Source: Microgenomates bacterium OLB22 | GTDB lineage: Bacteria > Patescibacteriota > Microgenomatia > UBA1406 > HO2-37-13b | Direction: 5' to 3' | Assembly (NCBI GenBank): GCA_001567515.1 | Contig: LLEV01000005.1 | Span: forward strand, 132,484 to 196,483 | DNA: 64,000 bases | Shown: one piece after another, positions 1 through 64,000 of the stretch | Layout of the letters: every line of letters begins with the position of its first letter | Numbering within the stretch: position 1 is the first letter of the stretch | Made by a program: the position numbers and the translations under genes | The notes under the pieces: generated by a model | What the model was told of the DNA's origin: nothing | The model's database searches: none | What the model saw: only the letters and a program-made list of their open reading frames with translations

Positions 1-122
1 AGTAAAAAGTTCCAATGGGTACTCATCTTAGCCTTGCCTATCATCTACTTTTATGCACTGAATATGCTCACTTACAACATCGCCCCCATCACCGACTGGA
101 GACCATTTTTGTAATACCAAAA

Positions 123-830
123 TCAAGCAGGGGCCAGCTGAGGAGGCGAATTTGCCATCACATGTATCCTTCCAGCCATCTCACCAACCTCAGTTCCTAG
201 TTCTGATGCTCTACGAATTAAAGTAAAGCTCCCTCTAGCTGTATTGACTTCGGTTACTGTAGTAGTTTGTTGTGTCTGAGGTTGCAAAACTACCAGGCAA
301 GAAATATCCATATCAGGAAATATTGCCTGTAGAGTCTTGACCTTACCTTCTATGTTGAACTTGCTTGGAAGCTTCTTTGTCATCTTTGTCTCCACGATTA
401 TTAGTTTTGATCCAATCCGTACAAGTCCATCATACTCTGCGAGAGTAATAGGTCTTCCTGTAAGTCTGTCGACTACTCCAGTTCTATATGCGACGAGACC
501 ACCTAAAGAATTAGTCCTTACCGTAACCCTGCCATAGATACCATCTCTTACTGGTTTAGCATCACAAAGTCCAGGTCTCTCTTGATTTGATTGTTCTACA
601 GACTTCCTAATTGCTTTGTTGATGAGATGTTCAAAATACCAGCCCCTTGCACCGCCTTCATCTCTCAATGCCCTGCGCAATGGGGTGTGGTTTAGTTCTC
701 CTGTTGGGAGATCTTCATCACTCGGAACAGCCTCGGCAACTGCTTCGACAAGATTTCCCAGAGCTACTATTTCAAATATCTTAGGATATTGCTTCTCAGT
801 AGTTTCGGATACGCTAGCAATATCAACCAT
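123..830 (-). CDS. hypothetical protein, possible PD-(D/E)xK-fold nuclease
   Basis: ORF track 123..839 (TTG at 839, first ATG at 830). The motif EYD-x12-ETK fits D...ExK. No other family recognised. Confidence 0.4.
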   Translation of the reverse strand: MVDIASVSETTEKQYPKIFEIVALGNLVEAVAEAVPSDEDLPTGELNHTPLRRALRDEGGARGWYFEHLINKAIRKSVEQSNQERPGLCDAKPVRDGIYGRVTVRTNSLGGLVAYRTGVVDRLTGRPITLAEYDGLVRIGSKLIIVETKMTKKLPSKFNIEGKVKTLQAIFPDMDISCLVVLQPQTQQTTTVTEVNTARGSFTLIRRASELGTEVGEMAGRIHVMANSPPQLAPA

Positions 831-931
831 ACATACCAAGATACCATAATGTTAATATCGTTCTATCGAAACATATTGATTTGATCGATTTGAATCGATA
901 TGTGCTATCCTTAAGCGATAGTGCCGATTTT

Positions 932-2138
932 TTATTCAAACCGAATTGCTTCAATAGGTGAGAGGTTGGCTGCCTTACGGGCTGGGAAGACACCAAAGGT
1001 GATACCAATGAGTGCCGAAACTCCCGTGGCAAGTAATACTGAGAAAAGAGTGATCTCAGCTGGAAAAAAAGTTGCGCATAATGAGGACAAAAAATACCTG
1101 AAATGATCAACCCACCCACTCCCCCAAGCAATGAAAGCATGACAGACTCGACTAAGAACTGTTGGAGGATATCTTGTTTAGTAGCTCCAAGCGCCCTTCG
1201 TATCCCTATCTCCTTGGTCCTTTCCACTACACTCACATACATGATATTCATGATCCCGATACCACCAACGATCAAAGAAATAGCCCCGATAACAACTAAT
1301 ACACTATTGAGCGCTGAGAAGATCGAGTTCACAGCATTGAGTATCTCTGTTTGCTCTATGACAGAAAAATCATCTTCATCATATCTCCTCCCCAACATCA
1401 TCTCGGCTTCTCTTTGAGTCTGCTTTAGCGTATCTTCGCTACGAGCCTTTATATAGATAGTGAAAAATGTTTTGTCAGGGTTGAAGGTGTAGGCAGCTGT
1501 ATATGGGATGTAAGCAAATGAATCAAAATTTGGTCCCCCAAAGCCTCCCCCTCCTATCTTTTTGAGCACTCCCATCACGCGAAACCGCTGATCATCAAGC
1601 GTGATAGTCCTACCTACCGCCTTTTCTGGAAGGGTAAAGAGAGCAGTTGCTAGCGCATTGCCGATCACTATGCTTCTAGATTTTTTTTTCAACTTCTCGA
1701 GAAGTAAATACACTTCCATACTCAGCTTCGAGATTGCGGAGAGTAAAGAGGTCGCCAGTTGTTGCAAATAGATCGGCTGTCTCGGTCTTCTCTCCAAAAC
1801 TCGCCGAGAGAGTCTTCATAAATGCAGGAGCAACCAGGCTAGCTGATCGGATCTTCTTGAGATTTTGCACATCTTGTATATCGAATTCTGCCCACCCAGG
1901 CTCCCCCTCCCGGGCTACTGCGAAAGGACCCTCCTTGCAAAACTTGACCGGGGAAGACGATCAATAAATTTGTACCAAGACTATCAAACTGTTGTTTAAT
2001 AAAGTTCTTCAATCCAACTCCTACAGCCTGCAGCAATACTACAGCGGTAATACCGATGATGATCCCCAGTGTCGTCAAAAATGTTCGGACCTTATTGCGT
2101 TTGAAGTCCAAGATCGATTCTTTGATGATATGAAACAT
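932..2138 (-). pseudogene. MacB/FtsX-type ABC transporter permease, reading frame broken at least 3 times
   Basis: Pieces: 1839..2138 (N-terminal TM), 1676..1870 (periplasmic domain), 823..1797 (FtsX motif ERTKEIGIRRALGA). I read the true C-terminus ...[20 protein letters not shown] in another frame, ending at 932. Shifts occur at A6 1089..1094 and T9 1681..1689. Confidence 0.8.
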
Positions 2139-2140
2139 AG

Positions 2141-2847
2141 TTAGTGTGTTGCTTTCTTTTTGGCGTAACCCTTAGATTTGCCTATCGTCATGACCCCATC
2201 TCTGATAGTGACACTTCGGAAGGCGCGACGAGCGACCTCCTGCTCGTGAGTCACAACAACAATTGTCTTCTTATCTTTCTTATTCAGGTTATCTAGTATC
2301 TCTAGGACAACATCACCAGACTTTGTATCAAGATTTCCTGTGGGCTCATCAGCTAGGATGACTTCAGGGTCCATGATAAGTGCGCGTGAGATAGCTGTTC
2401 GTTGTTGCTCTCCTCCTGAGATCCTATTTGGATAAGACTCCGCTCTATGCGCAAGCCCAAATCGCTCCATGAGCTCCTGTGCCCGCTGATGATAGTAGCT
2501 CTCAGGCTTGCTATCATCATATCTCCCGGGGAGCATGATATTTTCACGGATGGTCAATTTTGATATCAGGTTAAATTGCTGGAATACGAATCCTATTTTT
2601 CTGTTTCGTAGGCGAGAGAGACTTGCGTCCGAAAGCGAGATGTATCTACTCCATCAACAAGAATGTGTCCGGATGATGGTTTGTCCAGGAGACCGATCAT
2701 ATTCATAAGAGTTGACTTACCTGACCCGGATGGGCCCACGATAGATATATAATCCCCATCCTTGACCACCAGAGAGGTGGGTTGTAGGATAGTGATCGGG
2801 CTATCCCCCAATGTTACCGTCTTTGATACGTCTTTGAGCTCAATCAT
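2141..2847 (-). pseudogene. ABC transporter ATP-binding protein (MacB/LolD-like), one frameshift
   Basis: Pieces 2593..2880 (Walker A GPSGSGKST) and 2141..2557 (LSGGEQQR-like ISGGEQQR, Walker B ILADEPTGNLD). The linker ...LRNRKIGFVFQQFNLISKLTIRENIML is readable across a 1-nt shift near 2630. The likely ATG at 2847 overlaps the upstream stop. Confidence 0.85.
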
Positions 2848-3848
2848 ATACGACGTCCCCAACTGAGAGCCCTTTGACAATTTCTATCTCACTTTCGGTC
2901 TCGATACCTATGGTCACATCTTGACGTTGTTTCTTCCCCTTTACTTTCTTCCAGACAAAATCACCTTTCTCGTCAGACTGCAATGCAGTTGCTGGTATAG
3001 AGATAGCATTATTTTTTGATGACAGCACAAAACGAGCGTCTCCCGTCATCCCGAGTCTTAAGTTGTCAACAAGTTCATCCTTAGAGACCTCTATAAATAC
3101 TTCGTATACGATAGAGGTTTCTCCTACTTTAGGGGCAAAAGATATGTGATGGACCTTACCCATGAGCAATTTGTCCAAAGCATCAAGGCTTATCTCGACA
3201 GCTTGTCCCTCCTTGATCTGTACTATCTCCTTTTGGTCAGCCGTAACGACAAACCGTAAAGTATCAGGATTCACGATAGCAAAACGAGCAGATGAAGGAG
3301 TGATGTTCACTCCCGCGATAGGTGACTCAACAAATGTCACGATCCCATTGATCGGACTCACTAGTCGAGAAAACTCAAGGCTCAAGGAAGTAAGCTCAAC
3401 ATCTAATACTGAGCTATCTAATGTAAATTGTGTCTTATCGAGTGCTCTCTGAAGAGCGTCGGTGATAGCCTTTCCCTCCTGGTCATCCTTCTGTTGCTCT
3501 AGATCCCAGCGTGATGACTTGTAATCATTGAGGTCTTTTTGAAGTCTCTTTTTGAGCTCTCGAGAGTCTAGCTGAGCGATAAGCTGCCCTTTCTTGACCA
3601 AGTCTCCATCTTTTACGGCTATATAGGATAGTCGGCCTGAAGTCTGGAACTGGAGTGTGACTTTTTCTGTTGCGTCTATATTACCTGCGAGGACAAGCTC
3701 TTCTTGAAGAGTGCCCTCTTTTACATCATGTGTTTTTTTCTGCCCTTGAGGCAGCGTCCGTACTTCTTTGATTATAGATATAGCCTCCGGTGGCAATAGC
3801 TGTAAGCGCGACAAGGCCAACCAGAAGAGATTTCTTTTTTAACTTCAT
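2840..3848 (-). pseudogene. HlyD/MacA-type periplasmic adaptor (efflux membrane-fusion protein), one frameshift
   Basis: ORF 2840..3820 has adaptor-like sequence. The signal/TM N-terminus MKLKKKSLLVGLVALTAIATGG starts at ATG 3846..3848 in another frame. The frames join at T7 3733..3739. Confidence 0.8.
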
Positions 3849-4081
3849 ACTTATGCTATTATATCAATACTCACAGCATTAGGAGTAGGGTCTTTTTTGA
3901 AGGTAATGTATCGGGTAGACTACTAGGAAGGGATCCCGACAACACGCAGTCTTAGTGCGTGTATTGACAGGAGGGGATAGTAAGATAGGACCGGTGAAAA
4001 GAGTATGATGGCTCGATGGTCCTGCAGAGCAGGATCTGGCTCTGCTAGACTGCAAAATAGAATATAGTCTTAGCTAAGATA

Positions 4082-4154
4082 GGCACGGTGGCGAAGTGGA
4101 AACGCTGCGGTCTGCAAAACCGCCATTGCGCGGGTTCGATTCCCGCCCGTGCCT
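4082..4154 (+). tRNA. tRNA-Cys (GCA)
   Basis: Cloverleaf folded by hand: acceptor GGCACGG/CCGTGCC, anticodon stem GCGGT/ACCGC, loop CTGCAAA, T-arm GCGGG-TTCGATT-CCCGC. CCA is not encoded. Confidence 0.9.
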
Positions 4155-4209
4155 CAAATTAAGAATTCTTTACTTTTACCTTCTAACTTCTCACTTTAGA
4201 CTTAAATAT

Positions 4210-5348
4210 CTAGTCATAGTCATTCCCATCTACACCATGTTTTTTCAGGAGAGACTCAACATGCTTTTCAAATTCCTCGACTGAATACTGTTCGGCATGA
4301 TCACGAGCGGCATGACACATTGCCCGATAATCCTTCCGGTTTAGTCTTTCAAGTTTGTTCACTTTCTCTATTACGGCATCCGGGGAGAGTTCGTGATAGT
4401 GATAACCACACACCCCATCTATGACATTTTCCTTAAGCCCCCCTGAAGCATAGACTATCACAGGCACATAGTAACCCATCGCCTCAACGGCAGATATACC
4501 GAACTCCTCATCCTGGGAGGCAAAAAGGTAGCCTTTGGCCCCACGAAATAGGCGACGAAACTCTTTATCAGGCACTCTCCCGAGGAACTCGACAGTGGGG
4601 CCCGCCATCTTTTTTAGGGCTGACAGCTCCTTGCCAACGCCTACTACTTTGAGTTGAAAACCTGCCTTGTTAGCAGCTTGGACTAGTATCTCGACATGCT
4701 TTGCCTTCTGCAGACGACACAGCGAGATGTAGTAATCCCGCTCATCTAAGGTGTCGTCGTCATACGTCACTTCTTTGACTATGTCGACAGGTGGATATAT
4801 CACCTCGCTATCACGGCGATAGTAATGCTGCAGACGCATCTTGGTCTCCTCTGAATTTGCGATGAGGATATCAGGACGGGCAGTACTAGAGAAATCCCAC
4901 ATACGTAAGAAGTGATTGATGACGTGGGCATAGATCTTGATTGGTAGGTAGCGCTGCCACTCCATAGCTGTCTCATAGTAGTATAGGTAGCGGGGCTGAT
5001 GATGGACATAGGAGAAGTGAAGGGTCGGCGGCATTGTCTTAATTCCTTTGCACATAAACCAGCCAGAGGAAGAGATCACCACATCGTATTTCGAAAAGTC
5101 AAATGACTCCCAGATGAATGGGGCCAGAAAGCGTAGAGGTGAGTAGAGTTTTTTATAAAAGGGATCCTAGCTGCCCACGATACATGGATATTCCAATCTC
5201 GATATTCTGGCGCATGCTTCTCAAGTTTCTTGCTATCATAGAATGCCGTGTAGACATCTGCATGAGGGTAGAGGCGCTTAAGAGCAAAAAAGACACGCTC
5301 AGCTCCTCCAAATTCAAATAGCTGATCATGTACGAGAGCTATATTCAT
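4210..5348 (-). pseudogene. GT4-family (GT-B) glycosyltransferase, one frameshift
   Basis: Pieces 5076..5348 (IALVHDQLFEFGGAERV) and 4210..5082 (EEFGISAVEAMG). The joining sequence KKLYSPLRFLAPFIWESFDFSKYDVVISSSGW is readable after a 1-nt shift in T6 5149..5154. Confidence 0.8.
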
Positions 5349-5386
5349 ATAGCCTATTATAAAGCATAAAAAAGAGGTAGCCGAAG

Positions 5387-5860
5387 CTACCTCACTTGAG
5401 CTTGAGACAGGAGATGTCTCCAGACCTGGAGTGTGATCTCCAGATGCCCAAAGTGCAAGAGCGTATGATTGATGGCATGATTGATGCAGTAGCGCAAATC
5501 ACGCCTACCTGATGTCGTACTTACCATCCTGTCCAAAGTCGCACTGTCAAGCTTCGTCAGGATATTGGTGCACTCTACGTTAACTCGCCTGACTTCTTCA
5601 ACAAGGACACCAGCATCGGTCCCAAGAGCCCTAAACTCGGCTTCTCGGTCACGTACATAGCCAGTGCGACCCGCTAGAGTACCTATCCAATACTGTTCGG
5701 ACCCAAGGATATGGGTGACGATGGCACAGATAGAGTTCGCCCCAGGGCACGGTCTCCAGTTGAGTGCCTCATCTGGGACAGTCACGAGCAAATCCATCAA
5801 CTCCACATGAGTCCTATTCAATCGGCCTACGAGAAAGGCTAGCTCTCTGCTTTGAGACAT
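5387..5860 (-). CDS. DinB/YfiT-like four-helix-bundle protein (putative metal-dependent hydrolase)
   Basis: ORF 5387..5929. The internal ATG at 5860 is preceded by AGGAG. The pattern of spaced His residues (THILGSEQYW ... HAINHTLLHFGH) is typical of DinB_2. Confidence 0.6.
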   Translation of the reverse strand: MSQSRELAFLVGRLNRTHVELMDLLVTVPDEALNWRPCPGANSICAIVTHILGSEQYWIGTLAGRTGYVRDREAEFRALGTDAGVLVEEVRRVNVECTNILTKLDSATLDRMVSTTSGRRDLRYCINHAINHTLLHFGHLEITLQVWRHLLSQAQVR

Positions 5861-5904
5861 CTTCAGACTCCTAGCGTAGCTGGAAGTCGCGTACAACACT
5901 GTCC

Positions 5905-6381
5905 TTAGGAATGTGTGCTCGATAGGCATTTTTTATAGTGTGGATAAATACCCCAATTTATCCACCGCCAAGACTCCTTAACACGCCGCTCGTGAACTTC
6001 GATTGTTCCCTTCTTTTCGGCCATATCCTCATACACATAGGTATAGTCCGCGTCTATTCTACCCTGATGTAGTGCTCCATCTGGCAGCTGGGTGAAGTAG
6101 GAGTAATAGGGCTGGCCATTGATACTTCCCAATGCCCCAAAAAAAAATCGCCCTTCTACCCCATCACTAGTTCGCATACTGACTATCTCTATAGTACGTG
6201 CATGCACCATCTCTGTGGGGGCATTGTGACCTATGAGCATGGCTGGGATCGTACCCCAAGCACCTCCCATCATCGTCCCCAGGACCAATTCCGCCTAGGC
6301 TGATCCGAAGCCTCCATCTCTAGCAAACGTATAGCCGAGTAACACAGCTCCTATCAGCGCTCCAAGAATCATAGAATACAT
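5905..6381 (-). pseudogene. small membrane protein (two glycine-zipper TM segments) interrupted by one in-frame TAG
   Basis: ATG 6379..6381 has a strong AAGGAG SD and opens a 28-codon ORF that ends at TAG 6295..6297. This TAG is in frame with ORF 5905..6288. The total span is 477 nt, i.e. 159 codons. Confidence 0.5.
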
Positions 6382-6756
6382 ATCCTTCACTCCTTTTTTG
6401 TAAAGTACAAGGTCTATAGTATAGCAGATCAAACTAAAGATACATAATTTCTAAATCCTAATTTCTAAACTCTAAACAAGCGCAAAATTCAAAATGCCTG
6501 TGCTGAGCAAGGCCGAAAGGCTGAAGTATCGTAGCTATCGATGCCCCACAGTTTTCATATACTCCCCACATCCTATTTTCAGAACCTAGCGAAAGTAATT
6601 TACAGTTCGTTGCCAAACGCTGATGGGGTGTGGCATGCAATATGCCAGGGGCCACCGGAGTCAGGCTTTATGAACTGTTACTGCGAAGCTCCAGTTCTGA
6701 TAAATAGGATGGGAAAAAGACGTGGTTTTGAGTTTGCTTTCTGTTACTCTTTATTC

Positions 6757-7529
6757 ATGACAATCTTTCAGGCGATCATCATGGGCCTAGTCGAGGGACT
6801 TACTGAGTTTCTTCCCATATCCTCTACAGCACATCTACTTATCACCGCAAAGTTGCTGGGTATAGAGCAGTCTCCTTTTGTTGCTCTCTTTGAGGTGGTG
6901 ATCCAAGCAGGGGCAATAGCTGCTATCATCGTCCTCTACACAAAGTATGTCCTATCCAAACCAAAGCTGATCCCCCTTATCCTCATCTCATTTGTCCCCA
7001 CGGCTGTCATGGGGGTCCTCGCAAAGGATTTTGTGAAAACAGTACTTTTTGACTCCGTGGGGACGATAGGAATGACACTGGCGTTAATAGGGGGACTGTT
7101 CCTTTTGATAGAGCTCTTGATTCAAAAAAAGGTCATTGTCCTAAGTCAAGACATGAAAGATCTTGGATATAGCCACGCCATATTCATCGGGATATCCCAA
7201 GGCCTTGCAGTCTTTCCAGGGGTCTCACGAGCTGGTGCGGTGATAGTCGTGATGATGCTGCTTGGATACCAGAGAAGAGATGCGGCAATGTACTCATTTT
7301 TGCTGGCCGTCCCCACGATATTTGCAGCGTCGGGATATGACCTCCTCACAACACCACTGGATGGATATGGAGTGTCAGAATACGGGCTATTAGCCTAGGT
7401 AGCTTTGTTTCCTTCGGAATTGCACTAGTCTGTGTGAAGTTTTTTGTAGAATTTCTGCAGAAGAGAGACCTCACAATATTCGGCTGGTATAGACTAGCCA
7501 CCGGACTCATAGTGTATCTGTTTATATAG
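6757..7529 (+). pseudogene. uppP: undecaprenyl-diphosphate phosphatase UppP/BacA, one frameshift near 7385-7395
   Basis: ORF 6541..7398 contains EGLTEFLPISSTAHL and GVSRAG. The C-terminus SFVSFGIALVCVKFFVEFLQKRDLTIFGWYRLATGLIVYLFI* continues in another frame to 7529. Confidence 0.85.
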
Positions 7530-7637
7530 AGGGAAAAATGCAAGAAAGCTGAGTTATGGGACGTTTTCAAACTATGTTTGAATAAATAGAAAAAACCTAA
7601 TTACGTCATTAGATTAACACGCTCTGCTCAAGGAAAC

Positions 7638-7666
7638 TTGACAGAATAGCAATCTTATGCTATACT
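7638..7666 (+). promoter_or_regulatory. sigma70-type promoter TTGACA-17-TATACT
   Basis: TTGACA 7638..7643, 17-nt spacer, TATACT 7661..7666. It sits 36 nt upstream of ATG 7702. Confidence 0.6.
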
Positions 7667-7701
7667 ATAAGCCTGATTCTTTTACAGAAAGGACTCGCTC
7701 G

Positions 7702-8265
7702 ATGCCCAAGTACAACAGTGTCCTCGTCCGAATCGTGGTGCCCGCCGGACTCGTTCCGGCGGAGCTCCTGAACCTGCAACCGCAGGGGAGGAACCACAGT
7801 TCGCAAACGATGGGCGAAGGCCGCGAGGTCTTCAAGCGGCAGAGCCGTGGCGTTAGTGTCTATCACTACTGCCAGGCGCTGGCCGACCGTTACCAGTTCA
7901 TGGGGGTGTACCCCCAGAACCTCGGTGACGGTCGATATGCTCTCAAGTTCGTATTCCGTGATCCGGCAACGGTCACGGTCGACGCCGCTGAGTTGGCAGG
8001 TCGTCAGAATCTTCTGACGAGCTTGCTGAAACTCAGCATGTGGAACATTTGGGCGTCCGCGCAGGTGTATGTCAACCCGATCTCCGACGGTGGAGAGGCC
8101 CTGTGCCTCAACCTTGCCGGAATCACCTCTCTCGTCGATGAGCACGGTATGCCCGTGCAAGTCGCGGAGAAGGTAAATGGGGTGGCGACGGGTCGTCAGG
8201 TCAACCTGACCGGACCCAACGTCATCATGGACGACTCTTCGGAGTTGCCCAGCATGGCCGTCTGA
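7702..8265 (+). CDS. GC-rich orphan protein (187 aa), no recognisable family
   Basis: ORF 7657..8265. The ATG at 7657 lies inside the promoter, so the start is taken at 7702 (MPKYNSVL...). The gene is flanked by its own promoter and terminator. Confidence 0.6.
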   Translation: MPKYNSVLVRIVVPAGLVPAELLNLQPQGRNHSSQTMGEGREVFKRQSRGVSVYHYCQALADRYQFMGVYPQNLGDGRYALKFVFRDPATVTVDAAELAGRQNLLTSLLKLSMWNIWASAQVYVNPISDGGEALCLNLAGITSLVDEHGMPVQVAEKVNGVATGRQVNLTGPNVIMDDSSELPSMAV

Positions 8266-8273
8266 AGGATCAG

Positions 8274-8311
8274 AACCGGGGGTGCCCGAAAGGGCACCAC
8301 CCGGTTTTTTT
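8274..8311 (+). terminator. intrinsic terminator
   Basis: AACCGGGGGTGCCC-GAAA-GGGCACCACCCGGTT followed by T8. Confidence 0.8.
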
Positions 8312-8349
8312 GCGCCTAGAAATTTTTAGCACTGTTAAGTTCCTTAGTT

Positions 8350-8444
8350 GTCATCCTGAATCGTAGATGAAGGATCTGATTAAGTAGACTTGTTTGCTAG
8401 ATTCTTCATTTCACCACGTCAAACGTGGTTGCATTCAGAATGAC
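8350..8444. repeat. imperfect inverted-repeat (REP/MITE-like) element
   Basis: GTCATCCTGAAT...GATGAAGGATC at the left end faces GATTCTTCAT...ATTCAGAATGAC at the right end. There is an inner hairpin CCACGT-CAA-ACGTGG. The core resembles the repeats at 10260-10410. Confidence 0.5.
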
Positions 8445-8483
8445 AAAAGCGGCAATCCAGGAATGACACAAAGACGGTATCGT

Positions 8484-9623
8484 TTAGTTCTTCATAACCC
8501 CCGCACTCGGACTTGGGGTAAGGGAGCCGCCTTGGAGTAAGACTTGGATATCGCCTCTTAGCTTTGTCCATACATCTTGCCCTTGTTTTGAGATCAATAT
8601 ATATTGCCGATCTGCCGACACACTATTCTTCAAATAATTATCTGTAGACAAGACCACTTGAGTCACTCGATACTGTGAGGCACTTCCCGCCTCCCCAATG
8701 AACTTTTGTATGAGCTCTGGTGGGGCATCGGTGCGAATATGGTCATCTAGCTCATTCATGAGGGGGATGATCTTAGGGAGAAAGCCGATACTCAGTACTT
8801 TCTCTCGCAGGGCCGCTAGGAACTCTTGCTGACGACGTGCGCGCGCAAAGTCTCCCCCGTCTTCGGCTGAATGACGTGATCTCACGAACTTCAGTGCTGT
8901 CTCTCCATCCATATGGGTAAGGCCCTTCTCAAAATGGAGATGCTCAAATCGACACGGAAATGCTAGCTCTGGACTATCTGTAGCTATCAGCAGAGCCTCC
9001 TGAAATTGGGCCTCGTCTTTGCCACACGTATCATCCTTCTTTCCCTCTATAGGGTACTCATAGTCATCAAAGCCTTTCTGGACGTTGATATCGAGCCCTC
9101 CCAGTATATCTACTGCCTTATGAAAGCCGGCGAAGTCTATCGCGAGATAGTAGTCAGTCTTGATACCAGTGATAGTTCGTAGTAGACCCTTGATGAGATC
9201 AGCTGCTCCTTGCTCACCATGGAACTGATCAAGGAGTCTCGGGTAGTTCTTCGGGAAGAGGCCCATTTGATAAGCCGCATTTATCTTACTGTAGAAAGCA
9301 GCGCCACCATCTGCCGGGATACGCACCCATGTATCACGAGGGACTGAGACCAAGACTGCTTGCTTTGTCTTCGTATTGATATGGAGAGCCATGATGGTAT
9401 CGGTGAGATAGGTCCCCTCGTGTGATCCACCACCATACCCCATGAGGAGTACCCCGAACTCTGTCTGCTCTGGGGCAGGAGTAGGCCCGCGTCGTGAGCC
9501 GGTGCTGATATTGGTATAAAAAGATCGAATGGTGCCAAAGATAAGTAAAGAGATGATGAGCACCGCGCCTCCGACCAAGAGAGCGACCTGAGGCCGTGAA
9601 AACCATTTCTTTTTTGAACGCAT
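8484..9623 (-). CDS. LytR-CpsA-Psr (LCP) family cell-envelope glycopolymer transferase
   Basis: ORF 8484..9650. N-terminal TM, then LLMGYGGGSHEGTYLTDTIMALHIN...VSVPRDTWV. Likely ATG at 9623 (TTG at 9650). Confidence 0.8.
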   Translation of the reverse strand: MRSKKKWFSRPQVALLVGGAVLIISLLIFGTIRSFYTNISTGSRRGPTPAPEQTEFGVLLMGYGGGSHEGTYLTDTIMALHINTKTKQAVLVSVPRDTWVRIPADGGAAFYSKINAAYQMGLFPKNYPRLLDQFHGEQGAADLIKGLLRTITGIKTDYYLAIDFAGFHKAVDILGGLDINVQKGFDDYEYPIEGKKDDTCGKDEAQFQEALLIATDSPELAFPCRFEHLHFEKGLTHMDGETALKFVRSRHSAEDGGDFARARRQQEFLAALREKVLSIGFLPKIIPLMNELDDHIRTDAPPELIQKFIGEAGSASQYRVTQVVLSTDNYLKNSVSADRQYILISKQGQDVWTKLRGDIQVLLQGGSLTPSPSAGVMKN

Positions 9624-9711
9624 ACAGATAGTATACATAGATTTACTCAATGCAGGTATACACTAAAGTATTGCAAAGATAAGTCCCATATGATACACTA
9701 TAGGCATTAAT

Positions 9712-9784
9712 GGGCCTGTAGCTCAGCGGTGAGAGCACCAGTCTTATACACTGGGTGTCCTTGGTTCAAATCCAAGCAGGCCTA
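9712..9784 (+). tRNA. tRNA-Ile (UAU)
   Basis: Acceptor GGGCCTG/CAGGCCT with discriminator A, anticodon stem CCAGT/ACTGG, loop CTTATAC (TAT at 9745..9747), T-arm CTTGG-TTCAAAT-CCAAG. Confidence 0.8.
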
Positions 9785-9831
9785 CACCCTATCCGCATGT
9801 TAGATAATGATATTTGGATCGGGTAGGATTT

Positions 9832-9856
9832 ACCCCGCCTTAAGGCGGGGCTTTTC
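9832..9856 (+). terminator. intrinsic terminator after tRNA
   Basis: CCCCGCC-TTAA-GGCGGGG followed by CTTTTCT. Confidence 0.6.
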
Positions 9857-9903
9857 TATATGCCCTTGCTAAGTTACAATACCAAGTAACAATAGATAAG
9901 ATT

Positions 9904-9977
9904 GCGCCAGTAGCTCAGCTGGTTAGAGCACCATTCTTATAAAGTGGGGGTCCTCGGTTCGAATCCAAGCTGGCGCA
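9904..9977 (+). tRNA. second tRNA with anticodon UAU (Ile-like), C.A mismatch in T-stem
   Basis: Acceptor GCGCCAG/CTGGCGC, anticodon stem CCATT/AGTGG, loop CTTATAA (TAT at 9938..9940), T-arm CTCGG-TTCGAAT-CCAAG with one mismatch. Confidence 0.65.
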
Positions 9978-10033
9978 CACCAAGGTTTTTTTACCAAAGG
10001 GTCTAAAAAAGTTGCTATAATAGCATGATCCTT

Positions 10034-10106
10034 GCCGAGGTAGCCAAGGTGGTCACGGCGGTGGTCTGAAAAACCTCAGATATCAGTTCGACTCTGATCC
10101 TCGGCA
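10034..10106 (+). tRNA. tRNA-Phe (GAA)
   Basis: Acceptor GCCGAGG/CCTCGGC, anticodon loop CTGAAAA (GAA at 10068..10070), T-arm ATCAG-TTCGACT-CTGAT. The anticodon stem has one T.T mismatch. Confidence 0.7.
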
Positions 10107-10214
10107 CATTTCGGCTCGCGTTGCTCGCTCAATGCGAGAAACGGGAGGCGAAACCCCTAGATCAGAGGAGATGTTTATAGTGAGCCTGTCGAACTAACTC
10201 TGATCCTCGGCACA
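10091..10214 (+). repeat. 18-bp direct repeat of the tRNA-Phe 3' end (att-like)
   Basis: ACTCTGATCCTCGGCACA occurs at 10091..10108 (inside the tRNA) and again at 10197..10214. Confidence 0.7.
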
Positions 10215-10259
10215 AAAAACGTAAAGCTCAAAGATAAAGAATCTCCCTCATTGTCCCAC

Positions 10260-10410
10260 CACCCGTTGTCATCCCAGCGCAGGCTGGGACCCGGGAAACA
10301 AAATCTAACAAGAGATCCTGAATCCCTCCTTCGCCAAGGCTACGGAAGGACACGTAAATTCAGGATGACAAACATCTAGTAGTCTGGATTCCTACCTTCG
10401 CAGGAATGAC
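10260..10410. repeat. cluster of short hairpin repeats (REP-like)
   Basis: GTCATCCCAGCGCAGGCTGGGAC; ATCCTGAATCCCTCCTTCG...CGGAAGGACACGTAAATTCAGGATGACA; GGATTCCTACCTTCGCAGGAATGACA. Confidence 0.5.
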
Positions 10411-10495
10411 AGAATGGGAGCAATCCCCACGTCGTCCTTTGATAAACTCAGGTCTATGCGGGGTGAGGCAAGATCAGGATGACGCATATATGAGC

Positions 10496-10831
10496 TTATT
10501 TCTGAAACGCATCCACGATGGTGTTCAGGAGCGACACAATGATGGCAAAAAGGAGCGCTGCGATAAAACCGGGTACACTAAACGTCGGTATGAGATAATC
10601 AACCAACATTACGATAAAAGCATTAAGGATAAAGGTAAAAAGCCCTAAACTCAGGAAGTTAAGAGGTAGCGTAAGCAGAGTCAATACTGGCTTAACAAAC
10701 GTATTGATCACCCCCATCACCACCGCTACCAGGATCGCCGTCATGAGGTCAGGGAGTACTACCCCTGGCAAGATCCGTGCAGTAACAAAAACGATGACCG
10801 AGTGGATGATAAGTGTTACAACCCAATTCAT
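10496..10831 (-). CDS. small 4-TM membrane protein, DUF360 / phage-holin-family-IV-like
   Basis: 111-aa ORF with four hydrophobic segments. The sequence style resembles YvlD/DUF360. Confidence 0.55.
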   Translation of the reverse strand: MNWVVTLIIHSVIVFVTARILPGVVLPDLMTAILVAVVMGVINTFVKPVLTLLTLPLNFLSLGLFTFILNAFIVMLVDYLIPTFSVPGFIAALLFAIIVSLLNTIVDAFQK

Positions 10832-10849
10832 AGTACTAGAATAACAAGG

Positions 10850-11638
10850 ATGAATCCCCTACGCAATACCAAACATATATGTCTGTACAAACCTCTTGGG
10901 ATGACTCCGCTCCAAGCCATACAACAACTTCGCAAGGAGCATCCTGAGTATGAAAACCAAAAGATCGGCTATGCTGGACGTCTTGACCCAATGGCCGAAG
11001 GGGTACTTCTGTGTATGGTGGGCGACGGGAATAAGTTGCGAGAGGAGTATATCGGACTGGACAAAACATACGATGTCACTGCCATACTTGGCTTTTCAAC
11101 CGACAGCTATGATCTCCTTGGACTTGTTACCGATTCGTCTACAGAGATACATACACATGAGTTTGAAAAATCCGTGCTTAAACTTGCTAACACTACTATC
11201 CACCAGCCGTATCCTCCCTATAGCTCCCAGCCTGTGGACGGTATCCCACTCTATAAGAGGGCACGGATGGGCCTTCCCTACGACCTAAGTACCATCCCTC
11301 ATAAGGAGCGTGAGATCTATGAGGTGTCACTGCTAGGAAGATATTCACTCACACCAGACCAACTCCTGACCGATATCCAAGAAAAAGTAGATATTGTTAC
11401 AGGCGATTTTAGACAAGAGCTTATCATTCGGACATGGGAAAAATTATTGATAAGTCCGATCCACAATATTACGGCGATCAAAGCACGTATCAGATGCTCT
11501 AGTGGGACTTTTATTCGCACACTCATTAATGATCTAGGAAAAAAGGCAGGGTCCGGAGCCTGCGTACATTCTCTGGTAAGAACACAAATAGGTGAGTTCA
11601 GCCTCACAGATGCCATTAGACTCTATCCCCCTCGGTAG
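10850..11638 (+). CDS. truB: tRNA pseudouridine(55) synthase TruB
   Basis: ORF 10802..11638 (GTG). ATG at 10850. Motif GYAGRLDPMAEGVLL contains the catalytic Asp. Confidence 0.85.
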   Translation: MNPLRNTKHICLYKPLGMTPLQAIQQLRKEHPEYENQKIGYAGRLDPMAEGVLLCMVGDGNKLREEYIGLDKTYDVTAILGFSTDSYDLLGLVTDSSTEIHTHEFEKSVLKLANTTIHQPYPPYSSQPVDGIPLYKRARMGLPYDLSTIPHKEREIYEVSLLGRYSLTPDQLLTDIQEKVDIVTGDFRQELIIRTWEKLLISPIHNITAIKARIRCSSGTFIRTLINDLGKKAGSGACVHSLVRTQIGEFSLTDAIRLYPPR

Positions 11639-11731
11639 TATGAAGCACGATCACTTCAGGCATATGAAATCCTGGGCATGAAAAAATCCCTCACACCGCC
11701 AGTCGACAGATGAGGGATTTATCGGGTATAC

Positions 11732-12153
11732 CTACATCATCCAATACAAGACTGCAGCCATAAGAACAGTGTTCACGAGCTTGTACGATACATTGATGTA
11801 ATAGAGCTCAAATGGTCGCTTAGTAAAAAGGCTATCACTAAGTGTAGTAGTAGCGAGGAAGCCTAACCACGCCCAAAATCCAAACTGTACTGCTTCAGTA
11901 AGCTCCTTACGCCAATGTACGTCATAAAGTGCACCATCACGTATGCCATCAGAAGAGTTGCAAGAAAGGTAATAAAGTAGGCTGGTTTTGCTTCCTTTTG
12001 CATCTTCTCGACCATCTTCTTATCACTCATGTCAAACCCTTCAAGCATTGCCCACTTTTTCCCAAACATCATAGGTGAATACCAAAGGCTACCAACCGCC
12101 ATAGGAACAATAGCTGCCAAGAGCACTGAGAGATAATTTATAGTTATGTCCAT
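11732..12153 (-). pseudogene. DUF1761-family membrane protein, one frameshift near 11885
   Basis: ORF 11863..12174 (start MDITINYLSV at 12153, SD GGAGG). The C-terminus ELTEAVQFGFWAWLGFLATTTL...VLYWMM* continues in another frame to 11732. Confidence 0.65.
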
Positions 12154-12154
12154 A

Positions 12155-12991
12155 TCATTCACCTCCCTCCACAATGTAATATGTGCCCTTTGCAGAGCCT
12201 AATATCCCATCTCGAACCAGTGTCGCCAGAGCGTCATATGTTTTCATCTTGTCGTATCCGAGTGATAATGCAAATTGCTCAGAAATATGTTTCCTTTGCA
12301 ATGCCTCTCGTAGGAGTACACCTCTCACCTGCCTAATTGACCCTTCGAATCGTGATTGGCATGTGTAATGTTTACTCTGTAGATTGCGAAACTTCTTTTC
12401 CTTCTTGAGCATAACACCATAATCAGTCAATGCATAGAACCAGTCTCTGGGATGATCATAATCAAGTGAAATCTGTACATCCCGAAGGAGCGATTCATCT
12501 GTGACTTCTTCCTCACCCTCATAAAAGAAGTAGAGATATACAGCACGGATATTGGTCTCGATAAAGGGCGTAGGTCTATCATAAGCATAGGTATAGATGG
12601 CTGCTGCAGTCGCATAGCCAATACCGGGAAGATTATCCAGCTCAGAAACAGTTAGTGGGACTTTTCCATCGTAGTCTTTGGAGATCATCTGTGCCGCCTT
12701 ATGTAAGTACATACCGCGTCTGTTATATCCGAGGCCCTGCCAGAGTGACAATACTTTAGAGAGTGGAGCATCGGCAAGGGCTTTTACAGTTGGGAAGGCG
12801 TGGATAAATCTCTCATAATACGCTACCACCCTACCGGTCTGAGTCTGCTGTAGCATGACCTCAGAGACCAGGACTTTATACGGGTCAGACTCATATCGCC
12901 AGGGAAATACCCTCCCGTGACTGCGAAAATAGTCATATATCTGCTTTTGAAAGCGATGGATATCTATGGTATGTAGATCAGGACTTGGCAT
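12155..12991 (-). CDS. HhH-GPD base-excision DNA glycosylase (MutY/Nth family)
   Basis: ORF 12155..13012. VSEVMLQQTQTGRVVAYYERF...LWQGLGYNRRG...LPGIGYATAAAI. I see no obvious 4-Cys cluster. Confidence 0.75.
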   Translation of the reverse strand: MPSPDLHTIDIHRFQKQIYDYFRSHGRVFPWRYESDPYKVLVSEVMLQQTQTGRVVAYYERFIHAFPTVKALADAPLSKVLSLWQGLGYNRRGMYLHKAAQMISKDYDGKVPLTVSELDNLPGIGYATAAAIYTYAYDRPTPFIETNIRAVYLYFFYEGEEEVTDESLLRDVQISLDYDHPRDWFYALTDYGVMLKKEKKFRNLQSKHYTCQSRFEGSIRQVRGVLLREALQRKHISEQFALSLGYDKMKTYDALATLVRDGILGSAKGTYYIVEGGE

Positions 12992-14024
12992 AATGCTCCT
13001 TATAGATCTCAAGAGATGTTACGAAGAGTATCATGATTACTGGGCCGTAAATGATCCCTAGCGGACCAAAAAGCTGTATCCCTCCAAAAAAGCTGATGAG
13101 CAGGAGGGCAGGATGAAGGGTCGCTTTCTTGGACATGAGGTAGGGTCTGATGATATTATCGATCGTACTAATGACAAATATCTGGGCGAGCAGAACTATG
13201 AGACCCTCTGTATATTTGCCCGAGATGAAGAGGATGATACTAATGGGAATCGTGATAAATCCGGTCCCCAGTAGGGGTATTAGGGATGCCACGATCATAA
13301 CTAAAGTCAGGGTCAATACAAAATGCATACCTGCTATCCAGATAGCAATGCCACCTAATACCCCTTGGATAAAAGCAATCAGGACATTACCCCGTAGTAC
13401 CGAAGTCATCATAGCAGTTGCTCTGTTGATATAGGTTTCATCAACCGCATTGTCCAAAGGACTCATCTGCTCAAGATACTTGCGCAATCTTGGTAATGCA
13501 GGAGTGATAAGAAAAACAAGGATAATAAAGACGATAGTGTCTGTGATGAGTTTGCCAGATTGGACAAGATTGTTTAACAAAGATGTTGTCAGTGGCCTCA
13601 GAAAAGTCTGTATCTCCTGTACGAGCTCAGCTCTCGTGATGCTAGCTTGTACACCAGGGATCATAGATAATACCTCATTTATCCTATCCACCACTGTATC
13701 TAGGTCAAGAGAGCCATTGACTATGGAGACAGTGACTGTATCCCTCAACTTCAAGAGCTCATTGATGAGATGATTTCCAACAAAGTAGAGAGGAAGGAAG
13801 AGTGTTATGAATGAAAAAAGAAGAGCTAGAGTCGAAGCAAGAGCCTCAGGGATGCCTTTTCTCCTCAGATAGGAAAAAAGAGGATAGATGACTATAGCAT
13901 ACGCTCCCGAAAGGGCAACTAAAGGCCAGATGACTTGCACGACCCTAAAGGCAGCCAATCCAGTCAAAATGAGTACTGAGAAGAAAAATAGCCTTCTATT
14001 TACAGGTTTACTCTCAGATACCAT
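12978..14024 (-). CDS. AI-2E family (PerM/UPF0118) transporter
   Basis: 348-aa polytopic ORF with the C-terminal stretch TIDNIIRPYLMSK...GGIQLFGPLGIIYGPV. Confidence 0.75.
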   Translation of the reverse strand: MVSESKPVNRRLFFFSVLILTGLAAFRVVQVIWPLVALSGAYAIVIYPLFSYLRRKGIPEALASTLALLFSFITLFLPLYFVGNHLINELLKLRDTVTVSIVNGSLDLDTVVDRINEVLSMIPGVQASITRAELVQEIQTFLRPLTTSLLNNLVQSGKLITDTIVFIILVFLITPALPRLRKYLEQMSPLDNAVDETYINRATAMMTSVLRGNVLIAFIQGVLGGIAIWIAGMHFVLTLTLVMIVASLIPLLGTGFITIPISIILFISGKYTEGLIVLLAQIFVISTIDNIIRPYLMSKKATLHPALLLISFFGGIQLFGPLGIIYGPVIMILFVTSLEIYKEHYAKS

Positions 14025-14062
14025 AGATCAATCATACAACAGTCCATGCCAGATCGCGAGTA

Positions 14063-14728
14063 TCACTGCATTTCATCAGGAGTATCGTTGGTCTTTTGCA
14101 GCTGACCTGAATACTTCTTGAATAGGTCTATGATACTCTGTCTCTGGGCAGGATCTTTGAGGATATGCCAAGCAGTCGGAGCGACGGAGATAAATACGAT
14201 AAAGAGGACGATGGGGAGAAGATATGCGTCAACATCGGGGATACTCTTACCTAAGAAATATCCTGCCCATGTTAGACCAACAGCCCAGATCAAACCACCA
14301 AAGACATTGTAAGCAAAAAAGGTACCATACGGCATCGAGCCAATTCCTGCCACAATTGGGGCAAAGGTACGAACGAGAGGGAGAAAGCGTGCAAGGACTA
14401 TTGTTTTCTTACCATGTTTCTCATAAAAGTGTTGGGCCTTACTGATGTGTTCTTTGTGAAAGAGTAGCGAGTCTTTACGTGTAAAGAGACGCGGTCCGAC
14501 TTTTTTCCCAAAGTAATACCCCACACTGTCCCCTGCGACGGCAGCTACAAAACATAGAATTGACAAAGGGACAATATCAAAAAACCCTTGTGAAGCTAAA
14601 AAACCAGCGGTAAAGAGCAGGCTATCACCGGGTAAAAAGAACCCGAAAAACAGTCCGCTCTCAGCAAATATGATAGCGGTTATACCAGCATACCCGATAG
14701 TGGGGAGGATAGTTTCTAGTGATGTCAT
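14063..14728 (-). CDS. DedA/SNARE-associated family membrane protein
   Basis: ORF 14063..14848. Likely ATG at 14728. FAESGLFFGFFLPGDSLLF...ARFLPLVRTFAPIVAG. Confidence 0.8.
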   Translation of the reverse strand: MTSLETILPTIGYAGITAIIFAESGLFFGFFLPGDSLLFTAGFLASQGFFDIVPLSILCFVAAVAGDSVGYYFGKKVGPRLFTRKDSLLFHKEHISKAQHFYEKHGKKTIVLARFLPLVRTFAPIVAGIGSMPYGTFFAYNVFGGLIWAVGLTWAGYFLGKSIPDVDAYLLPIVLFIVFISVAPTAWHILKDPAQRQSIIDLFKKYSGQLQKTNDTPDEMQ

Positions 14729-14831
14729 CTTCTTGTATGATACCTGATCCACAGCATAAAAAAAAGCTACCTTATTGGTTGTCCTTGTCATTTGATATTG
14801 GTAGTGCTGTGCTATAGGTATTCTTTCACAA

Positions 14832-15113
14832 ATGGTCCGTAGCAACATTACCCTGCTGGCAGACGAGCTCGGGGTTGAGGACAGCGTACATGGTATTGAT
14901 GCTGTTCACGATAAGGTGATGAGCTACCCCCACCTTGCTCGTCAATGGGCCGCAATAGATAGTGGAGCAAATCACATCAATGTGGAAAGATTTGGCAGCC
15001 TAATGAAGTCGAGGAGGCCAAGTAGTGTTCCAGCCAAGCTACTCTATGACTATATGACTCGTGACATCAAGAGGATCCCCATTGATACTCGATATGGACG
15101 GGCTACGATCTAG
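14832..15113 (+). CDS. orphan protein (93 aa)
   Basis: It fills a 420-bp gap. Upstream is TGcTATAGG (-10-like). The hairpin CCGAGC-ACAG-CTCGG + T-run at 15121..15145 follows the stop directly. Confidence 0.5.
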   Translation: MVRSNITLLADELGVEDSVHGIDAVHDKVMSYPHLARQWAAIDSGANHINVERFGSLMKSRRPSSVPAKLLYDYMTRDIKRIPIDTRYGRATI

Positions 15114-15149
15114 CTACAAACCGAGCACAGCTCGGTTTATTTATGCTTA

Positions 15150-15492
15150 TTAATGTCCCACTATCTGGCGCACCATACCCCAAAAGATCTTTCCCCAGAA
15201 GCCTGCCTTTTTCTCTTTTAAGATAGAGGTCTTTTGACCTAGCATCTTTTGTGCCTGCATAAGGAGGATCAACCCATGTGGAGATCACTACAAGCTCACC
15301 CTTATCATTGGGCTTGGTGATGGCAGTGATAGTTTGGCTACCATTTCGTTTGATATACTCAGTGCTACCAGGTGTCTTTCCCTGTCTGATGTAATCAGGT
15401 GAGTTGATCGCTGACTCGATCATCGAAGTATGCATCCGCCTATCACTGAGTCTTTGTCTAGCATGTTTAGTCCAGATGATCTTAGCTGACAT
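15150..15492 (-). pseudogene. DUF4258-domain protein (toxin-like small RNase fold), C-terminal frameshift
   Basis: ORF 15103..15513. Start MSAKIIWTKHARQRLSDR at 15492. The alternative-frame C-terminus KEKKAGFWGKIFWGMVRQIVGH* ends at 15150. The shift lies in the T/A runs at 15208..15219. Confidence 0.55.
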
Positions 15493-15520
15493 AGGGTAGT
15501 GTAGCATATACAATACGGCT

Positions 15521-15808
15521 ATGAAAAAGGAAAAAGACGTGTTCGAATCACTACCTGGAGTAGGAGCCCGTATTGCCCAAGACCTGAGAGATCTTGGCTA
15601 TACCGCTATTGAAGATCTAAAAGGACAGGACCCTCAAGTCATGTACGATCGTTTTTGTCAGCTCAAAGGCCATACTGTGGATAGATGCCTCCTTTACGTA
15701 TTTCGATGCATCATCTATGCTGTGTCCGAGCAGAAGACAGAAAAGCATCTGTTACAATGGTGGAATTGGTCTGATGCCAATATGAAAAAATATGGAAATA
15801 TCCGATAA
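15521..15808 (+). CDS. helix-hairpin-helix protein (Cdd1 / pathogenicity-locus-like)
   Basis: 95-aa ORF. ESLPGVGARIAQDLRDLGY is an HhH motif. Overall resemblance to the PF11731-type family. Confidence 0.55.
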   Translation: MKKEKDVFESLPGVGARIAQDLRDLGYTAIEDLKGQDPQVMYDRFCQLKGHTVDRCLLYVFRCIIYAVSEQKTEKHLLQWWNWSDANMKKYGNIR

Positions 15809-16105
15809 CTATGAAGTAGGACCTAGTGCTGTTAGATGGATAAGTGCACGACTAGTTCGCGCAAAAAGATGCTTACGCACGTGCCAGAGATCGTATAGGC
15901 AACCATAGAGACCTGCTAGAAGATGCCTCTGAAGTCTCAAAGAGAGTGGGGACAGTCAGTACTACTGTAATGGTTGCAGGTCTGATAGGCATGAGAAACG
16001 GAATAGACACAGCAAGCATTGTCGCTTTAGTAGGTGGGGCACATGTCACTGGTCACGCCATCGGACTATATCTCGAGGAGTTATTACGTATTTTAGACAA
16101 ACCAC

Positions 16106-16465
16106 ATGACAGACACGAATGAACCAAATCATATACAGACACTCGTCTATTCATTTAACCTAGAACCAGAGGAAAAAACACTGATGTGGCAGAAGTTTGA
16201 GGAGTACATCTATACCTCGGCAGTACGTTATCTCTATGAAGCGCTCTCGGAGAAAGAAGTAGAGATCTTCAATAAAATAGGCCAGACAGCTCCTGAAGGC
16301 GACTCTATGATCATGCTTGTCGCGGAACATCCAGAACTAAAGGGATACTACGAAAAAGCCTTAGCTCAATCCTACGCAGATGTCTTGGCTCTGCTTGAAG
16401 CTGCAGTGACAAAATTTGGGTCTGAGGAATCCCACCAGTTGTTGGCAACTATCAAAGGGCAGTAA
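16106..16465 (+). CDS. hypothetical acidic protein (119 aa)
   Basis: Intact ORF, no family recognised. Confidence 0.5.
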   Translation: MTDTNEPNHIQTLVYSFNLEPEEKTLMWQKFEEYIYTSAVRYLYEALSEKEVEIFNKIGQTAPEGDSMIMLVAEHPELKGYYEKALAQSYADVLALLEAAVTKFGSEESHQLLATIKGQ

Positions 16466-16477
16466 ATGGAGCATATC

Positions 16478-16551
16478 CGGGATGTAGCGCAGATGGCTAG
16501 CGCGCGTCGTTCGGGACGACGAGGTCGGCGGTTCAAGTCCGCCCATCCCGA
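16478..16551 (+). tRNA. tRNA-Pro (CGG)
   Basis: Acceptor CGGGATG/CATCCCG, anticodon stem CGTCG/CGACG, loop TTCGGGA, T-arm GGCGG-TTCAAGT-CCGCC. Confidence 0.9.
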
Positions 16552-16616
16552 CACTTCGACATGAGCGAAGGAGGGTACATGAACGAAGGGAGACTCTTCA
16601 ATTCCTCATTTTTAAC

Positions 16617-17213
16617 ATGGATCAAGCATCAATACTCAAAAACACTCCACAAGAAGTCAAAGACCTTCTAAAAGACTATTCTCTACCAGAGATAACTGGT
16701 GACATCAGACATTGGGGCGGATACATCCATCTGAAAAAGGCAAACGAGTATGATGAAAAGATCTTGTGGATCAACCCGACAGGTGATCCATCACACCCTA
16801 TAAAGGCTCTTAGTCTGCAATATCATGGTATTGATGGAATAGCCCCACACAGAGAGGTGTTTACCGCCATGACTGACATGGTTCTCTTGATTGGCAGTGG
16901 GGATCTGAGCAAGCTTAGTGGAGAACAACTAGTTGAAGCACTCACCGAGCAAGTGAACAGTATTCAAGTAGTATTCCTAAAGAGGAGCTCAACGTATGAG
17001 ATCCCGGGAGGATTTCTCCACGCCTATGTAAATCCTTTTTATGATCGTCCTGTAATCTTGATAGAGAAAAGGATCTCCCCCAGAGATCAGTCTGCTGATA
17101 TTCGTGAGGCGAACATCTACCGCTTGTTTGACCAAGACGGAAGGGGCACAAGAGGGCTGTATCCTGAGGAGATCATGAGGAAGATTGGAAAAGCGAAGGA
17201 AGCAGGACGTTAA
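16617..17213 (+). CDS. cupin-fold protein, type II mannose-6-phosphate-isomerase-like
   Basis: RHWGGY...KILWINP...LSLQYHG...HREVF resembles the WG..../LSLQ.H..R.E motif of PMI type II cupins. Confidence 0.5.
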   Translation: MDQASILKNTPQEVKDLLKDYSLPEITGDIRHWGGYIHLKKANEYDEKILWINPTGDPSHPIKALSLQYHGIDGIAPHREVFTAMTDMVLLIGSGDLSKLSGEQLVEALTEQVNSIQVVFLKRSSTYEIPGGFLHAYVNPFYDRPVILIEKRISPRDQSADIREANIYRLFDQDGRGTRGLYPEEIMRKIGKAKEAGR

Positions 17214-17300
17214 GTAAAGTATTTCTCAGTTAGCAACTGACGATTGAATGTTTAATATAACTTGAGTGATGATCAATGAAACCCTAATGTACTATCTGTC

Positions 17301-17858
17301 TCAGGACCCAGAGAAAACGGGGATAATGCTGCACATAGAGAAGTTGTTGTAGGCAAGCAGAGAGGGGAATATGACTGACTTTTCAATGAACTCCCCTGTT
17401 CGTATCCTCATTGCCTGAATGGGAGGAATCCCGAATGCGAAGGGGATAGGGAAGAGCCATGGCACTCCCTCTTTGGTCAACATATCAACCAACAGATGAG
17501 CCACATAGCCGATCATGAAAGCTGTCCATATGATACCGCTATCTACAAGTATAATCGACTGCATTGCCACAAGAAGTAATTTCAGTATCCAACCGAATAA
17601 AAGTACACCAAGTAATGAGTGAGAAATAAATCTATGGCCTCCTAGTATAGGGCTGACTAGTCGAGCGATCACTGTCCCGGCAGGAAGTCGGCGATACAAG
17701 TCAGCGGTAGGCTGATCTATATCGGGAGCAAGTCCCCCGATAAAGCATGCTCCAAGCGCTGCTACAGCTGTGGCAAGAGACATATCTGGAATAGTGGTAT
17801 ACACCAGCGTCAATGAAAGAGCTGTAAAAGAAGTGAGATCATGTGTCCGACCTGTCAT
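17301..17858 (-). CDS. DUF457 (YdjM-like) membrane-bound metal-dependent hydrolase
   Basis: ORF 17301..17918 (TTG). ATG at 17858 gives MTGRTHDL.... FISHSLLG and YVAHLLVDMLTKEGVPWLFP motifs. Confidence 0.7.
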   Translation of the reverse strand: MTGRTHDLTSFTALSLTLVYTTIPDMSLATAVAALGACFIGGLAPDIDQPTADLYRRLPAGTVIARLVSPILGGHRFISHSLLGVLLFGWILKLLLVAMQSIILVDSGIIWTAFMIGYVAHLLVDMLTKEGVPWLFPIPFAFGIPPIQAMRIRTGEFIEKSVIFPSLLAYNNFSMCSIIPVFSGS

Positions 17859-17988
17859 GTAGTCAGTATATATGAAGTTCAACAATTGAATTAGTTCAGC
17901 GATGTCTTTGATGCTCAAAAGATCCAGTATTACTATATATTAGCCAAAAAAAAACGGACGGGTCTATGACCACGTCCGTCTAAGAGAA

Positions 17989-19071
17989 CTACTGCAAGTC
18001 TGCATGTCTTACAAATGGGACAAAGACCCTTGAGGCAATCTGCTCACGCGTGAGCCAGTCAACCTTCCAGATCTCTACTCCTGTCTCGCCACGAGTCACA
18101 AGGCGCGTGAGCGAAGAGCTTATCCGTGCTTGCACCATACCATTAGCTTCCAGATGAACCACCAAACGTGGATTGGTAGTCGATTCCCTGACATCAAACA
18201 CCAAAACACCTTCTGAAGTGGTAACTGTTACAAATCCCGTTTCAATGTAACGAAGGTCCCTGATCTCGCCAGAGATAGGCGTGTCAAGAGGTTGAGGCTC
18301 ATGAAGAAAATGAGGATCAGTACTCAGTGAGTACACTGTACCATTTCTCACCACCCAGACGGCCTCGTTTCCAATAGCCTCCATTATCTGGACATTATCA
18401 AAAGCACGCCCCTTATGAGAAATGGAGCCTAGTGCACTGAGTCCAGGTGGTTGTGAAATATCAAAGAGATCAAGACTATCCTGACGACCGACAAAAAGAG
18501 TCGTCCCTTGAGCGGCTAGTGATGTTATCAAAGAGCCTGACTCAAATGTATAGCCCCAAAGCTGCGGGATACCTTCTAAACAGCTTGCATCAGCCAAAAC
18601 AAATGAAGCAGGTCCCTGATCATATACAACCCAGCCATTACTAAACCTATCAATCTTTGTAGCATTAGTACCGCTCCTTGTGAAAAGGCTGCGAAAACAT
18701 TGGCTACTCTCAATATAGAGTTGAACTTGGTCTAACATATACAACACCCCGCTTTCACTATGTATCACGATAGGGTCTGCTGGCAGCCCAACATCATGTA
18801 ACCAATGCACATATTTGGTATCGAAGTCCGTTTGTAGGGATTCATACAGACCAACAGCCTTCAGCTGAGGGACCCCTCTGAAAAAGGTGATAACCTGATC
18901 CTTATAGATATCGATATCGCCATAGGATAAGGCGCCCGTCACTTGAAATGTTCGCTCCAGATTGGGTCTTATCGGGTCGCCACCGCTTCCTTCTGCTGAA
19001 GCCAAGTTAAAGGTGATGCCTACGCCCACTGAAATAACAATCATTGAGGTGTACCAAAGGCGCTTGTTCAT
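17989..19071 (-). CDS. secreted beta-rich protein (360 aa), unknown function
   Basis: N-terminal signal-like segment MNKRLWYTSMIVISVGVGITFNLASA. No family recognised. Confidence 0.55.
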   Translation of the reverse strand: MNKRLWYTSMIVISVGVGITFNLASAEGSGGDPIRPNLERTFQVTGALSYGDIDIYKDQVITFFRGVPQLKAVGLYESLQTDFDTKYVHWLHDVGLPADPIVIHSESGVLYMLDQVQLYIESSQCFRSLFTRSGTNATKIDRFSNGWVVYDQGPASFVLADASCLEGIPQLWGYTFESGSLITSLAAQGTTLFVGRQDSLDLFDISQPPGLSALGSISHKGRAFDNVQIMEAIGNEAVWVVRNGTVYSLSTDPHFLHEPQPLDTPISGEIRDLRYIETGFVTVTTSEGVLVFDVRESTTNPRLVVHLEANGMVQARISSSLTRLVTRGETGVEIWKVDWLTREQIASRVFVPFVRHADLQ

Positions 19072-19372
19072 CTAACGTCCTTTCAGTCATGTCAAAGTCC
19101 AGAGCGCACCATATCCCAAATGGGGCATGGTATCTTAATCGAAATTATAGCACAAATTGCTATAGGTTTCAATTTGAGTTTACCGTGCACTTACCCCGAA
19201 AGTGCATATGTACACCTGTGAATCGTACCTCACCGAAGCTCTGCGAAGCAGGTATGTTGAGTAGCCAGCAAATGATATGGATCGCCCCCACGCGCTAAAG
19301 CTAGTGCCGAGATTGACCTAAATACTGCGCTTGTTCTACAGTAAGAATAGACGAACTGTCCAAAGAGAAGAC

Positions 19373-19398
19373 AAAAAAATACCCCGCCGTAGCGGGGT
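19373..19398 (-). terminator. intrinsic terminator of the vWA/PncA/kinase operon
   Basis: Minus-strand reading: ACCCCGC-TACG-GCGGGGT followed by T7 (plus strand A7 at 19373..19379). Confidence 0.8.
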
Positions 19399-19449
19399 TG
19401 AGTCCTCACTTTATGTGAGGGTTAGTGTATCGAGATTATAGGTTTCTCG

Positions 19450-20214
19450 CTAGTTAAAGAAACTCTGCGAGCCGGTGGCGATTGTTGTCTGCGACGCCCG
19501 GGTGGTTGATTTCGACACGGTGCCCAGAGCCCTGCGAATCTCACTAGCACTAGAGCCTGCATTGAGCACATTGCCAGCAGGAATCCCTATCTTATTTGCA
19601 TAAGTACTGGCATCATAGCCAAAACCTACCAAGGCAATGGTATAGATCTCCTCTCGAAGGAGATCTTCGATAAGTGTTCTTAGATCACTTTCAGAATGGT
19701 ATCGAGAGTCGTTCTCTCCACCATCTGTCATGATAACGACGACTACTTTTGTGATCGTCCCGCCATTTCGTAGACTCGCACCGTATGCTACAGCACCGCT
19801 GATACCATCAAAGACTGCATCATTGAGATTGGTCATACCACCAAGAGCATATGTTGACTGAGACAAGTCAGGGACCTGATCGATAGGGAGGTAAGCATGA
19901 AGCACTTCAGTCCCGCCGTCAGAATCAAATAGAAGCGTCTGCATCATAATCTCGTCCGAGGCCTTACTAGCCTTTAGAGCTGCCAGACCCTCATTGTACG
20001 CATTGATGAGATCGTTACGGTTACCTGACATCGAACCGGTGCGGTCAATCACCCAACAGACAAGAGTAGCATGATCAGAGGGAAGTGCGTCAACCCCAAC
20101 TCCTTGTCCAAGCTGGACATGGTTCATGAGATTAGCAATGATCATCGAAGAGACTTGGGGGATAGCCCCTCGCGGGACAGCTGTGCCTGGACGATCGTGT
20201 TCGACATCTTTCAT
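19450..20214 (-). CDS. von Willebrand factor A (vWA) protein with MIDAS motif, TerY-like
   Basis: ORF 19450..20304 (GTG). ATG at 20214 is a possible start. MIDAS elements DRTGSMSG, GGMTNLNDA, VIMTDGGEND. Confidence 0.8.
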   Translation of the reverse strand: MKDVEHDRPGTAVPRGAIPQVSSMIIANLMNHVQLGQGVGVDALPSDHATLVCWVIDRTGSMSGNRNDLINAYNEGLAALKASKASDEIMMQTLLFDSDGGTEVLHAYLPIDQVPDLSQSTYALGGMTNLNDAVFDGISGAVAYGASLRNGGTITKVVVVIMTDGGENDSRYHSESDLRTLIEDLLREEIYTIALVGFGYDASTYANKIGIPAGNVLNAGSSASEIRRALGTVSKSTTRASQTTIATGSQSFFN

Positions 20215-20412
20215 CTCCTGTTTTTTGCGAGTGTGAAAAGGAAGACTCCTGGCCCCTCTCCGATAGTACGTGGAGGGGGACCAGTGAGTCTTGTGTTGTG
20301 GCACCGCAACTATCTGTATGCTTGATAGCCTACGGTACAGCGAGCAAGATTTGGCATATCCAAATCTTGTGAAGTCCTGAGTCCTGAGCTTGCCGAAGAA
20401 TCGAAGGACGAC

Positions 20413-21327
20413 CTACTTGATCGGGTCAGTCGACTGAACGAGCTGGACCCCCAAGCCCTTCATACGATTGAGCTCTGCCATCGCGATAGCTTCAAAGTCG
20501 ATACCCGGAGCTACCACGCTGCTGGTACAGTCCATGAGGAACCTTACCTTCGAAAGCATCGCCGGATCAGCACCAAAGTGCGCCACAAGCTGCTTCATCG
20601 TCTCGAGCACGCAGTGCGACTTTGCCTCACCAGCAACGTAGATCAAGTCGTTCTTAGCCAGAAGATCGAGCATTGGGACATTCATCCCCGATGCGTTCGG
20701 ATCTTCCGGATCAGGCACCATTGCGCCGAAGATACCAAAGTACTCAGTACGAGGGGTGTTCCCCTTCATAAGCTGGATCGCCTCAGAGCGCCGCCCTGCA
20801 CTATGCCATGCGATGGCTTCAGAGAGAGCAGGCATCAGAGACCAGCCAGGTGTACCGAACTCACAGTGATAGGTCCAGATCATATGAGCACCGAGAATAT
20901 TGACATAGTCCACAGACCATCGAGGATGATACAATGGACGCCACTTACCCTTGAGCACATCATCTGCAGTCATGTAGGTATATGGAGCCGGGTGATTGCC
21001 ATCGCGATCTACCCACCATCCTTCGAAGAAGATATGGTGCGTGCTGTGGGTGTCCATACTATAGAGGATAGTTGTGATGTCATCGCCATTATTGTAGATG
21101 AACTTGATGAGACGATCGACGTCCGCCTGAGATCCAGGGACCGGGAGATTTCCCGTCGGATGACAGAAATCCCACTGGTTATCCACGATGACGAGGGCCA
21201 CCTTGCGACTGGACTTATGAGCCGGAGAAAGTCCTGCGTTACGTCCGGCCTCAATGAACTCCCCAATACGCGGAGTATACATGTCAGCAAACGCATCGGA
21301 CGACTTGTAGAGAGCAGGGGTAGTCAT
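20413..21327 (-). CDS. isochorismatase-superfamily amidohydrolase, PncA-type nicotinamidase homologue with ~50-aa insertion
   Basis: ORF 20413..21375. ATG at 21327 is preceded by AAGGAG plus 6 nt. It aligns by eye to PncA: ALVIVDNQWDFCHPTGNLPVPG, DTHSTHH, WTYHC, MKGN, VAGEAKSHCV (Asp/Lys/Cys triad plus Asp/His/His metal site). Confidence 0.75.
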   Translation of the reverse strand: MTTPALYKSSDAFADMYTPRIGEFIEAGRNAGLSPAHKSSRKVALVIVDNQWDFCHPTGNLPVPGSQADVDRLIKFIYNNGDDITTILYSMDTHSTHHIFFEGWWVDRDGNHPAPYTYMTADDVLKGKWRPLYHPRWSVDYVNILGAHMIWTYHCEFGTPGWSLMPALSEAIAWHSAGRRSEAIQLMKGNTPRTEYFGIFGAMVPDPEDPNASGMNVPMLDLLAKNDLIYVAGEAKSHCVLETMKQLVAHFGADPAMLSKVRFLMDCTSSVVAPGIDFEAIAMAELNRMKGLGVQLVQSTDPIK

Positions 21328-21378
21328 GGTTTTTCTCCTTGTGACTGTCTTTTCCTCACGCCCCATTGGGCACAAGGT

Positions 21379-24030
21379 TTAGAGCTGACCGAGTTCGACA
21401 TAGCCGAGTCTGTTGCCGGACGTGATGATCAGACCTTTGCCCCAGAGCATCAGGCTGTCGCCTTCGTGTACGAGACCTTTAGTCTTTTCAAACGTCTTAC
21501 GGCTTCCAGTCTCGATCCGATCTTGGACAACACCACCATCAGTTGCATGTAGCAAGATACCACCTTGGTAGACCTGCCCATGTAACTCATCTACGACTTG
21601 ATCCGTCATCGGCTGCCATGGCGATGAATACGCCACAACACCCTTTGAGCTGACCAGATCATAGCGAATGCCCGAGATACCATTTCGCTCAATCTTCCTC
21701 CGCACTAGCACTCCATGTCGATCAAACTTTACGGACAAATCAACAAATACTTCCGTATCATCCATCTGCCCGAGGGGCAGATTGTCATACGTCGATCCCT
21801 CCCAGGACAACCACCAGATTTGACTGGAGGGCATCTGGAAAAAACCGACGAGACGCGGATCAGCGGAGCTAGGATCAGCGGTAAACCAGGTATGTTCTTC
21901 CATCACCTGGCGCACCATCGTTTCCAAATAATGCTGCCCTCGGTACTCTCCACGGAGGAGTCTACCTGCCGAGATACGATACAACGTGCTAGCATCAGTG
22001 CGAAACATCAGACGACGAGTGATGGCGAAACGTGACGTTGTGACGTCAGTGGACCACTTTCGCGTCCTCAGATTATAAAGACGTAGAGTAGTATCAGCAT
22101 CTTGGCTGACAACAAGAGTATGTTCAAAAAGTCCATACGTGACCTTCGGTGGGATAGGGAATAACTCTTGCCTTTGCAGGGGACCCTGGAGAGGGTCTCC
22201 TGTATATAGCACGGTCACTCCTCGTTCATGAGTCAGTACGTAGAGCTGTCCGCCCATGATCCGCACCAAGACGATGTCACCAGTGCTCGTGAGAATATCA
22301 CGAAAGGTGATGTCCTTCTTGAGGACGGTATGAGTGACTATCTGCTGACGTACTTGACAGACAGGGCACAGAGCCCTACTGTCCGGGACCCACGATCCAC
22401 ACTGCTTGCATTCACGCAGATGATCAGAATAGGTACGCAGCGTATCGATAGGAAAGACTTTCCGTATACCCTTTGTAAAAAACTGATCAAACACGTCCAG
22501 CATAGCAGTATCCAGCACCTCTGGCTTCATCGCAAATGCGGGAACTGTCACGCCACTGTCAAGGATGGTCACCTTGCGCAGTGCGCGGTCAGTGAGCTTC
22601 ATCAACTGTGGGTGCGTCCCACCATAAGGGTGAACGAGAAGCAAACTCCGATAGAGGAGAACTGCAAACGCGTACCAATCGTGCACTGGTAGAAATGATG
22701 GCTTTGCCTCAAGATTCATGTTATAGAGATCCGGGCATAGGTACATTTCAGTCGCGACAGGGCATGGATGCGATCCAAACTGCCAGCTGTCGACATCAAT
22801 GAACAGCATTTCCTTTCCACGAAACAACACATTGCGCTCATTTAAGTCACCAACAACCAAACCAGATGAATGGACGGGCTGTAAGACCTTTCCACCATCA
22901 AGAAAAACAGTCGTGACTTCTTTATTTGTCACACCATGCGTAGTCCGATACTTGCGATTAGCAAATGCTGCAACTTCCTCAAAACCACTTCCCAGATAGG
23001 GCATCGTGAGACCGATTATCTTTCTCCCCCCACTGTCATAGACAGCCTCAAGAGGAAGAGCGATGCGATCTGTCGGAAGCGCCCATCTGTGACTTAAGAA
23101 ATCACGAACCTTGGAACTCCGCTCTGCCGTAGGCTTGTGATACACCTTTACGGCGACATCACCCCTAGGCAATCTCAACCGATACACTGAGCCTTCACCG
23201 CCACTCCCAATGAGAGCACTGTCAGCTAGTGTATAAGCTATACCTCCGATAGTCACTCTCTTCATGAGTGCTCCTGTCCCCCGAGATCCTCCCAGGTGAT
23301 TATCGAAACGTCGTCTGAAAAAACGACGATTATTGTTTGACTGCGCATTGAGGAACCGCTGAAGTCCAGCGACATGCTCATGTCCCCAGATATCTGTAAG
23401 TAGTGATTGTTCATGATGCCAAGCATCTGTCCCGATAGCTACCTGTCCAACAGCGAACGTAGCACGATCGATGAGAAGCACTTCAAATCCTTGAGGTAGG
23501 TCCTCGGTCAACGTCAAGTAGCTCTTTTCGATACAATGATAGGCAGGATAGGGGGGCGTGTTGTTGTAGTCTAAGATGCGTACATCCTTGCCGATTACGA
23601 TAACCCCATCCCCGATGCTAAAGAACAAGATTGTGCGCTCGGTTACGATCATCCCTACGACTGTGAAGAGAAAATAGTTTGCGATCAGTTGAGCTTTAGA
23701 GGGTCCATCAAGCTGGTATTCGTCGATAGTTCGCCGAAGCCACCCGATAAGCTGTTCCCATAGGAGCACGGGGATCAGTGAAATCTCGGTATCTCTCTCA
23801 AGTAGTTGCCTGACAGCTTGCACCACGTAAGGCGCAGCAGCTCGTGCTCCCACTTCAGAGTATCTGCCTGAGTTCTTATCACCTCCCGAACATCCATCAC
23901 ATAATACGCCTATCATAACCTCCTCACTTTTGATCAGACCATGTAAGACAGCTAGGCCGTCCTGGCAGTTTCGATTGTAAAGGAGGTGATCTCGTCCAAC
24001 ATGCTGTCCTGTGCGAATCCGCCAGGGCAT
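21379..24030 (-). CDS. fused PP2C-type phosphatase / Ser-Thr protein kinase / zinc ribbon / C-terminal beta-rich module (883 aa)
   Basis: aa 1-235 are PP2C_2-like (GQHVGRDHLLYNRNCQDG, CDGCSGG, GDG, GTDA). aa ~258-470 are the kinase core (IGSGGEGSVY, VAVK, GDLNERN, IDVD). CxxC-x10-CxxC at aa 541-558 (nt 22357..22410). aa 565-883 are beta-rich. Confidence 0.85.
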   Translation of the reverse strand: MPWRIRTGQHVGRDHLLYNRNCQDGLAVLHGLIKSEEVMIGVLCDGCSGGDKNSGRYSEVGARAAAPYVVQAVRQLLERDTEISLIPVLLWEQLIGWLRRTIDEYQLDGPSKAQLIANYFLFTVVGMIVTERTILFFSIGDGVIVIGKDVRILDYNNTPPYPAYHCIEKSYLTLTEDLPQGFEVLLIDRATFAVGQVAIGTDAWHHEQSLLTDIWGHEHVAGLQRFLNAQSNNNRRFFRRRFDNHLGGSRGTGALMKRVTIGGIAYTLADSALIGSGGEGSVYRLRLPRGDVAVKVYHKPTAERSSKVRDFLSHRWALPTDRIALPLEAVYDSGGRKIIGLTMPYLGSGFEEVAAFANRKYRTTHGVTNKEVTTVFLDGGKVLQPVHSSGLVVGDLNERNVLFRGKEMLFIDVDSWQFGSHPCPVATEMYLCPDLYNMNLEAKPSFLPVHDWYAFAVLLYRSLLLVHPYGGTHPQLMKLTDRALRKVTILDSGVTVPAFAMKPEVLDTAMLDVFDQFFTKGIRKVFPIDTLRTYSDHLRECKQCGSWVPDSRALCPVCQVRQQIVTHTVLKKDITFRDILTSTGDIVLVRIMGGQLYVLTHERGVTVLYTGDPLQGPLQRQELFPIPPKVTYGLFEHTLVVSQDADTTLRLYNLRTRKWSTDVTTSRFAITRRLMFRTDASTLYRISAGRLLRGEYRGQHYLETMVRQVMEEHTWFTADPSSADPRLVGFFQMPSSQIWWLSWEGSTYDNLPLGQMDDTEVFVDLSVKFDRHGVLVRRKIERNGISGIRYDLVSSKGVVAYSSPWQPMTDQVVDELHGQVYQGGILLHATDGGVVQDRIETGSRKTFEKTKGLVHEGDSLMLWGKGLIITSGNRLGYVELGQL

Positions 24031-24145
24031 CTCGTTACTCCTTTTGGTCTTTCGGCTACAAGAGATGAAATTTATGAAACCTATAATCTGATTGTCAACG
24101 AACCTTACTTAATGTTATATACACACTAAGTAACGATGATGCCAT

Positions 24146-24174
24146 AGTATAACTCATAAAACAGCACTTGTCAA
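24146..24174 (-). promoter_or_regulatory. sigma70-type promoter of the kinase operon (TTGACA-17-TATACT)
   Basis: Minus strand: -35 TTGACA = plus 24169..24174; -10 TATACT = plus 24146..24151; 17-nt spacer. Confidence 0.6.
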
Positions 24175-24195
24175 TAGTGTAATTATGACACTATT
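24173..24195. promoter_or_regulatory. perfect 8-7-8 palindrome, candidate NrtR operator
   Basis: AATAGTGT-AATTATG-ACACTATT. It contains a GT-N7-AC core, overlaps the -35 box, and abuts the corrected nrtR stop (24196..24198). Confidence 0.55.
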
Positions 24196-24862
24196 TTAGA
24201 GGACCTCGAGAAATTGGGGAGATCGAGAAGTAAATCTATAGAGCTTTGGAGGGCGATGTTGCTTACCCTCTCTTCGTTTGCCAGTATCTGTGACGAGTTT
24301 TTGCAGGAGTATTTTTTTTTATAAAGTTGCGCTTATCAAGCTTCCTGTCAAGAACAGACTCATAGCATGTGAGCAGTTCCGCTAGTGTGAATTCTTTGGG
24401 TAGCAATCCATACGCGATATTGGTATAGGATAGCTTCCCTTTCAAGCGCTCAACCGCATACGCGATAATTTTCTCGTGATCATACGCCATCTTGGGCAAG
24501 GCGTCCACAAAGAACCACTTGGCAGTGGGGGCTATCCTGTCAGCCTCTGTCTCAGGGATAAGGGCCATATAGGCTATGGCAACCACTCTACCGCGTGGAT
24601 CTCTATCAATGGCGCTGAAGGTATGGAGCTGTTCGCTATAGGCAACTGACTTGATACCACCCTTTACCGATAGATGTCGTACCACAGCATCTTCCGCTGT
24701 CTCATCTGGAGCAATCAGGCCACCTGGAAGACCACGACAATCTAGAAAATGCGGAGGGATAGTAACTGGGATACAAAGCACGTGAAGACGCCCCTCCCTA
24801 AAGGTAAATAACACGGTATCAACTGCTACGATAGCAAATTGAAGTGTCTTGGGGTCTGCCAT
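24196..24862 (-). pseudogene. nrtR: NrtR-like Nudix-related transcriptional regulator (degenerate Nudix + C-terminal wHTH), frameshift in T9 run
   Basis: ORF 24263..24886 (TTG). ATG at 24862 (MADPKTLQF). The Nudix box is degenerate (RHLSVKGG). After T9 24312..24320 the alternative frame reads KKILLQKLVTDTGKRREGKQHRPPKLYRF..., typical of an NrtR C-terminus. Confidence 0.7.
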
Positions 24863-24942
24863 ATACTGTCTATTATACAAGAACAATTCTAAGACTACAA
24901 AGAAAGATTGTAAGATCCAAGCAAGAAAAGTATACTACGTTC

Positions 24943-25653
24943 ATGGATAATACAAATCAAACAGCCAATGACATCCATCATCTAGCAGAAAAGGCCCGTG
25001 AAGAGAAGCGTTTTGTTGAGGCCCTGGTGCTTTCAGATGAGGCGCTCATCAAATACGTAGAGGAAGGAAACGTGGTAGGATCTGCAGAAATACAAGCCTC
25101 TAGATCAATTACCTTTAGACTACTTTCCCAAGAAACCGAAAATTTCGTGTATCTAATATTGGCAAAGTTTGCGGCGATGGCCAGCGTGGAGATATCTCGA
25201 GGACTTGCGGATAAGAGTGCTCTTGCCCTACCGCTCCTAAATCTTGGTAAGGTCCAAGTAGCTCTAAAACAATTGACTGATGCCGTAAGTTCCTTTGAAG
25301 AAGTAGTCGAGATCATGAAGAACACTCCCCCAGCTTGGCATAATCGCCCAGGTGTTTTAGCTGATATAGAGATCCATCTCCACGGAGCAGAACTACAAGC
25401 AGGGGATCTTTCTGCTAAGGAAAGACTACTTAGTGCAATCAGGGACTTAGAATCATCTGACGAGGATGGCTATAACAAAGCAGTCTGGGTCTCTGGTGGC
25501 TACATGCGCCTAGCCGAAGGGCTTGCCCCCTCTGATCCTACTGCAGCAAAAGAGTATCTACAAAAGGCTAAAGAAGTCATTGATGGGGATCGGCGTCTCG
25601 TGATCAGGAAACAGCAATGGACTAAACTCTCTAACGCCCTACACCTTAGCTAA
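24943..25653 (+). CDS. alpha-helical repeat (TPR-like) protein, unknown function
   Basis: ORF 24844..25653. ATG at 24943 lies 6 nt after TATACT (24931..24936), which pairs with TTGTAA (24908..24913) over a 17-nt spacer. Confidence 0.55.
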   Translation: MDNTNQTANDIHHLAEKAREEKRFVEALVLSDEALIKYVEEGNVVGSAEIQASRSITFRLLSQETENFVYLILAKFAAMASVEISRGLADKSALALPLLNLGKVQVALKQLTDAVSSFEEVVEIMKNTPPAWHNRPGVLADIEIHLHGAELQAGDLSAKERLLSAIRDLESSDEDGYNKAVWVSGGYMRLAEGLAPSDPTAAKEYLQKAKEVIDGDRRLVIRKQQWTKLSNALHLS

Positions 25654-25705
25654 ATCATAAGTCGTTTCTGCTCTCTTCTTACTTTCATCTTCTCTTGCTT
25701 AGCAA

Positions 25706-26809
25706 TTACTTTCTCTTAGGAGTCGTCTGTTTCATGATCCTGCTCATAAACGGTATTGGATCCTCACCGCCAGTCCCCTGCTTTATACCTGGGAGGTGAT
25801 GGATGACCGCAGCCATATGATGTGACCGAAAGACCTGTTTGGCCTTCTGAAGAGCCAAAATTGCCGATCGCAGACTATCCGCACATGCCTCATTGTCGGC
25901 TATATCATAGAGAGATAATCCCTCATTAGCAATTTGCCGCCCTAAAGCAAGATCAGTCTGTCCCTGTACGGGGAAATAAGGAGTCATTTTGTCTAAATGC
26001 CCTAAATAAGCAGGATCAAGGCTCCTTCCTAAAATCAAGAGGTCAAGAGTAGGTATTCGATGGCTATCTTTACCACTGGCTCCATCTACCTTTACATCTC
26101 CATTTGCATCTGGTTTGAGCAGAGGAAACTCATCCGCAAACTTTTTATCCAGTGTCACTGAAGATAAACATAATCTAAATATGTTGAAATCTTCAGTAGC
26201 CATGCCTTTGTGTAGCTGCCCCATATACCCTATGACTCCATCAAACTCAGCTATGGCATCACGTACAAGTTGCTCTGCAACAGACTGATCAAAATTACTC
26301 CTACAAAGCTCGATCGCTGCAACTACATCGTCGATTGCTGATGCTAAATGCCGCTCAATATACTTGTGACCTAGATAGAAATCAGCTTCCGTTCCACCTA
26401 CTGCTCCTTCAAATAGTGTTCTTAGATCATTTTCAGGATTATCTAGAACACAATCCTCATAACGCATTCCCGGGAGTCTACCGGTAAGTTTTGCTGCCCT
26501 GACTGTAAGTGCATTTAATAGGCCATTATCAGTAATACCAAGAAAATATGCAGCATTGAAGGCAAATTGGATATCGACTCGTGCTAGAGACTGGTTATCC
26601 AGTCCTCGCCAGGAAGGGTCTTCGGCGTCGAGAAGGGGGGCCAATTCTGGTAGACGCTCTTCCAGTGCTTTTGCAAGACCTGCCTGATCACCAGCAGTAA
26701 CTAGCCTAGGAAGTTCGGCTACCACAAAATCACTAAATCGTCCGAGTGGGCGTTCGGGACGAGTATGAAGCACATCCCGATTTTCGTATGGTTTAAATAA
26801 TTCTTTCAT
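25706..26809 (-). CDS. divergent tryptophan 2,3-dioxygenase-superfamily (heme) protein
   Basis: The C-terminal FRSHHMAAVIHHLPGIKQGTGGEDPIPFM matches the TDO signature W/FRxRH...V....G.K.GTGGSSG (proximal His region). The N-terminal distal-His motif was not recognised. Confidence 0.5.
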   Translation of the reverse strand: MKELFKPYENRDVLHTRPERPLGRFSDFVVAELPRLVTAGDQAGLAKALEERLPELAPLLDAEDPSWRGLDNQSLARVDIQFAFNAAYFLGITDNGLLNALTVRAAKLTGRLPGMRYEDCVLDNPENDLRTLFEGAVGGTEADFYLGHKYIERHLASAIDDVVAAIELCRSNFDQSVAEQLVRDAIAEFDGVIGYMGQLHKGMATEDFNIFRLCLSSVTLDKKFADEFPLLKPDANGDVKVDGASGKDSHRIPTLDLLILGRSLDPAYLGHLDKMTPYFPVQGQTDLALGRQIANEGLSLYDIADNEACADSLRSAILALQKAKQVFRSHHMAAVIHHLPGIKQGTGGEDPIPFMSRIMKQTTPKRK

Positions 26810-27036
26810 AAGAGAAATTTGAATATCTAACCTCGACTTAGTTAGTATACCAGAAATCTAAAAAACAACTGCTATTACTATATCTGCTAACAACGAGGGT
26901 ATACACGTCTACCTCGGGAGTGGCGACGCTCGACCACTCCCGAGATGGAAAGACATAGCATATGCTATAATAGGCTACATAGCACATTTACAGGCTATAC
27001 CAATACGGTAACCAGAGCCATCAAAAGGAGAGCTCT

Positions 27037-28074
27037 ATGGGCAAGCAAGTTGTGTTGACCGGAATGAGGACGACCGGGGCATTGCACCTCGGTCACTATG
27101 TCGGGGCACTCAAGCAGTGGCTTGAGATCCAGCAAACTGGTCAATATGAATGCTATTTTCTCTTGGCCGACATCCAAGCTTTGACAACCCATGCGGACAA
27201 TCCAAGTGCACTTCGTCAATCTGTCAAGGATGTCACTCTTGACTGGCTCGCTGTTGGGCTCGATCCTCGGCTGAAGAATGTTCACTTTGTCTTGCAGTCA
27301 CAGGTCCCCGAGCGAGCTGAGCTGTCAATTCTGCTGGATATGATCGCGACCAATGCCGAGGTCCTAGATAATCCTACATTGAAGGCTGAACTCCAGGATC
27401 TCCAGGTTCGCAAAACTGCATCTTCGGGCTTCATGAGATATCCTGTTGACCAGGTCGCAGATATCCATATGGTTGACCCGATGGAGGCAGGAAGTACTCT
27501 GCTGGTCCCCGTTGGAGCTGACCAGGAGTCACATCTTGAGTTGGCTCGTGATATCGCCAGGCGTTTCAACCGTGTATATAGCCCTACTAAGGCTGTCCTT
27601 ACGCCCTGTCGTACCCTAGTGGGTGACATTGGACGTCTTGTCGGCACCGATGGTGACGCCAAGATGTCTAAGTCCAAGGGTAACACCATCGATCTGCGCG
27701 ATGATGCTGATACTGTTGCGCGCAAGATCAAGGGGATGGCTGCAGGACCCAATAGAGGTGCTAATGAGCCCGGAAAGCCGGATGAAAATCCGGTATTCAT
27801 CTATCTGCGAGCCTTCGATCCTGATCAGATTGGCTTGGCAGATCTTGAACAGCAGTACCGAGAAAGAGGGGTACCGAACTCAGCCCTCAAGGGACGGTTG
27901 ACGACTGTATTGAATGATTTCCTCGACCCTAGCCGCGCGCGGCGTAGGGAATTGGCCGGCACGGATATTAGCCAGATCTTGGTGGATGGGTCCGATGCTG
28001 CACGTGAAGCGTGCACCCCTGTCATTACCACCGTTAAGGAAGCGATGGCCGTTTCGCTTCCATACAAGTTCTAG
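27037..28074 (+). CDS. trpS: tryptophan--tRNA ligase
   Basis: 345 aa. HIGH-type TGALHLGH, KMSKS present, bacterial TrpRS-like throughout. SD AAAAGGAG. TGcTATAAT at 26963..26971. Confidence 0.85.
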   Translation: MGKQVVLTGMRTTGALHLGHYVGALKQWLEIQQTGQYECYFLLADIQALTTHADNPSALRQSVKDVTLDWLAVGLDPRLKNVHFVLQSQVPERAELSILLDMIATNAEVLDNPTLKAELQDLQVRKTASSGFMRYPVDQVADIHMVDPMEAGSTLLVPVGADQESHLELARDIARRFNRVYSPTKAVLTPCRTLVGDIGRLVGTDGDAKMSKSKGNTIDLRDDADTVARKIKGMAAGPNRGANEPGKPDENPVFIYLRAFDPDQIGLADLEQQYRERGVPNSALKGRLTTVLNDFLDPSRARRRELAGTDISQILVDGSDAAREACTPVITTVKEAMAVSLPYKF

Positions 28075-28088
28075 CCGCGTTTGACGCA

Positions 28089-28128
28089 ACCCCGACTCCT
28101 GCCATGCAGGACGTCGGGGATTTTTTTT
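28089..28128 (+). terminator. intrinsic terminator after trpS
   Basis: ACCCCGACTCCTGC-CATG-GCAGGACGTCGGGG followed by T8. Confidence 0.8.
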
Positions 28129-28296
28129 GCTTCACATTCCTATCCTTTTATGTATAATAGCCTTTGAAATGAGAAACCAAAAAACTCTCTCCAATCTTTC
28201 TCTCCTCACTAAAACCACCTCTTGGTGGTGCTGACTATCCATTAACTAAGGAAGTCGTTCCCTTCCTTGCCTTTATTACCAATATCTATTTTAACC

Positions 28297-29181
28297 ATGA
28301 TGGTCCAAGAAATCGAAAAATCAGTAGATCGCGCACTCATCCCAGCTCTCCAAGAGTTAACCACTATTTCATTGCCGGAGAATAAGACCCAACGTGCACT
28401 GTTAGAAAGATATCTCATGCGGGCTACACCTGATAGACCTCTTCGCCTCTTTGCAGGGAGCTGTCCTGACTATGCACATGACGGCGCGCAATATACCCAT
28501 GAAGGCATAAGTGACGATGTCCCTTTTCTTACAGAAGTACATTTGAGGTGTGATCTTCCACTACTTGAGGTTCTTGATACATATGACATCCCATACCTAT
28601 ACACTATCATGGTAGCCGATGTAGAAGCTATGGATAGCTTTTTCTGCGAACGGTTTACTGATGGGGATAGGGACAAGTTCATGCAACTTTGTCGAGGTAG
28701 TATGTGCAAGACTGCAATTGCACTTGACCACATCAAAGCTTCCCGTGAACTAAGTGGGGATCTCAAATCAAGTTCCTTTTTTGAAGAATTTGGACACGGT
28801 CACTTTATGGAACTCCAACATGCCTACACCCAAGTACTGGCACAGCGATATGTGCAAGACGAACGATTCAATGCTCGCGTAAGCGCAGACACCACTGCAC
28901 GAAGACCCATGTACCGGCGTATGTATCCTCACATGTTCAAACCGGATATACCTTTTTTACAGCGTGACGAGTTCCTCGCCCAAAGAACCATGAGGACCAT
29001 GGCTCAATATCTTGCTCTGGGAAGGTGCATTGGCGAGTATGACCATGCAGTCGTCATCAGTCACCCAACTACAAATAAAGGCACCTACAACGATCGTAAT
29101 AAATTCCTTCTTCCAGGAGATGATCCACGCATCCAACAACCTATTGTCCCTGTCCTTAGCATGAATACCAGCATATACTAG
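28297..29181 (+). CDS. hypothetical protein (294 aa), unknown family
   Basis: ORF 28267..29181 (TTG). ATGATG at 28297. I could not assign the motif LFAGSCPDYAHDG. Confidence 0.55.
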   Translation: MMVQEIEKSVDRALIPALQELTTISLPENKTQRALLERYLMRATPDRPLRLFAGSCPDYAHDGAQYTHEGISDDVPFLTEVHLRCDLPLLEVLDTYDIPYLYTIMVADVEAMDSFFCERFTDGDRDKFMQLCRGSMCKTAIALDHIKASRELSGDLKSSSFFEEFGHGHFMELQHAYTQVLAQRYVQDERFNARVSADTTARRPMYRRMYPHMFKPDIPFLQRDEFLAQRTMRTMAQYLALGRCIGEYDHAVVISHPTTNKGTYNDRNKFLLPGDDPRIQQPIVPVLSMNTSIY

Positions 29182-29185
29182 TAGC

Positions 29186-29792
29186 ATGAATGTCTTTGTC
29201 AGGAAGATCGCACGATACCAGCCCGAACATAACGGCCTTGACCGCTATGACGGGTATGAGGAGATTACGACAAAACGCTATGATCCACCGATAGAAGTTA
29301 GTGACTATCACAGTAGCCCGAAAGGTGTTACTGCTATCTTTTCTTCTAACGCGCTACGAGCCAGGCAAACAGCTGAGCTGTACGAGGGTGAGAGAGACCT
29401 CCCTCGTATCTACACTCCTCTCTTTGCGGAAGTGTCATTTTCTATAAAAAAAATTACTAAGTAAAAGTGAATATGAAGAAAGAGGATCAGATCTAGTACG
29501 AGAACGTTTTGTTCACGCTTTCATCTCAGATTCACTGGATGAATCGCGAGGAGAGTTATATGAGCGAACAACGTCTTGCATCGATCTCGTTAGATCACAT
29601 AATTTGATGAATATTCTTGTTATCTCACATAGCTTCTTTATGAAGTTGCTCGAAGTTTACATCAGGACTGATAAAATGCTATACAACAGACCTCAATTAC
29701 TGGCAGACCATGTTGACCCTCTAAAAAAACTCTACGACTTTAACACCGGATTTGATTTCACCCTTGAAGGTGATTCGCTTTCACTGAAGTAG
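29186..29792 (+). pseudogene. histidine-phosphatase (phosphoglycerate-mutase-like) family protein, frameshift in A8 run
   Basis: Pieces 29186..29464 (SSNALRARQTAE) and 29604..29792 (ILVISHSFFMKLL). The frames join across A8 29446..29453. The N-terminal RHG motif is degenerate. Confidence 0.55.
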
Positions 29793-30672
29793 TCGCCGAG
29801 TCTTTAGGATGTAGGTAGCTATGTTTACTCCAAGAACAGTCAATACCAATGGATCAATAGGAACAGCATACCCATAGCTGTTCAAGAGGTGGAGGAGCAT
29901 AGCTCCTAAAAGTCCAACTGCAATCTGTTGCTTTGGGATGGCAGGAGAGGTCTTTGGCTCCACAAACATAACAAGTACCATAAAAGATATTGCACTTAGT
30001 ATTAGACTACGTACAGTGACGCCCAGCAACTCAGCTACGCTACCACCATCGATCAAACTAATCACAATCACCCCCACCGCCAGATAACTCAGTGTGAAGG
30101 AAATAACATACCAGAGCTTCTTAAATGCCCTAGCAAAGTAGATAAAGCCACATAGAAAAAAGAGGGCTAGTGCAAAGTAGAGATAGAGTTGATCGGCTAA
30201 GAATTGTTGTCCTAAGTCAGCACCCCACCAGGAGATGATCACGCCTGGCGATCCAGACCTATCTTCTGCGATCATTGAGAGTATTGTAAGTAGTGCTAAT
30301 CCTAACGCTGCTGGGTTGAAGATATGTACATTGTCTAGTCGAAAAAGCTTTTTACCAAACCACACAGAGAACACACCCAATGGTATGTGCCAAAGAACTT
30401 GTCGGGGATGAACGAGAAGTATGACAATGATAGTAGAGATCAAAAAAGTTATACGGATTGAGGCTTGTTTTTTGCAAGGTCAAAGATGAAAGTAGCATAG
30501 CAACTGCCAGTCCTAATAGTACAGAGACTAAGAAGGCTATCTGCTCGTGCATGAGAGCGCCATGCAGATAGTCATAGGAAGCTACACACCCAAAGAAACT
30601 AAGAAACAGAAAAAACTGAAATAACGGATTCTTAATGTTGCTAAACTTTCGAAGCTCAGGTAGTATGTTCAT
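29781..30672 (-). pseudogene. RnfD/NqrB-like polytopic membrane protein, frameshift in A6 run
   Basis: Pieces 30352..30912 (real start MNILPELRKF at 30672) and 29781..30443 (FNPAALGLAL motif). The frames join at 30442..30447. Confidence 0.55.
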
Positions 30673-30718
30673 ACTCACATTATAGGTGGGTTTTATTAGC
30701 AATTGATAGATACAATAT

Positions 30719-31205
30719 ATGGATACTAAGAAAGCACTACTAGCTATAGCAGTTATCGCAATACTCGGATTCGCCGGTATGCAGATCTTGGAGAAGAGAA
30801 CACAGTCAGGAGGAGCCATCACGACTGAACAGACTGCAGAAACAGGATCCAATACCAACGCAGATACCATGACACTCACAGGAACTCCAGAAACCACCCA
30901 GGCTACGTACAAGAATGGGACTTATTCGGCTATCGGGACCTATCAAAGTCCTGCGGGTAAGGAAGAGATTGATATAAAGTTGACCATCACTGATGGCATT
31001 GTCACCGATACCGAGTTTACGGGGAAGGCAGTACATCAGACATCAAAAAAAAATGCAGGGGCTCTTTGCTGAAGGCTATAAGACGCAGGTAGTAGGAAAG
31101 TCCATTGATGAGCTAAAGCTCGATGTCGTCAACGGCTCGTCACTGACGCCAAAAGGATTTGAAGACGCACTTCAAAAGATCAAGACCGAGGCTGCAGCAT
31201 CATGA
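30719..31205 (+). pseudogene. secreted FMN-binding-domain protein, frameshift in A9 run
   Basis: Pieces 30719..31072 and 30993..31205. YKNGTYSAIGTYQSPAGKEEIDIKLTI is FMN_bind-like. The frames join at 31045..31053. Confidence 0.65.
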
Positions 31206-32090
31206 GGCGGGAACCCCTAATACATCAGTTCTACGGGATGGCTTGTACCTGGGAGATCCGTATATGGGATGAGCTCTCACCTAACCGAACAAGTACCCTA
31301 ATTCTACAAATAGAAAAAGATGCAGCCGAATTCGAGTCTTTCTATTCACGATTTAAAGAAGACTCCTTGCTCAAACGTGTTGAAAAAGAAGTGGGAAGGC
31401 ATGAAGTCCCAGCAGATTTTATTGCAATGCTAAGAATCTACGAGGGTTTCTACACAGCGTCAGCAGGAGCTTTTTCCCCACTTGTTGGAGGATTGCTTTC
31501 AGACATTGGCTATGACCGTGACTACCGACTCACGCCACTCGATCAAATACAGGATGTGCCATCGCTAGGCGATAGCATTTCAATCGTAAATGAGAATACC
31601 TTAGAGATCCATAAACCTATTTCACTTGATCTGGGAGGCATAGGCAAAGGATATTTTTGTTGATAAGATCGTACGATATCTGCGAGAACAAGGAGTACAG
31701 AAGTTTCTGGTCAATGGTAGTGGAGACATGTATTACGAAACTTCAGACGATATGACACTTTCTGCAGGTCTTGAGGATCCGACTGACACATCACGCGTGA
31801 TCGGGAAAATCAGTATAAAGAATCATGCTTTCTGTGCTTCCAGTTCTAACCGAAGGAGGTGGAAAGATCATCATCACATCATAGATGCCAATACAAAAGT
31901 CCATCCAGAAGAGATCATAGCAACATGGGTACTTTCAGAGAAAACAGTCGAAGCCGATGCTCTGGCCACATGTCTCTTCTTTATAGATATCGACCAACTG
32001 CGAACCCACTTTACATTTGATTACTGCATCCTTACCAAAGATCATGAGGCCATCAGCTCTACGGGATTTAATGCTGAGCTATATAGTTAA
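31202..32090 (+). pseudogene. apbE: FAD:protein FMN transferase (ApbE family), frameshift near 31654
   Basis: Pieces 31202..31663 (LDLGGIGKGY) and 31728..32090 (ASSSNRRRW...HHIIDANT). The frames join at T5 31654..31658. Confidence 0.75.
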
Positions 32091-32128
32091 TAGTTGCGTA
32101 TAACCAGGCTAGTAGTATACTGTGCCTG

Positions 32129-33313
32129 ATGATAGCTCATCCTGAACGTGATAGACATATTGCTCTCTTGGAACGATTGATTCGGGATGATTCAACAAGT
32201 GAAAACCATGCCGGCTTACAAGAAAAAGCACGACTACTCCGAGAATTGACTCAAGATCTACCCCTCACATGGCGAGAGATGCCATCCTCCCGAAAAGCTG
32301 ATGCGCTACCCTTTTACGTAGCTGAGTCGAAAGAAGTAGGGGAGGGTGTGCCTCGCATCACTCTTTCAGGTCACATTGATACGATATTAAAACCTGATCA
32401 GGTACCGCAGCGCATTGATGGGGACTACATGTATGGCTCTGGTACTTCTGACATGCTCGGTGGGATACTCGTTATGCTCGAGACTTGTAGGAAGCTTCAT
32501 GAGTCAGGAAATCTAAAAAACATCAGGCTCGCTATCAGCCCTGAGGAAGAGATCATTACGCCAAATCATCGGGAAACAATTGCCACCCTTGCTGGGGAAA
32601 CAGATCTTGTACTCGTCTATGAATCAACCTCAGATTATGAATGGAATGCTGATCGACATGTGAGATCAGTAGTGCGTTCGAGGCGAGGGGGTGGTAAATA
32701 CGAAATTGAGATCACTGGCCCAGGGGGTCACTCGGGTAAAATAATTGATCCATTAAAGAGACATAACACTAACCTTGCTGCGGCTCGGTTTATCAGCGGT
32801 ATTGAAGACCAGCTTGTGAACTATCAAGCTGGCACGACATGTAATATTGGTGTAATTGGTGGCGGACATGTATTTAATGCCTTAGCAGATAAGACATCTA
32901 TGACAGGTGATTTCAGATGTAGTACACCAGAGGAATTTGTCAGGATCACGGATGCGCTCCCTGCATTACTCAATGAGATTATCGGTGACAGTCCTATACA
33001 AGTACAGAAATTCGAATTTGAGGCAGCTGTAAAACCTATGAGACTAAATGACGCCGATCAAGCATTTATAAAGATACTCAGACAAGCCGCACAACAACTT
33101 GGCATCAGTTTAGTACTTCAGGACAGAATGGGGGTCTCTGAAGCAAATTTATTTCGTATGGCACAACCAGAATTAGCGGTACTTGATGGAATGGGCGTCT
33201 CAGGTGACGGGGAGCATACTCCCAGAGAATACGCCTCAATCTCTAGCATCCAGTCGGCAATTGACTTCTCCACCGGATTTATACGCGAGATACATCATGG
33301 AGCAGAGCGTTAA
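32129..33313 (+). CDS. M20/M25/M40-family metallopeptidase (deacylase/carboxypeptidase-like)
   Basis: 394 aa. LSGHIDTI, GSGTSDMLGG, SPEEE, GPGGHSG motifs. Confidence 0.75.
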   Translation: MIAHPERDRHIALLERLIRDDSTSENHAGLQEKARLLRELTQDLPLTWREMPSSRKADALPFYVAESKEVGEGVPRITLSGHIDTILKPDQVPQRIDGDYMYGSGTSDMLGGILVMLETCRKLHESGNLKNIRLAISPEEEIITPNHRETIATLAGETDLVLVYESTSDYEWNADRHVRSVVRSRRGGGKYEIEITGPGGHSGKIIDPLKRHNTNLAAARFISGIEDQLVNYQAGTTCNIGVIGGGHVFNALADKTSMTGDFRCSTPEEFVRITDALPALLNEIIGDSPIQVQKFEFEAAVKPMRLNDADQAFIKILRQAAQQLGISLVLQDRMGVSEANLFRMAQPELAVLDGMGVSGDGEHTPREYASISSIQSAIDFSTGFIREIHHGAER

Positions 33314-33389
33314 AGCAAACCCTATTGATAATAACAGATAATAACTTATAATACTCCTTGACCTAGCATGTACAAAAAGGAGAAAACAC

Positions 33390-33683
33390 ATGCTAACCAA
33401 GTTGACCGCCCGCGACATCGAGGAGCGCAGTTGGAAGCCTGCGATGCAGCAGACTCCAAGCGAGCGCCTGAACAGCAGAGGGAGCCGAATCAGTCACATA
33501 GAGCGGTTCATGCGCCTCCTCAGACCAGGAGAAGGTGGAAGGCTGCGAGTGGCTGATCTGGGTGTCCGAAGCAAGGTATATGCCAAAGAGGCTTTCATTA
33601 GGCCTGCGGCAGAACTAAGAGGCATCAAGATCAGGTATCGTAGGGCGCCACAGGACACGATCATCTTCGAGCGGGTCGCCTAA
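33390..33683 (+). CDS. GC-rich basic orphan protein (97 aa)
   Basis: TTGATA 33325..33330, 16-nt spacer, TATAAT 33347..33352. SD AAAAGGAG. A terminator follows. Confidence 0.55.
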   Translation: MLTKLTARDIEERSWKPAMQQTPSERLNSRGSRISHIERFMRLLRPGEGGRLRVADLGVRSKVYAKEAFIRPAAELRGIKIRYRRAPQDTIIFERVA

Positions 33684-33690
33684 CGACCCC

Positions 33691-33715
33691 TTACCCCGCC
33701 ACGGCGGGGCTTTTT
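33691..33715 (+). terminator. intrinsic terminator
   Basis: CCCCGCC-AC-GGCGGGG followed by C + T7. Confidence 0.8.
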
Positions 33716-33787
33716 TTAATAGAATTAGTTGACAAACTTCAAAATATAACCCATAATATACGTCTGGATCAATAAAACAAGGAGGGT

Positions 33788-33907
33788 ATGATGAGTGGTA
33801 CGATTCACTGGGATGGCGCGGTAATGCGCCACAGATTCCAAGCTTTGTTAGATATCCGAATGAGGAAGATTTTCTTGTCGCAGGGACTGGTCAGTTATCA
33901 CCCATAA
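33788..33907 (+). CDS. 39-codon upstream ORF coupled by TAATG to the next gene
   Basis: TTGACA 33729..33734, 17-nt spacer, CATAAT. SD AAGGAGG. ATGATG at 33788. Stop TAA 33905..33907 overlaps ATG 33907. Confidence 0.35.
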   Translation: MMSGTIHWDGAVMRHRFQALLDIRMRKIFLSQGLVSYHP

Positions 33908-34290
33908 TGGGTGTTGCTGGATATTCAATTGTAGGTCCTCAGGGTAATCTGCTTGGACAAATATCGATTGTACAGTTTGCGGGGGATGGTGCTCAACCAG
34001 TAGACCAGAGCTACGCAAGAGGGTGGGTGCTTAACCTCAGTGGAAATCCTGCAATAGAAGGACACCCACTTGGTTGGCAGTACTTTGATACGAGAGATCA
34101 TATCCCCAGCTTTGGGATATGGCCCAATGTCCGTATTTGTGTAGAATTTGTAGTAACCGATGAGGAACTAATTCAAGTAAACGCAGACAGGTCTAAGCTT
34201 CGTGATCTAGCAAGGTTCTTTATTCCATTTATCAGTGATTATGAACCTCCAGAGGTTCTTGCCAGACAGCTCATACCGGATATGACGTAA
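33907..34290 (+). CDS. orphan protein (127 aa)
   Basis: ORF track. The same frame stays open upstream to 33775 without a start codon, so a frameshifted longer gene is an alternative. The terminator hairpin at 34275..34309 overlaps the stop. Confidence 0.5.
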   Translation: MGVAGYSIVGPQGNLLGQISIVQFAGDGAQPVDQSYARGWVLNLSGNPAIEGHPLGWQYFDTRDHIPSFGIWPNVRICVEFVVTDEELIQVNADRSKLRDLARFFIPFISDYEPPEVLARQLIPDMT

Positions 34291-34326
34291 GTCCATCCGG
34301 GTTTTTTTTGTGTGTATACTACCCAG

Positions 34327-34698
34327 ATGAACAAATGGCTTACACGGCATTGGTTTTTCAGAGATGCGGGACCTATCCTGAAGATTTTTCAGGTATATAT
34401 TCTGGGCGATAGTCTGGTCATTATCCCGTTATTGCTAGTGATAGGTATCTTAGGATTCTTTGATTGGTATATGATGTTGATTACTTACTTACTTTTTTTT
34501 ACACTCCGGCAATTTGGTGAGATGTTTTATTGGATACTCCATCAATTTTCGAACAAGACCTATCGTCCTTATGACTTTGGACTGAAGTTACTAGACAATC
34601 AGGCAATATACGTTTTATATCAGCTACTAGCACTTGCCGGAGCTACAATAGCAGGAGGAGCTACTGTCTGGCTCATACTACTCAGGTTCACTTACTGA
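34327..34698 (+). CDS. small membrane protein (3-4 TM)
   Basis: ORF 34312..34698. ATG at 34327. Confidence 0.5.
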   Translation: MNKWLTRHWFFRDAGPILKIFQVYILGDSLVIIPLLLVIGILGFFDWYMMLITYLLFFTLRQFGEMFYWILHQFSNKTYRPYDFGLKLLDNQAIYVLYQLLALAGATIAGGATVWLILLRFTY

Positions 34699-34909
34699 TA
34701 AGTAGAGTTTTATGCTTTGATTTCTCACCAGCGACTAACTGGATCTGAGATTTCTTGACTTTAAAGTGCTGTGCACATGCCTCGATGACGGCTTTGTTCG
34801 CCTTCCCTTCTAACGGTGGTGCAGATACATAGATATGAAGTGTCCCAAATAGATCTTGCTCTATCCGTGGCTGCCTGGCATTCGGATGAACTACAACTGT
34901 GACTTTCAC
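34688..34909 (-). CDS. DUF167 (YggU/UPF0235) family protein
   Basis: 73 aa, GTG start. VHPNARQ...PPLEGKANKAVIE...VAGEKSKHK is typical of DUF167. Confidence 0.7.
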   Translation of the reverse strand: MKVTVVVHPNARQPRIEQDLFGTLHIYVSAPPLEGKANKAVIEACAQHFKVKKSQIQLVAGEKSKHKTLLISK

Positions 34910-34968
34910 TTTAGTAAGTATCAGTAAAAAACTTGTTCCTCATGTCTAAAGTATGATACAAATAAGAC

Positions 34969-35403
34969 GTGACAAAGAAAAAGAGAAAGAAACAAAAGGG
35001 GCTTTTGCTTGCTGTGCTGGCAGGATTATTGATCTCTATCATGCTGGCTTCATCCCGACTTTCCAAAGACCAACCTATGGACCCATCCACTCGAGCTACA
35101 GAGGGGCAAACCTGTGTCTCACAGATCTACACTTATTATGGTACTGGCATTTGTGTAGACCGTATCAAGCTTATCTGCCGAGACATAGCCATACCTGAAA
35201 ATGGTGTGAACTGTAAAATTGATCCAAAAGACACCAAAACTGTAACCTGTGACTTTAGTAGTTACAACAAAGAAGCCAAGAATTGTGTAAATCCCACTAC
35301 ACTCAAGACGATGATTCGAGATATTTGCGGATGCCGGACAGAAGAACCACTACCGACACAACGAAGTAACCCTGCCATACCGACGACTGGTGTCCCGTAT
35401 TAG
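34969..35403 (+). CDS. membrane-anchored/secreted protein with 8 Cys
   Basis: N-terminal basic segment plus TM, then 8 cysteines in about 100 aa. Confidence 0.5.
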   Translation: MTKKKRKKQKGLLLAVLAGLLISIMLASSRLSKDQPMDPSTRATEGQTCVSQIYTYYGTGICVDRIKLICRDIAIPENGVNCKIDPKDTKTVTCDFSSYNKEAKNCVNPTTLKTMIRDICGCRTEEPLPTQRSNPAIPTTGVPY

Positions 35404-35414
35404 TCTAAGGGCAG

Positions 35415-35939
35415 TCATCTGAATGAATCAAAAGTGACCATGTCAGATAGAGGTCTCCTATCATCATCCAAGTGTTTATGTACTTTCCCAGTAGGATGTC
35501 CGAGAGCTAAACTCCCGAGTAGTACATGGCTTCGAGGAACCCCCAGCAATTTCTCCGTTGCTTTTCTATCTATGGTGATCCAGCAGCCGCCAATCCCCAG
35601 ACTCCATGCTGCTAGCCACATGTTTTGTATCGCGCACACCCCACTGTAGATATGTTGATCATGCTCATGTAGCCATGTATCGACCTTAGCTGACTGTTCA
35701 ATAGTCACGACGATAAGGACTGTGGCACTCTGGGCAAATGCTCCATGCTGTGCTGAGGCAGCAAGTGTCTTGATCATTTTCCTGTCTACAATTACGCTAA
35801 AGTGCCAGGGTTGTGAATTGAGGGGACTTGGCGCCATCCGCCCTGCATTGAGTATCTTATTAAGAGTAGTTTTAGCAACTGCCCTTTTTTGCCACTTACG
35901 AACTGATCGACGTGTATTGATTGCGTCAAGGACATTCAT
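35415..35939 (-). CDS. nitroreductase-family flavoprotein
   Basis: INTRRSVRKW...PSPLNSQPWHF motifs. Confidence 0.8.
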   Translation of the reverse strand: MNVLDAINTRRSVRKWQKRAVAKTTLNKILNAGRMAPSPLNSQPWHFSVIVDRKMIKTLAASAQHGAFAQSATVLIVVTIEQSAKVDTWLHEHDQHIYSGVCAIQNMWLAAWSLGIGGCWITIDRKATEKLLGVPRSHVLLGSLALGHPTGKVHKHLDDDRRPLSDMVTFDSFR

Positions 35940-36355
35940 GATATTGTTCTCTGCTCATTTTTAAGAAGTACGATTGAACTAATCCACACAATGATCATTA
36001 TTACTTGACACATAATACAAACTGGGCATATGACCCGGAGCTGGAAGAGCTCTATATATGCAAGACTCAAGCAGAAAACAAGCCCACCAGTGGCAGCTGC
36101 TACGATTAGTTTTGTTTTGCCAGTAATTGCCGCTAGAAGTATGACTACATATCCCACTAGTCCAATAAGCGGAGTGGGAATTCCAAGTATTTTTGACAAG
36201 GGACCTGAGATGACGGCGTCACAATTTACTTGTGCACTGATAGAGCAAGGGGTAAACGCTGGCATTGCTATCTGTTGCCACAATAGATAGATGGCGAGCA
36301 TGATCCCGAATGCCGCAAGAACTTGTATTACGGTGTTGATCTTGGACAGTGACAT
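35936..36355 (-). CDS. vitamin K epoxide reductase (VKOR) family protein
   Basis: ORF 35936..36391 (TTG). ATG at 36355. Loop cysteines CSISAQVNCDAV and the CPVC redox motif within TM helices. Confidence 0.7.
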   Translation of the reverse strand: MSLSKINTVIQVLAAFGIMLAIYLLWQQIAMPAFTPCSISAQVNCDAVISGPLSKILGIPTPLIGLVGYVVILLAAITGKTKLIVAAATGGLVFCLSLAYIELFQLRVICPVCIMCQVIMIIVWISSIVLLKNEQRTIS

Positions 36356-36638
36356 ACGATATGAGAGTACCAGAAAGATAGATTTTATCAATAAGAAGAG
36401 GTAGCGTGTCTATAGACTACATAGTTGTTAGCCTATGGATAGTCGAGGAGTACACCTATTGCGGTGGTGAGGATAGAGATAATTGAGAAGAATCTGCTCC
36501 AAAAAAACTGGGGGAATAGCTGCGTCAGAAAGATCCCATGGTGGGGGATATCATTACTATATATTTGGCAGACATACCCCAAGCATAGAGACTTTAGAAT
36601 ATCTATGCGCGTTCAAATCTGAGTGACCCATTATCTGC

Positions 36639-37001
36639 TTATTCTTCTGCGTCCCACGGGGTCATCAGCTGGAAGTAATTACCATCAGGATCGGCAAGGG
36701 TAGCTATCCAAGCAGTCTCCATCTGATATGGCTCCTTTATGACTTCGGCTCCAATTCCCTTTATGCGATCATACTCTTCTTTGACCTCTGTAGTCTCAAG
36801 ATTAAAAAGCATGCGAGCCGGATCAGAGGCCTTCCCCGCAACTTCGGAATGTTCACCTACCGAAAAAAAGCAATTACCTACGGACCAGCCTGACCAATTT
36901 CCCTCTGTCATATCAGCAGGTTTGCCAAATACCTTGGTATAGAAGTCGGCCATTCGGGTATAGTTATCGGTCCCCACCATTATTGAGTTTAGATTTAACA
37001 T
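36639..37001 (-). CDS. glyoxalase/bleomycin-resistance (VOC) family protein
   Basis: ORF 36639..37019. FYTKVFG...DPDGNYFQL is typical of VOC. Confidence 0.7.
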   Translation of the reverse strand: MLNLNSIMVGTDNYTRMADFYTKVFGKPADMTEGNWSGWSVGNCFFSVGEHSEVAGKASDPARMLFNLETTEVKEEYDRIKGIGAEVIKEPYQMETAWIATLADPDGNYFQLMTPWDAEE

Positions 37002-37118
37002 ATGCTGTGAGTATAGCATGCCAGAGCGGGAAAGATAGAGGAAGGCCTAAAAAGTCTTCCCAGGGGGAAAGAGAGATCATATAAAGTACTTTTATCTCAT
37101 CACTCGTATACACAATAA

Positions 37119-37707
37119 CTACAATCTTGCAAGAAACCTCTTGTACTCATGCAACGCTATGTAGACCTGAGCGGTAGGAATTTGGTCATATAACAAGCGC
37201 TGCTCAGCCTCATCAATGGTGCACCATTCGACCTGGATATGTTCACCCACATCGGCTGGTAGTGAACTTTGTTCGAGAGCCGTACCTAATAACACATAGA
37301 ACGGGACTAAAGCAAAGTTGCCCAATCGAAACTGTGTGAGTTGATGTAACTTGTTAGCTTTATACCCGATTTCTTCCTGCAATTCCCTGTTGCCATGTTC
37401 TATAACTTCTGTTTCATCAACGTCTTGCGAACCCGTTTCCATCCACCCACAAGGAAACTCATACACTATGTGACATATGCCATCCTCGAGTACCCTATTT
37501 TGCCCGATAATCCCAATTTTTTTGTTCTTCGTTCACCGGTATAACGAGGACAGCAGGGGCCTTACTTCGCAACTGTTCCCATTGCTGAGTGCCCTCTGGA
37601 GCCTCTACAGGAGTCGAACTAATAGTCCAACGTGGATTTTCATATTTTATTGCAGGTGACTGCGTTCTAAATCGTTTTAGAGACATAATGAAAAATTGTT
37701 GAGTCAT
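37119..37707 (-). pseudogene. NUDIX hydrolase, frameshift in T7 run
   Basis: Pieces 37495..37707 and 37119..37466 (Nudix box GWMETG...RELQEEIGY). The linker KKIGIIGQNRVLEDGICHIVYEFP is readable across 37517..37523. Confidence 0.7.
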
Positions 37708-37845
37708 TGTACACTATGAAACTCTAATACGGTGTAGTCATGAAACACCTTTTTTTTGGAGACACCAGCATGGAGTGTAAAGCATGATTTCCGCGCTATG
37801 AAGACGTGGCACCCATCTCGTTACTCGGGAGGACTAGTTTGTGCT

Positions 37846-38691
37846 CTAATACACTTTCAGTTCACCGCTTGTTATCGTGAAAGGCCCATCAGTTGGGTTA
37901 GACATTGAAGCAACACCCGCTTTGGCAGCGGCTTCTGTTGTGAACGATCCCCATACCTGATCTACTCCCACTCCGGGCTTGCCCATATCTTTGACTTGTG
38001 CAAATAGCCAAGACCCCATCCCTACATTCCCATGTATGACTGGCCCAGCAAACCATGCTCTGTTTCCATTTGTTGTCAAATATTTGATTTGCACCATGTA
38101 ATAATTTTTATCTCCATCAGAATAGGTAAACACCCCATCTCCTTTACAACCGGCGCTATATTTTTTACTTGCTGTACCGTTAGAGCTTGACCACGTCCCT
38201 GTACGGACACCGCCTAGGTCATCAGTCCAGGTCCCAGACATAGTACCATCTGAAGCCAGAGTGCCGGTCATGGTCATGAGTGTACCTGCTGCACCTGTAT
38301 CATAGAGTATCTGTATAGTCACAGTATCTCCGGAGATAGTACCGCTTGTTACATGCCATGTGTACGTATAGGGTCCACCGGCGATGTAGCCCCCTGTCCC
38401 GGCGAGGATCGATCCTGATTGTGTCAAAGAAGCATCATGTGAGTAGGTATTGACGGTATCTCCATCCAGCATAAAGCTCAGTACATACGAGTTAGTGACA
38501 TCCCAGATAAATGAACATTCCTTGTTTGTTGAAACAGCACTGAATTGTGCTTTACGAGCCAAAGGACTGTAAGCCGTATAGCCAACCTTACCAGTGACCA
38601 CGGACATACTGGGGGGCAACGCAGCATTCGCTGGAGCTGCTGTTGATGCTAAGGTAACCAGCACAAGGACAGAGATCAGTAATTTTTTCAT
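37846..38691 (-). CDS. secreted protein (281 aa), unknown function
   Basis: Signal peptide MKKLLISVLVLVTLASTAAPANA. Gly/Thr-rich and beta-rich. Confidence 0.55.
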   Translation of the reverse strand: MKKLLISVLVLVTLASTAAPANAALPPSMSVVTGKVGYTAYSPLARKAQFSAVSTNKECSFIWDVTNSYVLSFMLDGDTVNTYSHDASLTQSGSILAGTGGYIAGGPYTYTWHVTSGTISGDTVTIQILYDTGAAGTLMTMTGTLASDGTMSGTWTDDLGGVRTGTWSSSNGTASKKYSAGCKGDGVFTYSDGDKNYYMVQIKYLTTNGNRAWFAGPVIHGNVGMGSWLFAQVKDMGKPGVGVDQVWGSFTTEAAAKAGVASMSNPTDGPFTITSGELKVY

Positions 38692-38774
38692 ACTTCAGTC
38701 TAGTCTCGTTTCCATAGCATTGTCAATGCCCCATCCATTTGCGCCAGCTAACAGAACTTAGGTCAATTTGGAGA

Positions 38775-39390
38775 TCATACTTCGGCATAACTCTGCTCAC
38801 TCCAGGGGATGACTATCAAATCTGGCCATTTTGCTGACCATTTCTCCCCTTTCATAGCATACGCAAATGGGGCAAAACGGGCCTGATGATCGATGTTAGG
38901 TCGGAGCGTCATAGAAAAAAAAAAGATCCTCGAGTCCAAGTGGTGCACATATCCCTATCTTCCCTTTCTTGCACGTTACCCCTACTGCAGAGCATGGAGA
39001 CCATGACGAGATTGCGTCTTCGCAAGATGTGTAGGGCCTTATTGTTCGGAAAAAGTATTCATGAAACCACTCATGGACTCGCGCCTCATTGACAACATCT
39101 ATATGTATAGGCAAGTGACTAAATAGTCGACCAATACGCTCACGGCACTGAGCCTCGCGGTCTTTGCTTAGATCAGGATCAAAGTAGATGAGATCGTAGT
39201 CCTCTATGCCCTCAGTGATTGGTCTACCAGAGAGATGATTCCAAACGCTTTGAGTAATACACCCAGCAGCCAGGTACCAGTCCCTTATCTCAGGGAAGGG
39301 GTCACTCTGGATGATCTCATGAACATAAGGATTTTGTGTAATGATTGTAAGGAGTGTATCACTTAACTTCTTGTGGGCCACTTTTTGCAT
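38775..39390 (-). pseudogene. nucleotidyltransferase-family protein (NTP_transf_6-like), frameshift in A10 run
   Basis: ORF 38896..39390 (WYLAAGCITQSVWN...DYDLIYFD). The C-terminus ...FFSMTLRPNIDHQARFAPFAYAMKGEKW...AEV* continues in another frame after 38915..38924. Confidence 0.6.
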
Positions 39391-39549
39391 AGATGAATTA
39401 TAGCCGAGTTATACAGCAGATATAATTAGTGTATCCTACTACCTTTATTATCAAAGTACAGCTCCGCCTGAGACAAGAAAGCAGGTATCTGTGATTCAGC
39501 TATACGATGCTAAATATCTAGCCTCTATTGAGAATACTATGTAAAATAG

Positions 39550-40129
39550 TCAAGCAAACACCTCTTCAAGTATTTCTGCATTGCGGAAGAGGATAGTCCT
39601 ATTTGTTGTAAAGGTAAGGCCCTTATTTGGACTCATCTCAAATCCCAGGTAAATCACCTCGACTTCTCGAGACCGCACTTCTTTGATAGCTGGCTGGAGG
39701 TCCGAATCAGAGCTGCATAGGATAGCCCTCTTTAGCTTTTTGTCACAAGCGAGAGACACGAGATCTACCGCTATCCGCACATCAACTCCTTTTTCTCTGA
39801 AGATCACTTTTTTTTCCAACTACCTGTCCTCGGACATTACCGGACATGACGAATTCATAACCTTGAGAAACAAGACTATTGCGCAGCTTTCGCTGAAATT
39901 TGATGAGGTCTGCCGATTTTTCCTTGGTATCCTCATGCTTGTGGAGTTTTGCTGCATAAAAAATCTTTCGATGTAGATGGAGTCCTTTGAGGGGTTTCTC
40001 AAAAAGAGCATTGAAATCTAGTGAAGCGAGATCGATCGCCTTTTGTTTCGTCTTCTTACTTTCCTTTAAGACCGCTTCAAGTTTATGCATGAAATTTTCA
40101 CCATCTATGAAGAGAACAGTTTGGGACAT
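39550..40129 (-). pseudogene. NYN-domain (LabA-like) putative RNase, frameshift in T8 run
   Basis: Pieces 39782..40129 (VLFIDGENF) and 39550..39819 (EKGVDVRIAVD...SSDSDLQPA). The frames join at 39808..39815. Confidence 0.7.
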
Positions 40130-40144
40130 GGCTCATTGTACAAC

Positions 40145-40180
40145 AAAAAAACCTCAGCGGGCTTTCGCACGAGCTGAGGC
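40145..40180 (-). terminator. intrinsic terminator of the sortase/GT2 operon
   Basis: Minus strand: CCTCAGC-loop-GCTGAGG followed by T7. Confidence 0.75.
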
Positions 40181-40225
40181 GTTGATGAGTTAATTATAGG
40201 TAGTAACAGAAAGGAAGTCAATGTT

Positions 40226-41491
40226 TTATGCAATACTTGCCTCTACCCTGCGTTCTACGTGTGTCCATGTGCAGATCTGCTGGGCAATACTATTTCTGAG
40301 TGTAGGAAGTAGAACAAGTGACTTGATGAGAGCATAATACTCAACATAACTGAGTATGTAAAAGAAAAAGTACATGCTTGGAACAAATGGCATTAGTACG
40401 AGCTTCTCACGCAGACTCATGGTCGTCTCCATGAGAACGTTGAGTGATAAATAACTAACCATGACAAGGATGGCCGAAAGCAGCGTAACCAAGTCTCCGT
40501 AGGCTACTATAATGTAGGCGATGTACCCGATCATCAATGGTTCTAGAAAGAATGCCACATCACTGAAAATCGCGTAAGGCAGGTAGAGATAAGTCAAGGC
40601 TTTTCCAAAGCGGTTATGAGAATTGAAAAAAAGATTTCGATTCTTGTAAAACGTCTGAGACCTCCCCCACTTCCATCGAAAACGCTGTTTCATGAGATCT
40701 TTTATGCTCAGTACACTTTCGGTATAGGATGTTACATCAGCGCCATAGATGACACGATGTTTTTTGTTTCCTAGCTGAAGGATCTTCATAGTAAGGTCGA
40801 TGTCCTCTGTGATGGTGTCGCCATCATAGTATCCGATCTTCTTTATCACATCACGTCTGAAGGTCGATCCAATGCCCCCGATGATGTACTCAATGTTGAA
40901 AAGTGACTGAGCCCGCTTCATCTGGTAACACACGAGGTACTCAAACCGTTGTATCAAGTTCAATAGTGTGCCTGTCGGGATTATCCGGACATTTGAGGCC
41001 AATGCAACGACTTTTTCGTCACGGAAGTAGCGAGCTGCATTTCTGAGGGCATCAGGGGCGATGTAAGAGTCACCATCCAAACACATGACGAGCTTACCCA
41101 CAGCATGCTTATGGAGCCCGTTGTTGAGAGCTTTAGCCTTACCTTGATTCTTTTGAAAAACTAATGTCAGATTTTTTGCTTTGTGTTCCTTCTTATATGC
41201 GGTAAGAATGGCTCGTGAATTGTCTGTTGAACCATCATCAACGACCACAACCTTGAGCTTATCCATAGGATAGTCACTATCCAGTACCGACTGCACTGCT
41301 CGTAGGATACTGTTTTGCTCATTGTGAGCTGGTATCACGACGGTAAAAAAGGGCAAAGAGCCTTTCTTGGAAGCTTTTTTCTTCTCTGTTGAGGTCTTGA
41401 GGTCGTAGATATCGGACCCAATGAGAAAAAGACCCATGCGAATCAGGTTGATTGTTCCAAAAAAAATGATGAGATAGGCGATTAGTTCCAT
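40226..41491 (-). CDS. processive family-2 glycosyltransferase (PgaC/IcaA/cellulose-synthase-like)
   Basis: 421 aa. N-terminal TM, VVIPAHNE, VVDDGSTD, LDGDS, TEDIDLT, QRFRW (QxxRW), C-terminal TM bundle. Confidence 0.85.
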   Translation of the reverse strand: MELIAYLIIFFGTINLIRMGLFLIGSDIYDLKTSTEKKKASKKGSLPFFTVVIPAHNEQNSILRAVQSVLDSDYPMDKLKVVVVDDGSTDNSRAILTAYKKEHKAKNLTLVFQKNQGKAKALNNGLHKHAVGKLVMCLDGDSYIAPDALRNAARYFRDEKVVALASNVRIIPTGTLLNLIQRFEYLVCYQMKRAQSLFNIEYIIGGIGSTFRRDVIKKIGYYDGDTITEDIDLTMKILQLGNKKHRVIYGADVTSYTESVLSIKDLMKQRFRWKWGRSQTFYKNRNLFFNSHNRFGKALTYLYLPYAIFSDVAFFLEPLMIGYIAYIIVAYGDLVTLLSAILVMVSYLSLNVLMETTMSLREKLVLMPFVPSMYFFFYILSYVEYYALIKSLVLLPTLRNSIAQQICTWTHVERRVEASIA

Positions 41492-41493
41492 AA

Positions 41494-42042
41494 TTAGTTT
41501 GTTGTAATGAGTTTTAGATGCACTAATAGACGTGCGTTGTTATGAGGTCCTGTACAGGTGATCAGCGTGAGCTGAGGCCTTCCGTCATTGCGGAATACCG
41601 TAACATGCGTGGGAGAGACTTTTTCTTGTGACAGGTAGCCATAGGTAAAACGTCTTCCGTCTTGCGTAGTGAGTACTACAATGTCACCTGTATTGAGCTT
41701 ATGTATCTTTCCAAAGAGATCTGTTGTATTGTGAGCATAAATGACAGTGGTGCCCTTTTTTGTATTGGGAGCAACTGAAAGGGAGGCAAAATGAGCAGCA
41801 TCTTGAGTGATGAGCCATGAGTCTTTACTTAGGTCATAGGTACCTGGCTTTACCGGCTTTTGGACCCCAATTTGGGGCACCATGATTTGTACAGGAGCAT
41901 CGATGCTCTGTCTTTGTTGCAACGAGAATAGAGTGCTTTCTGCGCTTTTTATACGCACAAAATAGGCCGTCGCGATGCTCAAAATGAGCACATTAGCAAC
42001 AAATACAGCACAAACTGCTGGAAAAGACATTTTCATATGCAC
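41494..42042 (-). CDS. sortase-family transpeptidase
   Basis: 182 aa. N-terminal TM, His in VIYAHN, catalytic TLITC, and a distal Arg candidate. Confidence 0.8.
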   Translation of the reverse strand: MHMKMSFPAVCAVFVANVLILSIATAYFVRIKSAESTLFSLQQRQSIDAPVQIMVPQIGVQKPVKPGTYDLSKDSWLITQDAAHFASLSVAPNTKKGTTVIYAHNTTDLFGKIHKLNTGDIVVLTTQDGRRFTYGYLSQEKVSPTHVTVFRNDGRPQLTLITCTGPHNNARLLVHLKLITTN

Positions 42043-42047
42043 TGAGG

Positions 42048-42230
42048 TTAGCGGATAGCCCTGAGTATACGGGTCACTATAAAGGTGAGCACAACAGCAG
42101 CGCCGACAATCATAGCGACAATAGGTAGTATCTGGCTGATCATGTTAGTTCCGGTATTAGGCAACGAAGCCACTCCTGCAGCGAAGGTTGCAGCTCCGAG
42201 TACTTGACCTGAAGTTCCGTTGAGGGACAT
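42048..42230 (-). CDS. 60-aa protein consisting almost only of an LPXTG cell-wall sorting signal
   Basis: LPNTG at aa 23-27, TM at aa 31-53, tail RILRAIR. An in-frame TAG lies 9 nt upstream of the ATG, so the ORF is complete. It sits 6 nt upstream of the sortase gene. Confidence 0.55.
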   Translation of the reverse strand: MSLNGTSGQVLGAATFAAGVASLPNTGTNMISQILPIVAMIVGAAVVLTFIVTRILRAIR

Positions 42231-42360
42231 AGATAAACTAAGAATAACTATTTTAACAGATTGAAGTATATCACATGTAGTCTTATAAGTAAATACTATA
42301 TGTACTTAATCTTCTTTCAGCTGAGCATCAAAGAATGCAACAGATCTACGCATAGCGATA

Positions 42361-43365
42361 CTAAAGTTTTTTTGAGAGATTGTGATCATCTCCCTCATAA
42401 GTGAATAACTCAGAGAGCTTGCCTACCTGCTTCATCCTCTCATCAAGCTTCTGTGAGAATTCGAGAGGGACTGTCACATCTGCTGTGCCATGATGCAGCT
42501 GGATGGGCCCAGAGATATCTTTAAGATAGGCTGTCGCTGAGATAGAGTCCCAAAAGCTTGGATTTTGCTCTGGCGTACCATACTGCCTGAGTAGTTCATC
42601 TCTCCAACGTCGTGCCCCACCTGGGATAGTCGGCCTTATAGAGGCACCTCTCCTCCAGTTATAGAGCAGATCCGGATATGAACCGACTACTCCGGCCCAG
42701 ATGACACCTACCTTTACATCCTTTGAGACCACCATGTTCCGAAGGGTGATATGTCCTCCCATCGAGTGCCCCCACATGCCTATCTTGTCTGCATCAGTGT
42801 CTTTATACTTCTTCATCGAAGCGACCGCATTGAGGACATCAACGGTATAAGCATTGGATCCATATGCGCCAGATGGTACTCCCTCTGAACTACCATGTCC
42901 ACGATAGTCGGGTCGAAACACGATGTACCCACTACGGGCCAAGCCATCGACATAAGCTATATAGCGCTCTGTAGTGCGATATTCGGCTGGGGGTATGTAG
43001 CCGTGGTTAAAGATGATAGCAGGCCAACCATCCTCAGGTCTATTACCTTTAGGGACAGTCAGGAGTGCATATATCTTTAGACCTTCTGACTGATATGAGG
43101 TGAGGTATCTATTATAAGTACTCCCTGGACTCAACGTTTCTTCAATACGAATGTCACTTCCTGGGTACGAGCCTTTACGTAGAGACTCAACAGCCAGATG
43201 ATGAGGCTCCTCCTGGAGCGACCCCCCGTCATCCTGCCCACTTGGAATATCGGTGATAAATGACGAGGTCATTGTTGGGCTCAACTGATACCAATATATA
43301 AAGGCACATACTATGACACTAAACCCGATACCCAATAAAATACTTTTTCTCATGGTTCTAGTCAT
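42361..43365 (-). CDS. alpha/beta hydrolase (S9 prolyl-oligopeptidase/dienelactone-hydrolase-like), membrane anchored
   Basis: 334 aa. Nucleophile elbow GHSMGG. C-terminal HGTAD...DH. Confidence 0.75.
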   Translation of the reverse strand: MTRTMRKSILLGIGFSVIVCAFIYWYQLSPTMTSSFITDIPSGQDDGGSLQEEPHHLAVESLRKGSYPGSDIRIEETLSPGSTYNRYLTSYQSEGLKIYALLTVPKGNRPEDGWPAIIFNHGYIPPAEYRTTERYIAYVDGLARSGYIVFRPDYRGHGSSEGVPSGAYGSNAYTVDVLNAVASMKKYKDTDADKIGMWGHSMGGHITLRNMVVSKDVKVGVIWAGVVGSYPDLLYNWRRGASIRPTIPGGARRWRDELLRQYGTPEQNPSFWDSISATAYLKDISGPIQLHHGTADVTVPLEFSQKLDERMKQVGKLSELFTYEGDDHNLSKKL

Positions 43366-43392
43366 TGTACACTAGCAGTTTGAGCGGATATG

Positions 43393-43725
43393 TTAGTCTT
43401 TCTTATTGCGAAGTCGTTCGACCAAGAGTTCCCTCCTGATCTCGAAAAAGCCGATAAGTTCAGCGAGGATATAGCCAAAGAGCGCATAGATGAGGAGGCC
43501 AAACAAAGCAGAAAACTCTATAGTGAAACCTACAGGCAGATGAGCAACAGGGAACATCCCCTGAAATGGTATGAGCAGCGAATCGCTAGTCTGATAAACC
43601 CATGAAACAAATGGAGCGACAGAATTTGCTCCAAAGAATTTGAGAAGGACTCGTAGACCAATGAGGAGCTCAGCTAGGCCTATCACGAGATTTGTGAGTG
43701 ATAAGATAGTCTGTGCAGCTATCAT
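43393..43725 (-). CDS. YggT-family membrane protein
   Basis: 110 aa. LRVLLKFFGAN...FVSWVYQTSDSLLIPFQ pattern. Confidence 0.55.
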   Translation of the reverse strand: MIAAQTILSLTNLVIGLAELLIGLRVLLKFFGANSVAPFVSWVYQTSDSLLIPFQGMFPVAHLPVGFTIEFSALFGLLIYALFGYILAELIGFFEIRRELLVERLRNKKD

Positions 43726-43758
43726 ATAGCGCGAGTTTATACCCGATAATAATACTTG

Positions 43759-44796
43759 TCAAGCAGATGCCTTGAGTACGTACACACCTGCCTTCTTACC
43801 AGATACCAGAATGTCATAGGTTTGTTGGAGTAGTAGCTTCTTCACCGCTTTACGCTTTAGCAAGTCTTGCAAGAGTTCTTTCCGAGCTGTAAGTATCACG
43901 ACAAGCCCACCCGGCTTAATGACACGACAGAACTCTCTTAGGAGCGCGTCATACAATGCTTCTAGTCCACCAGTACTATTTCCTGAAGAGTCATAGAGTC
44001 CCCACGGTGGATCAGTCACGACTTTATCAACACTCTGATCTGCTATGCTTGCAAGGTTAGTTGCATCGAGTGTGGCTACCTCAAAATCTTTTATTCCTGC
44101 TCTTTGCTTCAAAGCTGCGACGAGACCACGATCTTTGTCACCTGCGATTATCTTGCTATAGGGATAGCTCTTGGCACGCTCCAAAGGAATCGCCCCAGAT
44201 CCACAAAATGGATCGAGGAAAACATCGGAGTCCTGTGGATCAGAGAGACTACAAAGCAAATAAGCTAGCTCACGACTCACTTCACCTTTCTCCGGTTTTT
44301 TTTGGACAGTATTGAGCCCAGTGAGACGCACTCCCAAAAAGGCTTGATCTTCACGGCGCAATAGAAACCAGAACTCACTATCTGCTTTCAGAGGACCGAG
44401 CCTTAGCCTTGTCGCCGAGATGATCCTAGCCTCTATATTTCGCATGATCCCTTTGTCCACAGATATCATCTGATTTTCTCGCGACACGATGAGACGAAAT
44501 GAACTATTGCGTGCGAGCATAAGCGGGCGTAGTGACGTCTTAAAGTCTACATCAGACGCCAGCCTACGCACGATCCCTTCTGCTCTTCCTGGAGGGGTGA
44601 TGGGGAATTGGTTAAGTAGCAGAAAAGTATTGTTAAAATACCGAGTCTTACGAACTTGCTGCAGCGGTGCCTCAGTACTGTAGACCACAAGACCATCTAG
44701 AAGCATCGTAATCTTGACGTCTGGAAAGTCTCTATTAACTAGCTGCTCTATGACATCAGTAAAGCCAGAGATGAAAGTGGAGAAATAGCTTGTCAT
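43759..44796 (-). CDS. THUMP-domain class I SAM-dependent RNA methyltransferase (UPF0020/RlmL-like)
   Basis: ORF 43759..44850 (TTG). ATG at 44796. DPFCGSGAIPLE (SAM motif I) and DPPWG catalytic motif. Confidence 0.75.
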   Translation of the reverse strand: MTSYFSTFISGFTDVIEQLVNRDFPDVKITMLLDGLVVYSTEAPLQQVRKTRYFNNTFLLLNQFPITPPGRAEGIVRRLASDVDFKTSLRPLMLARNSSFRLIVSRENQMISVDKGIMRNIEARIISATRLRLGPLKADSEFWFLLRREDQAFLGVRLTGLNTVQKKPEKGEVSRELAYLLCSLSDPQDSDVFLDPFCGSGAIPLERAKSYPYSKIIAGDKDRGLVAALKQRAGIKDFEVATLDATNLASIADQSVDKVVTDPPWGLYDSSGNSTGGLEALYDALLREFCRVIKPGGLVVILTARKELLQDLLKRKAVKKLLLQQTYDILVSGKKAGVYVLKASA

Positions 44797-44885
44797 GAAG
44801 GTATTATATAGTAACAATAGAGTAATCCGGTGCTGGAACTCTTGATTCAAAATTATTGATCAAACCTGATACACTGGTGGTAGGT

Positions 44886-46266
44886 ATGGATCAAGAAGAT
44901 CAGATAGTACATCAAGACGTCTCTGAGAGTTCAACCAGTCACAGAAACCTTGCTTACCCGCTTATAGCACTTTTAATTGTATGCGGCCTAGTCATAGGAT
45001 ATTTCTCTCAAGTCTACTTTGGAAATAATAACAGGACTCTATCTCAGGTCATCAAGAAGACTGAGATAGCTCCTACAGAAAAGCCCGATGCAGATCCCCT
45101 CAAATCACTTGTAGGCAAACAAGTATTATTTGATTCACTACAAAACTTTGATGATATGACTAATGAGGATCTCCCCAATTTTACTGATGTCCGTGTAGTA
45201 GAGCCCTACGAAGGGCTGACGCTGATCATGGGGTTTGGACGGATTGCCTTATATTCTGTAGCTGAGAGAAAGTATGTCAAAATGAGTGATAAGACGCTAT
45301 CATGTGCGACTTCCGCCGGTCTCATAGGACAAAGGCTCTATGTCGGATGTAATTCTGAGACATTTGCAGGCCCTCATAGAATATTTGAAATTGATATGAC
45401 GACTGGAAAGATAGCGCGGGCGTATTTATCTACTAGCTTTATCGGAAAAAAATACAATGCAGTTAATCTCAAGTTTTGCGACAATGGGGACGATACTCTG
45501 GGGCAGCTCATGGGATGGGGTCTTCAAATATGATACAGTTACAAAAAAACTCACTTTATATTCTTACGATGATCTACAGTTCCCCGAGGATGACCCTACT
45601 TGGAACAGAGGGACAACTTGTCGAAAGGCTTTTCTCTACAAGGAAAAAGGCCTTATAAAAGTTCTTAGCCAATGTGATCACACCGCTACCTACAATGAAG
45701 CTGATGATAGTTGGACTACTATACATGACCCCAATAATACGCTTCCGCCTAAGATAAATAGAACCGCTAAAGACTTTGGTCTTGATCTACCTTCTTTTAG
45801 TGCATTTTCTGATATACGCTCTGGTAGGCGCTATCTTTTCAACGAAGAAGCAGTATTTACACTGGAGGAAGATTCATTTCCTGTAAAGGTATTCGATCTT
45901 GTTACGAAGATTCGGGGGGGTGCTCCACCACACATAGGCTTTGTCTCTAGCGATGAACGCTACGCCCTAATATTTAGTGACTTAGTACTTGGTCCACATA
46001 CAGACGTAGCTGACTACACGCTTGGTGACATTGCTTCATTTACTCTGATTGATCTTACAACTGGATCTTCGACAGATCTAATAGCTAATAGTGGTCTGGG
46101 ACCGAGACCGGCAGAGGACTACATACGATTTGGACAGTATTTAGAGGATAGCACATTTAGGGAAGAGGGTAGAAACATCTCTCTATACAACGAAAATGAT
46201 AGGATCTTGAGTGTCAATACTCTAGAGAAAAAGATAGCATTTACTATTCCATCTCCTACTCTGTAG
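44886..46266 (+). pseudogene. membrane-anchored beta-propeller-like protein, one frameshift near 45473
   Basis: Pieces 44856..45533 and 45457..46266. The junction ...AVNLKF/ATMGTILWGSSWDGVFKYD lies at T4 45473..45476. Confidence 0.5.
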
Positions 46267-46497
46267 GTCTCTATTTATTGAAATGATCGTGACCCACATG
46301 CTCGACCAGTATGCGTTTGTCTTCTCCAATCAGCTTCAATATGGTGCCATTCTAGCGATTGGTTAGTTCGTTCCATAGCGCAGTGGGCCACTCTTATCAG
46401 ACAATACATTCGTTTATATCAGGTGTCGCTGCATAAGTGCTACCCAGCTATATCCAGTGACCTCTGGGAGACGTATATACTCATTGTTAAATGATTA

Positions 46498-47124
46498 CTA
46501 CAATAATTCTTGGAGTCGCGGGACTACCTTTTGGATCGCGCTTTCACGATGGCTATGTTTACCCCTCTTTTCCTCAATAGTCATTCTCTCTACTTCAGCC
46601 AGGAGCATGTTCCATTCTGGAACTACGAAAAGTGAGGCGAAAGGAAAGCCCTCAATACGGATATCTTGAGGACTCTCTAGGATCAAGCCACGGAGGACAC
46701 CATCAAACATCTCTATCTCACCACTGGGTAGGGCCATCGCGATCACCGTACGAAATTGGGCAGTACGCTGACTTTCGGCAACATATTTCATCTGCTCGAG
46801 ACAATACTTGATGATCTCCTCGTCACTCATACGAGTCACTCCATCTTTCCAGCGACGGACGTGAATGCCAGGAGCCCCATCAAGAGCATCTATCTCAAGG
46901 CCCGTATCATCTGACAAGACTATCCTACCGCCACTTACCTCAATAAATGCTTTTACTTTCAGATACGCATTTTCCTCCAAGGTAGAACCTGTCTCAGGAA
47001 CATCTAGATCAATGCCCAGATCCTTTGGAGAAACGACCCGGATACCATGATGTTCCAAAAACTTTGATACCTCACCAACTTTACCGGGATTGTTAGTAGC
47101 ATAGAGTACTTCTTTGTTTGACAT
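46498..47124 (-). CDS. rdgB: non-canonical purine NTP pyrophosphatase (RdgB/HAM1 family)
   Basis: 208 aa. ATNNPGKVGEV, SDDTGLEIDALDGAPG. Confidence 0.8.
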   Translation of the reverse strand: MSNKEVLYATNNPGKVGEVSKFLEHHGIRVVSPKDLGIDLDVPETGSTLEENAYLKVKAFIEVSGGRIVLSDDTGLEIDALDGAPGIHVRRWKDGVTRMSDEEIIKYCLEQMKYVAESQRTAQFRTVIAMALPSGEIEMFDGVLRGLILESPQDIRIEGFPFASLFVVPEWNMLLAEVERMTIEEKRGKHSHRESAIQKVVPRLQELL

Positions 47125-47234
47125 GGAGGTAGAGTATCAGCACATGATGAGTTTAGCAATGCAATAGGAATTGTAGAGCAAAAAAAAAGCCCCCTCAGCA
47201 CTCCGTGGATCGCGGATGAGAGGGGTCATGATCT

Positions 47235-47501
47235 TTACCCAAATGCCCCCCATATCTCGAGGGGAGCGTAGATCAGAAGGCTAATAATGCCTAGAGTCAG
47301 TGTTCCAAACACTAGCATAAATGCTACAGTCAAGATCTTCTTCCACCACTTCATTGGCTCGATCAGGCTATTGTAGAAGCCCTTAGGCCAATGAGCCAGC
47401 CAAACAAACAGCAGGAAGAATCCTACTCCAAACATGACTATGTGAACCAGCCCAGCTGCAACCCCACGGGCCGCAGCGTCAGAGATCTGCTTCTCTGTCA
47501 T
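47235..47501 (-). CDS. small membrane protein (88 aa)
   Basis: ORF 47235..47639. The upstream terminator lies at 47602..47627, so the start is taken at ATG 47501 (SD AAAGGAG, TGaTATAAT upstream). Confidence 0.5.
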   Translation of the reverse strand: MTEKQISDAAARGVAAGLVHIVMFGVGFFLLFVWLAHWPKGFYNSLIEPMKWWKKILTVAFMLVFGTLTLGIISLLIYAPLEIWGAFG

Positions 47502-47601
47502 CTCACCAGCTCCTTTGTGAAAGATTGGTTGTATTATATCAAATATTACCCTATAGTAAAGCGTTGTGTCGAGAAGAGTCCTCAGCGAGCTAATAAAGCA
47601 T

Positions 47602-47627
47602 AAAAAAAGGCCCCGCCATGGCGGGGC
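47602..47627 (-). terminator. intrinsic terminator
   Basis: Minus strand: GCCCCGCC-AT-GGCGGGGC followed by T7. Confidence 0.8.
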
Positions 47628-47643
47628 ATATAAAGCCAAGTAC

Positions 47644-47976
47644 TTAGCTACGCTTCTGACGATAGCCTATTGCGACCAGCATCTTGACAGCGTCAAGAGC
47701 TGCCCTGAGCTCTTCTACAGTTGTCGGCACTTCCAGATTGATACCACCGATGCTGTAAACGCCCCAATGAGGGAGAAACTCGACTACTACGGTATCCTGG
47801 TAGCGATAAACGTATGGGAAATTCCAATATGGACCACTACCTTTTTGCCGTTGCCACTCTTCAACTTTGGTCAAATCAAGCAACCACTTCACTAGCTGGA
47901 CGTTACGATCCCAATCTCCAAGATTGCGAAGCTGAGGACTCGGCCAGACGACTTCATCCATTACACCTGGGCTCAT
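47644..47976 (-). CDS. orphan protein (110 aa)
   Basis: ORF track. SD AAAGGAGAG lies 6 nt upstream of the ATG. Confidence 0.55.
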   Translation of the reverse strand: MSPGVMDEVVWPSPQLRNLGDWDRNVQLVKWLLDLTKVEEWQRQKGSGPYWNFPYVYRYQDTVVVEFLPHWGVYSIGGINLEVPTTVEELRAALDAVKMLVAIGYRQKRS

Positions 47977-48000
47977 GCATATCTCTCCTTTGCTTGTTAC

Positions 48001-48120
48001 TTAAAAGTTCCACCAGAGCCATGCATGTACCCGTGGATGGGCCTTAAGAGTCAGTCTCTTCGGGTACCAATACCGCAGAGCCTGACGAGGAGTACGGAGC
48101 GGTCTCTTTCTTGCGATCAC
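48001..48120 (-). CDS. 39-aa highly basic, Trp-rich peptide (not in the ORF track)
   Basis: GTG 48118..48120 lies 6 nt after a perfect AGGAGG (48127..48132). It reads VIARKRPLRTPRQALRYWYPKRLTLKAHPRVHAWLWWNF*. Confidence 0.4.
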   Translation of the reverse strand: MIARKRPLRTPRQALRYWYPKRLTLKAHPRVHAWLWWNF

Positions 48121-48152
48121 TTGCTTCCTCCTAGTTGGCAGACCTTGCCACG

Positions 48153-48181
48153 ATTATACCAATTTTACTCAGAATACTCAA
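48153..48181 (-). promoter_or_regulatory. strong promoter TTGAGT-17-(TGg)TATAAT
   Basis: Minus strand: -10 = plus 48153..48158; extended TG; -35 = plus 48176..48181. Confidence 0.6.
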
Positions 48182-48394
48182 GCTATAGGACATATATTAC
48201 AGTAAAGTACCCGCCTCGCCAAATCTAATAGTAACCGCGTGGCTAAACAAGCAGGACCTCGAAACATTGTGCTATTGCCACATAACTAACTCATTGACCG
48301 GCAAGATTGTGTCAGAAAAACCTGAGCCTTTGAGAAAGTCTATATGGTTGATCTGGCATAGCAACCGCACTTCTTATACAATGGTTGCAACGCC

Positions 48395-49525
48395 ATGAAA
48401 ACGCAACTTCTCGTCATCGGAGCTGGAGCGACAGGGATGGGGATCGCCCGTGACGCTGCCTTGAGAGGTATAAAGACTATCGTGGTAGACAAAGGAGCCA
48501 TCGGCTCAGGCACCAGCGGATACTTTCATGGACTACTTCACAGTGGGGCCCGCTACGTCACCAATGATGCAGATGCTGCTAGAGAGTGTATAGAGGAAAA
48601 TATAATCCTGAAGAGGATTGCTCCATCTGCCATCCATGAAACCGGAGGACTCTTCCTCGCTATCACAGAGGAGGACTGTAACTTTGCCCCTCTCTTTTAC
48701 CTCGCCTGTAAGGCAGTGGGGATACCAGCCGAAGAACTCTCGCCGGATATGGTTTTGGCAAAAGAGCCGCTGGTAAACCCTACACTCAAGAGAGTTTTCT
48801 CCGTCCCTGATGGCTATATAAATGGGAAAAAGATGCTCGAGCTCAATAAGCTCTCAGCCGAGAAAACGCAAACTCCAGCGACATTTCTAGAGCATCATGA
48901 AGTCGTGAAATTTCTCAAAAAAGATAGCCGAATAGAGGCAGTAGTAGTAAAGGACGAGAGTGGCGAGAAGACTATAGAGTGTGATATGGTCATCAATGCT
49001 TCTGGTATCTGGGCCAGCCAGATCGGAGCTCTGGCGGGAGCCGATATACAGATGACGGCAGACAAAGGGGCGATGCTCGTGACGGAGGAAAAGCTGAGCA
49101 CGGCTGTGCTAAATAGGTGCCGACCTCCCTCAGATGGAGACATCCTCGTACCTACTGCCAACCATAGCATCATGGGTACTACTTCAGTAAAGACTGATGA
49201 TATCAATACCCATGTCGTCGAACAATGGGAGATAGATAGGCTTATAAAAGAAGGCTCTGTCATGGTGCCTTCGATGGCGACTACAGTGATCAGCACCACA
49301 TACTCTGGCGTCCGCACACTTGTAGGGAGTACTGCTTCAACAGCACGAGGGGTGAGTAGATCATTCAAACTCATAGACCATAAGGAGGAAGGCATGGACA
49401 ACCTGATCAGTATGATCGGAGGCAAATTTACCATCTATCGCAAGATGGCCGAGGTAGCAGTCGATGCAGTGTGCGAAAAGCTAAAAATAGAATCCCCATG
49501 TGCTACAGCTAACAAAGTTATGTAA
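48395..49525 (+). CDS. FAD-dependent oxidoreductase, glycerol-3-phosphate dehydrogenase (GlpA/GlpD)-like
   Basis: 376 aa. N-terminal dinucleotide fold VIGAGATGMGIARDAALRG. FHGLLHSGARY. Confidence 0.7.
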   Translation: MKTQLLVIGAGATGMGIARDAALRGIKTIVVDKGAIGSGTSGYFHGLLHSGARYVTNDADAARECIEENIILKRIAPSAIHETGGLFLAITEEDCNFAPLFYLACKAVGIPAEELSPDMVLAKEPLVNPTLKRVFSVPDGYINGKKMLELNKLSAEKTQTPATFLEHHEVVKFLKKDSRIEAVVVKDESGEKTIECDMVINASGIWASQIGALAGADIQMTADKGAMLVTEEKLSTAVLNRCRPPSDGDILVPTANHSIMGTTSVKTDDINTHVVEQWEIDRLIKEGSVMVPSMATTVISTTYSGVRTLVGSTASTARGVSRSFKLIDHKEEGMDNLISMIGGKFTIYRKMAEVAVDAVCEKLKIESPCATANKVM

Positions 49526-49577
49526 TATCCTATAATTGTAGTATAATCAACTGAGAGCCTTTCAGTAGGAGTAGCCC

Positions 49578-49865
49578 ATGGATATTGAGGTTATCAGAGG
49601 TCTGGCAGGGACTGTCATCATAATTAGCGTTATTCTCTCTACTTATCTGAATTGTCAGGTCAATAAAGGTAAACTGGTGTTTACAAGGGAGATCAAGCAT
49701 GCTCAGATCGGACTCTGGTCACTTAACTTTGTTCTTGATCTTTTAGGTCCGTGGCACGTATTGCATATTGCAGCAACAATAGCAGCCTGCCTAGGTATAG
49801 TTCTTTTTTCATACATGCCCGTGGAGGAAACATCAAGTTCCTCTAGTTCACACAGCCACCAGTGA
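49578..49865 (+). CDS. small membrane protein (95 aa)
   Basis: ORF track. The terminator AGCCACC-loop-GGTGGCT + T6 at 49854..49881 overlaps the stop. Confidence 0.5.
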   Translation: MDIEVIRGLAGTVIIISVILSTYLNCQVNKGKLVFTREIKHAQIGLWSLNFVLDLLGPWHVLHIAATIAACLGIVLFSYMPVEETSSSSSSHSHQ

Positions 49866-50080
49866 TAATGGTGGCTTTTTTGAAGCCCTGCCTTTGGCAA
49901 GACTGAAATCCTTACCGAAGTCCTGATTCTTGAGTATGTCGAAGGATCGAAGGACGAAGTGGGATCTTGACACCCCACTCCTACTATGTGTACTCAGCAC
50001 ACCTCCCTGGTGAGGAAAGAAACTGCTGACATAATACCAACCCCCGGGGTTGATTTAAGTAAAAACCTCGGCATACACAT

Positions 50081-50105
50081 AAAAAAATCCCCGACGTGGC
50101 GGGGA
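50081..50105 (-). terminator. intrinsic terminator
   Basis: Minus strand: TCCCCG...CGGGGA hairpin followed by T7. Confidence 0.7.
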
Positions 50106-50154
50106 TGTATCCCATCTTTAGAACTCAGTATCGCCCGATCTCCAGGGCTCTGGA

Positions 50155-50700
50155 TCATAGCGCTTTGGAGTGGGTCGGAAAGTCTTCACTACAAGTACAT
50201 CCAATGGGAGAGTTTCGAAAAAAAACCATCCCTTCAACTATCCGAGACTCAACCCAATAATTGGGGCCATAATCCCTAAACTTTGGATCATATGTGAGTT
50301 TTACCTTCACCCCCGTTGCATTGGCAAGAGCCTTACACAGGACATCAATATTTATGTCACTTATTCCGTGCCTATCAGGTACCGCAAGGAGCAGAAAGTC
50401 TGGGGTCTCGATCGGGATCCCAATAAGGACAAGACTCTTTACGTACCCTGTGAACAAAGATCTATACTGAAGTCTTACTCGAAATGCTTCCTCGATTACA
50501 TCATACTCCCCCAGCTTCATAGTCCTAGCCAGATCACCTAATATGTCTGTTATGACCGCCTGTGCGGCAGCAAACGTATCTCTGGCAGACTTAGTTTTGG
50601 CCATGTAGGCATTAGTACTTTTTCTAGCATCTTGCTGCATAGCCCTGCGGCGTACTTCTTCAACCTCCCGTTGAGTCAGAAACCCATACTTGCTTGACAT
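50155..50700 (-). CDS. orphan protein (181 aa), paralogue of 53114..53620
   Basis: ORF track. TGcTATAAT at 50747..50755. SD AACAGGAG. N-terminus MSSKYGFLTQREVEEVRRRA. Confidence 0.6.
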   Translation of the reverse strand: MSSKYGFLTQREVEEVRRRAMQQDARKSTNAYMAKTKSARDTFAAAQAVITDILGDLARTMKLGEYDVIEEAFRVRLQYRSLFTGYVKSLVLIGIPIETPDFLLLAVPDRHGISDINIDVLCKALANATGVKVKLTYDPKFRDYGPNYWVESRIVEGMVFFRNSPIGCTCSEDFPTHSKAL

Positions 50701-50778
50701 CTTTTTCTCCTGTTTAATACTGGCTTGTGCACGGAAACGTGCAGGTATTATAGCAGAACCTATAGAGATAGTGTAGGT

Positions 50779-51078
50779 CTAGCGAAGTACACCTGAGGCA
50801 ACTAGACCAAGTATGACTAGGGTGATAGTAGCAAATGCACCAATTGACTGCCCAAAAAGTGTTACAGCATCCTTTTTATTACCCTCGAGATAGAGAAGTA
50901 CTGGCTGCAGGAAAAAAACATAGCCCATGACTAAGGCCGAAAGAGTCAATAGAGATAACACGAAAATTGGTATGAGTATAGTATCCTCTACACCATCCAT
51001 GATATAAAACATCACATTAGCTACGATGATGATATAGGCGGTGGCACTTAAGGCATTAATGATCGGATTTTTGGTCAT
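50779..51078 (-). CDS. small 3-TM membrane protein
   Basis: 99-aa hydrophobic ORF. Confidence 0.5.
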   Translation of the reverse strand: MTKNPIINALSATAYIIIVANVMFYIMDGVEDTILIPIFVLSLLTLSALVMGYVFFLQPVLLYLEGNKKDAVTLFGQSIGAFATITLVILGLVASGVLR

Positions 51079-51112
51079 ACCCTATTATTTCACTCTTCTT
51101 GTGATTTGCAAG

Positions 51113-51532
51113 CTATAGGAGAGTCTTTTTGGAATGGTCATAAGATCGTTTGATAATCTGCTCTAGTACCTCTAGGTCCACATCAGAGAGTCGCTTGATA
51201 TGAAGACAACTCCCACTGACCTTGTATTTACCGAGTTTTTCGAAAAGATCTTTACTGTCCTCATTGCCCATCATGCTGTAGAGTGTCAAGTTCTGCACAC
51301 GAGGGGCAAAAGCAGCCAATGGCCAGTCACCCTCTTGCCTACTCCTCTCTGACTTGTAGTGATACATCCCAAAGCCGACTATACTAGTACCCCACATGAC
51401 CGCATCCTGCCCTGTCACCTTCTCAAAAAGCTTTATTAACGTGAGGCAATCCTGACGCTTTTCCTCCGGTTCTATGGTTTTGAGATACTCGTAGGGATCT
51501 TGTGTAGTACGTTTAGTTTTGAGCTCAGCCAT
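51113..51532 (-). CDS. DUF1801 (YdhG-like) domain protein
   Basis: ORF 51113..51556 (TTG). ATG at 51532. The sequence resembles the DUF1801 family. Confidence 0.55.
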   Translation of the reverse strand: MAELKTKRTTQDPYEYLKTIEPEEKRQDCLTLIKLFEKVTGQDAVMWGTSIVGFGMYHYKSERSRQEGDWPLAAFAPRVQNLTLYSMMGNEDSKDLFEKLGKYKVSGSCLHIKRLSDVDLEVLEQIIKRSYDHSKKTLL

Positions 51533-51545
51533 ACGAGATATTGTA

Positions 51546-52502
51546 CTATCTATCAAGTCTATTGTGTACGGGATCAGTCTCTTTAGCTTTGGCTATCAAC
51601 TGTGAGGAGGACTGTATCTTATCACCAAGACCATCTATGATCTTGATACCAAGCTCCTGACATACAGAAGACTCAGGGATCTCATATGAATACCGATCAC
51701 CTCCTTTTGCGAATACATCAGGCTTTATCAGTCGCAACGTCTCACACTGAGTGGAGTCTTTGTCTATGCTGATGACAACTTCGTCCACCCACTTGATTGC
51801 TCGAATTAGCCTCACCTTTTCCTCAGCTGGCATAAAAACCATTCCTTTTTTCATAAAAGTCTGTGTATCATTGTTCACGGCAACAATCAGCTTGTCACCT
51901 AGCGCCCTCGCCCTTTCAAATAGTTCAATATGTCCAATATGAAGAGGGTCAAAGTAACCACTGGTGAAGATGATAATTGGCCTGGAGTCAGACACAGGAT
52001 CCTTCAGTAGATATTGGAGGAGCACATTTCTCACCGCTTCATAGATAAGAGGCTTACGACCTCTGACGAGCTCTCTAATGTATGCTGTCGCAGGATCAAC
52101 ACTATCTTGCATGTAATGGCAAACATACTCTCCGAGAGGCTTGTCTTGCTTGAGGATATCTTGGTGATAGAGTGGGAGTAAAAATCTGCTAGAGGAACAG
52201 GTCCACTTAGATTTATCATGATGGATAATAGTGGCAATGCAGAACATTTCATAGTCTCTGTTATCGCTTGGGTGATAACCAACCTCAATACCTATGGCGA
52301 TGTCTGCCCCAGGATGATGCTTTAGCGCTGCTTCTGCTCTATTTGCTGACCCACGCTCAGTTTCTTCATAGGTAAGTGGTTGATCAGATACATCGCTCGA
52401 TACCTCAGTCGGCAGTAGCTGTGCCTTGATCCCGATCTCATCTAGAACTTCGGCTAAATAGCCCAATTTCTGATCGGAGGTAGTCCCCACAGTAATTTTC
52501 AT
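51546..52502 (-). CDS. fusion of YjjX-like inosine/xanthosine triphosphatase (DUF84) and a TagD/RfaE-II-type nucleotidyltransferase
   Basis: N-terminal half: VGTTSDQKL...SDVSDQPLTYEETERGSANRA. C-terminal half: FTSGYFDPLHIGHIELFERA...LIVAVNND...KGGDRY. Confidence 0.65.
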   Translation of the reverse strand: MKITVGTTSDQKLGYLAEVLDEIGIKAQLLPTEVSSDVSDQPLTYEETERGSANRAEAALKHHPGADIAIGIEVGYHPSDNRDYEMFCIATIIHHDKSKWTCSSSRFLLPLYHQDILKQDKPLGEYVCHYMQDSVDPATAYIRELVRGRKPLIYEAVRNVLLQYLLKDPVSDSRPIIIFTSGYFDPLHIGHIELFERARALGDKLIVAVNNDTQTFMKKGMVFMPAEEKVRLIRAIKWVDEVVISIDKDSTQCETLRLIKPDVFAKGGDRYSYEIPESSVCQELGIKIIDGLGDKIQSSSQLIAKAKETDPVHNRLDR

Positions 52503-52535
52503 AGATGAAGTATAGCATCAAGACGTACTTGGCAC

Positions 52536-52569
52536 AAAAAAGCCTGGCTCGCACTTAGCTTAGCCAGGC
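52536..52569 (-). terminator. intrinsic terminator
   Basis: Minus strand: GCCTGGCT-loop-AGCCAGGC followed by T6. Confidence 0.75.
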
Positions 52570-52572
52570 AAA

Positions 52573-52920
52573 CTATCCCAACTTATTCTTCATTGGAAGA
52601 TCTTTTTCGCTCACATAATCAGTAGTTACGCATGGTATCTTAAAGTGGTAATAAGTCCTCCCATCGAAATCTACTACCTCAACTAGCCAACCTTCGGCTC
52701 GGTACACTTCCAAAATGTTCGCGACCCCCCCTACCGGCTGAAACCAAGGTGTACTATATCCAGCATTAGCAAGTCTCGATAGGATCTCACTTTTCGGAAC
52801 ATACGACGACCGGCCTTCCATATAGCCATGAATACATGCATTAAATGCTTCAAAATATTCGCCTGGTATCCGTGCCGCATAGGCCTTCAGGGCTGCTGTC
52901 GGACTAACTGGAAGAGACAT
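52573..52920 (-). CDS. orphan protein (115 aa)
   Basis: ORF 52573..52926. ATG at 52920 lies 5 nt after AGGAGG. Promoter TTGATA (52986..52991), 17-nt spacer, TATACT (52963..52968). Confidence 0.55.
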   Translation of the reverse strand: MSLPVSPTAALKAYAARIPGEYFEAFNACIHGYMEGRSSYVPKSEILSRLANAGYSTPWFQPVGGVANILEVYRAEGWLVEVVDFDGRTYYHFKIPCVTTDYVSEKDLPMKNKLG

Positions 52921-53113
52921 CACCACCTCCTCTTTTCAATTCAAAGACCAGTTCTAATTACAAGTATAACAATACGAAGTCGGAATATCAACTATGGGAT
53001 ATATGCCACAAAGCTATGTCCACTATCTCTTTGGAACATGCAGAGCTGCACAAAAAGACTGGGTTCAACCTTCTATGTATATCTTCATGCTCACTTAGTA
53101 TCTGGATCATCAA

Positions 53114-53620
53114 CTAGACTCTTCGCGGGAAAAAAGCCTTCAGAAACTGCTCTCCTGAGACGATGGGGATGTCATCAAATGGCCCCTGCGCTCGCTGATA
53201 GAAGGTTGTGCAAACTTGCATTTCACATTCATTTGCCAGTACCTGGGCTAGGCCTGAAAGATCCTCCTTATATATCTTTGCCCAATTGTAAGGAGTAAGG
53301 ACGTTCAGACATTCAGTCCTATCCAAGGGAACATGGACCCTGATCTCTACTCTCTGAGAGTTAGGCGTATTCGCGCGAGCTCGACCAACACATGTCAGGG
53401 AAAAGGGTTCAGTAAATACGACAACATCTATTACCTCGCGAGCCTGGAGAAAATCCATGAGTACCAAGTTTACTTTCGCGCAGACCCCAGAAAATGTTTT
53501 CTTGGCCCTTTCTCTAGCTGCAGTATCCAGGGCATCGAGCCTTTCTGCTTCAACCTTTTTGGCTTGCCTCTCGGCCTCCCTCTTTTCGTGTTCAGTCTCA
53601 AATCCGTATACACTAGTCAT
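53114..53620 (-). CDS. orphan protein (168 aa), paralogue of 50155..50700
   Basis: ORF track. TGaTATAAT at 53653..53661. SD AAAAGGAG. N-terminus MTSVYGFETEHEKREAERQA. Confidence 0.6.
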   Translation of the reverse strand: MTSVYGFETEHEKREAERQAKKVEAERLDALDTAARERAKKTFSGVCAKVNLVLMDFLQAREVIDVVVFTEPFSLTCVGRARANTPNSQRVEIRVHVPLDRTECLNVLTPYNWAKIYKEDLSGLAQVLANECEMQVCTTFYQRAQGPFDDIPIVSGEQFLKAFFPRRV

Positions 53621-53720
53621 TACATTTCTCCTTTTTTAGAAAGAACAACTGTATTATATCAAATCTGATTTTGGATAGGTATAACAGGGCCTTAGGTTAG
53701 GTCGTTAGGATGAATGCTGG

Positions 53721-54272
53721 TCAGATACGTGTCAGGAGAACGCCACTCTTGGAGACATCTGGCTGAGTACATGAGGCGCGATCAAAACAGCATGGTCGGC
53801 GACTTCCCCCTCTCATCTTCGAAAGCGCTACTTCGATCCGCTTTTTGCGTGTCTCTGGGTTATTGGTCGCTCTGATCCAACGGATCCAGTCCCATCGGGC
53901 TATCGTGGTGCTGGCCTTCCACACGGCATATTCAGGTGGGGCATGAGAAAGGGCAGCTTGTAGATCGTCGGGGATGCTGGGCTCCGGCCACTCACTGGAG
54001 GGGCGGATCTCAAGGCTGACTGAGTCACCTACAGTAGCATCTGTCATAGACTTTTCGACCCTAAGCCAATGGCCCTTCTTGCCATCAGGCTCCAGAGGAG
54101 ATTGGAAAGGTCGGCCATCGATAGTGCCCTCCACCATTACAAGTCCTCGTGATGGGAGCTGCAGACTCGCTTCGGTAGGTAGCTCAATGATGCTCCAATC
54201 ACCCACCTTTTCGATTGTTGCTTTAAATCGGATAGGCGGACTCTGTAACTTTGGTGTCTTCATGGTGACCAT
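53721..54272 (-). CDS. DUF1905 + YdeI/OmdA-type domain protein
   Basis: FKATIEKVGDWSIIELP...VEGTIDGRPFQSPLEPDGKGHW is DUF1905-like. The C-terminus WIRWIRATNNPETRKKRIE is YdeI-like. Confidence 0.65.
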   Translation of the reverse strand: MVTMKTPKLQSPPIRFKATIEKVGDWSIIELPTEASLQLPSRGLVMVEGTIDGRPFQSPLEPDGKKGHWLRVEKSMTDATVGDSVSLEIRPSSEWPEPSIPDDLQAALSHAPPEYAVWKASTTIARWDWIRWIRATNNPETRKKRIEVALSKMRGGSRRPCCFDRASCTQPDVSKSGVLLTRI

Positions 54273-54448
54273 TTTACCAAATGGGAAGTTTTGAACTATG
54301 ACCGCATTGAAATCGCGTTACTTTCATGATATACTATGAGCTATGTTGTGGTTGGAAGGGACTACCGAGTCCTAGTACTGCGACCACCAGCACTTTTGCA
54401 AAACACCACTAAAGGAGGGGTGCCATAACCACGACGAAGTCTGCGTCG

Positions 54449-55183
54449 GTGAAAACTCCATTTGACCGGCGGATCCTAGCGTTTACCGCCATCATGTTTG
54501 GCCTCGTGTTGGTCTCTAGACTACTACTGGGGCTGTTTGACCTTCCCACGAGCATCCATGGAACCGTGATGAATGTGCCTGTCGAGATCACTCTCACAAG
54601 CCTGCTCATGATGCTCGTGTTTTGGCTCGATAGTATGATCTATATCAGGAAGCATCACCTTGGCGTGGCGAACTATCTCTACGCCGGGACTTGTATCATC
54701 GTAGTCATAGTAGTAGTAGGATCCATCGTGCTGCACGAGTTTGGGCATGGCCTGGTGGCTACGCTGCTAGGACAAGACATTGATCATGCAGCGCTCACCT
54801 ATTGGGGAGCATACGTCGCTCACGATCAGTCCTTCTTGACCATGACCCCCTTTGTCCAGGGAGCCATCGCATTGGCAGGCCCGGCTACCAATGTTATCAT
54901 CGCGTTCATCGCGGTGATGATCGTCAAGATCTTTGGCGAGAGCCTATTTGAGAATTCGGCTCAGTACGTGGCGGTCATGAACATCCGTCTCGCTCGTCTT
55001 AACATGATCCCCATATTTGTACTGGATGGAGGGAAGGCACTAGACGCCCTACTGCGACTCGTGATTGATGATCGGACTACTCGTACCTATGCAGGGATTG
55101 CGATCCTCGTGGCCGTGGTGCATCTTTACCAAGAATGGAGGAAAGAACACCGACCCTACGAAGAGTCGCTTTCTCGGATGTGA
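54449..55183 (+). CDS. M50-family (site-2-protease-like) membrane metalloprotease
   Basis: GTG start per the ORF track. HEFGHGLVA lies in a TM segment. LNMIPIFVLDGG. The terminator AGCTGGCACGTGTCAGCT + T8 at 55192..55220 follows. Confidence 0.7.
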   Translation: MKTPFDRRILAFTAIMFGLVLVSRLLLGLFDLPTSIHGTVMNVPVEITLTSLLMMLVFWLDSMIYIRKHHLGVANYLYAGTCIIVVIVVVGSIVLHEFGHGLVATLLGQDIDHAALTYWGAYVAHDQSFLTMTPFVQGAIALAGPATNVIIAFIAVMIVKIFGESLFENSAQYVAVMNIRLARLNMIPIFVLDGGKALDALLRLVIDDRTTRTYAGIAILVAVVHLYQEWRKEHRPYEESLSRM

Positions 55184-55224
55184 TAAATACCCAAAAGCTG
55201 GCACGTGTCAGCTTTTTTTTGTAC

Positions 55225-55253
55225 TTGACTATGTGTATCAGTCTCACTATAGT
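55225..55253 (+). promoter_or_regulatory. promoter TTGACT-17-TATAGT placed 9 nt before the ATG (leaderless-type)
   Basis: TTGACT 55225..55230, TATAGT 55248..55253, ATG 55263. Confidence 0.55.
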
Positions 55254-55262
55254 CATGGGTAT

Positions 55263-55601
55263 ATGGATGAAGAGCCAGCAAAAGAAGGTACAAGTCAGTT
55301 TGTCCGCGTCGATATAGGTCTTGTCGAACCGACACCACACCATAACACCTATGGCTATTCTTTTACACCCTCTGAGTCATATCATGCTGATGTCTATTGG
55401 ACTGCTGTGAAGAACGTCTGTAGAAACCACGATATTGAACAGCCCTTCTGGCAATCAGGAATGCATGATAAAGATGGGTGGCAATACTTTGAATTCTTAG
55501 GATCACCAACCACTGACGAATTTGCCTCTACTCTCATCGGTATCATCGAAGAAATCCATACAGAGGCAGAGCGCCTTTCCGCTTACCATATGACAGACTG
55601 A
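55263..55601 (+). CDS. orphan acidic protein (112 aa)
   Basis: ORF 55065..55601. The upstream part overlaps the M50 gene and its terminator, so the start is taken at ATG 55263. Confidence 0.5.
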   Translation: MDEEPAKEGTSQFVRVDIGLVEPTPHHNTYGYSFTPSESYHADVYWTAVKNVCRNHDIEQPFWQSGMHDKDGWQYFEFLGSPTTDEFASTLIGIIEEIHTEAERLSAYHMTD

Positions 55602-55606
55602 ATAGG

Positions 55607-55945
55607 TTACATTCGTTTGAAATGTATGCCTAGCACTCCATATTTTACTTCTTCTTCCGCTGTATAGTACTTCCTCATGTCTTGTGCCATTTTGACCGGA
55701 CTATCCAAAGCAGGCCACCCAGCAGCCACACCTCCGAGGGAGGAGAATAATTCGACTAGAGTCGCAAATCTTGAGAGTCCTGTCACGACAACAGAGATAC
55801 TCTCATCCCCACAGCTGAACATAATCTGATCACCAATCTCTATGGCCTTTCTCTTCTGATCATAAAGACGTATTTCTACCGTTTTGATCCCCGCCTTTAT
55901 ATCCCTAAAGGGCCTATCATTAAGCTTCATCTGGTGAGTTTTCAT
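55607..55945 (-). CDS. ASCH (PUA-like) domain protein
   Basis: ORF 55607..56041 (TTG). ATG at 55945. MKLNDRPFRDIKAGIKTVEIRLYD is typical of ASCH. Confidence 0.65.
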   Translation of the reverse strand: MKTHQMKLNDRPFRDIKAGIKTVEIRLYDQKRKAIEIGDQIMFSCGDESISVVVTGLSRFATLVELFSSLGGVAAGWPALDSPVKMAQDMRKYYTAEEEVKYGVLGIHFKRM

Positions 55946-56127
55946 ATTACATAGTATAAAGTACCCTCCGCTTGGCTGTAGCTTTGCGAGGCGAGCCGAG
56001 GTTAAATGAGTAGGACCCTCATGGAATCCCACTTTTTTCAACTCAGATAACTTGGATACTAGACTTGAATACTATTTGGCAGCACATGCATGATGTGAAG
56101 TACTCCCAATGAGGGCAAGATCAAGGA

Positions 56128-56412
56128 TCATGCTTTTTTCCTCCACCGAGGGGCAAAGCCAGCCATATAGGCAAAAAGGTGGGCCTTTATTTTACTTTCA
56201 CCTCGAGCTACAATTGCCTTGATCATGGCACGTTTGAATTCCCTGACATCTGTGCCTTCATACATGAGTTTTCCATTGGTATAACAATATGAGCAATATT
56301 TGGCGTGCTCACGACCCGCTCCTTTTGGATCTTTCTTAAAGGGCATCAGGCAACTCTGGCAGTACCCGTGCAGCGTGTTTCCCATCATCCTATTGTACCC
56401 TATTGGACTCAT
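56128..56412 (-). CDS. zinc-ribbon domain protein
   Basis: CQSC...CSYC pairs in the N-terminal half. Confidence 0.55.
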   Translation of the reverse strand: MSPIGYNRMMGNTLHGYCQSCLMPFKKDPKGAGREHAKYCSYCYTNGKLMYEGTDVREFKRAMIKAIVARGESKIKAHLFAYMAGFAPRWRKKA

Positions 56413-56499
56413 GAACAGATGTCAGACTTAGACTATGCCCTGCTGACTAAGCCCTATGGGGTTTCAAGAAATCTGCCGGTGAGTATGAGTACCAGCTAA

Positions 56500-57603
56500 T
56501 TATGGAGAAAGGAAGTCTATAACATCTGTAAGAACTGACTGCTCCTTTGCAACGGGTAGCCCACTATCAATAGAGACGAATGCGGTGACTGGCGTCGTCA
56601 AAGGTATCAGGCCTAGTATACGATGAGTTTTCCTTCCCTTAATTTTATACACAATCTCCCCCTCTCGTTCTATAAGATCTACCACACCGGTCACAGTATC
56701 GAGTTGATCTTGGACTGTAATGCCAGTCGGAGGTGTGTCCATGCTGTTGATTATGCCGGTGGCAAGCAGATTTTGCACTGCCTCCCCAGGAAGCACTGTG
56801 ACTACCCTTTGCCCATCTGGTGTAGTGACAATTAGCTCCCTTGTCTGAGAATTGACTAATATCGGAAAATCAGTCAGCGCAGCTATCTGATATTGGGTGA
56901 GGGCCAGTTGGTGGTCGGCAGTAGGCACGAGTCGTATATCGTCTTCCTCTAATTCATCTCCTAGTTCATTTTCTAGCTCTGCCAGATCTTCATCTGCCAC
57001 ATCGACTTCCTCCCCGTCTTCATTTTCAGCTTTGAGTATCATTTGGCCGTTCACGATGATGTACTTCAGCTTTACTGCCCCATTTTCAATCTCGATCTTT
57101 GTGAGGCCATCATCCCCTACTTTGGTCTTTATCTTCTGCCCATCTGCTGTCTCAATCTCTGTCTCTTGTTTTGCGTCTTCGACCTCCATCTTCACCTTAA
57201 GGCCGTCCGGAGAGATAGTTTCTGTTTTTGACTTAGTTGAGCTCTTTGAGGTACCTGAGCTGTCCCTAGCATCAGTTTGAGCTGTTTTGTCAGATTCTTT
57301 TTGTTGTTCTTCAGCCTGTTTGGCGCTTTCCTTTTGAGCTTCTTCAGCTTGCTTTTCAGCCTCCTTTTGTTGCTCTTCCTCCTGCTTTTGTTCCACACTT
57401 TGGTCATCTTCACCCAAGACATTTGCGTTGGCTGTAAGATCTCGGGTAGTATAAATACTGGCTGCCACAGATAAGACAGTAAGTGCTAAAACTATCACTA
57501 CAAGTGGATAGGCGAACTTAGCCGCAGATGTTGAGATAAGCCTTCTTACAGATCTTTTACTACTCTTTTTATTTTTGCTGTTGGTTCTTGACACTACAGT
57601 CAT
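56500..57603 (-). CDS. membrane-anchored protein with a Glu/Lys/Gln-rich low-complexity linker
   Basis: ORF 56500..57630. ATG at 57603. Basic N-terminus plus TM, then EQKQEEEQQKEAEKQAEEAQKE... Confidence 0.55.
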   Translation of the reverse strand: MTVVSRTNSKNKKSSKRSVRRLISTSAAKFAYPLVVIVLALTVLSVAASIYTTRDLTANANVLGEDDQSVEQKQEEEQQKEAEKQAEEAQKESAKQAEEQQKESDKTAQTDARDSSGTSKSSTKSKTETISPDGLKVKMEVEDAKQETEIETADGQKIKTKVGDDGLTKIEIENGAVKLKYIIVNGQMILKAENEDGEEVDVADEDLAELENELGDELEEDDIRLVPTADHQLALTQYQIAALTDFPILVNSQTRELIVTTPDGQRVVTVLPGEAVQNLLATGIINSMDTPPTGITVQDQLDTVTGVVDLIEREGEIVYKIKGRKTHRILGLIPLTTPVTAFVSIDSGLPVAKEQSVLTDVIDFLSP

Positions 57604-57749
57604 AGTGATTGATCGCGATAGAATTGTCAAGCAATGAGGACGAACAAAGACTAAGTATCAGACCTCGGTAAAAGGCTGTAATTTAATAGTAAAGATACTA
57701 GACCTGCTCTATACCTACATCTTGATTTCTATAAAAGAGATATGCTAGC

Positions 57750-57770
57750 ATATCCCCAATGGGGGGATAT
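57750..57770. promoter_or_regulatory. candidate CsoR operator (ATATCCCC-N5-GGGGATAT)
   Basis: A GC-cored inverted repeat lies 24 nt upstream of the csoR ATG and overlaps the 16-bp palindrome GATATGCTAGCATATC (57739..57754). -10-like TATAAA at 57782..57787. Confidence 0.55.
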
Positions 57771-57793
57771 CCTTCTTAAAGTATAAATCCGCT

Positions 57794-58066
57794 ATGACAT
57801 ACAGACCAAAAGATACCAAAGAACGTATACTACACCGCCTCAAAATAGCGCAGGGCCACTTGAAGAGGGTCATGGCAATGGTAGAAGATGATGCCTATTG
57901 CATCGATGTTCTTCACCAATCTGATGCAGTCCAGAAAGCTCTCAAGGAGATTGATAGCGTCATCCTTGAGCAACACCTCAAGTCCTGCACTGCAGATGCT
58001 ATTCGTGAGGGGAGAAGTGAAGAGGCCCTGGAAGAAGTCATGAATATATTTAGAAAGAAGAGATGA
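57794..58066 (+). CDS. csoR: CsoR/RcnR-family metal-sensing repressor
   Basis: 90 aa. RLKIAQGHLKRV...YCIDVLHQ...HLKSC (C-H-C ligand pattern). Confidence 0.85.
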   Translation: MTYRPKDTKERILHRLKIAQGHLKRVMAMVEDDAYCIDVLHQSDAVQKALKEIDSVILEQHLKSCTADAIREGRSEEALEEVMNIFRKKR

Positions 58067-60285
58067 AAAAAACTTACGACATCAAGGGAATGCACTGCGC
58101 TTCGTGTGTCTATGTGGTAGAAAAAGCGCTCAAAAGTGTGACCGGTGTAAACTCTGCCGTAGTCAACCTTGCAACAAATAAGGCAACTGTCGACTGTACG
58201 GCTGAAGTAAACGAGCTTCATCTTCACGAGGCTGTAAGTAGAACTGGCTATGAACTAGTAGCACCTACGATGCCCATATCAGAACATGTTCATAGCCATA
58301 GCCAGATGGAAAGCAATGGACTGAGAGAGGATACGATCATGTCCATAGTTCTTACCATCCTCAGCATTGCGATAATGGGAGTAGATCTTTTGCTGCCACT
58401 CAACCTACCCGCAAAGGAGTTTTCACATCACCTCATGCCCCTTATGGCAACGTATATGATGTTTGTAGTTGGGCGACCATACTTAGCCGGCATTGGACGT
58501 TTTATCAAGTATAAGCGTGCCGACATGGATACCCTCGTGGGGATCGGGACGTTGGTTGCCTATCTTTATAGTTTCATCTTGTCAGCATTTGAGTTGCAGC
58601 TTCAAAAATACATTGATACGGAACATACATACTATGAAATCACGGTCATTGTAATCGGGCTCATTACTCTGGGTAAGTACCTCGAGGCACGAGCAAAGTC
58701 TCACACTTCGACTGCTATCCGCAAGCTCATCGGACTTCAGGCCAAAACAGCACGCGTGATCCGTGACGGCAAGGAAGTAGATATCCCTATTGAGGAGGTA
58801 TTGGTAGGTGATCTGATACGGGTACGTGCAGGTGAAAAAGTCCCAGTAGACGGTGTTATTGTAGAGGGGGGATCTGTGGTAGATGAATCACTGGTTACTG
58901 GGGAGAGTATGCCTGCTGATAAAGTGATAGGGTCACATGTCATAGGAGCGACAATAAATAAATCGGGGTCATTTATCATGAAAGCTACAAAAGTAGGCGC
59001 AGATACCATGCTTTCCACTATTATTCAGCTTATAGAGAGGGCTCAAGGCTCGAAAGCACCTATACAGCGTATGGCCGATGTTGTCTCATCCTACTTTGTG
59101 CCTTCTGTCCTTTTCGTAGCAGTGCTTACCCTGCTTGGTTGGCTCACATTTGGGGGGACAAATGGATTTGTGTATGGCCTCTACAGCATGATCTCAGTAC
59201 TCATCATCGCTTGTCCCTGCGCAATGGGTCTGGCAACTCCTACAGCAGTCATGGTAGGGACTGGCAAGGCCGCAGAAAATGGCATCTTGATAAAAGACGC
59301 ATATAGTCTTGAGCTGGCACACAAAGTCAACACAATCGTATTTGATAAGACAGGAACACTTACTAGGGGGGAGCCAGCAGTCACTGATATCATCCCAAAT
59401 GGCAAAGCCACAGCAAATTCAGTTTTAAAGCTAGCTATGTCTCTTGAGAAAGGCTCCGAACATTCACTCGCAGATGCGATCCTCAAAAAAGCGGAGAGTA
59501 AAAAGATACAGCCTCATGCCGTGAGCCGGTTTAAAGCTTTGGTAGGCTATGGAGTGGAGGGAATAGTAGGCAAACATAAAGCTATGCTAGGCAACAAACG
59601 ACTGATGGGACAAAAGAGAATGTGGACTATAGTGAGATACTTTCTAAGATCGAGCGCCTCGAAAAGCAAGGGAAAACAGTCATGATCCTAGTCCATGATA
59701 GTGAGGTGAAGGGATTGCTCGCAGTAGCTGATACTATCAAACCAAGTGCCAAAAAAACTATCTCAATACTACATAGAGCAGGGATAGAAACAGCGATGAT
59801 GACAGGGGGATAATCAGCAAACCGCTGATGCGATAGCACGACAAGTAGGTATCACCAAGGTGTTAGCTGAGGTACTACCACACCAGAAAGAAGCTGCAGT
59901 CCGGACGTTGCAAGGAGAAGGGAAAGTAGTGGCTATGGTCGGGGATGGTATCAATGATGCCCCGGCACTAGCAACAGCAGATGTGGGCATCGCGATGGGG
60001 TCAGGGACAGATATTGCTATGGAGACTGCAAATATCACCCTCATCAGTACTGATCTGCAGAAAGTAGCGCAGGCTGTCCAGCTTTCGCGTAAGACTATGC
60101 GCACAATAAAACTCAATCTGTTTTGGGCATTTGGCTACAATGTCCTCCTCATCCCTGTAGCAATGGGGGCCTTGTACCCTATCTGGGGGTACCTACTCAG
60201 TCCCATATTGGCCTCAGCGGCGATGACACTTTCGTCACTCTCTGTAGTCTCTAATTCGTTATTATTAAAAAGACACACGCTATGA
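58063..60285 (+). pseudogene. copA: copper-translocating P1B-type ATPase CopA, two frameshifts
   Basis: Pieces 58063..59685 (GMHCASC HMA domain, CPC, DKTGTLT), 59622..59813, and 59860..60285 (GDGINDAP). Shifts near 59601..59606 and in the G5 run at about 59806..59810 ([14 protein letters not shown] is readable once one G is removed). Confidence 0.85.
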
Positions 60286-61271
60286 TAAACATATGGACGA
60301 TATTTCTAACCGGACTATTTACTGGAGGGCTCTCGTGTCTAGCAGTACAGGGAGGGCTTTTAGCAGCCACAATAGCGCAAAATGAAGAAGAAAAGCTCAA
60401 ATCAAAGACTGCACACACGAGCGGTGCCGTGCCGATTCTTGCCTTTTTAGGGGCGAAGCTGGCAGCCTATACATTGCTTGGGTTTTTGCTTGGTTGGTTT
60501 GGGTCTCTCTTTCAGATTTCTCTAGCAATCCAAGTAGTGATGCAATTCCTCGTAGCTCTTTTTATGATCGGGACAGCACTAAATATCTTAGAGGTCCATC
60601 CTGTGTTTCGATACTTCACTATCCAACCACCCCGATTTGTCGCAAAGCTACTGAGAAATCAATCGAAGAGTAAGAGTATATTTGCCCCGGCGCTACTGGG
60701 GGCTCTAACAGTATTTATACCGTGTGGTACCACACAGGCTATGATGGCTCTATCTATCGGCTCTGCAGATCCATTTCTCGGAGCAATGATACTATTTGCC
60801 TTTGTGCTCGGGACATCGCCTCTGTTCTTTATCCTCGGTTACTTTACAACAAAGCTGAGTGAGACAATGCATCAGACCTTTATGAAATTGGCCGCAATCA
60901 CGCTCATAGTGCTTGCACTATTCAATCTGATAAATGTCTTGGCGTTGTCAGGAATTCAAATGGGCCCAGCCCCCCAGACCCTGCAAAGAGCTAAGGAAAC
61001 ACCAGTATCAGAGGCGACCATCGAATTTACACAGACAGCATATTCACCCCAGAGTATCACTGTAAAAGCTGGCTCACAGGTAACTCTCAACCTATCTAAT
61101 GTCTCCGGTAGCGGTTGTATACAGGCTTTTACTATTCCTAAGTTAGGCATTCAGCGGACGGTAGCAGTCGGAACAAAGGACCAAGTCCAATTTACAGCGC
61201 CGACACAACCCCAACAGATAGAGTTCATGTGTAGTATGGGAATGTATAGAGGTGTTATCAATGTGATCTAA
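60282..61271 (+). CDS. TauE/SafE- or DsbD-like membrane protein fused to a C-terminal cupredoxin-like domain
   Basis: 329 aa. Polytopic N-terminal part, then [17 protein letters not shown]...[11 protein letters not shown] (Cys/Met ligand-like). Confidence 0.6.
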
Positions 61272-61272
61272 C

Positions 61273-61497
61273 ATGAAGAAGATTACACTCAAGATCCAGG
61301 GGATGCATTGTGTGAGCTGCCCTATCATGATAGACGGAAAGCTAGAGGATGAGGTAGATGGAGTCCAATCAGCTCAGACTAACTATGTACAGCAAGAATG
61401 CAAAGTAGAATATGACGAGGCTGTCATCAAAGCTGAGGATATTGTGAAGGCTATTAACGAGCTAGGGTACAAGGCAGAGAAAAAGCGTAAACAATAA
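61273..61497 (+). CDS. copZ: heavy-metal-associated (HMA) copper chaperone CopZ-like
   Basis: 74 aa. GMHCVSC motif. Confidence 0.8.
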   Translation: MKKITLKIQGMHCVSCPIMIDGKLEDEVDGVQSAQTNYVQQECKVEYDEAVIKAEDIVKAINELGYKAEKKRKQ

Positions 61498-61560
61498 ATA
61501 CCTACCAGAGCAATTGAGCAAGAACCTCGATATCAAGGCTCCTCGTCCTGTTGTAAAAAC

Positions 61561-61953
61561 CTACTTGCTCCGTGCCCCCTCAACCTCTACTCGAAAACCG
61601 CCATAGGCCATCCGCTTCATATCAAATGGCACAATGAAGTCTTTATACTTCTCTGACTGCTCTTCCATCTCTTCCATGACTTTTGCATTGACCTCATCTC
61701 GGTGCTCCTTGGATCTGAAGACTATGAAAGAAAACCACACAGTTTCATCAGGTGCTGCTCCGGCCATCTCTATAAATGAACGTGCCTTTTCTCCCCCCAT
61801 TTCCGGTGGGACGAGATCATCACCTCGGCATTCGTAGTAATCGAGAGCGCCAAACTTCATCCAGCTATCACGCCCATCCTCTGCCATCTTTGTGTATTCC
61901 TCAACCTTGTCTTTTGGTACCACGAGTACAAATCCATCTACATATTTCGCCAT
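61561..61953 (-). CDS. DUF1428 family protein
   Basis: MAKYVDGFVLVVPKDKVEEY...MAYGGF is typical of DUF1428. Confidence 0.7.
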   Translation of the reverse strand: MAKYVDGFVLVVPKDKVEEYTKMAEDGRDSWMKFGALDYYECRGDDLVPPEMGGEKARSFIEMAGAAPDETVWFSFIVFRSKEHRDEVNAKVMEEMEEQSEKYKDFIVPFDMKRMAYGGFRVEVEGARSK

Positions 61954-62223
61954 ACTATATTCACCACCTTTCTTACAAACGTAGTCCGACTATTAATACT
62001 AGGTGCCTTAACATCTTGATCGTAGTTGACCTGCGGTCCTATCGTTGCCATAGGGTAATGATAGCAAATGAAGGGGCCACCGGCGAGAAAGAGAACTCAG
62101 CGGCATACTTTTATCATCTGTAGAGATGATAGTCTCCATGCAAGTCTATCAGCCGTATCGAAAGATACGATAGATAACTGTGTCGTGGTGATAGCCCACT
62201 CGATTTATGCTAAGATACTCGAG

Positions 62224-62475
62224 ATGGAAGGTGACAGTCATGATCAGCTAAGACCAAGGAGTTCTCCAGAAGGTTACTTACTCCCCTACTCTGAAATACC
62301 AAAAGATATCCCAGATCCATACTTTTTCTCACTCAGCAAGGGAAAGCACTATATTGATTATTTTGGAAGTCCTCATTCGTATGACCCGCAAGACCCCATG
62401 TTTGAGGAGCTAACGGTACGATGGAATGAGTTCAAAGTGAAGACTAGAGGAAAAAATTGTTATGTAGTAATCTAA
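62224..62475 (+). CDS. orphan protein (83 aa from ATG 62224; ORF open from 62068)
   Basis: TGcTAAGAT (62208..62216) lies 7 nt before ATG 62224. The hairpin GGCGGACC-TGG-GGTCCGCC at 62479..62497 follows the stop, with no U-tract. Confidence 0.45.
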   Translation: MEGDSHDQLRPRSSPEGYLLPYSEIPKDIPDPYFFSLSKGKHYIDYFGSPHSYDPQDPMFEELTVRWNEFKVKTRGKNCYVVI

Positions 62476-62674
62476 GGCGGCGGACCTGGGGTCCGCCCAA
62501 TTGTCCCTGATCCTAGACTTGCCATCGGTAATCACGGAGAGAAAGGGTTTATGTGGAATTTGGCATTTCGTTCAAGAATCCCAGTCTTCTCACCTGAGCC
62601 AAAAGCACAAGATGAGCTAAAAACGCCTTCGAGAGGTCGGATTTTCGCATGATCACATAGCCTACTACTATCTA

Positions 62675-63097
62675 ATGAGAATGATTCCTCAATGGCACCA
62701 ATACAAACGTCCGATTGAGTGGAGTACATTTGTGCAAGCTTATTTACGTAGGTTTGATGGTATAGATGAGTTTGGACAATTAGACTTTTCATATGAGACT
62801 ATTGCCAAGGTACATCAAGAATTGTTTCAAAGAGAATTAGATCTAAGGGATGGCAACTATTTCAATGATCTATCTGACCCTGCCCGGACAGACAATCCGA
62901 TCAACCTAATAGCAGGAATCGTAGCGAGGCTGAGAGATGAATCAGCTGTCAGATATATTGCCAACCTGTGGGAAAGGGGGAAAAGTACTTTTATCGTCTA
63001 TGGCTATGAACATGCTGTTGTTCAAGAGCCTGCACTAAGAATGCTGGTAGGGATGACCCCCCGCTCGGTCAAAGATAGAAGTAACCCCCGGAGTTAG
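62675..63097 (+). CDS. hypothetical protein (140 aa)
   Basis: ORF track, no family recognised. Confidence 0.45.
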   Translation: MRMIPQWHQYKRPIEWSTFVQAYLRRFDGIDEFGQLDFSYETIAKVHQELFQRELDLRDGNYFNDLSDPARTDNPINLIAGIVARLRDESAVRYIANLWERGKSTFIVYGYEHAVVQEPALRMLVGMTPRSVKDRSNPRS

Positions 63098-63721
63098 ATA
63101 AGCAGGAACATAGGCACATGACCCCATACTGCACAGAACAAAAAGGGGTCGACTAACGGTGTTGTGCCACACAGCTCTCGACTTTTAGTCAGTTGCGAGG
63201 CTCTTGTACTAGGAGCTTGAGATGATCGATCATTAGCATTATCACGCCTACCTGACCATGAATAACATGCCGTCCTTTAGCGAGAGATCCCCCCAATCAA
63301 TTCCATCAAAATAGTTATGTACAAAAATCATCCTCATCGTAACTTCGAAGGCTAGCCAAAAACTGCTAAATTGACTTTCCCTCACCCTTGTTACCCGTCT
63401 CATGATTCTCTCATTTTTGACAGCGTAGGATGCCTCGCTATGCTATAAGATATATATAAACACAATCAATACCAGACTATCACTAAGGAGTGGGACAACA
63501 CCCCCTGCATTACCGAGGGTTATCACGTAGGGCCCTGTTGCAAACACTAGCATATAACACCAAGGACTTCACCTACTCTTTGTCTCCTTTCTGCAAGAGT
63601 ATCAGTGTTAGGGGCTCAGCTCTAGGACATCTTATGATATATCTACACCCACCTTTCAGATAAAATTTCTCAAAGAAGATATGACCACGGATAGTTATCA
63701 CGTATTAGTGGGAAATGAGAT

Positions 63722-64000
63722 ATGGGCATGACCAAAAATCCTACAAAAACAAAACGATACATATCACTGATCATCGTTATTGGAGTAGCAATTGTATTGC
63801 TTGGGATATTTTTTTTATCAAAACTAAGGCCTCAAAATCGCCAGTATGATGACAAGTTCGGTAGTCTTACAGACAGCGAACCCTGCCCAAGTCCATTTGT
63901 TTTTCGACTCCCGATTGACATAGAGAAGGCAACATCTATCCTCTACCCCGGACAAATAAGGGGAGGAGAATTCAAAGCCCATGGCGGATTTCGATTTGAT
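63722..64000 (+). CDS. N-terminal part of a membrane-anchored protein (runs off the window)
   Basis: ATG 63722. I translated 93 codons with no stop. Basic N-terminus plus TM (YISLIIVIGVAIVLLGIFFL). Confidence 0.45.
   Translation, partial: MGMTKNPTKTKRYISLIIVIGVAIVLLGIFFLSKLRPQNRQYDDKFGSLTDSEPCPSPFVFRLPIDIEKATSILYPGQIRGGEFKAHGGFRFD

Follow-up and report, generated by a model that had tools for sequence, protein, structure and literature searches.

The DNA analyzed here, referred to throughout as the window, is a 64-kb stretch from Microgenomates bacterium OLB22, a member of the candidate phyla radiation whose genome came from an anammox reactor. In it, a gene for an NrtR-family regulator precedes a co-directional cassette of four genes encoding PP2C, kinase, nicotinamidase-like and vWA proteins. 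The intergenic region between nrtR and the PP2C gene spans 165 bp (24195-24031 in minus-strand order) and holds a predicted promoter of the cassette flanked by two predicted operators. In the direction of transcription, the features considered below are:

24864..24882, no strand assigned: O3, weak candidate operator, TCTTGT-ataatag-ACAGTA in gene orientation
24196..24862, minus strand: nrtR, with Pfam NUDIX and NrtR_WHD matches (Nudix-like domain, C-terminal winged helix)
24173..24195, no strand assigned: O1, predicted operator, AATAGTGT-AATTATG-ACACTATT, as one string AATAGTGTAATTATGACACTATT
24146..24174, minus strand: P1, predicted promoter, TTGACA (24174-24169), 17 nt, TATACT (24151-24146)
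24105..24133, no strand assigned: O2, predicted operator, TTACTTAGTGT-gtatata-ACATTAAGTAA in gene orientation, 11-bp arms with one mismatch
23262..24030, minus strand: PP2C-like phosphatase, first cassette gene, Pfam PP2C_2 match above threshold
21379..23265, minus strand: Ser/Thr-kinase-like protein, with zinc ribbon (CxxC...CxxC) and ~330 aa of unknown fold at its C-terminus
20413..21375, minus strand: divergent nicotinamidase-like (PncA-type) cysteine hydrolase, 320 aa, recognized by a family-profile match
19450..20304, minus strand: vWA (TerY-like) protein, last cassette gene, weak Pfam VWA match (E = 0.0042)
15497..15515 (scored as 15493-15519), no strand assigned: possible weak site, TAGTGT-agcatat-ACAATA

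A TPR gene starts divergently at 24943. Classical NAD biosynthesis genes were sought by tblastn and none was found in the 64-kb window, and Rfam searches of the leader and of ten related loci returned nothing except one tRNA, and therefore no known riboswitch.

In the deposited sequence, the A9 run at 24312-24320 has one A more than in both close orthologues, and this breaks nrtR: the open reading frame breaks after ...LDKRNFIKK, and another frame continues with ILLQKLVTDTGKRREGKQHRPPKLYRFTSRSPQFLEVL up to the stop codon at 24198-24196. The uncorrected protein is 199 residues long and ends directly after K183, past the recognition helix and without the wing, and the NCBI record accordingly annotates a 199-aa NUDIX domain product (P0003). 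Removal of one A restores a 221-aa NrtR whose C-terminus aligns with the whole family and whose stop codon adjoins O1, as the original prediction had stated for its frame-corrected gene. A second +1 homopolymer insertion is found ~1 kb away, where a T6 run (23318-23323) stands in place of T5 and fuses the PP2C and kinase genes into a single 883-aa ORF (24030-21379) in the assembly; in L006, L007 and all distant loci (comparison loci carry L numbers throughout) the PP2C and kinase genes are distinct and overlap by ATGA. Both indels are most likely residual sequencing errors, a point that the original prediction did not raise, because the OLB genomes derive from IonTorrent PGM data only, in which the authors corrected 'persistent frameshifts' (PMC4821891), and because the orthologues are intact.

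The corrected protein has the domain composition that defines the family, with an N-terminal Nudix-like domain fused to an NrtR-type winged helix, and over its full length it matches both the Bacteroides arabinose repressor BtAraR (5bs6, E = 1.6e-33) and Shewanella NrtR (3gz5/3gz6, E = 3.5e-24). Its Nudix box is degenerate (G48-x5-E54-x7-R62-H-L-S-V-K, with RHLSVK replacing REUXEE), so the Nudix domain would serve as a ligand sensor rather than an enzyme.

The O1 palindrome is centered on a TAGTGT-N7-ACACTA core (24175-24193), with 8-bp arms that are complementary without mismatch and separated by a 7-nt spacer, and the GT-N7-AC core lies exactly where the original prediction placed it. The accompanying description of a perfect 23-bp palindrome holds for these arms and is slightly overstated for the spacer: a repeat search extends the arms to 11 nt at 91% match, with a single A/G mismatch between spacer positions 9 and 15, and this spacer symmetry is lost in the orthologues. 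The geometry is that of characterized NrtR operators, which the prediction had described correctly as ~21-bp palindromes with a GT-N7-AC core (Rodionov et al., PMC2330246), and the mycobacterial NrtR site likewise follows an 8-N7-8 arrangement (PMC6800001). The left arm of O1 shares 2 bp (24173-24174) with the minus-strand TTGACA, consistent with the proposed overlap with the -35 element.

Perfect 8-N7-8 inverted repeats are not rare in such DNA: the window contains five versus 0.93 expected, and 63% of simulated windows carry at least one, with the expectation falling to 0.06 per window when the GT core is required. The significance of O1 therefore comes from comparative evidence and not from the palindrome alone. 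Sites were scored with a weight matrix from whose construction the window and its close orthologues were excluded. On this matrix O1 reaches 25.4 bits, and only O1 and O2 exceed 15 bits in the whole 64-kb window, while the top scores on random 64-kb sequences range from 2.7 to 13 bits. A search of the window for the full 23-bp pattern with up to three mismatches matched O1 alone and missed O2, and was uninformative, as one or more matches also turned up in 27 of 100 shuffles.

The second operator, O2, was found by the repeat search and had not been part of the original prediction. It scores 20.2 bits, and its center lies 65 bp downstream of that of O1. Between the two, P1 is predicted from an 11/12 match to the promoter consensus, and its transcription start would fall near 24139, ~7 nt past the -10 element, which would put O2 at approximately +7 to +35. 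O1 thus adjoins nrtR and overlaps the predicted -35 element, and O2 lies past the likely start, positions that agree with the repressor placements described for NrtR (PMC2330246). A further promoter candidate, P2 (TTGACA 24098-24093, 18 nt, TAAATT), was not relied on because its -10 element is not kept in the orthologues, which read TAGAAA after a 1-nt indel.

The weaker site noted originally in front of nrtR, TACTGT-CTATTAT-ACAAGA, is present as O3 at the position given above; it overlaps the TATAAT at 24877-24872 on the minus strand, and its end lies 1 nt before the nrtR ATG. With 9.0 bits it ranks third in the 64-kb window, and sites at the same place score 11.4 bits in L006 and 8.5 bits in L007. 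A match of at least 9 bits in the 90-bp nrtR upstream region is expected by chance only ~0.0005 times, yet O3 remains suggestive only, because 9.0 bits is within the null range for the whole 64-kb window. The possible site at 15497..15515, at 8.5 bits also within the null range, precedes a Cdd1-type helix-hairpin-helix gene (15521-15808) by 6 nt, and its ACAATA variant recurs beside nrtR in L024, L026, L027 and L040.

When genome contigs were scanned with the NrtR protein, only five distant relatives of 33-48% identity and no close orthologue came up. A homologous-protein search with retrieval of the encoding contigs yielded two intact 221-aa NrtR orthologues, P0001 in L006 (86% identical) and P0002 in L007 (83%), both followed by the same PP2C gene. 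The original prediction had named absence of the motif elsewhere in the genome and in orthologous loci as grounds for rejection; in the orthologous loci, the O1 arms AATAGTGT and ACACTATT are identical in both, around a spacer that reads CATAATT in the window versus TAAAAAT in each orthologue. The O2 arms are conserved in the same way, with a gtatata spacer in the window versus caaaaaa, and P1 keeps its -35 and -10 hexamers, with divergence confined to the 17 nt that separate them. In comparative terms, a pattern of constant arms and freely varying spacer is the hallmark of DNA bound by a protein dimer.

At greater distances, a metagenome scan with an alignment of NrtR homologues (A1) provided 80 loci with NrtR proteins 42-54% identical; intergenic DNA at this divergence is not alignable. 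Sequence-agnostic 7-N7-7 palindromes (GT..AC core, at most one arm mismatch, 87 nrtR loci) number 0.81 per kb at distances of up to 350 bp from nrtR vs 0.07 per kb elsewhere, and nearly all of them read (A/T)TAGTGT-N7-ACACTA(A/T). Among the 88 sources with nrtR homologues, TAGTGT-N7-ACACTA with at most one mismatch matches 82 times in 572 kb vs 1.7 expected from block shuffles (maximum 6), with the qualification that motif and regulator are to some extent bound to be found together, most of these loci having been chosen for nrtR; the loci chosen by their nicotinamidase-like gene, described below, mitigate this. At least one match is found in 57 of the 88 sources, and 77 of the 82 matches are intergenic, although intergenic DNA makes up 11% of the sequence. 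The motif is thus strongly enriched beside metagenomic nrtR homologues, which again runs counter to the refuting outcome named originally. The symmetrized consensus is TTAGTGTa-N5-tACACTAA, with ~2 bits per position at GTGT and ACAC.

Genes starting within 300 bp of a site were clustered into putative targets, and their NAD-related assignments were confirmed by Pfam with one representative per family. The largest cluster, which includes Nudix paralogues, is nrtR itself (33 genes in many loci), followed by the PP2C gene (15 genes; L009, L011, L013, L015, L018, L022, L023 and others). The remainder comprises NAD kinase (nadK, three genes; L046, L067, L069), ribose-phosphate pyrophosphokinase (prs, two; L019, L057), nicotinate phosphoribosyltransferase (NAPRTase, pncB, two; L069, L085), a Nudix/NadM-like protein (two; L017, L037), and single cases of a PnuC transporter (L021), a NadB-like flavoprotein (L040) and NAD synthetase (nadE, L046). 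These NAD genes agree with the content of the classical NrtR regulon (Table 1 of PMC2330246). The anticipated targets of pncA/pncB/prs type are accordingly represented by pncB, prs, nadE, nadK and pnuC in relatives and by the nicotinamidase-like gene in the operon of the window. Autoregulation, raised as a possibility in the original prediction, finds strong backing in relatives through the 33 site-flanked nrtR/Nudix-paralogue genes and only weak backing in this lineage, where it depends on O3.

The identity of the regulated operon had not been part of the original prediction. Its third gene encodes a 320-aa protein, ~100 aa longer than canonical PncA, which as a single sequence has no Pfam match, gives negative or marginal results with Pfam and NCBIfam, and shows weak matches to nicotinamidases. 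A 27-member family profile (A2), in turn, recovers yeast Pnc1 (2h0r, 3.4e-12), the Pyrococcus horikoshii enzyme (1ilw, 1.3e-7) and Mycobacterium tuberculosis PncA (3pl1, 2.4e-6), the weakest nicotinamidase match being 1.9e-5. D65, D69, D108, H110, K204 and C255 are invariant in the family, and homologues are labelled 'nicotinamidase/pyrazinamidase' in their sources. On these sequence features the protein has the Asp-Lys-Cys triad, the Asp/His metal site and the predicted cysteine-hydrolase fold of a PncA-type enzyme. Of its neighbors, the kinase-like protein scores below the Pfam Pkinase threshold (22 bits vs 31.7), with an unmarked Pkinase match in its L091 orthologue and a zinc ribbon, CKQCGSWVPDSRALCPVC, visible in the translation. 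The vWA protein also scores below its threshold (17.8 vs 23.8), and comparison with L006 places its true start probably near 20220; the gene occupies the same position in L006, L056, L088, L089 and L091.

The cassette's gene order is conserved in at least ten loci. The succession nrtR, PP2C, kinase and 320-aa gene is found in L009 and L011-L015 and in part in L022, L023 and L070, and nrtR is followed directly by the 320-aa gene in L030, L031, L041, L053, L062 and L056. Every nrtR-PP2C spacer examined contains one or two strong sites. Hosts of the cassette include candidate-phyla-radiation bacteria as well as Chloroflexota, among them Ktedonospora, and PADLOC returned weak kinase matches only, so that it is not a catalogued defence system.

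Six further contexts, with flanks of 6-7 kb, were fetched with the nicotinamidase-like protein as the entry point in place of NrtR. Five of the six hold the full four-gene cassette, and in four of these five, sites of 20-26 bits lie directly upstream of PP2C; three of the four have a site pair and no nrtR inside the fetched 6-7 kb flank. By locus, these are:

L088 (Ktedonospora formicarum, Chloroflexota): no nrtR within ±7 kb, sites of 26.3 and 25.7 bits
L091/L092: no nrtR within ±7 kb, sites of 25.5 and 20.1 bits
L093: no nrtR within ±6 kb, sites of 24.6 and 21.0 bits
L094: nrtR adjacent, a site of 20.4 bits and a 9.1-bit site before nrtR, the pattern seen in the window
L089/L090: cassette, no nrtR within ±7 kb, no site (best 6.3 bits)
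L095: stand-alone gene without the cassette, no nrtR within ±6 kb, no site

In L093 and L094 a TTGACA hexamer lies within the operator spacer itself.

The protein side of the proposed interaction can be compared with BtAraR, whose dimer covers 25 bp on a GTGT-N7-ACAC operator, crystallized as GCAAAAGTGT-TACTTTT-ACACCCATGC, and in which K179, R180, N181 and K184 of helix α6 together with wing residues K204 and R205 'define the GTGT motif' (PMC4666351). Window NrtR residues D176, K177, R178, N179, K182 and R203 align with BtAraR D178, K179, R180, N181, K184 and R205, and in the homologue alignment the stretch D176-K177-R178-N179-F180-I181-K182 and R203 are invariant or nearly so across the NrtR clade. 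The GTGT-reading residues are thus kept in the window protein, and operator core and reading residues correspond.

Taken as a whole, the comparative data lead us to propose that the NrtR-family repressor encoded directly before O1 uses this palindrome as an operator, a reading to which we assign a probability of roughly 85%. The suggestion of the original prediction that the repressor blocks RNA polymerase is also supported, with O1 overlapping the predicted -35 element and O2 past the likely start. In such a mechanism, the two recognition helices of an NrtR dimer would insert into successive major grooves to read GTGT and ACAC 7 bp apart, with the wings touching the TA-rich minor groove on either side, and each dimer would cover ~25 bp. 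A dimer at O1 (footprint 24172-24196) would reach into the upstream end of the -35 hexamer and take in the DNA immediately before it; it would exclude RNA polymerase from the -35 element and the upstream region, and one at O2 (approximately +9 to +33) would block both promoter escape and read-through from nrtR. Binding of a ligand to the catalytically dead Nudix domain would then release NrtR and derepress the cassette; such effector release is proposed because of the characterized family members and the NAD-gene content of the clade regulon, and the ligand would most likely be ADP-ribose or a related NAD breakdown product. The degenerate O3 over the nrtR promoter might, more tentatively, add mild autoregulation.

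Three other readings were weighed against this one. The best of them, which we nonetheless consider improbable, accepts the palindromes as genuine NrtR operators and takes the regulator to be a pseudogene, so that the sites would be unoccupied relics and the cassette constitutive. The extra A that truncates NrtR to 199 aa, and the annotation of that product by NCBI, speak for it; against it stand the reported 'persistent frameshifts' of this IonTorrent PGM-only genome (PMC4821891), the second homopolymer insertion (T6 vs T5) that ~1 kb away fuses genes separate in every other locus, an nrtR frame that beyond the indel is intact and family-like, and the undegraded state of both O1 and O2. Less probable still is binding by another factor, for instance a NadQ-like winged-helix regulator, with nrtR adjacent by coincidence. 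NadQ does have the same type of C-terminal domain (7q91, match at 2.6e-14), and the operator pairs of L088, L091 and L093 come without nrtR inside the fetched flank; however, dozens of unrelated loci have the motif right next to nrtR, it reproduces exactly the GTGT-N7-ACAC of an NrtR-family crystal structure with the reading residues conserved, and no other regulator gene is consistently found near the loci. Finally, we give almost no credence to an RNA hairpin acting as intrinsic terminator or stabilizer at the nrtR transcript 3' end: O1 does begin right after the nrtR stop codon and conserved arms around a variable loop would also be expected of a hairpin, but the stem is AT-rich with no U tract after it, a terminator scan made no call at O1, the minimum-free-energy fold of the window sequence omits the hairpin (z-score only -1.9), the arm sequence itself is conserved over 75 sites (~2 bits per position at GTGT) without compensatory changes, and copies of the motif precede genes of both orientations and are also found within promoters, as the TTGACA in the L093 and L094 spacers shows.

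With O1 and O2 read as NrtR operators, the composition of the regulated cassette invites comparison with the TerY-P triad, which in the summary given in PMC11090510 of the work of Anantharaman (2012) combines a vWA protein, a PP2C phosphatase and a Ser/Thr kinase with a zinc ribbon. The window cassette resembles it in combining a PP2C_2 phosphatase with a putative zinc-ribbon kinase and a putative vWA protein. Unlike the triad, it inserts the nicotinamidase-like gene between the kinase and vWA genes, its kinase carries the extra ~330-aa C-terminal domain, its kinase and vWA Pfam scores are sub-threshold, the whole is placed under NrtR-type operators, and no tellurite-resistance or restriction genes adjoin it.

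A broader and rather doubtful extension of these predictions is that NrtR controls, besides NAD supply, the PP2C-kinase-nicotinamidase-like-vWA cassette as a TerY-P-type phospho-switch induced by ADP-ribose accumulation. Roles in stress and against phage have been linked to modules of the TerY-P-like kind, and a specific inducing signal is suggested by the placement of such a module under a repressor of NAD/ADP-ribose type. If the extension were true, induction could occur, for example, when toxins, ADP-ribosyltransferases or anti-phage NADases cleave NAD, and a stress or defence response would be coupled to nicotinamide recycling. Candidate-phyla-radiation bacteria cannot be grown alone, and to our knowledge very little is known of their transcriptional regulation; the present analysis offers for them a predicted regulator–operator pair with a clade-wide consensus, TTAGTGTa-N5-tACACTAA, and a first regulatory context for a widespread, uncharacterized PP2C–kinase–nicotinamidase-like–vWA cassette.

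Among solved structures, the closest homologue of the window regulator is BtAraR (5bs6 / 5dd4 / 5ddg / 5deq, aligned over residues 12-214), with which it shares the GTGT-N7-ACAC core and the conserved base-reading residues, namely the wing arginine and, in the DKRNFxK helix, K, R, N and K. BtAraR also binds tandem sites as two dimers at the BT0356 promoter, much as O1 and O2 are arranged here. Unlike the NAD-related clade of the window protein, BtAraR senses L-arabinose rather than ADP-ribose and controls sugar catabolism, and a different effector is therefore expected here.

With regard to NrtR proper, the operator class, geometry and mode of action are already published, and the operator result is confirmatory. 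What appears new is the lineage-specific consensus and its occurrence in candidate-phyla-radiation genomes, a literature search having returned no paper that pairs NrtR with these groups; the conserved coupling of NrtR-type operators to a TerY-P-like cassette, nicotinamidase-like gene included, likewise appears undescribed in the literature searched. Like the NrtR operators reported in Shewanella, Synechocystis and Mycobacterium (Rodionov et al. 2008), the sites described here are 21-23 bp palindromes with a GT-N7-AC core, 8-N7-8 as in mycobacteria, located over or just downstream of a promoter and beside nrtR. The predicted regulator likewise joins a Nudix-like domain to a winged helix, and the clade's regulon, as in published cases, includes pncB, prs, nadE, pnuC and nadK. 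The differences lie in the lineage-specific TAGTGT/ACACTA arms, in the candidate-phyla-radiation host, and in the target of the window operators, where a phosphatase-kinase-vWA cassette that includes a nicotinamidase-like gene takes the place of a plain NAD biosynthesis operon.

The predicted NrtR operator O1 (24173-24195, core TAGTGT-N7-ACACTA) shares the window with other palindromes and weak sites:

24105-24133, operator-like palindrome TTACTTAGTGT-N7-ACATTAAGTAA, 65 bp from O1
20344-20368, 10-N5-10 palindrome CAAGATTTGG-ATATG-CCAAATCTTG, between the nicotinamidase-like and vWA genes
15497-15515, TAGTGT-agcatat-ACAATA, 8.5 bits on the NrtR weight matrix
19644-19666, 34099-34121 and 49854-49876, three further perfect 8-N7-8 inverted repeats

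Comparison with the orthologous contigs reveals that the palindrome at 24105-24133 is kept while its spacer differs; this element is absent from the list of the original prediction. The palindrome at 20344-20368 is unchanged, loop included, in the close orthologue L006 (6078-6102), and could represent an RNA hairpin or the site of another protein. The weak site at 15497-15515 lies 6 nt upstream of a gene for a 95-aa Cdd1-type helix-hairpin-helix protein (PF11731) and carries an ACAATA half-site variant that also adjoins nrtR in four other loci; its score falls inside the chance range for 64 kb. The sequences of the three further 8-N7-8 repeats bear no relation to the NrtR motif.

A TATACT lies 6 nt before the ATG of the TPR gene (24943; region 24931-24945), with the same spacing in the second close orthologue, L007 (655-680), a TATAAT lies 9 nt before the nrtR ATG (region 24862-24877), and a Shine-Dalgarno sequence is missing before both start codons. 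Judging from these sequences, the TPR and nrtR transcripts look leaderless or near-leaderless, unlike that of the PP2C gene, which has a long leader with an AAAGGAG. Within this leader, the block GGTTCGTTGACAATCAGATTATAGGTTT (24077-24104) is common to L006 and L007, and a similar sequence, GGTTCTTTGACAA, is present in the distant nrtR locus L009 at about 1150-1170; the second promoter predicted at the block has a -10 element that is not conserved. A terminator-like hairpin with a T run behind it closes the PP2C leader in some distant loci (e.g., agccctgctcaaaaacgagcagggttttcttgt; L013, about 4790-4834; L014, about 3900-3950), which hints at additional attenuation-type control. An Rfam search of the window's leader and of ten related loci matched no known family apart from one tRNA.

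Two coding regions carry single-nucleotide insertions relative to both orthologues:

24312-24320, +1 in an A9 run in nrtR, giving a truncated NrtR
23318-23323, +1 in a T6 run near the PP2C gene end, joining the PP2C and kinase genes as a single 883-aa ORF

Both insertions probably stem from errors in the assembly, given that only IonTorrent data underlie the source genome.

The PP2C-kinase-nicotinamidase-like-vWA cassette is not confined to candidate-phyla-radiation bacteria; Ktedonospora formicarum (Chloroflexota; L088) is one of its other carriers. In this locus and in L091 and L093, likewise retrieved via the nicotinamidase-like protein, no nrtR was found in the 6-7 kb flank around the cassette, and paired predicted TAGTGT-N7-ACACTA operators lie upstream of it:

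L088, 4213-4332
L091, 4264-4330
L093, 3223-3284

Follow-up and report, generated by a model that had tools for sequence, protein, structure and literature searches.

The window, the 64,000-nucleotide stretch of Microgenomates bacterium DNA analysed here, carries on its minus strand a single operon of three open reading frames (ORFs) encoding, in order, a membrane protein of 60 residues, a sortase and a GT2 glycosyltransferase. The preliminary description had read the first product as a sorting signal and little else, and the other two as a sortase and a processive GT2 enzyme of the same operon. This operon is real: the same arrangement is repeated in dozens of independent loci, and to judge from that recurrence both the arrangement and the architecture of the small protein exceed chance. 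Gene context across these loci indicates that the small protein is linked primarily to the GT2 enzyme and not to the sortase. The small proteins may represent a new family of small subunits for synthase-type GT2 enzymes, one that is largely invisible in protein databases because its ORFs are short and sometimes miscalled. The module is undescribed in Pfam and NCBIfam, as well as in the literature searched on sortase or LPXTG with Patescibacteria, Saccharibacteria, PNAG, XrtG, Firmicu-CTERM and plasmid names.

Sortases are usually viewed as enzymes that display large proteins. For the dedicated sortase described here, the one evident target encoded in the operon is a passenger-less peptide that is linked to a polysaccharide synthase. 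Patescibacteria (the Candidate Phyla Radiation, CPR), uncultured small-genome bacteria whose envelopes and host attachment are poorly understood, carry the module widely. A version that is sortase-less or relies on a housekeeping sortase occurs in lactic acid bacteria that can be cultured and are amenable to genetics, and small dairy plasmids carry it too (pLP5401, 9.8 kb), which makes the question directly testable.

The operon and its three products

The three genes are separated by gaps of 5 nt and 2 nt, as first described, and the 5-nt gap holds when the sortase is read from its GTG start. A promoter-like site at 42265..42293 (minus strand), composed of TTTACT, a 17-nt spacer and a TG-extended TATACT, agrees with the -10 element that had been noticed ahead of the operon. 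It is a consensus match only (9/12 matches); a scan found three sites of this kind in the region, where shuffled sequence would be expected to give 5.1, and the site is weak evidence taken alone. If the transcript starts just downstream of it, the predicted leader spans about 28 nt before the ATG at 42230. The operon closes with an intrinsic terminator (40144..40180, minus strand) in which an 8-bp G+C-rich stem, CCUCAGCU.../...GCUGAGG, is followed by U7. Its minimum free energy of -16.2 kcal/mol (z = -2.4) confirms the strong terminator proposed at this position, which a simple terminator scan overlooked because of the long loop.

The small ORF (42048..42230, minus strand; 60 codons plus stop) translates as MSLNGTSGQVLGAATFAAGVAS-LPNTG-TN-[23-residue TM]-RILRAIR, so that, as the preliminary description had it, only 22 residues stand ahead of a complete cell-wall sorting signal. 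The LPXTG-type pentapeptide characteristic of sortase substrates is LPNTG (residues 23-27; 42150..42164, minus strand). A transmembrane (TM) helix at residues 31-53, with a mean hydropathy of 2.84 over 19 residues, is followed by the positively charged tail RILRAIR at residues 54-60 (helix and tail together, 42051..42140, minus strand). With only 22 residues before the motif, the protein has neither the Sec signal peptide nor the passenger domain of usual sortase substrates, and its export would be by tail insertion.

The N-terminal part (residues 1-22; 42165..42230, minus strand) is uncharged, rich in G, A, S, T and V, and contains a GQVLGA element. When 40 family members are compared, these five residues make up 76% of the N-terminal part and charged residues 2%; Lys occurs in 5/40 members and Gly at position -4 from the motif in 35/40, while LPxT is conserved in the aligned set. 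The window's version has no charged residue, no basic n-region and no Lys. Its best 19-residue hydropathy, about 1.0-1.5, lies under the usual TM threshold, and a single-sequence AF2 model places a weakly predicted helix at residues 6-21. Because GQVLGA also directly precedes LPXTG in the four large sorting-signal proteins of CPR loci, it looks like an extended sorting signal and not a passenger.

Several observations bear on whether the small ORF is an intact gene. An in-frame stop had been placed 9 nt upstream of its ATG; this distance was wrong, the stop lying 25 codons (75 nt) away. The conclusion drawn from it, that the ORF is not truncated, nevertheless holds: no ATG, GTG or TTG occurs between stop and ATG, the -10 box falls inside that stretch and orthologues share the start. 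Across about 70 distinct sequences the ORF is 35-84 aa long (mode 60). No long protein ending in the small-ORF sequence, which would have marked it as a remnant, occurs in the orthologous loci, where only ORFs of 35-84 aa are found. The dN/dS ratio is 0.07-0.34, computable for some pairs only, with dS saturated in many; as judged from these values, purifying selection acts on the small ORF, and the comparative data identify it as a conserved gene. Gene callers sometimes miss it or call an ORF on the opposite strand (as in locus L004). Neither Pfam nor NCBIfam holds a family for the CPR small proteins. A sub-threshold Phage_coatGP8 match was rejected as TM-helix similarity only (19.9 bits against a cut-off of 24.6).

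The middle gene (41494..42042, minus strand) encodes 182 residues from its GTG start and is annotated as 178 residues from an ATG. Its identification as a sortase is secure: it matches PF04203 with 76.7 bits (cut-off 26.6; E 1.7e-21) and TIGR01076 with 43.8 bits (cut-off 39.35), and His104, Cys163 (in LITC) and Arg171 are intact and invariant in 20 relatives. The protein is anchored in the membrane at its N-terminus, with its catalytic domain on the extracytoplasmic side. It reaches none of the NCBIfam sortase classes A-F, all of which score far below cut-off, the highest being class C with 41.5 bits against 160, followed by class F with 37.8 against 166 and class E with 34.1 against 160.

The third gene (40226..41491, minus strand) encodes a membrane-embedded processive-type GT2 synthase of 421 aa that matches the Pfam GT2 families. 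The D, D, D, QRFRW signature originally reported for it is present and invariant across 15 homologues as D85/D86, D139xD141, E229-D230 and Q269-R-F-R-W273 (QRFRW at residues 269-273; 40673..40687, minus strand; Q269, R270, R272 and W273 invariant in the alignment), and thereby follows the D, DxD, (T)ED, QxxRW pattern of membrane-embedded processive GT2 synthases. Strict membership of the PgaC/IcaA family, which the signature had suggested, does not stand: the best NCBIfam match, PgaC_IcaA (TIGR03937), scores 163.4 bits against an equivalog cut-off of 422.3. The next, XrtG-associated TIGR03111, scores 133.6 bits against 363.95, which makes the window protein homologous to that family, not a member. 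The AF2 model (pLDDT 78, pTM 0.79) has a GT-A domain joined to interface helices and to four TM helices, the build of channel-forming processive GT2 synthases, and QRFRW lies within interface helix 263-283. The best Foldseek matches of this model are the Chlorella-virus and Xenopus hyaluronan synthases (TM-score 0.64-0.71), which are covered at full length including the membrane part; BcsA is also matched full-length.

Conservation across loci

When the small protein or the sortase was used in a word-indexed protein search, only the query itself came back. Relatives were instead reached via the GT2 search, a full HMMER scan for the sortase, and genomic context. Nearly all GT2 relatives have the small ORF directly upstream: among 81 non-redundant loci, 69 satisfied an automatic screen that required, ahead of the GT2 gene, an ORF of 35-84 aa ending in a TM helix and a basic tail; in four more the ORF is recognisable by eye, and the rest are mostly contig-end cuts or partial GT2 matches. 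The small protein is also found upstream of the GT2 gene in about 45 loci without an adjacent sortase and about 30 without LPXTG. The proposed functional tie between the small protein and a polysaccharide synthase is strongly supported, given this position in essentially every complete locus.

The motif-bearing and motif-less forms share more than their position. Conserved positions in the small protein are I+17, G+20, V+23, L+24, S+26 and R+31. An HMM of the TM helix and tail built from the LPxTG forms ranks the motif-less upstream ORFs next among 12,584 ORFs (E 1e-7 to 0.04), ahead of the first unrelated ORF (E 0.1). By this measure the TM helix and basic tail are homologous between forms with and without the motif, and they make up the conserved signature of the family, the part that would be left in the membrane after the predicted cleavage. 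A two-TM hairpin was considered for the motif-less forms and rejected, as the first-segment hydropathy medians are alike (1.43 versus 1.55) and below the TM threshold in all classes.

The sorting motif itself follows the sortase. LPxT[G/S/A/N/H] is present in the small ORF at 23/23 loci with an adjacent sortase versus 13/46 without (Fisher p = 2e-9, a value that ignores kinship), where a sortase is scored absent if none lies within about 4 kb, not genome-wide. Sister lineages without the sortase have decayed motifs (LANTG, LAHSG, LPTITG, LPIATG, LPQLG and LPQVG), and the motif also follows host usage, being LPQTG and LPETG in Lactobacillales. This co-variation of motif and sortase presence indicates that the small protein is a real sortase substrate. 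In a search with a five-sequence sortase alignment, the closest relatives of the sortase sit in the same trio. The adjacent-sortase clade is found only there, with more distant sortases elsewhere, and an alternative gene order, small ORF, GT2, sortase, likewise keeps the three genes together.

The small protein-GT2 pair is distributed over Microgenomates, WWE3, Daviesbacteria, Roizmanbacteria, Doudnabacteria, Saccharibacteria, Nomurabacteria and Lactobacillales, and occurs on dairy Lactococcus and Lacticaseibacillus plasmids. The trio is common to many uncultured bacteria, and lactic acid bacteria have the pair without an adjacent sortase. The pair moves alone between unrelated gene neighbourhoods and onto plasmids. 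Several GT2 homologues have a C-terminal LysM domain. No natural fusion of small protein and GT2 was found, since the longer GT2 homologues are extended C-terminally (an extra TM helix or LysM) and not N-terminally. A match on a Bacillus mycoides plasmid was discarded as a different, very large glycosyltransferase.

A proposed processed partner of the synthase and other readings

The reading we prefer, tentatively and with a little less than even confidence, is that the small protein is the obligate membrane partner of the synthase, and that the operon sortase cleaves off its outer peptide at LPNT|G and transfers it to the wall. It takes as its starting points the conservation, gene linkage, intact catalytic residues, match of motif and sortase, TM homology and synthase fold described above. 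The GT2 enzyme, similar to hyaluronan synthase and PgaC, would polymerise a sugar, most likely of the GlcNAc type, and export the polymer via its own membrane channel. The 60-residue protein would insert so that the uncharged N-terminal tail of 22 residues faces outwards and the basic tail inwards, and its conserved TM helix may pack on the four-helix membrane part of the synthase. Its role would parallel that of IcaD for IcaA and of PgaD for PgaC, non-homologous small membrane proteins that are needed for the full activity of their enzymes (PMC7112194). The sortase would cut between T26 and G27, hold the 26-residue peptide as a thioester and presumably hand it to the amine of a wall precursor, a fate predicted from ordinary sortase chemistry. 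A 34-residue membrane peptide would stay behind with the same make-up as the shortest natural motif-less partner (locus L034), which at 35 aa is approximately the size of the predicted post-cleavage peptide. Processing would in this way turn a pro-form into a mature synthase subunit and put a small hydrophobic peptide on the wall.

The cut at LPNT|G could either mature the subunit or supply a peptide adaptor through which the polymer is anchored. That so small a genome retains a dedicated sortase suggests that the peptide it transfers matters in itself, whereas maturation makes this peptide a by-product. The conserved Gly at -4, the GQVLGA element and the lack of charges would be needless in a disposable pro-peptide, unless they serve sortase recognition. 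The target in the homologous XrtG system is a 220-residue protein with a real domain, which fits attachment better than a pure subunit, and maturation does not explain what would be gained by cleaving a subunit.

The adaptor alternative, which we consider possible and rather doubtful, holds that the N-terminal peptide, rich in Ser, Thr and Gly, is the foundation or attachment point of the polymer and that the sortase anchors the resulting glycopeptide to peptidoglycan. As a covalent linker, the microprotein would allow the sortase to wall-anchor the synthase-made polymer; where the sortase is lost, the polymer would be membrane-tethered via the TM helix or released. On this account each of the three genes is needed and the sortase does what sortases canonically do, and the S/T/G-rich, nearly charge-free and unbulky N-terminal part would suit a narrow glycan channel or O-glycosylation. 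In Actinomyces oris, the sortase substrate GspA is glycosylated before anchoring. On lactic acid bacterial (LAB) plasmids the pair is followed by TIGR03766 (617 bits versus 500), the second XrtG-associated glycosyltransferase and a large polytopic membrane enzyme, and the XrtG operon encodes a sorting-signal protein, a sorting enzyme and the same two glycosyltransferases together. The C-terminal LysM of several GT2 homologues points to a wall or GlcNAc-polymer context. Against the adaptor, the best-conserved part of the family is the TM helix and not any Ser or Thr, some lineages lacking the sortase have an N-terminal part of only about 8 residues (L034), and no TIGR03766 homologue turned up in the window or in the CPR loci, the latter covered over about 4 kb. 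We know of no hyaluronan-synthase- or PgaC-type synthase with a peptide acceptor. To go by the title of PDB entry 7sp9, hyaluronan synthase primes on GlcNAc. The full claim that the sortase anchors polysaccharide, with the 22-residue peptide as covalent acceptor or carrier of the GT2 polymer and the glycopeptide ligated to peptidoglycan, is somewhat less probable again. If true, it would represent a synthase-dependent, peptide-linked fixation of exopolysaccharide to the wall, parallel to LCP-mediated attachment, and would suggest a purpose for the links of XrtG and PEP-CTERM to polysaccharide loci.

It is improbable that the peptides form a coat, in which many wall-attached, hydrophobic 26-residue G/A/V/S/T peptides would alter surface hydrophobicity or adhesion, the GT2 enzyme being merely a co-regulated envelope function. 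The constrained, hydrophobic and uncharged N-terminal composition with its conserved Gly at -4 and the keeping of a dedicated sortase are consistent with such a coat, and Streptomyces, with its sortase-anchored long chaplins, offers a precedent for fixing small hydrophobic peptides to the wall. A coat fails to explain, however, why the small ORF stays by the GT2 gene after loss of motif and sortase, why the TM helix is the conserved signature, and why the pair travels alone between unrelated neighbourhoods and on plasmids.

It is very unlikely that the protein is a decoy or regulator, as the preliminary description had also offered, controlling surface display by using its bare sorting signal to compete with surface proteins or to titrate the sortase. 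The lack of a passenger domain would suit a decoy, as would a signal of VLG plus LPXTG identical to that of large CPR surface proteins. The constant partner is nevertheless the GT2 enzyme, the sortase being a dedicated and dispensable element: its clade is confined to the trio, and the Lactobacillales pair has no sortase nearby.

Slightly less likely again is another small-peptide product, namely a pilus-like polymer of peptides, a sortase-cyclised or secreted peptide, or a glycosylated bacteriocin of the glycocin type produced by a GT2 enzyme. Sortases can polymerise or cyclise peptides, and glycocin loci have small peptide genes beside a GT2 gene. A sortase-assembled pilus was rejected because the window peptide has no pilin Lys nucleophile (the N-terminal part is without Lys in 35/40 members) and the sortase falls short of the class C cut-off. 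A glycocin was rejected because the GT2 enzyme is a polytopic, membrane-embedded QRFRW synthase with a modelled hyaluronan-synthase-like fold, not a soluble peptide glycosyltransferase, and the locus lacks a leader peptide, Cys pairs, a transporter and an immunity gene. Finally, that the ORF is untranslated or the 3' end of a decayed surface-protein gene, as its small size and occasional gene-caller misses might suggest, can be dismissed given its maintained length, purifying selection, conserved start and the lack of a long orthologue in any locus.

Comparison with known systems

The best structural matches of the GT2 model, in both catalytic and membrane parts, are class I hyaluronan synthases (Chlorella virus, Xenopus HAS1), which differ in sequence (identity 15-19%) and in size, with matched chains of 488-527 residues versus 421 here and four TM helices in the GT2 model. 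The poly-beta-1,6-GlcNAc synthases IcaA and PgaC resemble the window enzyme in length (about 410-440 aa), in D, DxD, ED and QxxRW and in having few TM helices, and IcaA/IcaD and PgaC/PgaD share with this operon an adjacent small integral membrane protein. They differ in that the operon and its flanks contain no deacetylase (IcaB/PgaB) and no export genes. Unlike IcaD and PgaD, the partner here lies upstream, apparently has one TM helix, carries a sortase motif and shows no similarity to curated families.

Canonical LPXTG anchoring shares with this system the LPXTG motif, the hydrophobic segment, the positive tail and the sortase His/Cys/Arg residues, and here the motif co-varies with sortase presence and host preference. 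In contrast to canonical substrates, the small protein has no Sec signal peptide and no passenger, its TM segment is specifically conserved, not generic, and the window sortase fits none of the NCBIfam classes A-F. The smallest curated sortase substrates encountered (the EF2685/EF0750 family, with a 105-position profile) are larger than 60 aa.

The PEP-CTERM/exosortase system likewise links polysaccharide production genetically to a C-terminal sorting signal and the enzyme that processes it (PMC1569441). That system differs in enzyme family, signal and cell-envelope type, and usually has many targets, whereas the present module has one tiny target.

The closest known system is the XrtG operon. 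The XrtG (exosortase G) system of Firmicutes is a bioinformatic definition comprising a Firmicu-CTERM protein, XrtG, a TIGR03111 GT2 enzyme, a QueD-like protein and TIGR03766. On the L. lactis plasmid pBV60 the order is the same, with target, sorting enzyme and homologous GT2 gene in succession, and the window GT2 protein is 27% identical to the pBV60 TIGR03111 protein over 386 residues (E 3e-35). TIGR03111 is the second-best NCBIfam match of the window enzyme (134 bits), LPXTG pairs on LAB plasmids carry TIGR03766 as the next gene, and the two targets share a C-terminal layout of short motif, TM helix and basic tail. The XrtG system differs in using a polytopic exosortase, whereas the operon here encodes no exosortase and instead a sortase, an extracytoplasmic Cys transpeptidase. 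Its signal is Firmicu-CTERM, to which the LPXTG-bearing small proteins show no HMM similarity, and its target has 220 residues against 60 here without a passenger domain. The CPR operons are also without the QueD-like and TIGR03766 genes. The module is a sortase counterpart of XrtG, and provides a second entry to the long-standing question of why protein-sorting enzymes couple genetically with exopolysaccharide synthesis.

Operon organization and conservation of the small gene

The Candidate Phyla Radiation (CPR; Patescibacteria) member Microgenomates bacterium OLB22 carries three closely packed minus-strand genes in the window: a small ORF of 60 aa (42048..42230), a sortase gene with a PF04203 match (41494..42042) and a GT2 gene (40226..41491). 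The ORF map and the flanking signals agree with the preliminary description, in which this trio had gaps of 5 nt and 2 nt and lay between a -10 element and a terminator. A promoter-like site whose -10 element carries a TG extension is located 5' of the small ORF (42293..42265, minus strand), and an intrinsic terminator rated as good follows the operon (8-bp stem then U7, -16.2 kcal/mol). The in-frame stop 5' of the small ORF's ATG, previously placed 9 nt away, is actually 75 nt away; no alternative start lies between the two, so the conclusion that the ORF is complete is unaffected. Just 3' of the terminator, an NYN-domain gene is apparently split (39550..40129, minus strand) into a 115-aa ORF without a Pfam match (39782..40129) and an overlapping 89-aa ORF (39550..39819) that matches positions 72-129 of PF01936. 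The two jointly resemble a single NYN-domain protein, and a frameshift, decay to a pseudogene or faulty assembly may explain the split.

Because the small protein and the sortase each retrieved only themselves from the protein databases, relatives were sought through the GT2. The first contigs examined have, upstream of the GT2, an ORF of 61-64 aa built like the small ORF of the window, and a scan of species-representative genomes yielded 79 loci, or 81 non-redundant loci once the contig loci were added. The arrangement that was to be looked for in related genomes is thus present there, with an adjacent sortase in 23 loci. In 69 of the 81 loci an automatic filter recognises an upstream ORF that ends in a TM helix and a basic tail; these ORFs are 35-84 aa long, with a mode of 60. 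Inspection by eye adds four further ones, and the remaining loci are mostly cut by contig ends or match only part of the GT2. None of the loci examined encodes a long surface protein with this sequence at its end, and the dN/dS of the small gene is 0.07-0.34 for pairs with unsaturated synonymous divergence. The reading of the small ORF as a gene remnant is therefore rejected and has virtually no chance of being correct, in line with the earlier claim that the ORF is not truncated.

It seems that the family's short ORFs are either under-represented or difficult to recover by searching. In one locus (L004, 4205-4489) the source gene caller missed the conserved small ORF and instead annotated a 63-aa ORF on the other strand, and a word-indexed protein search retrieved no relative of the window small protein, though called orthologues exist. 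Many loci of the module lie in metagenome-assembled genomes labelled as non-CPR taxa (Thermomicrobiales, Dormiibacterota, Actinomycetota and Gammaproteobacteria; L036, L039, L051 and several 'Gammaproteobacteria' or 'Bdellovibrionales' loci). Their GT2 and small proteins cluster with those of Patescibacteria, and the records are likely mislabelled or misbinned.

Architecture of the small protein

The window product has the form MSLNGTSGQVLGAATFAAGVAS-LPNTG-TN-(TM helix)-RILRAIR, and AAGVASLPNTGTNM is the synthetic-peptide form of the presumed sortase substrate. When 40 LPxT-bearing members are aligned on the motif, the N-terminal part preceding it spans 17-46 residues (mode 23), consists of 76% G/A/S/T/V with 2% charged residues, lacks Lys in 35 of the 40 and shows Gly at -4 almost without exception. 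Outside the motif, nothing is more conserved than positions I+17, G+20, V+23, L+24, S+26 and R+31 of the TM helix. An HMM trained solely on the segment after LPxTG was searched against 12,584 ORFs, and motif-less upstream ORFs rank straight after the training family (E down to 1e-7; first unrelated ORF, E 0.1). The TM segments of the two groups are homologous, and the membrane helix of the sorting signal is therefore not a generic anchor but the signature of a family that includes members lacking the sortase motif as well as members that have it.

Hydrophobicity of the first segment is only moderate (1.0-1.5 in its best 19-residue window, versus about 2.6 for the TM helix), which favours a topology with one membrane pass and an external N-terminus. 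A single-sequence AlphaFold model, itself weak evidence, places helices at residues 6-21 and 28-59 with a break at LPNTG. The sequence GQVLGA also directly precedes LPXTG in four large sorting-signal proteins of CPR loci (L014, L034, L076 and L077) and seems to belong to an extended form of the sorting signal in these bacteria. In Doudnabacteria-like loci (L014, L024, L030, L035 and L077) the small proteins are longer (71-84 aa), with a poly-Ser N-terminus and two to three tandem xxVLGAxx units before LP(I/V/R)TG; in L014 and L077 an opposite-strand neighbour encodes an LPRTG protein of 585-972 aa in which these VLG units recur.

Linkage with sortase and synthase

The window sortase, whose catalytic domain covers residues about 45-182, retains catalytic residues His104, Cys163 and Arg171, which are invariant among its relatives, and it matches no curated sortase class when compared with class-specific profile models. 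In all 23 non-redundant loci where a sortase gene separates the small ORF from the GT2, the small ORF contains LPxT[GSANH], against 13 of the 46 loci that lack an adjacent sortase (Fisher p = 2e-9, ignoring phylogeny). Loci with both sortase and motif are dispersed over Microgenomates, WWE3, Saccharibacteria and Nomurabacteria on a rough tree of the GT2, and motif-less small proteins fall in at least four clades. Decayed motifs occur in sisters of sortase-bearing loci (LANTG, LAHSG, LPTITG and LPIATG) and in lactobacilli (LPQLG and LPQVG). In a search seeded with the sortase, the closest relatives sit in the same trio and sortases further removed lack a neighbouring GT2. A second gene order, small protein (LPATA), GT2 and sortase, is seen in JGI metagenome contigs (L091-L093, about 1285-3450), where the linkage of the trio survives rearrangement. 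In Lactobacillales the small protein and GT2 stand alone as a pair amid unrelated genes, with LPQTG, LPRTG or LPETG, motifs that are typical for the housekeeping sortases of that order. Taken together, these observations make the small protein a true sortase substrate in every setting that supplies a sortase, but the partner it keeps throughout is the GT2, not the sortase. In L005 (2993-4087), L006 and L009, a divergent gene for a GT-C-type membrane protein (PF04188, Mannosyl_trans2) lies directly 5' of the small ORF.

The D, DxD, ED and QRFRW motifs of the GT2 are invariant, and its AlphaFold model (pTM 0.79) has a synthase fold. By full-length structure comparison its closest matches are hyaluronan synthases (TM-score 0.64-0.71), followed by a minimal archaeal mannosyltransferase and BcsA, and it contains only four TM helices around interface helices. 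Four homologues (P0082, P0092, P0102 and P0107) are extended at the C-terminus by a further TM helix and a LysM domain, the latter on record as PF01476 in P0092; the ligands of LysM domains are peptidoglycan or GlcNAc polymers. More than 1,200 GT2 relatives at 50-75% identity are found in Patescibacteria. By sequence, the nearest families are PgaC/IcaA (163 bits) and the GT2 family associated with exosortase G (XrtG), TIGR03111 (134 bits), with both scores well below the family cut-offs. The suggested processive synthase of the PgaC/IcaA type thus stands as to motifs and nearest family and falls short of the PgaC_IcaA cut-off.

Full activity of the known PNAG synthases depends on a small non-homologous membrane partner (PMC7112194). 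Together with the four-helix model, this precedent leads us to read the microprotein, tentatively but as a serious candidate, as an obligate partner of the synthase that undergoes sortase processing. The small protein would be made in this lineage as a pro-form of the membrane partner. The sortase of the operon would cut the outer peptide off at LPNT|G and hand it to a wall precursor by the usual sortase chemistry, leaving a 34-residue membrane peptide that may dock with the synthase and affect its activity. The shortest motif-less partner (35 aa, L034) has the same make-up as this predicted remainder. The main weakness of the subunit model is that the transferred peptide becomes a by-product, despite its constrained composition and the retention of a sortase in a small genome.

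The logic of the three-gene set also fits the leading rival, a peptide that covalently carries the polymer, with the sortase then anchoring a polysaccharide, as do the slim, uncharged, S/T-rich peptide, the LysM extensions of some homologous synthases and the link to a second glycosyltransferase, TIGR03766, on plasmids of lactic acid bacteria. However, a peptide acceptor has no known precedent among synthases of this type, the conserved element is the helix and no particular Ser/Thr, and the N-terminal part erodes in some lineages; we consider the carrier role rather unlikely. Anchoring of a polysaccharide by the sortase through the operon's peptide is judged a little less probable again; it is the higher-stakes reading, and cultured lactic acid bacteria with the pair permit a direct test. 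That the peptide instead forms a wall-anchored coat is improbable, that it acts as a sortase decoy is very doubtful, and pilus, cyclic-peptide or glycocin ideas deserve slightly less credence still.

Comparison with known systems

The literature searched contains no description of the trio, and the family libraries searched hold no curated family for the CPR microproteins; RefSeq labels the lactic-acid-bacterial copies 'hypothetical protein' beside 'glycosyltransferase'. The closest known system is the XrtG operon, which on L. lactis pBV60 consists, in order, of a Firmicu-CTERM protein, XrtG, a TIGR03111 GT2, a QueD-like protein and a TIGR03766 glycosyltransferase. The window GT2 is 27% identical to the pBV60 TIGR03111 protein (E 3e-35). 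The pBV60 target is a 220-aa protein ending in ...ITGGSTGG, a TM helix and KSKKNK, whereas the target of the trio has no passenger domain. On this conjugative plasmid the complete system (L113, 183-6461) is directly preceded by diguanylate cyclase and EAL-domain genes, which hints at c-di-GMP control. The sole XrtG paper found reports transcript levels of the system in L. plantarum and did not test its function (PMC12854382).

Two small dairy plasmids, L. paracasei pLP5401 (L110, 1633-4749) and L. cremoris pJM1E (L111, 2202-5325), carry a three-gene unit that makes the module tractable. A microprotein of 54-57 aa with LPQAG or LPETG is followed by a GT2 and a TIGR03766-type protein, which scores 617 bits in pLP5401 (above the cut-off of 500) and 461 in pJM1E (below it); the annotations of the three read hypothetical protein, glycosyltransferase and integral membrane protein. 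The shared gene order, GT2 homology and presence of TIGR03766 on these plasmids make the trio the sortase counterpart of the exosortase-GT2 system. It resembles IcaAD and PgaCD in pairing a synthase with a small partner, but misses the PgaC_IcaA cut-off and a deacetylase partner. It likewise resembles canonical LPXTG sorting, although the small protein lacks a signal peptide and passenger and the sortase lies outside every class. The trio is related to three known kinds of system: sortase sorting, the small subunit of a synthase and the coupling of a sorting enzyme to a polysaccharide.
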